A program made the position numbers and the translations under genes. DNA of 32,041 nucleotides from Catajapyx aquilonaris. Taxonomy: Eukaryota. Where the stretch lies: assembly GCA_000934665.2 (NCBI GenBank), contig JYFJ02004481.1:1-32041 (forward strand), in the 5' to 3' direction. The notes beneath the pieces are model-generated. The model searched no databases, was not told where the DNA came from, and saw nothing but the letters and a program-made list of their open reading frames with translations. Below, piece by piece: positions 1 to 32,041 of this stretch (within the stretch, counting starts at the first letter, position 1; each line of letters begins with the position of its first letter).

Positions 1-1204
1 GCGAATGGATGCTGCTGTCATGGAGATTGAAGCTATCATATCTTAACATGTGGACTAACATGCTCTTACTTGCAGAAACATGTAGATTAATTAGCGAAGT
101 ACAGGTGGTGCTCGTTATACATCAATATTACATTACAAAATACGGAAAACATGTGCTACAACTAATGCTGCCAACGTAACATAGAATTATGTGTAACGGA
201 CACCTCCAAATATTTAGAGCAACCGTAGTCATTACTATTGAGTAGAACTCTCCTGAATAATCCGAACTATAGAAGAAGAGCAATGACTGGATTCTATTTG
301 ACGAACTAAGAGTCGGTTGCGTGATTGACAGTAAACCCAGAACAAGTTGTTCACATAGGTTTAATCACTTGGATTTATTGTCGATCACGCTTGCCCATTC
401 TTAGGCCATTAAATCTCCGTGGCACCGATTTCCATTCCAGTGAAACTAGAAGTCTCCTCCCGGAGACCAGACCAGAATGCGAGCGCAGTGAAAACCAAAA
501 TAAACATATTTGTTGTATGTTCCCCGTTCAGCGTAGGAATCATGTTGATCTAGTCCAGTATTTCCCAAACGGCCAATTGAAAACAAATGTAGTGCTGGTT
601 TTGTAAAAATCTGTCTTGAGTGTTCAATTATTGCCTAATTGTGCTTTTTTTAAATTAAAAAAAACTCAGACTCATTCATGTTTGGGAACCACTGATCTAG
701 TCTATTCTGCTGCATTGTTAACGCTCATTAAATCTTTACTGTCACGAGAAAATGACCGCAGGTAACAGCATCGGCCAGTGATAGCAGCTTGAGGTTATGT
801 GTTGAATTGTTGCGACCTCCGGATGTAAAGAGTGCGGTAATCCGCTGTCGCCTGTCGTCTTCTCCGTAATGGTGCAGTACGTTATAAAGTGTTACATACA
901 TTCCATGTGAAAAAGCTGTTAACAAAAATTGGAAGAAAGTTTGTAAATGTCACACCTTATATATATATATATGTCTAGTGTACAGTACACTATAAAAAGA
1001 AGATTGTTTTGGACTTGGTTAAAACAGGTTTATGTACATATACAGAACTATGGGATAAAAACAATTAAATATGAGGAATAAATGTGGAAATTAAAAGCAG
1101 GGTGATATAAATACCAAAAAAATGGGAAAGTGCAATTATTTCACTTCCTTCCTTCCGTCCTTTTTTTTTTTTTTGGCCAGGCATTTCAGTCTTGTTGCAT
1201 GCCG

Positions 1205-4200
1205 TTACGAGAGTGCGTCCTTCTCTGTGAGTCGGATTATCTCGAATGGATTTCCACTCTCACTCTGTAAAGCGAACAATAGTTTAAACGTAGGATCTGC
1301 TTCGACTTAATCGTGCGAGGCGAACCTTTCCAGTCATCGCCTTGATCTTGTTGAAGAGGCTGTGACCCCTCGGCTGGGAGTATTGCAGCATGTCCTGCTC
1401 ATCTTCCTCTCCCTCCTGCAAGGCGCAGCTTTCAGCCGGGGGCAGCTCCACGTCCCCGTCATCAGCCTCCATGCCGCCACCAGGCTTCGCTCGGACCGGA
1501 CCAGCCGACTGAACTAGCTTCATGTACTTGTACTCAAGCCGCCTGTGCTGCTTCCAGAAGCAAAGCAGGAGTCCGCACAGTAGACCCGCAATGGCCACAG
1601 ACACTGCTATCATCACCTGCGATGAACCGACATGAGCGTTGCAACTAATCCCAATATCCCAGTGTGTTTACCTGCACCAAGAAGGGCAGCTTGGTGGTGC
1701 ACGGGGCCGAATGTGACCCTCCTTCCTGCTGCTCGTCGTCCTCCGCGATGCAGTGGGTGGTCGGGAGGTAGTGTATGTCCTGCTTTCCATCAACGCACTC
1801 GCCTCTGACAATCCTGTAGTCACCTGGTCCGCAACGTGGGCAGGCCAATGCGGACTCCCACAGGAAATGGAAGTTGCATCCGTCGCATGTGGCATCCGGG
1901 CAGCGGGAAGGTGGCCGGATGGTGCCATTCCCAGGTGATGCCGGGTTGCACCGTAGCGTTATGGTAGTGTCACGACCCTGCGGACATGCTCTTGTCGCTC
2001 TGTGGACAATAGCGACGTTATCACTGTGCAGGTCATGTTAATCCGTGAACTTACGCAGGCGTCGTGAAGAAAAAGTGTAGGTCATGCGGCTGCGGGTCTC
2101 GAGCGAACTCCTCGATGACGGCCATCCCCAGCAGAGTGGTCTCGGGCGTTACACCGACCAGGTGGTCCCCGAGGCTGACGGCCTGCGTTGAAAGCGGGCT
2201 GCCTCCGTCCATGGTCTGCGCCGGAACCACCGTGCTTCGGCACACCAGAGCCTTCACCTGGGGTGGCGATGAAGACGGCCCTCCAGGTGACATCTTTTGA
2301 CGGTGTTGGGGTGACAAGGGCTGTGTCATGCCAGGGGGTCGGTACATGCAGGTTCAGGCCGGGACAATTAGCTACAGTATTGACGCTTGCACTATTACTA
2401 GTAAAATCTATTGTTTTTTTTAAGTGGAAGGTCTCAAAGCGTCTGCAGGGGAAGGGCTATACATGCAAGGTAAGTGATTGAGAATTAGTAATTAATGTAA
2501 TCGCTGTGCCCTCACCACGGATGCCTCCCCTTCCACCTGGTACGACACGTTGTTGGCGCACTGCGACATGTGCATCCCGCACAGGCTGATGTTGAACAGG
2601 TGGAAATACTGCGTGCCAGATGCAGTGAAGAGCAAGCTGCCTTTGATCTGACGGGGCCTGTGGAAGCAACAATTATGACATGTTTATTTTATTTTATTTT
2701 ATTTTATTTTATTTTTAGTTGTACCCCGTTATCTGGCCAATAGGTCATTTCTAGGGGGGTGGATTACCACCAATTGGGGTTTTGGAGCGATGTACATGGA
2801 TATACTTAATTGCTCCAAGGGTAATTAGGAGGGGATGTGCAAAGTGCAAGTGCGCTGTCGTTAATTGGTCATTTTGTGAACTCCCCCGGGTGGCTTAGTC
2901 TATCGGAAATTGCCACCCGAAACGAAGCCAGAGATGGCCCAACTCTGCACGAAAGAAGGTGGGAACAATTATGACATGTATATGTATACACAAAAGGCGA
3001 AGTTTGTTTGTCTGCCAAAAATGGACCAAAAATGGCGGCCGTTTGCCCAAACCTGGCTAAACTCGCATTTTATGTGTTGGAAACGGAGACGATTCATCCT
3101 GAGTGGCAGACCACCCTTCGACCTCTCAGGCCGAGCATGTGGCCAGCACATCAGGATGACAAGGTTGGTCGCGTCTCGACCGCGTCTACTTACCCAGCGA
3201 GAGCTCTCAGATCGTAGACGGACGAGTCCAGGTTGAACCTGCAGTCCGTGGTGCATGTCTGTCCGTCCCAGCTGGTCAGTCCGGGTCCGCAGGCCTTGCA
3301 GGCGTCCTCTCCGTACGGCAGAACAGAACCGGACCCGGAGAGCGACACGGTGTGCGGAGGACACTTGCTGCAGGCGGTCGTGTTGGGGTCGATGAACTGA
3401 CCTGGAGGACAGGTCACGCACCCTCCGGCCTCTCCGGCCTCTGCACCTTGAGGACACGGAAGACACGCCGATGCGCCTCCTTCGACGGTGTTGGTCACGT
3501 TCACGACGAAGATCTTGGCCACGTCCGAGTCCATGGCTGCCCCTGGGCCGATCCCTGGAGAGAGCACGGAAGCTCCGGTATCCAGTTGGTACTTCTGAAA
3601 CGCCCAGCTGAACGTGTAGCTGTCGTTCTCGGTCACCACGTAGCTGAACCTCTGGTACTCCTGCGACCCCGTCCAGCTGTGTATCACCGTCACTCCCTTG
3701 TTCGGCGAACCCTGCGAAAAATAAACCCCAACATGTACCAGATCGGACGAAAGTATACTCTAATTGCACACCGTACCTGCATGAAGACGAACTCGCAGTC
3801 CCTCTGGCACTGCAGCTGGAACGCGAACGAGACGCGTCCGACTTCCAGTGCCCGTCCGTCGACCAGCCCTTCGCGTCCTCTGAACCCGGCCACGTTCAGC
3901 GACAGCACCAGGTACGCCGCGTCCGAGTGACCCCTCATCGAGTGGATGTGGTCGCCAGCCGGCTGCCACCCGTCCGTCGACGTGCATCCGTCTCCTTCGA
4001 CGCTCATGCAGGTCGAGGACATGCTCGGAGGCAACTCGGACCACCACTGGTACTGGTAGCCGTAGTTCGGGGTGGTGGACGGAGGGCACTTCTGACACGA
4101 CCTGACCCCGTCCGAGTAGTGGTCCCTGGGACAGAACTCGCAGCCGGTGGTGCCGTACTGCATCCCCGGGTTGCAAGGCGGACACGACTGCTTCTGTCCA

Positions 4201-6296
4201 GACGGAGGAAGCGGTACGGACGAAGGGTCGTCCTCTCGGCACGTGCGAGGTTCGGCCCACTTGTACATCAGCTGCGTCTGTAACGACAAGAGTTGTACTA
4301 CACGCTGTACCTGCTGCACTGACACTGCCAAAACGTACAGGCAAAGTTCCCCCCTCGGTCCGTGGTTAGTACGAGGTTAGTACGAGGTTAGGTTAGGTTA
4401 GGTTAGGTTAGTACGAGGTTAGTAGGCCTTACGAGGTCAGTACTAGGTTAGGTTAGGTAAGTACGAGGTTAGGTTAGGTTAGTACGAGGTTAGTAGGCCC
4501 TACGAGTTCAGTACGAGGTTAGGTTAGGTTAGTACGAGGTTAGTAGGCCCTACGAGTTCAGTACGAGGTTAGGTTAGGTTAGTACGAGGTTAGTAGGCCC
4601 TACGAGTTCAGTACTAGGTCAGTACGAGGTTAGGTTAGGTTAGGTTAGTACGAGGTTAGGTTAGGTTAGTACGAGGTTAGTAGGCCCTACGAGTTCAGTA
4701 CTAGGTTAGTACGAGGTTAGGTTAGGTTAGGTTAGGTTAGGTTAGGTTAGTACGAGGTTAGTAGGCCCTTACGAGTTCAGTACTAGGTCAGTACGGGTTA
4801 GTACGAGGTTAGTCCGGGTAGTTCGTGGACGCCGCAAAAAAAAGTGAATATATAACCCCTCGGTTTACCCGGATTAGCTCCGGATTGAGTACGTTCACCT
4901 CCACAGCAGAGATAAAGCCCATGGGTTTTAATCAAAGTGACGGCAGCAGGTAGGATTAGTGTGTTCAGGGCGTCCCTGATATCAAAGAAGGTCGCGCGGT
5001 ATACCCTGAGTGAATGTGTACACGGTGCCAAGATTGCCTGATCCCGGATTGCGTGTGGTCGCATAGGAAACCAACATGCGAGGACCCCCCTCGAATGACA
5101 AAATAGTTTAGATTAGAGTGTTAATTGAATTGTCGCGTTCTTTGGGCCCGGGGTCTAATAATTGTGGAGCAGACGAAAGTTGAGAAATGCTGCTTAACCG
5201 ATTGCGCACCACAGTTCGCGCAGCGTCCACGGTTGGAATTACCACTAAGAGAGTATATACCTGATTGTTGGCGTCACATTGCGAGTGCATCTCGTAGTAG
5301 TCGTTGACATTGCACGGAGGCCTCCTGAGACAGTTGGGCGAGCCCGCTGGTGCGAAGTGCGTGTCTGTGGGACACGGCCTGCAGTCCGGCGACCTGGGTC
5401 CGGAAGAGGTGTCCTTGGGACAGTCCGAGCAGAGCCTGGAGCCTCCCTGGCTGTACGTCCCTGGCCTGCAAGGAGTGCAGGAGGAGGCGTAGGCCACCCC
5501 GGAGACCTCGATCCTCCTGATCAGGACGGGCTTGGCCCTGTGGGCGTCCACTCCGATGGTCTTCCACTGCAGGACGTTGATTCCCGTCCGAAGCTGGACA
5601 GTCTGGACACGCCACTTGCCTTCCTCTGTCGGAGGAGGCCACTTGAAGCTCTCGGCCTCCTCGATCGACTGGCACTGCTCGTTTTGCACCTGACCACAAG
5701 GACCGGGTATTTAATTACAATCAAACAAAAAAACAAAGACCTCGCAGGTAAATAACAACAACCCACATTTCAGAAAATCTCCTATTGCTTTACGAAAGCA
5801 ACGGATGAGTGCGCACGACGACAGTTCGCGCATCGTGCAACGCATCGTGTGTAGTGTGCTTACTGCGCTGCACTTATTTCCAACGCTACGCATGGGGGAG
5901 AACAAAAGGGTCGACATTTGCCGCGGTGTAGGCTAAACGTACCATGGCGTACCACGGCGAAAACAAACAAACAAGCCAACAAACAAACACTGAAAAAAAT
6001 AAAAAATAAAAATTCATCTATATAAATACATACTACGTGAACAGAATTATTATTTTGTGGGATGTATATCGGATTACAAGAGAAAAATGCTCTCACTATT
6101 ATTTGCCCCTGAGGTTCTCAAGACTATAAAATTAATGTTTTGCAGGTTTCAACTTACGGAGCAATGAGCTGAAATTGGTCTAATTAAAGGAAGCAACATA
6201 ATCGCAAGTATAAAGAGCTGGGGGGAAAGTGCGTACAGAAAGCGATTTCAAGTGCCTATTTAAAGCAGGGACACACAAAGCAAGGCTATAAAATTA

Positions 6297-6327
<31 letters not shown>

Positions 6328-9300
6328 CCTCTCCGGATTTTTATTAGTGTGGGAGGGGTTACCCCAGCAACATCCAGAGAAACCAGGATTTAAACAGAAC
6401 CCACAGAGAGATCGATCGGATCGATCCGCTCGCCAAAAACCCGTGGCGATCTGATCCATAATTCACATTTTTTTTTTTTTGCTCTTGTTTACATGGCGTT
6501 AAATCCATCTCTGCGGTATTTTATTTTAAAAAACTGTTCATTGGGGGGGAAGAACGCAGCGAACCACACAGCTACACAGATTTATGGCCAGAATATTTGC
6601 ACATTGTATTTACCTGGAAGTTGAATATGACTGACTCGTCGCTGTATTGGTAGCTGTAGCTGAGTGCACCTGGTTTGACCAGCTTGACTGTGTACAGCAG
6701 CACAGAGGCGCATGGACCTCCAGGAGAAACCAAGAACTCTCCTCTTGCTTGCCATCCGAACCTTCAAAATAATTTTAAAAATGGCGATATCAATGCAAAA
6801 TAATAATAATATGAGAATCCTTCAGACTTAAAGGCTAACAGTACATGAACTTTTTAGGAGCTCAGCCGAGTGCTCAGCACAGTTCACGCAGCGTGCACGG
6901 TTAGCATTATCAACGATATCTGGTCAGCTCTCTGTTGCACTTATTTCCAACGCTACGGTTGGGATAGGAAGAAAATGGCCGCCATTTGCGACGTTTCTGA
7001 GGATATGGAACGGACTCCGAGGCTACAAGTCTAGCCCATTACTACCTGCAGTGCACATCTATTGGACTACACAGGGTGTTTCATAATGATTCCCCCACTG
7101 TGAGCTGCGGACACCTAAATCGATCCTCTGGGATGCTGTTCATCACCCCCGAAGTTTCGTTGGAATCATTACGAAACACCTAGTATCTATACAGCCCACA
7201 GGGGGCGACATTACTTGGTGCAGTTGACCTGGGCCAGCTGCCTCCCCAGGGAGGTGAAGGATGACCTGAAGGACTCGACCTGGACGTGGAAGCCAGGCGG
7301 CAGGGTCTCCCACGAATCGAAAATGAGTCCTCCTCCCAATGAGGACGTCCCAGATGGACAGCTCTCGCATTCCAGGGCGCTCAGGTTGAAGAACTTTCCT
7401 GCCTCGCATGAAGTGCCTGCAGAATAAATAAATTAGATTTGAGCCTCGGTCGCACGACCAGACGCTTTCAGATCAACCGACAATGGTCGTGCGACCGAGG
7501 CTCGTAATCGTGAGGGCGTAAACAGGCCTTTGAGAGAGTGTGGCCTAAGTTCGGTTGATGCGACCACTTAAAACAGGACCCCTAACCTGGGGCAACAACG
7601 GGAAAACTTTGGCGCTGCTCCATTTCCGGACAATTTCGGAGGCTCTTTAATTCCTCTCCCGGGGCAAATTAAGCAGTGAGAACCAAAGCTTCGTCGTCGT
7701 TAAAAAAAAGCAGGCTTCAAATCCCACCCAGACTTTTTTCCTCTCCAAAAATGAAAGGAGTCATTAAATGTGGTCGTAAAACACACTGTGAGCAGATCTT
7801 ACAGGATGTCGCATCCGCAAGTTTTCGAAACACCCTGTAAACAACCCAGCTAGAAGTGGCGCCATCACACACGCCAAAAAAAAACATGGAGGAACTTTCC
7901 TGAGACGGAGTTAATCCAATTTGGGAAGCGAGGCAAAGATATTAACAGGGTGCTTGACTTTCCTCCGCGAAAGGATGAAGCCGCTCTTGGGAAAAGGGCT
8001 GTCTCGGAAAATCTATGTGAGCGACATGGTACTACGGCCACACACACAGTGTTGCCAAGTTTTGACGTCCAAAATTATGCCTTAAAACACACACGAACGA
8101 TGGATCGAACTTTCTTCCTCCCAAATGGCCAAAAACTGGCACAAAATCCTCTTCCAAACCCCATAATGAGGTGCCAGCCTCGTTACCTCCTGTTAGGAAC
8201 CTGCTAATGAGCTTGTGATTCAGAAACTCTGCGCTCCACGATTTTGCTCTGTGCGTGCGGCCATTTTGTTCCTCCGCTTCATGCGACTCTTTAATTTTTG
8301 TAGACAGCAACCATGGCTCATCATCCCTTTGAAAATTACCTCGGTGCTCTACTATATCCAGTCCCCCCCCCCCCCTATTCGCAGGGACGTTACACAGGGG
8401 GGTAGAAAAAGATCGGCTTTAATTCCCCAACCGCAGAGCAAAGAGGCGAAACCGCCTATATAGACGGGGAAAGAAAATTTCGGTAGGAGCTTCTAACGTC
8501 ACATAGATAAACCCTCCAGCGCCTAAGACCAGCACACGTAGATTACAGTTCCTCCTCGAATAAAACAAGAGAAAACGACCGCGGTGTTGTTCAATATTCT
8601 AACGCAAAGGTTAAAAACTCTCTCAAAACTTTGTGCAGAGTTGCAACAAGACTTGTCCATAATTTATTGATATACCGTGTATATGCTTCGAGAAAACTTT
8701 CAGAGTTCGGAAATTTAACGAACTATCACTATATACTTTCATATTTTGACGCCCATTAAGAGGACCCCTCTATCATGTCTCAAAAATTTAACGTACTGTC
8801 ACTTTAAGGCAAAGTTGGAGGGGAACAAAATGGCCGACGTTTGTGACGTTGCCAAAAGTCTCTGGAACGAATCTCTGGAAACGTTGTTGTCAGGACAGTG
8901 TGGCTGCGCGAGTGTGGATGCGCACAGCGCACTAGGTTAAAATCATAATATACGACCAAGAGCTAAAGTTATTAGCTCTTGATACGACCAAGTGAGGGGG
9001 TCGAGCCGGGCAGTGTTGCCAAAAAAACAAGTGGAGTGACATTATAAGAGCAAGGATTTCCAACAGTCGGACCACCTTTTTGGGCAATATTTCTTAAGAA
9101 GACACTCACTGCAGTCGTTAACTCTGACAGGTGCATTTGGAGCTCCTCCGACGCACAGTCCCGGTTCAGGCACCGACACCCGCCATCTTCCTCCTTCTTC
9201 GTCACACTCGGTAAATTCGTAGTGGAAGTCGTTCTGGAAAACAAAAGGGAAGTTTCTATATAGTGGCATGGCCCTGACGGTTTATATTGGAGGGAGGGCA

Positions 9301-12300
9301 GCCCCTGGAAATTGCTTTTTGGCCTCTTCCTTCTGCTGCATTGTACTGTACAGTGCATACAATGTAGACTACACAACGGTCACTAGAATGTGTCAATTTG
9401 CGATCAAGGAGGAGGACAAACATTTTTTTTGCAGGTTTTTATGCTGGTGTATACATACTGCGGAAATTGTTATCTGCCAGATAAGTCGCATGGATGTAGC
9501 TCACAGGGTGTTTCATTAATACGACGCGCTCCCTCCTGCAGGGGGGACTAACCACTCAATTAACGGGGTCTAATCAACTGTAGTCAGGAAAATGAACTTG
9601 TCACTTCGTTGTTGGTTTTTTTTCTGGTCCAGCTCATCCCGACGACGACGTAAACAGACTCGACAGACATGTTGTCTCCTCCCTTCAAAAGACTCCTTCA
9701 CTTTGAACAGACTTATAACGAGCGCCATTCAGCCGTGAATGGCGTTCATTAAATTCGCTCGATGGCACGTCATGCGGGGGTTTGTTTTTTTTTCCCCCGG
9801 CAGCAGATTTCTCCAAGAGTAACAAATAATTATCGCGTTTGGTCACGAAATCCAAATATTATGACGTTGAAGTTATGCGTCAAAATGCCATTAAATATAT
9901 TCGATACATTGCGGCATATTTTTTTGCTTACACAAAAATTTCATGTATACGTGTAGAGCCATTCTTGTTATTTTTTGCGCATTTTTTGGCAACAGTTGCA
10001 TCGTTGCAATTTCGAGCAATCATGCGTCAAAATCGCATTAAAATAATCGGTACATTGCGCCAGATTTTTGCCTATCCTAAATTTCATGTACCTTTTGGGC
10101 TATACCCTTGTTATTTTTCGCGAATTTTGGCAACAGCTGAATCATGCATCAAAATATATTCGGAACATTGAGCCAGATTTTTGCTTATACTCACAAAATT
10201 TCATGTACAGTTTTGTACCATTCTTGTAATTTTTTGCGAATTTTGGCAACAGTTGCATCGTTGCAATTTCGAGCCGACAAACTGGCAATCTCTAGGGGAA
10301 GTTGTGTGGTTGGCCGCAAAACACTGATAAAACAACCAGGCTCTCTCGGTAAATACGAACTGACGGATCCGTGCATGTTCAATTGCAAAAAAAAAAAAGT
10401 CCGGTCCGTTGGGACAAACACTAAATAACAATTAACCGATCGCAAATAGCCAAATGGGTTAATGTCCTACTTGATTTTTAAAAAAAAATCGGTAAAGCTG
10501 CAGCATAACAATTTTGCGGGACTCTCGTAAAAGGTCATGAAAGTTGCAACGTTACGTGACATTTATAAATAACTCTGCAGGTCATAACCGCGTTTCCCCA
10601 AATTTAGGCAACAAAAATGGCACGCTACATTTTTTATTTCGCAAAAAAACGGTATGCAGTTGCCATTTTTTCCCAAGGCTCTTCCAAATTGCTGTCGTTA
10701 TTTTTGGATTACGTAACGCAGCACTAAAGGCCCGCTTTTAAACTAAAATACATTGCGCTTCTGATGTCACTTACATGTCTCTACTATTACACTAAATTAA
10801 TTTTAGCATTATTTTAATTTAATTTAAATTTGTGTGACTTATATGTCCTGAACATTTTGTACCCCTGTTCATGACCAGCAGTGCTACATACAAATTACTG
10901 CAGGGCTTAACATGCCAGCAGTGCGATACTGTAACTAATTGAAACCTTTTTGCGCTCATTGCGATTTACAGGTTTTTGCGACTGTGACATTTCACAGCGG
11001 TCATAGTTGTTTTTTTTTGGCGGAATGGTCACAGCTGAACAGGCTTCATCAGGAGGATTTTAATGCGATGCGTTTAATTGTATGGATCGGCGACCCCCTA
11101 ATAATCACCTGATAGCTAGTGTCGCGTTCATGACATCAGAGGGTTATAGGTTATCAATTACCGCTCGCAAAAAAAAAAATGGCCCGCATAATTAATGTTA
11201 CTTTGTAATTGCAAATTATCGGTTCATTCTGGTGCATTCGTCACCTATAGTCATAAATTCCGGAAAATTTCGCAATTTACTTATTTGCAATTAAATTCTT
11301 CACGTACAATTCGCTAAAATGGCACAAACTTTGAAGCCTTTATTTAAAAAACTGCAGGCTACATAATCACCCAGTTATTTTTTGCACAAAAAGTTTCAGC
11401 TGAATCCAAAACTCTGCCATGAATTCGCGACACCAACACGTCCTCAATCATCGCAAAAAATAGCAGGAAAACCACATCACATTTTTTTCTCACTTCTCCT
11501 GCATTTCTATAGTCTTTTTACCCACAAAAGAAAGACTATAGGAACATTTTAGGTCTTTAGAAAAAAGAGAGAGAGACGTCCTTTTTCGCAATTTTTTTCG
11601 CTGAAAGTCGCAACGCAATTTCGCCAGGGGGCCCCGCGGAATAATCTCCTCTTTTCCTCTAGAATAACATTGGCGGAGAATTCAGGAAATTGTCCTGATT
11701 ATTCTGGCCCAAAAAAAAGAGTTTTTTCCCCAGGGCTTTAAAGTAGCGATGAGAACTTTTTAACGCACACTTGTGCACATACGCGTTTTTTTGTGTGTGC
11801 AAAAATAAATCGAAAGAGTGCACTTTAATTAAATTTGCGGTCAAGTGAACTCCCAGAGGTGTTAAAGTTGAACGAATCGTTTATAAATTCGCGTAGGATG
11901 AAAAAAAATTTGTTCGCTAATTTTTTGAGCATAAAAAACACTCCTGTACATCTGCTAGTTTTGCAATTATTTCCAGCTCTTAATTAGCGTAGGCCCTACT
12001 TCAAAAATGGCAAAAAACAAACTTTTCCGGTGTTTACAATGAAATGGGCACTGTCGTTCGCGTTTCGAATCAATTTCGCCAACTCGTTTCATTAGGAACT
12101 TTTGCACAAACTTTTTCCCTCGCTTGTTTTAAACAGAAAAATATTTGGCTGCAAAATGTTTCAAAAGCTTGCAGCTGAAAAAAAATAAATCGATATTTGT
12201 ATGTCGCCTGCTAATTTAGGCAGTGAATTAGTCCCTCATTTCGGCTCGGGGAGGGGAAAAAAACATTGATTTCTTCAAAAGCGAAATTTGCAACACTCAT

Positions 12301-14000
12301 TCGCAATCTGGATCCGTTAATTAACTCGATTCAACTGGATCCGGATTGAAAAATTTTGTGCAAAAAAGTTAAAACAAAAATTTTTGTTCCTTTTATTTTA
12401 TCACACTCAGTCAGTATTGATCCAGACATATACCGGTATATGTTTTGTTGTATAGCCTATAGTCCAAATGGTGCCAAGGGTTTTATAGACACGTCACTAG
12501 ACCTGCTGTTAAGCCACAGGAAGGCCGATTAGAGATAAAGAGTAATCCTTCGAAATGAGAGAAAAAAATTGTAGCCTCGCATCCACTGTTGCACAATTTT
12601 TATGAGAAAATGGTCAGGTGACATTACTTATTTGCAGATTTTTTTTGTGTGTGACGTACTGCAAATTTTTTTTAAAGGGCTGTGCACGTGGTAATTTGCA
12701 TACATATGGAGGAGGTCGCTAGCTGGATCAATAGTCGGGCCTTTTTTTTTACAAAAAAGTTCAGACAATAGCAATAAAAACGGAAGCACTTTAGTATCCG
12801 GAGAGCTCTTTTTTGTAGTGTTGCTGTCACTGTAACAAAGCCTAGCCTTTTTGGAGAGAGAAAAAAGTGCAAGGTACACAATGAATACAATACCGCAGAA
12901 AAAATAATGTGTTGGATGCAGGTTGTACTAACTCAAATTAAAGTGAAAATCTCTGATTATATGTAGTAATTGTACGCTGTGAACAGTCGGAAATTATCCC
13001 TTAATTTGCCTACAACCGGCCACATAATTAAAACTGCAATTTGATCTTAATTGTCACTTAAAGGCGAATTCTACCATATTGTCCAATACGTCGTGCAATT
13101 TTTTGTAGTTATTAAAAAATCGTTTGTAAAAAGTGCACGATTTATTAGCACGCAATAAATACTGTAGTTTCGAGTTATTTATATGCACTGCCTGACTTTC
13201 AAGTTCGCCTTAATTAAAAATGCTATGAACCTGCTACTATTAATTATTGTTGTGTTGACCACTCACGGCCAGCTGTACATATACTGTAATATGACGTAAA
13301 TTATTAAGTATTATTACAAGAATTTGTAGGCTATATATAATTTATTAGCACACAATAAATACACTGCAGTTTCGAGTTATTTTCCTGGGTTTCAAGTTCA
13401 CCTTCAACCTATATTTAAAATGTAATGAACCTGCTACAATTAATAATTGTTGGATTGACCACGCACTCGTCACAGCCGGCTGTACATATGACGTAAATTA
13501 TTAATTAGAATTACTTGCGCAATCCAGCCTTAGGTATACAACCCGATGTACATTGCACAAGTGCGTAATTTATTGTACACACCTCGGTACACTAAAGAAT
13601 TAATGTACGTGCATCAGCAAGTAATGATACCGAATTTTCAGTGTATCTATATATCGCTCAAAAAGGTGGAGACGATTTTGCATTGAAGCCAAATGCAAGT
13701 GTCGCCATCATTTTGAGCTATATAGGTACATGTCGTACCTGCCCTTGTACGTAGGCCTGTATCAGCTGAAACGGTGCAATAATACCGAATTATCCGTGTA
13801 CTTGACATGTACATTATTTTTACAAGTTACGTAACCCAATCTTGACAGATGGTACTGCTGTACCCCCCATAAGAAGACACGTGCTGGGTACGTACCGCCT
13901 GACACGTCGGCGCCTGGTCCCCACCTCCGTACACCATGCACTGCACCAGGACCAGCACCGCGACGACCCTCATCGTGGTCACAACCGTCGTACCACTCAT
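1205..14000 (-). CDS. ELAPOR: Endosome/lysosome-associated apoptosis and autophagy regulator family protein (ELAPOR1/2, KIAA1324/EIG121-like, UPF0577), 12 coding exons, about 1016 aa
   Basis: Exons in transcript order: 14000-13896, 9233-9110, 7416-7215, 6761-6614, 5689-5261, 4277-3777, 3711-3194, 2657-2516, 2257-2055, 1999-1672, 1616-1326, 1264-1205. All introns are GT-AG, phases join without frameshift, total 3051 nt. The protein has a signal peptide (MRVVAVLVLVQCMVYG), DFHYEFTECD..GGRWRVSVP, Cys-rich repeats (GVAYASSCTPCRPGTY, CPPCNPG), TQLMYKWAEP, an MRH-like region (CPDATCDGCNFHFLWES..ACP), a TM helix (VMIAVSVAIAGLLCGLLLCFW) and the tail LEYKYMKLV...ELPPAESCALQEGE. These match the KIAA1324 family as I remember it. 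Start is ATG 14000 or the in-frame ATG 13973. Confidence 0.93.
2684..2716 (+). repeat. (ATTTT)n microsatellite
   Basis: Visible pentanucleotide tract in ELAPOR intron 7. Confidence 0.85.
4364..4813 (+). repeat. Interstitial telomere-like satellite: (TTAGG)n mixed with TTAGTACGAGG, with a 50-bp higher-order unit
   Basis: Directly visible. The 50-bp unit GTACGAGGTTAGGTTAGGTTAGTACGAGGTTAGTAGGCCCTACGAGTTCA starts at 4461, 4511 and 4561. Lies in ELAPOR intron 5. Confidence 0.92.
5821..5921 (+). repeat. Dispersed repeat of about 100 bp, copy A
   Basis: Shares TGCACTTATTTCCAACGCTACG (22 bp identical, 5869-5890 and 6936-6957) and an ACAGTTC(G/A)CGCA start with the copy near 6879-6989. Fragments also at about 5206-5244 and 8820-8850. 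Confidence 0.65.
6303..6333 (+). repeat. (TC)n microsatellite
   Basis: Visible TCTCTC tract. Confidence 0.9.
6879..6989 (+). repeat. Dispersed repeat of about 100 bp, copy B
   Basis: Homologous to 5821-5921 as described for copy A. Confidence 0.65.
7441..7503. repeat. Perfect 20-bp inverted repeat with 23-nt loop
   Basis: GAGCCTCGGTCGCACGACCA (7441-7460) and TGGTCGTGCGACCGAGGCTC (7484-7503). Confidence 0.9.
9874..10275 (+). repeat. Degenerate tandem repeat, three copies of about 120-145 bp
   Basis: Recurring blocks ATGC(G/A)TCAAAAT, ACATTG, AAATTTCATGTA and TTTTGGCAACAG(T/C)TG; copies begin near 9874, 10022 and 10144. Confidence 0.8.
13141..13504 (+). repeat. Diverged tandem duplication, two copies of about 165 bp
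   Basis: 13141-13307 versus 13342-13504, both running TTTATTAGCAC.CAATAAATAC ... TTTCGAGTTATTT ... ATGAACCTGCTAC ... ATGACGTAAATTATTAA. Confidence 0.8.
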
Positions 14001-14005
14001 TCCAT
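13997..14005 (-). promoter_or_regulatory. Minimal uORF (ATG GAA TGA) overlapping the first in-frame ELAPOR ATG
   Basis: The minus strand reads GCC ATG GAA TGA GTG. The uATG has a GCCATGG context and its stop overlaps the ATG at 14000. Confidence 0.45.
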
Positions 14006-14255
14006 GGCCTGCAGCAGCAACTTCCTTCGTCTGATGAAGCCTCCTCTCAACTGCCTCTGGTGACCATCGCGGTGTCTCTTTTTGGTCGTGCTTATCACCC
14101 AGACTCTCTCTCTCTCTGCAACCCCCTCCCCCAGCACCAACCAACCAGCCAACTCTCCAACCCTCCCTAAAAGTATAGGTCTTGATATCGACCAGGTCGA
14201 CGTCAGATCAAAGCTGAGCATGCGGAGAAGCGGGAACACCTTTTTGGAGGGTTCA

Positions 14256-14289
14256 TATAAACAGGGTGTGGGGGGGTTGTCCTAGTAAC
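14256..14289 (+). promoter_or_regulatory. RFX X-box (GTTGTCCTAGTAAC, 14276-14289) with adjacent forkhead/TATA-like site (TATAAACA, 14256-14263) in the ELAPOR/CFAP276 divergent promoter
   Basis: 14-bp imperfect palindrome fitting GTTNYY-NN-RRNAAC, about 150 bp upstream of the ATG of a ciliary gene. ATAAACA fits the forkhead core RYAAAYA. Confidence 0.6.
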
Positions 14290-14435
14290 CGCGGAGTACA
14301 TTTCTCAACAGAGAGGACTTGGAAAATTTGGAATAGATTTGCACGGGTTCAAAATTTAGGTGCTTTTTTTGTGTTCCCCCCCACCCCACACGGGAGGGTC
14401 AAAGGTCGTGAGGTGGCTGCGGGCCGAGGTCAAAC

Positions 14436-14789
14436 ATGCCGCTACTATGCCAGCACTCGATGATGGCCATGCAGGTGCTCGCCGACACCTTTTACGGCAC
14501 CAGGCCCAAACACAAGGTAAGGCCACCTGAAATTTACATTATTGTTACCAACAACAACAATATTAATGATAAAATATAATGTAATTAAAATTAAATGATA
14601 AATATATTAAATGCTACCATGCAAGTGCAGGTAGAATGGATTTTATCTAGCATATAATAAATCAGGTAGTTTGTTGGTATGTACCGTATGACATATTAAC
14701 TGAGGTAAGGTCACCTGAAATTGACATTGTCAACAATATTATTATTAATAAAATAAAAATAAAATAAAAATATTTGAATAACTAATTCA

Positions 14790-14852
<63 letters not shown>

Positions 14853-16036
14853 TTCTACCATGCAAGTGCAAGTTGAATGAATTTTATCTTGCATATAATT
14901 AATATATAAAGCAGAAGCTTTGTTGGTATGTATACCATATAATCATGGCTACAATTATTAATAAAATAAATAACTGAAATATGAAGTAAATAAATAAATA
15001 ATCTATTAAATATATAAACAATATATGAAAAAATACTATATTAATTAAATAAGTAATATATAACATAAATAAATAAAATTATATCATGCAAATGCTTCAT
15101 TATCTTACATATACTATAAAGCAGAAAGTTTGTTGGTATGTCGCAGCTACCTATCTCACTTTCTGGCTACTGAGGGTGATGAAACTTTTTAATAAAATAA
15201 AAATCCATTCAACCTGCATTTGTAGTGTATGTAGCCAGTACTCACAATGCAATTATTATGCATGTCAGGATTGGTCACAGTTCTGGCAGTGTTGCAGCAC
15301 TTACAAATTACTGTGCGATTGACATGGCCATTGCATTAATATGCGTACTTATCAGACATTGCAAATAGGCGTGTAATTTTAGCGAGGTGCTAAGCGCTGT
15401 TCAAAAAAATGGGACGGTACGTGCAGTGCTGGTGGAATAACCAGTGTGCATTTGAATGTCGAATGGCAATTATCTGATTTCATCCAACCACACTCCTCAT
15501 TGCAGTTTGTCAGAGCGAACCGACGCTGGAACAAGATTAAGGATGCGGAGAGGGCAAAGTTCAAGGCCCTGGCATGCAGGTGCCCTACCAACCCCTGGGA
15601 CAGACTGGACAACCACTGGACAGCATGCAGCGCACCAAAAACCGTCTTCTTCACCCAGCCTCGACCACACGACTACCTCGACTTTGCTCTCATGTCCAGC
15701 TACTCCCAGACTGAGGACCTCTTCGTCCCCAAGCAGCAGTTCTCCATCCAGCCAGTCACCCTTGGCCTGCCTCGAGAAGGGTTAGTCCAACATCCCGGTC
15801 CATCCTGTTGCTCTTTGTAACATGCTGTCTTTCCTTGTTACAGGATGATATGCAATAAGGAGCTCCCGAAGCCTCCGCCCATACCGGAACCGCCGTTCAG
15901 CCACCCAATGAGGCATGCTCCGCCGTGCCCCAAGAAGAGCCCCCACAGCATTAAGCTGGCCATCGAGTCCCACCACAGCTCCCTCACCAACAGGGGGTAC
16001 TCCAGGAAGCCTGACGGAGGGTTCTTCATCACATAA
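14436..16036 (+). CDS. CFAP276: CFAP276/C1orf194-like ciliary microtubule inner protein, 3 exons, 182 aa
   Basis: Exons 14436-14516 (ends AAG|gtaagg, phase 0), 15506-15780 (ttgcag|TTT ... GG|gttagt) and 15844-16036 (ttacag|G ATG ... TAA). Spliced motifs PWDRL...[20 protein letters not shown] and the C-terminus [34 protein letters not shown] parallel human C1orf194 as recalled (PWSRL...[48 protein letters not shown]). Exon 1 is the least certain part. Confidence 0.88.
14515..15141 (+). repeat. Tandem duplication of the 5' part of CFAP276 intron 1 (two copies plus a partial third) with an (AAT)n microsatellite at about 14793-14851
   Basis: AGGTAAGG(C/T)CACCTGAAATT at 14515 and 14703, CTACCATGCAAGTGCA in both copies, TTTGTTGGTATGT three times. 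Confidence 0.8.
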
Positions 16037-16131
16037 GAACCAAGAGGAGCCCTGGAAAATCCTCGTTAGCCCCCTTGATATCAAGGCATTACTGGAAAAG
16101 CACATCAAAATTCATTATCGTGATCACTGCC

Positions 16132-16137
16132 AATAAA
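16132..16137 (+). terminator. Probable polyadenylation signal of CFAP276
   Basis: AATAAA about 95 nt after the stop codon, followed by ATTAAA at 16143. Confidence 0.55.
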
Positions 16138-16331
16138 CACACATTAAATAGGCAAACCGGCTATGGATAATTTAATAAGACGGAAACAAGTTGCAAGCCA
16201 CAAGTACGGCAATCCAATCTTTCTTTCAGGGAAACATTTGGTCTTGGCGTAGGATTTTCAACGTACTTCCATTACACAATGTGTACATTACAGAATGATT
16301 CGGCTACACACAGAAGGTAGTGATCAGACAT

Positions 16332-16569
16332 TGCTATCCTTGTGAGGATTTTTTTCGCTTGTTTCCTATCCTTGTGAGGACCGAAAACCTTACGAGGACT
16401 TTTTCAGGCCCTCATAAGGTACACAGTCCTCACAAGGATGGCGGAAAATCAAACCAAGACCTCCTTTTTACTGTGAAAAAATAGGTCACCAAAATTTCGT
16501 GTGTATTTTGTAGGTTAGGTTAGGTTAGTTTTAAATTTTTATTTTTGCCAGACCCTCACAAGGATAGCA
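16332..16569. mobile_element. MITE-like non-autonomous DNA transposon with 16-bp perfect inverted repeats and internal TTAGG tract
   Basis: TGCTATCCTTGTGAGG (16332-16347) and CCTCACAAGGATAGCA (16554-16569). Further internal copies of the motif at about 16365 and 16427, three TTAGG-type units near 16511-16528, and a TG-rich right flank. Confidence 0.7.
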
Positions 16570-18114
16570 CTTTATAACATGCGTGTGTTTGTGTGTGTCA
16601 AGTCGCTAATTTCTAATATTCTAAAAATAATATAAATTCCTTCTATCTTAAAAGAATATTCATGTACAAATTATCATAGTGCTTCAGAAGTTCAATGACG
16701 ACCACACACTGCATTGTTCTGCAAACCAAGTTTAAATAAACACAGTTGTTTCCAAAAAATTTGCAAGTATATGTTCACCTTTTTATTATCATCACGAGTT
16801 ACAATGTCTGGAAAACAAAAATAATGCGAGGCTACGCAATGAAAATAAAAATTGGGGCACCTGCAACGTGTATACTTTTTTAATACGATGCTATATTTTA
16901 CACAATATAATGTTCTCATTGCCACATGGTTTGTCTTCGCAAACACAAACTGGAAAAAAAAAGAAGTTTTGCACAGCATTTCTTGTACACTAAAAGAAAA
17001 ATGTAATGCTGAAAGTCACTAGGAAGGCCAAGTTATTCTCTCTTCTTTTTTTTCCTGACAATCAAACATGCTATATTTGCATGGTTGACAAACAAAATAA
17101 TTAAAGGGTCCCGATACTTTTGTCATTATTTTCAGCAATAAATATTACGCCTTCTGTTGGTCACTTTTGGTTTTAAAAAGTGCACTGGGCCATTCAAGTG
17201 CGACTTAGTATTACAGTATTATCACTCTTGGGATGCAAAGGGTCGGGGAAGTAAAAACCAAAAAAAAAAAAAGTACAGAGCCTCATAGATGTATTGAAAT
17301 GACAAAAATATCGTCTGGAACACGTCAAATACTATTTTTTTTTTCAATTATCATATTCCCTGTCCCACACTCAAGTATTTATACAAACATAGAAAAAAGG
17401 TGCACTGTCACAAGGAGGAGGAGAAAAAGTGATAATAAACCAGAAAATAGAATCTGGAAGCCGTACATTCAAAGTCAGGTAAATTCTCTCCGCATAATTA
17501 TATATAAAAAAAGAAGAAAAAAACGCCAATGGAATGGCTCCTTTTCAAACCAACTTCTCAAGACTTTTACTAACTTATAATAAATTCAACAAATCACAAA
17601 AAAAACATGCCCACTTAAAAAATAGCTATTCCACAATAAAGATAACTTCTAGACTGGATCGACAAAAAAGAGGGAGGAAAAAAAGGGGGTGTGCACGTGT
17701 AATATATATATATATACTTTTTAAATCTTTAAAGCGGTTACATCCCATCCCTCTCTCCCTTTTTTTTATACTTTTCCTACTGCTACTAATAAGTGTGCTT
17801 ATAGTTTACAACACCTACACTTGTTTTTGTTTTTTTTTGCCACACATAAACCCAAGAAAGGTGGATGATGGATTAAAGATGGGGAAAGAAATGAAAAATC
17901 TTATATTATGCTTAATCGATAGAAAAAGAGAGAGATTGCTCTGAAATTCCACTTGCCGTAGTTTTTAAATATGTGATACAAAAAAAAAGCAGATGAGATC
18001 ACGTCTCTCTCTTTTTCGTTTCTTTTTGCTGCTCCATGATCGCGCGGGGGGGAAACTAAAAAGTGTATGATAAAAGAAAACAAACAAAATGCTCTGTATT
18101 CCAAATACTCAGCT

Positions 18115-30367
<12,253 letters not shown>

Positions 30368-30668
30368 TCAGGCTGGGACGTCTCTCCTCGTTAAATGTCC
30401 CCTTCTCCACCCACCACACGCACCGCACTGTGGGGTCCACTCCGAACAAAGCAAAGGGGGGGCCTGCCTCCGGTCCTAAACGGGTCACTGGTGGGACTTT
30501 GGCCACGGAGAAGACGGGAGGGTGTCACCAGCACACAGGGACACACAAAACACAGCCGACATTTTTGGTTGTTTTTTTTCGCTTTTTTTCTTTCTTTTCT
30601 TTTAAATGGGGGGTGAGGGGGGTAGGTGGGGGGCAAAGTGTAACAGGGGGGGGGGNGGGGGGGGGGAA

Positions 30669-30723
30669 TATCGATACAAAACAGCAGGTTAAACCGTATC
30701 GATGCGATGTGGACATATCGATA
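30669..30723. promoter_or_regulatory. Cluster of DRE (DREF-binding) elements upstream of KDM5
   Basis: TATCGATA at 30669-30676 and 30716-30723, TATCGATG at 30697-30704, about 500 bp upstream of the KDM5 ATG. Confidence 0.6.
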
Positions 30724-31104
30724 TATCGGGGGTGTTTATGAATCCGCTGGCGGCAATTTTATTAGCTGCTAATACAGTTTAAATGTGAACGTTATTGCCA
30801 CGTTATTTGAAGTAAACATGCGTGTTAAAAACCGTTTCTTTTTCTTTTTGTAACGGTATGCCCCTCCGGTTCTCCACTAGCAATGCACCCTTATTGTCCC
30901 TCTAAAAACTGCCCCTCCAAATCACTTTACAACTACTGTCCTCCATAAAATCCCTCGTCCCTTTCCAACAAAGCACTCCAAACACTACACCTTTCCCTAC
31001 AAGCACCATTTGCACAAAAGGTGACAACCCCTCCATTTCCTGTCATTCCTTTTCTCTTGACCTTGCACACAAGACGACGTCTTTGACCAGTCCTCTTCTC
31101 TGAC

Positions 31105-31400
31105 GTAACAACAACTAATAAGTATGACAGTAACTAATAATTGTAACAACAACTAATAAGTATGACAGTAACTAATAATTATAACAACAACTAATAAGTA
31201 TGACAGTAACTAATAATTGTAACAACAACTAATAAGTATGACAGCAACTAATAATTGCAACAATAACTAATAAGTATGACAGTAACTAATAAGTGTGACA
31301 GTAACTAATAAGTGTGACAGTAACTAATAAGTGTGACAGTAAATAATCAGTATGACAGTAACTAATAAGTATGACAGTAACTAATAATTGTAACAATAAC
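31105..31400 (+). repeat. Minisatellite with a 38-bp unit (two 19-bp subunits) that changes into 19-bp units
   Basis: GTAACAACAACTAATAAGTATGACAGTAACTAATAATT at 31105, 31143, 31181, 31219 and 31257, then CAGTAACTAATAAGTGTGA-type 19-mers. Confidence 0.9.
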
Positions 31401-31850
31401 TATTAATTTACAGTAAAAGTTAATTATGACAATATCTGTTAATTCTACCAATAATTAATATCAAACCAATAACTATTAATGGTAACAATAGCTTTCAATA
31501 TTTTTATTTTATTTTTTATATAGCGTGATAGCCCTTATGGGTTTGGGGGGGGGAGGGATTATTAATATAGTGTAACAGTATCTATAAATTGTAACAATAA
31601 CGATTAATTCTACCCATGACTATTAATTACAACAGTAACTATTAATGCTACTAACTACTATTATACCAATAACTTAGTTATAACAATAACTATAATAATT
31701 ACACCACGAAATTATTTTAACAATACGGTAACTACTGTACATTACAATAACTATTACAGTACTTCCTACAAGAACCATTAACTTTACCAAGTCTAATAAT
31801 TATGTCAATAGCCATTAATTCTACCAATAACTAACACTAAACCAATAACT

Positions 31851-31962
31851 ATATTGTAACAGTAGCTATCAATATAATAATATATTGTAACAGTAGCTAT
31901 CAATATAATAATATATTGTAACAGTAGCTATCAATAGAATAATATATAGTAACAGTAGCTAT
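31851..31962 (+). repeat. 31-bp minisatellite, about 3.5 copies, within an AT-rich degenerate satellite region
   Basis: ATATTGTAACAGTAGCTATCAATATAATAAT repeated in tandem. Confidence 0.85.
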
Positions 31963-32041
31963 TAATTACAATAACTATTAATTATTACAACTACTGTTCA
32001 TTATTTAAAATAATGAATTACATTATTTAATCAAACGAATA

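Follow-up and report, generated by a model that had tools for sequence, protein, structure and literature searches.

The DNA stretch analysed here (32,041 nucleotides, hereafter the window) carries an ELAPOR-family gene and a CFAP276 (DUF3695) gene that diverge from start codons separated by 435 bp (Table 1). The ELAPOR gene is complete and occupies the minus strand, from an ATG at 14000 to a stop near 1284. CFAP276 consists of three exons on the plus strand, from an ATG at 14436 to a stop at 16036, and an AATAAA follows at 16132. This layout was first proposed from the sequence alone, as an ELAPOR start at 14000 and a spliced gene of 182 residues starting at 14436 on the other strand, and both the exon joins and the Pfam matches agree with it. 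A KDM5-type gene lies tail-to-tail with CFAP276; it belongs to the context and is outside the pair, and KDM5 adjoins CFAP276 in none of the 67 metagenome loci presented below.

Table 1. Features of the ELAPOR-CFAP276 locus in window coordinates; the ELAPOR coding blocks are given with the limits of the tblastn alignments and not with refined splice sites
Feature	Position	Strand	Basis or description
ELAPOR exon 1	13896..14000	-	First in-frame ATG at 14000; 35 codons, signal-peptide-like, ending ...PTCQA; donor GTACGT
Rest of ELAPOR gene	1284..9233	-	Pfam domains and collinear tblastn matches of three crustacean ELAPOR proteins
ELAPOR coding blocks 1-5 (approximate)	9233-9108, 7414-7214, 6763-6611, 5692-5261, 4280-3738	-	tblastn
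ELAPOR coding blocks 6-10 (approximate)	3720-3196, 2653-2504, 2257-2057, 1998-1660, 1649-1341	-	tblastn
Spacer between the divergent start codons	14001..14435	.	435 bp, 53% G+C, CpG observed/expected 0.53
X-box-like palindrome GTTGTCCTAGTAAC, candidate RFX site	14276..14289	.	Motif start 160 bp upstream of the CFAP276 ATG; 276 bp from the ELAPOR ATG
CFAP276 exon 1, predicted	14436..14516	+	27 codons, donor GTAAGG; weak homology (F.G) to other first exons
CFAP276 exon 2, DUF3695 core	15506..15780	+	Pfam PF12494, PDB CFAP276 chains
CFAP276 exon 3	15844..16036	+	Conserved C-terminal motif, stop codon
KDM5-type histone demethylase gene, neighbour	18115..30367	-	ORFs with Pfam JmjN, ARID, JmjC, KDM5_C-hel, PLU-1 and PHD

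Identity of the two genes

Seven of the 11 minus-strand ORFs tested match ELAPOR1-like Pfam families, five of them above the curated cut-off, with matches to GBD_ELAPOR1, GBD_ELAPOR1-like_3rd, TNFR_ELAPOR1_6th, MRH_ELAPOR1_9th and ELAPOR1_C. Their succession reproduces the domain order of ELAPOR1-like proteins: galactose-binding-like domains, TNFR-like repeats, an MRH domain and a C-terminal domain. In tblastn, residues 26-956 of a 988-residue crustacean ELAPOR protein are collinear with the window from 9233 down to 1365. By eye, the N-terminus encoded by exon 1 looks hydrophobic, as does a stretch of the ORF at 1284-1667. The homologue search returned 77 ELAPOR-family proteins, all carrying the ELAPOR Pfam domain set; those with names are called ELAPOR family member 1 or 2, KIAA1324(-like) or 'MRH domain-containing protein'. 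The top matches (52-63% identity) come from malacostracan crustaceans, namely Armadillidium, Halocaridina, Petrolisthes and krill, in line with the arthropod origin suggested at the outset. NCBI labels the arthropod proteins 'family member 2-like'. The original prediction equated this gene with the ELAPOR gene of the human pair. The family assignment holds, but the gene does not correspond to ELAPOR1 alone: it is a single-copy, unduplicated invertebrate gene, pro-orthologue of both ELAPOR1 and ELAPOR2.

The three CFAP276 exons, joined by script, give a 549-nt coding sequence of 182 codons with no internal stop; the introns have donors GTAAGG and GTTAGT, and AG at both acceptor ends. Exon 2 matches Pfam DUF3695 (PF12494) with E=2e-10 and 40.9 bits, against a curated cut-off of 27. 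Exons 2 and 3 also match the CFAP276 chains of sea urchin, human, mouse and cattle, which were solved in axonemal doublet microtubules. All five distinct PDB CFAP276 sequences are matched by exon 3 (3.2e-10 to 6.7e-7, including 3.2e-10 for 8snb_3R and 4.1e-8 for 7ung_q), and two of the five by exon 2 below 1e-3 (1.8e-5 for 8snb_3R). The identification of the plus-strand protein as CFAP276/C1orf194, made in the original prediction, is borne out by these Pfam and PDB matches. A protein homologue search with exon 2 gave no match among longer proteins. An all-against-all HMMER search gave two matches, a genuine CFAP276-like protein (P0004) and another (P0005) that we rejected as a repeat artefact.

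The first exon of CFAP276 is a prediction based on an ATG, a strong donor and the weak F.G match to other first exons. The otherwise conserved N-terminal RDPYPFP..ENDDNF motif of CFAP276 exon 1 has no match anywhere in 13000-16500. We read this as lineage-specific divergence and not as grounds to exclude the window gene from CFAP276. Another possible first exon near 15410 (an ATG, then GTACGT) was discarded, its phase being unfit for the exon 2 acceptor. The head-to-head layout does not depend on the choice of exon 1: exon 2 requires an upstream exon with an ATG in any case, and it lies just 1.5 kb away from the ELAPOR ATG. Measured from ATG to ATG, the distance falls under the 1 kb between genes that defines the divergent (5'-5') class. 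ELAPOR and CFAP276 form a real divergent gene pair in the window.

Recurrence of the pair in other animals

A search of metagenomes for related loci found no relative. We then turned to a back-translated, degenerate DNA motif from the CFAP276 C-terminus, which retrieved 67 metagenome loci, all with CFAP276 exon 3, and had no occurrence in 596 Gb of prokaryote genomes or in IMG/VR. The corresponding peptide, TN-x-G[YF]SRK-x-DGG-F[FY], ends 2-3 residues ahead of the stop and is present in the window exon 3 and in 67/67 loci.

Two related invertebrate contigs among these, L028 and L022, have ELAPOR and CFAP276 head-to-head. In L028, ELAPOR exon 2 is found on the strand opposite to CFAP276 (78% identical over 36 amino acids, E=1.6e-16), and a signal-peptide exon ending ...PTCLP|GTGAGT lies 392 bp from the CFAP276 ATG. 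L022 has a like exon (…PTCRP|GTGAGT) at 291 bp. As in the window, exon 1 ends in both with a cysteine and two residues, in phase 0, and the ELAPOR exon 1/2 boundaries are identical in the window and L028. When we relaxed the search over the 18 loci that have 250 bp or more of upstream sequence, a signal-peptide exon appeared in L028, L022 and, as one dissimilar candidate, L023 only.

Against the sea-urchin chain, CFAP276 exon 2 of L028 scores E=2.8e-24, with 43/69 identical residues by our own count, compared with about 21/61 for the window; on these alignments, L028 and the window species are not close relatives. The ELAPOR exon 2 of L028 carries GGRWRVSVP, a form found in arthropods and in a mollusc, and identity over this exon does not discriminate the taxon. 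A homologue search for L028 returned one unnamed JGI protein, and a search of the Atlas had no match. L028 and L022 may belong to another protostome or even to another crustacean, and would not then represent a third independent branch.

The pair is not universal. In the lineage of L013, L019 and L047, the divergent neighbour of CFAP276 is a FAM120/asteroid-like gene instead of ELAPOR. No recognisable ELAPOR exon was found in 11 of the 15 upstream groups, most of which have less than 2 kb of flank, though L045 has 3.2 kb. In 11 other loci, 150 ORFs lying upstream of CFAP276 were searched against Pfam, with no match.

In vertebrates, the pair is already in print. Row 377 of Table S5 in Dávila López et al. 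(2010, PLoS One), a table of 'potential bidirectional promoters', gives human C1orf194 and KIAA1324 as divergent with 80 intergenic nucleotides, and the same pair in mouse and zebrafish. This entry agrees with the adjacent, divergent arrangement of CFAP276/C1orf194 and ELAPOR1/KIAA1324 at 1p13.3 that the original prediction had stated, and it answers the doubt expressed there as to whether the pair had been described; the pairs in the window, L028 and L022 are new here. The human gene order is also given in PMC9582330, and PMC7915175 has a sole BAC on which both genes lie. Among the 64 species of Dávila López et al., the table places the pair in those three vertebrates only; Daphnia, flies, mosquitoes, Ciona and Trichoplax are without an entry for it. 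Such a gap carries little weight, since CFAP276 is a small gene that often lacks annotation.

Has the linkage been kept since the bilaterian ancestor? Supplementary file 7 of Simakov et al. (2013) assigns both families to bilaterian linkage group 6 in Lottia, Capitella and human, and places them in different linkage groups in Nematostella. Together with L028 and L022, the common linkage group makes such a history plausible, as the original prediction had supposed, but not a universal one, given L013, L019, L047 and Nematostella. A single ancestral linkage group would also make accidental adjacency after shuffling likelier, and one adjacency common to two genomes could be chance; moreover, very many gene pairs were looked at in the initial scan. 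The adjacency could in this way have arisen twice independently, once in the crustacean (and L028) lineage and once in vertebrates. We consider such a coincidence very unlikely, however, since a like orientation and a spacer below 0.5 kb recur in four cases (human, window, L028 and L022), and the invertebrate ones represent two or more strongly divergent CFAP276 lineages.

An X-box on the CFAP276 side of the spacer

RFX/X-box promoters are known from ciliary genes (DAF-19, dRfx, RFX2/3), and their sites follow a palindromic consensus of the GTTGYC-N2-RGYAAC type. A candidate site of this type lies in the window spacer. Over the whole window, X-box matches number 8, at 4 sites, where 5.6 are expected, which is no enrichment; as the window X-box is not significant alone, its weight comes only from the comparison across lineages. 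There, 9 of the 15 distinct lineages have an X-box within 200 bp upstream of CFAP276, compared with 94 of 1325 background windows (7.1%; binomial P=1.5e-7). The spacers of L022 and L028 contain the X-box half-site GTTGTCATGG, and L013, L019 and L047 have GTTGCTATAGAAAC upstream of CFAP276. In all cases the X-box sits on the CFAP276 side. Alignment of the window spacer with those of L022 and L028 revealed the X-box region as the only element in common. Since the X-box is equally present where the neighbour is FAM120/asteroid-like, it follows CFAP276 rather than the pair.

Could one bidirectional, RFX-dependent promoter nevertheless serve both genes and make ELAPOR part of the cilia programme? 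The X-box is the single one between the two start codons, at the distances given in Table 1, which would suit such an arrangement. However, its constant place on the CFAP276 side and its presence with another neighbour argue against it. So does expression in mammals, where the papers examined associate ELAPOR1 with secretory or glandular cells (TFF3, AGR2, SCGB1A1, FOXA2), apart from FOXJ1-positive ciliated cells. In the literature searched for a cilia or RFX link of ELAPOR1, only marker and differential-expression lists came up, and the papers that contain both KIAA1324 and RFX6 offered nothing beyond differential-expression lists. Co-regulation of this kind seems quite improbable to us, and the link to the motile-cilia programme that the original prediction drew from the pair is unsupported.

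RFX factors also have roles in secretory cells. It is conceivable, as a long shot, that the spacer is a bilaterian-age bidirectional RFX element, on which cilia-type partners would act towards CFAP276 and other RFX factors, in secretory or endocrine cells, towards ELAPOR, and that this keeps the pair together. If so, one conserved site would help choose between the ciliated and the secretory programme.

Age, retention and comparison with known pairs

The same pair in the same orientation is found in human, mouse and zebrafish from the literature and in L028 and L022 here, so that the window pair is probably a bilaterian-age conserved bidirectional pair. The explanation that we favour as a whole, with moderate confidence, is that this 5'-5' pair would go back at least to the protostome-deuterostome ancestor and persist in vertebrates as ELAPOR1-CFAP276. 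The spacer of 0.3-0.45 kb would hold CFAP276's own cilia-type promoter, with its candidate RFX X-box some 50-160 bp ahead of the ATG, and ELAPOR would start from the other edge. With two promoters within a few hundred bases, few breakpoints would be possible without damage to a gene, and the pair may have been retained for this reason. Cooperation of the two proteins has no part in this explanation.

An ancestral pair need not be held by anything. The short spacer could simply be a small target for breakpoints, so that the pair was kept in some lineages and lost in others. Its replacement in L013, L019 and L047 and the separate linkage groups of Nematostella are consistent with such a neutral history, as are spacers that share no sequence except the X-box and, in the papers examined, the expression of mammalian ELAPOR1 and CFAP276 in different cell types. 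We nevertheless regard it as unlikely. Spacing is tight in every case here (80 nt, 291, 392 and 435 bp), and Irimia et al. (2012, Genome Res) report that 5'-5' orientation and short spacers are more frequent among conserved pairs than in their control set, a class-wide trend that argues for constraint.

If of bilaterian age, as in our preferred reading, the pair is one more of the few hundred gene neighbourhoods still intact after over 500 million years, which provide the main material for work on promoter architecture as a constraint on genome rearrangement. CFAP276 (C1orf194) is reported as a Charcot-Marie-Tooth gene, as cited in PMC9582330, and its neighbour ELAPOR1 encodes a receptor of secretory cells. 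Both genes could be affected by variants or epigenetic changes in the tiny spacer between them. The conserved X-box offers a testable handle on CFAP276 regulation in animals with few motile cilia, such as crustaceans.

Compared with the human CFAP276-ELAPOR1 pair, the window has the same two families, divergent transcription and a spacer well below 1 kb, but its ELAPOR gene is unduplicated and the N-terminus of its CFAP276 is strongly diverged. With RFX/X-box ciliary promoters it has in common a palindromic-type site that precedes the ATG of a motile-cilium gene by 45-160 bp and is seen in 9 of 15 lineages; in the window, the candidate site differs in lying in a spacer common with a non-ciliary gene. 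Conserved ancient microsyntenic pairs with bidirectional promoters, HSPD1-HSPE1 for example, are described in Irimia et al. (2012) and Dávila López et al. (2010). HSPD1 and HSPE1 have linked functions and are co-expressed, whereas ELAPOR and CFAP276 have no known functional link or co-expression. The window pair resembles this class in its 5'-5' orientation, its very short spacer and its occurrence in distant animals, and the ELAPOR-CFAP276 pair is old but fairly ordinary as conserved gene pairs go.

The ELAPOR and CFAP276 genes

The window is animal DNA, its exons rich in G+C and its introns in A+T, and contains three genes. The start codons of ELAPOR and CFAP276 diverge, 435 bp apart at 14000 and 14436, and both identities are supported by Pfam and by homologues, which bears out the original prediction of a head-to-head arrangement: the pair is real. 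Seven of the 11 minus-strand ORFs tested matched ELAPOR1-like Pfam families (GBD_ELAPOR1, GBD_ELAPOR1-like_3rd, TNFR_ELAPOR1_6th, MRH_ELAPOR1_9th and ELAPOR1_C), five of them above the curated cut-off. With the 228-residue ORF at 3693-4376 as query, we retrieved 77 ELAPOR-family proteins, headed by malacostracan crustaceans (Armadillidium 63%, Halocaridina, Petrolisthes and others about 60%, krill 52%); next come insects, a barnacle and spiders, and last the vertebrate proteins ELAPOR2 and ELAPOR1. Three crustacean proteins are collinear with 10 coding blocks of the window, over residues 26-956 of 988. From this ranking and this alignment we conclude that the ELAPOR gene is complete and that the organism is a crustacean-like arthropod, in agreement with the arthropod origin suspected earlier.

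Spliced together, the CFAP276 exons make a reading frame of 549 nt (182 codons); the two introns, 989 and 63 nt long, have canonical GT-AG ends, and an AATAAA follows the stop by about 100 nt. Exons 2 and 3 both match CFAP276 chains solved in axonemal doublet microtubules, the best being the sea-urchin chain 8snb_3R, to which about 21 of 61 exon 2 residues are identical (manual count); by its sequence, the product is a divergent CFAP276. The otherwise conserved N-terminal motif RDPYPFP..ENDDNF was not found in it, so that exon 1 is predicted only from an ATG, a strong donor and a weak F.G match. Set beside 35 metagenome loci, the motif is lost in the crustacean CFAP276 and kept from animals to the protist-looking contigs L059 and L061. 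The window gene also does without the intron that most genomic loci carry directly before the ...SHH..TN.GYSRK exon, and its first intron holds, by eye, a microsatellite and a thrice-repeated element. Beyond CFAP276 lies a KDM5/Lid-type histone demethylase gene that looks complete (JmjN, ARID, JmjC, KDM5_C-hel, PLU-1, PHD); an N near 30.6 kb gives X where the sequence upstream of this gene's first exon is translated.

Positions of genes, exons and elements in the window and in metagenome loci carrying CFAP276
Feature	Sequence	Position	Strand	Remarks
ELAPOR gene	window	14000 down to ~1284	minus	first in-frame ATG at 14000
ELAPOR exon 1	window	14000..13896	minus	35 residues, signal-peptide-like, ending ...PTCQA, then donor GTACGT
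(CT)n run and C-rich tract	window	14100-14160		…ctctctctctctgcaaccccctcccccagcaccaaccaaccagcc…
X-box-like palindrome	window	14276-14289		GTTGTCCTAGTAAC; L022 and L028 carry GTTGTCATGG...
CFAP276 exon 1	window	14436-14516	plus	predicted
(AAT)n microsatellite, CFAP276 intron 1	window	~14798-14850		by eye
~90-nt element, three copies, CFAP276 intron 1	window	near 14615, 14850, 15080 (region 14600-15140)		…ccatgcaagtgca…tttgttggtatgt…; by eye
CFAP276 exon 2	window	15506-15780	plus	Pfam DUF3695, E=2e-10, 40.9 bits (cut-off 27)
CFAP276 exon 3	window	15844-16036	plus	8snb_3R 3.2e-10; human 7ung_q 4.1e-8
KDM5-type demethylase gene	window	18115-30367	minus	tail-to-tail with CFAP276, ~2 kb from its stop
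FAM120A/asteroid-type (XPG-like) head-to-head locus	L019	3706-4898		
FAM120A/asteroid-type (XPG-like) head-to-head locus	L013	3070-4230		
FAM120A/asteroid-type (XPG-like) head-to-head locus	L047	11994-13154		
Two CFAP276 last exons	L045	1431-2145		
Two CFAP276 last exons	L062	2413-4026		
CFAP276, exon 1 to C-terminus	L059	2573-3082		
CFAP276, exon 1 to C-terminus	L061	1229-1738		

The human counterparts had been put forward as divergent neighbours too, and whether the pair had been described was left open. Both points are answered by Table S5 of Dávila López et al. 2010, 'Potential bidirectional promoters', a collection of divergently transcribed gene pairs with under 1000 nt between them, each present in human and in one or more other species. 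One row of this large table (377) gives C1orf194 and KIAA1324, divergently transcribed at an intergenic distance of 80, for Danio rerio, Homo sapiens and Mus musculus. This row, the human gene order WDR47, TAF13, TMEM167B, CFAP276, ELAPOR1 (PMC9582330) and the presence of kiaa1324 and c1orf194 together on one Solea BAC (PMC7915175) make the vertebrate pair already known, if only as one entry in that table.

CFAP276 and its neighbours in metagenome loci

A profile-based scan of public metagenome contigs for CFAP276 gave no match. A degenerate DNA pattern for its C-terminal motif identified 67 loci in such contigs, all of which encode the last exon; since the same pattern had no match in 596 Gb of prokaryote genomes and none in IMG/VR, these matches are not chance.

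One of these loci, L028 (3142 bp), also encodes ELAPOR, on the strand opposite to CFAP276 (ATG 2034). An ATG-initiated signal-peptide exon, ending in ...PTCLP and followed by GTGAGT, lies on that strand 392 bp from the CFAP276 ATG; a further exon is 78% identical over 36 residues to exon 2 of the window ELAPOR (E=1.6e-16), and both intron positions agree with the window. CFAP276 exon 2 of L028 aligns with the sea-urchin chain (E=2.8e-24; by manual count, 43 of 69 residues identical) but is only 34% identical to that of the window; on these comparisons, L028 is far from the window species. The related locus L022 (2773 bp), identical to L028 at 23 of 26 residues of CFAP276 exon 1, has a like exon (…PTCRP, then GTGAGT) 291 bp from the CFAP276 ATG, and its contig ends before any ELAPOR exon 2. 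A relaxed search for the signal-peptide exon in the 18 loci whose upstream flank reaches 250 bp or more returned only these two, plus a dissimilar candidate in L023.

In another animal lineage, that of L013, L047 and L019, the divergent neighbour is not ELAPOR: an ORF of 274-277 residues stands upstream of CFAP276 at a distance of about 0.3 kb, matches XPG_I weakly and has its closest Atlas clusters among those of the FAM120A/asteroid type. No ELAPOR exon was found within 3.2 kb in L045, and in the remaining loci the upstream flank was short or unrecognisable, with a Pfam match for none of 150 ORFs.

Loci L045, L062, L009, L034, L055 and L066 each carry two CFAP276 last exons in the same orientation, 0.6-1.5 kb apart, which could be tandem duplications or alternative last exons. 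In L059 and L061 (22.5- and 118-kb records), the gene runs from exon 1 to the C-terminus within about 0.5 kb.

The spacer and its X-box

The three invertebrate spacers (window, L022 and L028) share only one alignable element, an X-box-like palindrome. The X-box consensus marks candidate sites for RFX factors. This consensus is not enriched within the window (8 strand-matches against 5.6 expected; 25 of 100 shuffles reach 8). Across lineages, a full X-box occurs within 200 bp before the CFAP276 ATG in 9 of 15 distinct upstream groups, against 94 of 1325 background 200-bp windows (7.1%; binomial P=1.5e-7). The groups comprise 19 loci including the window, each with at least 200 bp before the ATG, merged at 85% identity or more. 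The site mostly lies 69-108 bp from the ATG.

As side observations, L059 and L061 have, 69 bp upstream of CFAP276, an X-box that is almost a perfect palindrome (GTTTCCATGGGAAC), and the (CT)n run and C-rich tract on the ELAPOR side of the window spacer may belong to the core promoter or 5' UTR of ELAPOR.

Does the X-box serve both genes? True RFX co-regulation would have it so. However, an X-box (GTTGCTATAGAAAC) also lies between CFAP276 and the FAM120/asteroid-like gene in L019, L013 and L047, which ties the element to CFAP276 rather than to the pair, as would fit a motile-cilium gene under putative RFX control. Nor did the proposed tie of ELAPOR to the motile-cilia programme find support in the mammalian cell clusters described in print, where ELAPOR1/KIAA1324 is secretory or glandular: in single-cell data from ovarian tumours (PMC6211742) KIAA1324 marks a TFF3/PIGR/AGR2/XBP1 cluster, the ciliated FOXJ1/RSPH1 cells forming another; in a preprint on airway cultures ELAPOR1 goes together with TFF3 and SCGB1A1; and in a uterine atlas it is a marker of the glandular epithelium, distinct from the ciliated FOXJ1 cells. 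Where KIAA1324 and RFX6 occurred in one paper, it was only in differential-expression lists. In the mechanism we prefer, CFAP276 would be driven from the conserved X-box and ELAPOR would run on its own programme, the two promoters being packed in a few hundred bases that would leave little space for a harmless breakpoint. The competing accounts of the pair are coincidence, neutral retention and true RFX co-regulation.

Ancestry of the arrangement

Supplementary file 7 of Simakov et al. 2013 places both families in one putative ancestral linkage group, number 6, for the bilaterian node as well as for Lottia, Capitella and human, and in different groups for Nematostella (Nv_11 and Nv_6/9); this linkage is chromosome-scale and does not mean adjacency. 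With one ancestral linkage group and many pairs scanned, one adjacency common to two genomes would not be strong alone, and might arise by coincidence. However, the same partner, divergent orientation and spacer below 0.5 kb come together four times, with spacers of 80 nt in human, 435 bp in the window, 392 bp in L028 and 291 bp in L022, which speaks against coincidence. Among invertebrates this combination involves no fewer than two strongly differing CFAP276 lineages, and its repetition strengthens the case for common ancestry. We consider common ancestry quite likely, and the pair is probably of bilaterian age. The linkage since the bilaterian ancestor, as first proposed, is made plausible by the recurrence of the pair in L028 and L022, but the pair is not universal, a FAM120/asteroid-like neighbour standing in the place of ELAPOR in L013, L047 and L019.

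As far as the tabulated pairs go, the 64-species set of Dávila López et al. 2010 reports the pair in no invertebrate; this absence carries little weight, since annotation readily overlooks genes as small as CFAP276. Two points go beyond the published record: the pair now reaches a crustacean and a further invertebrate, and an X-box before CFAP276 recurs across lineages. Irimia et al. 2012 may already include the pair in their supplementary list. In its layout, the pair resembles ordinary conserved 5'-5' neighbours with very short spacers, the class outlined by Dávila López et al. 2010 and Irimia et al. 2012.
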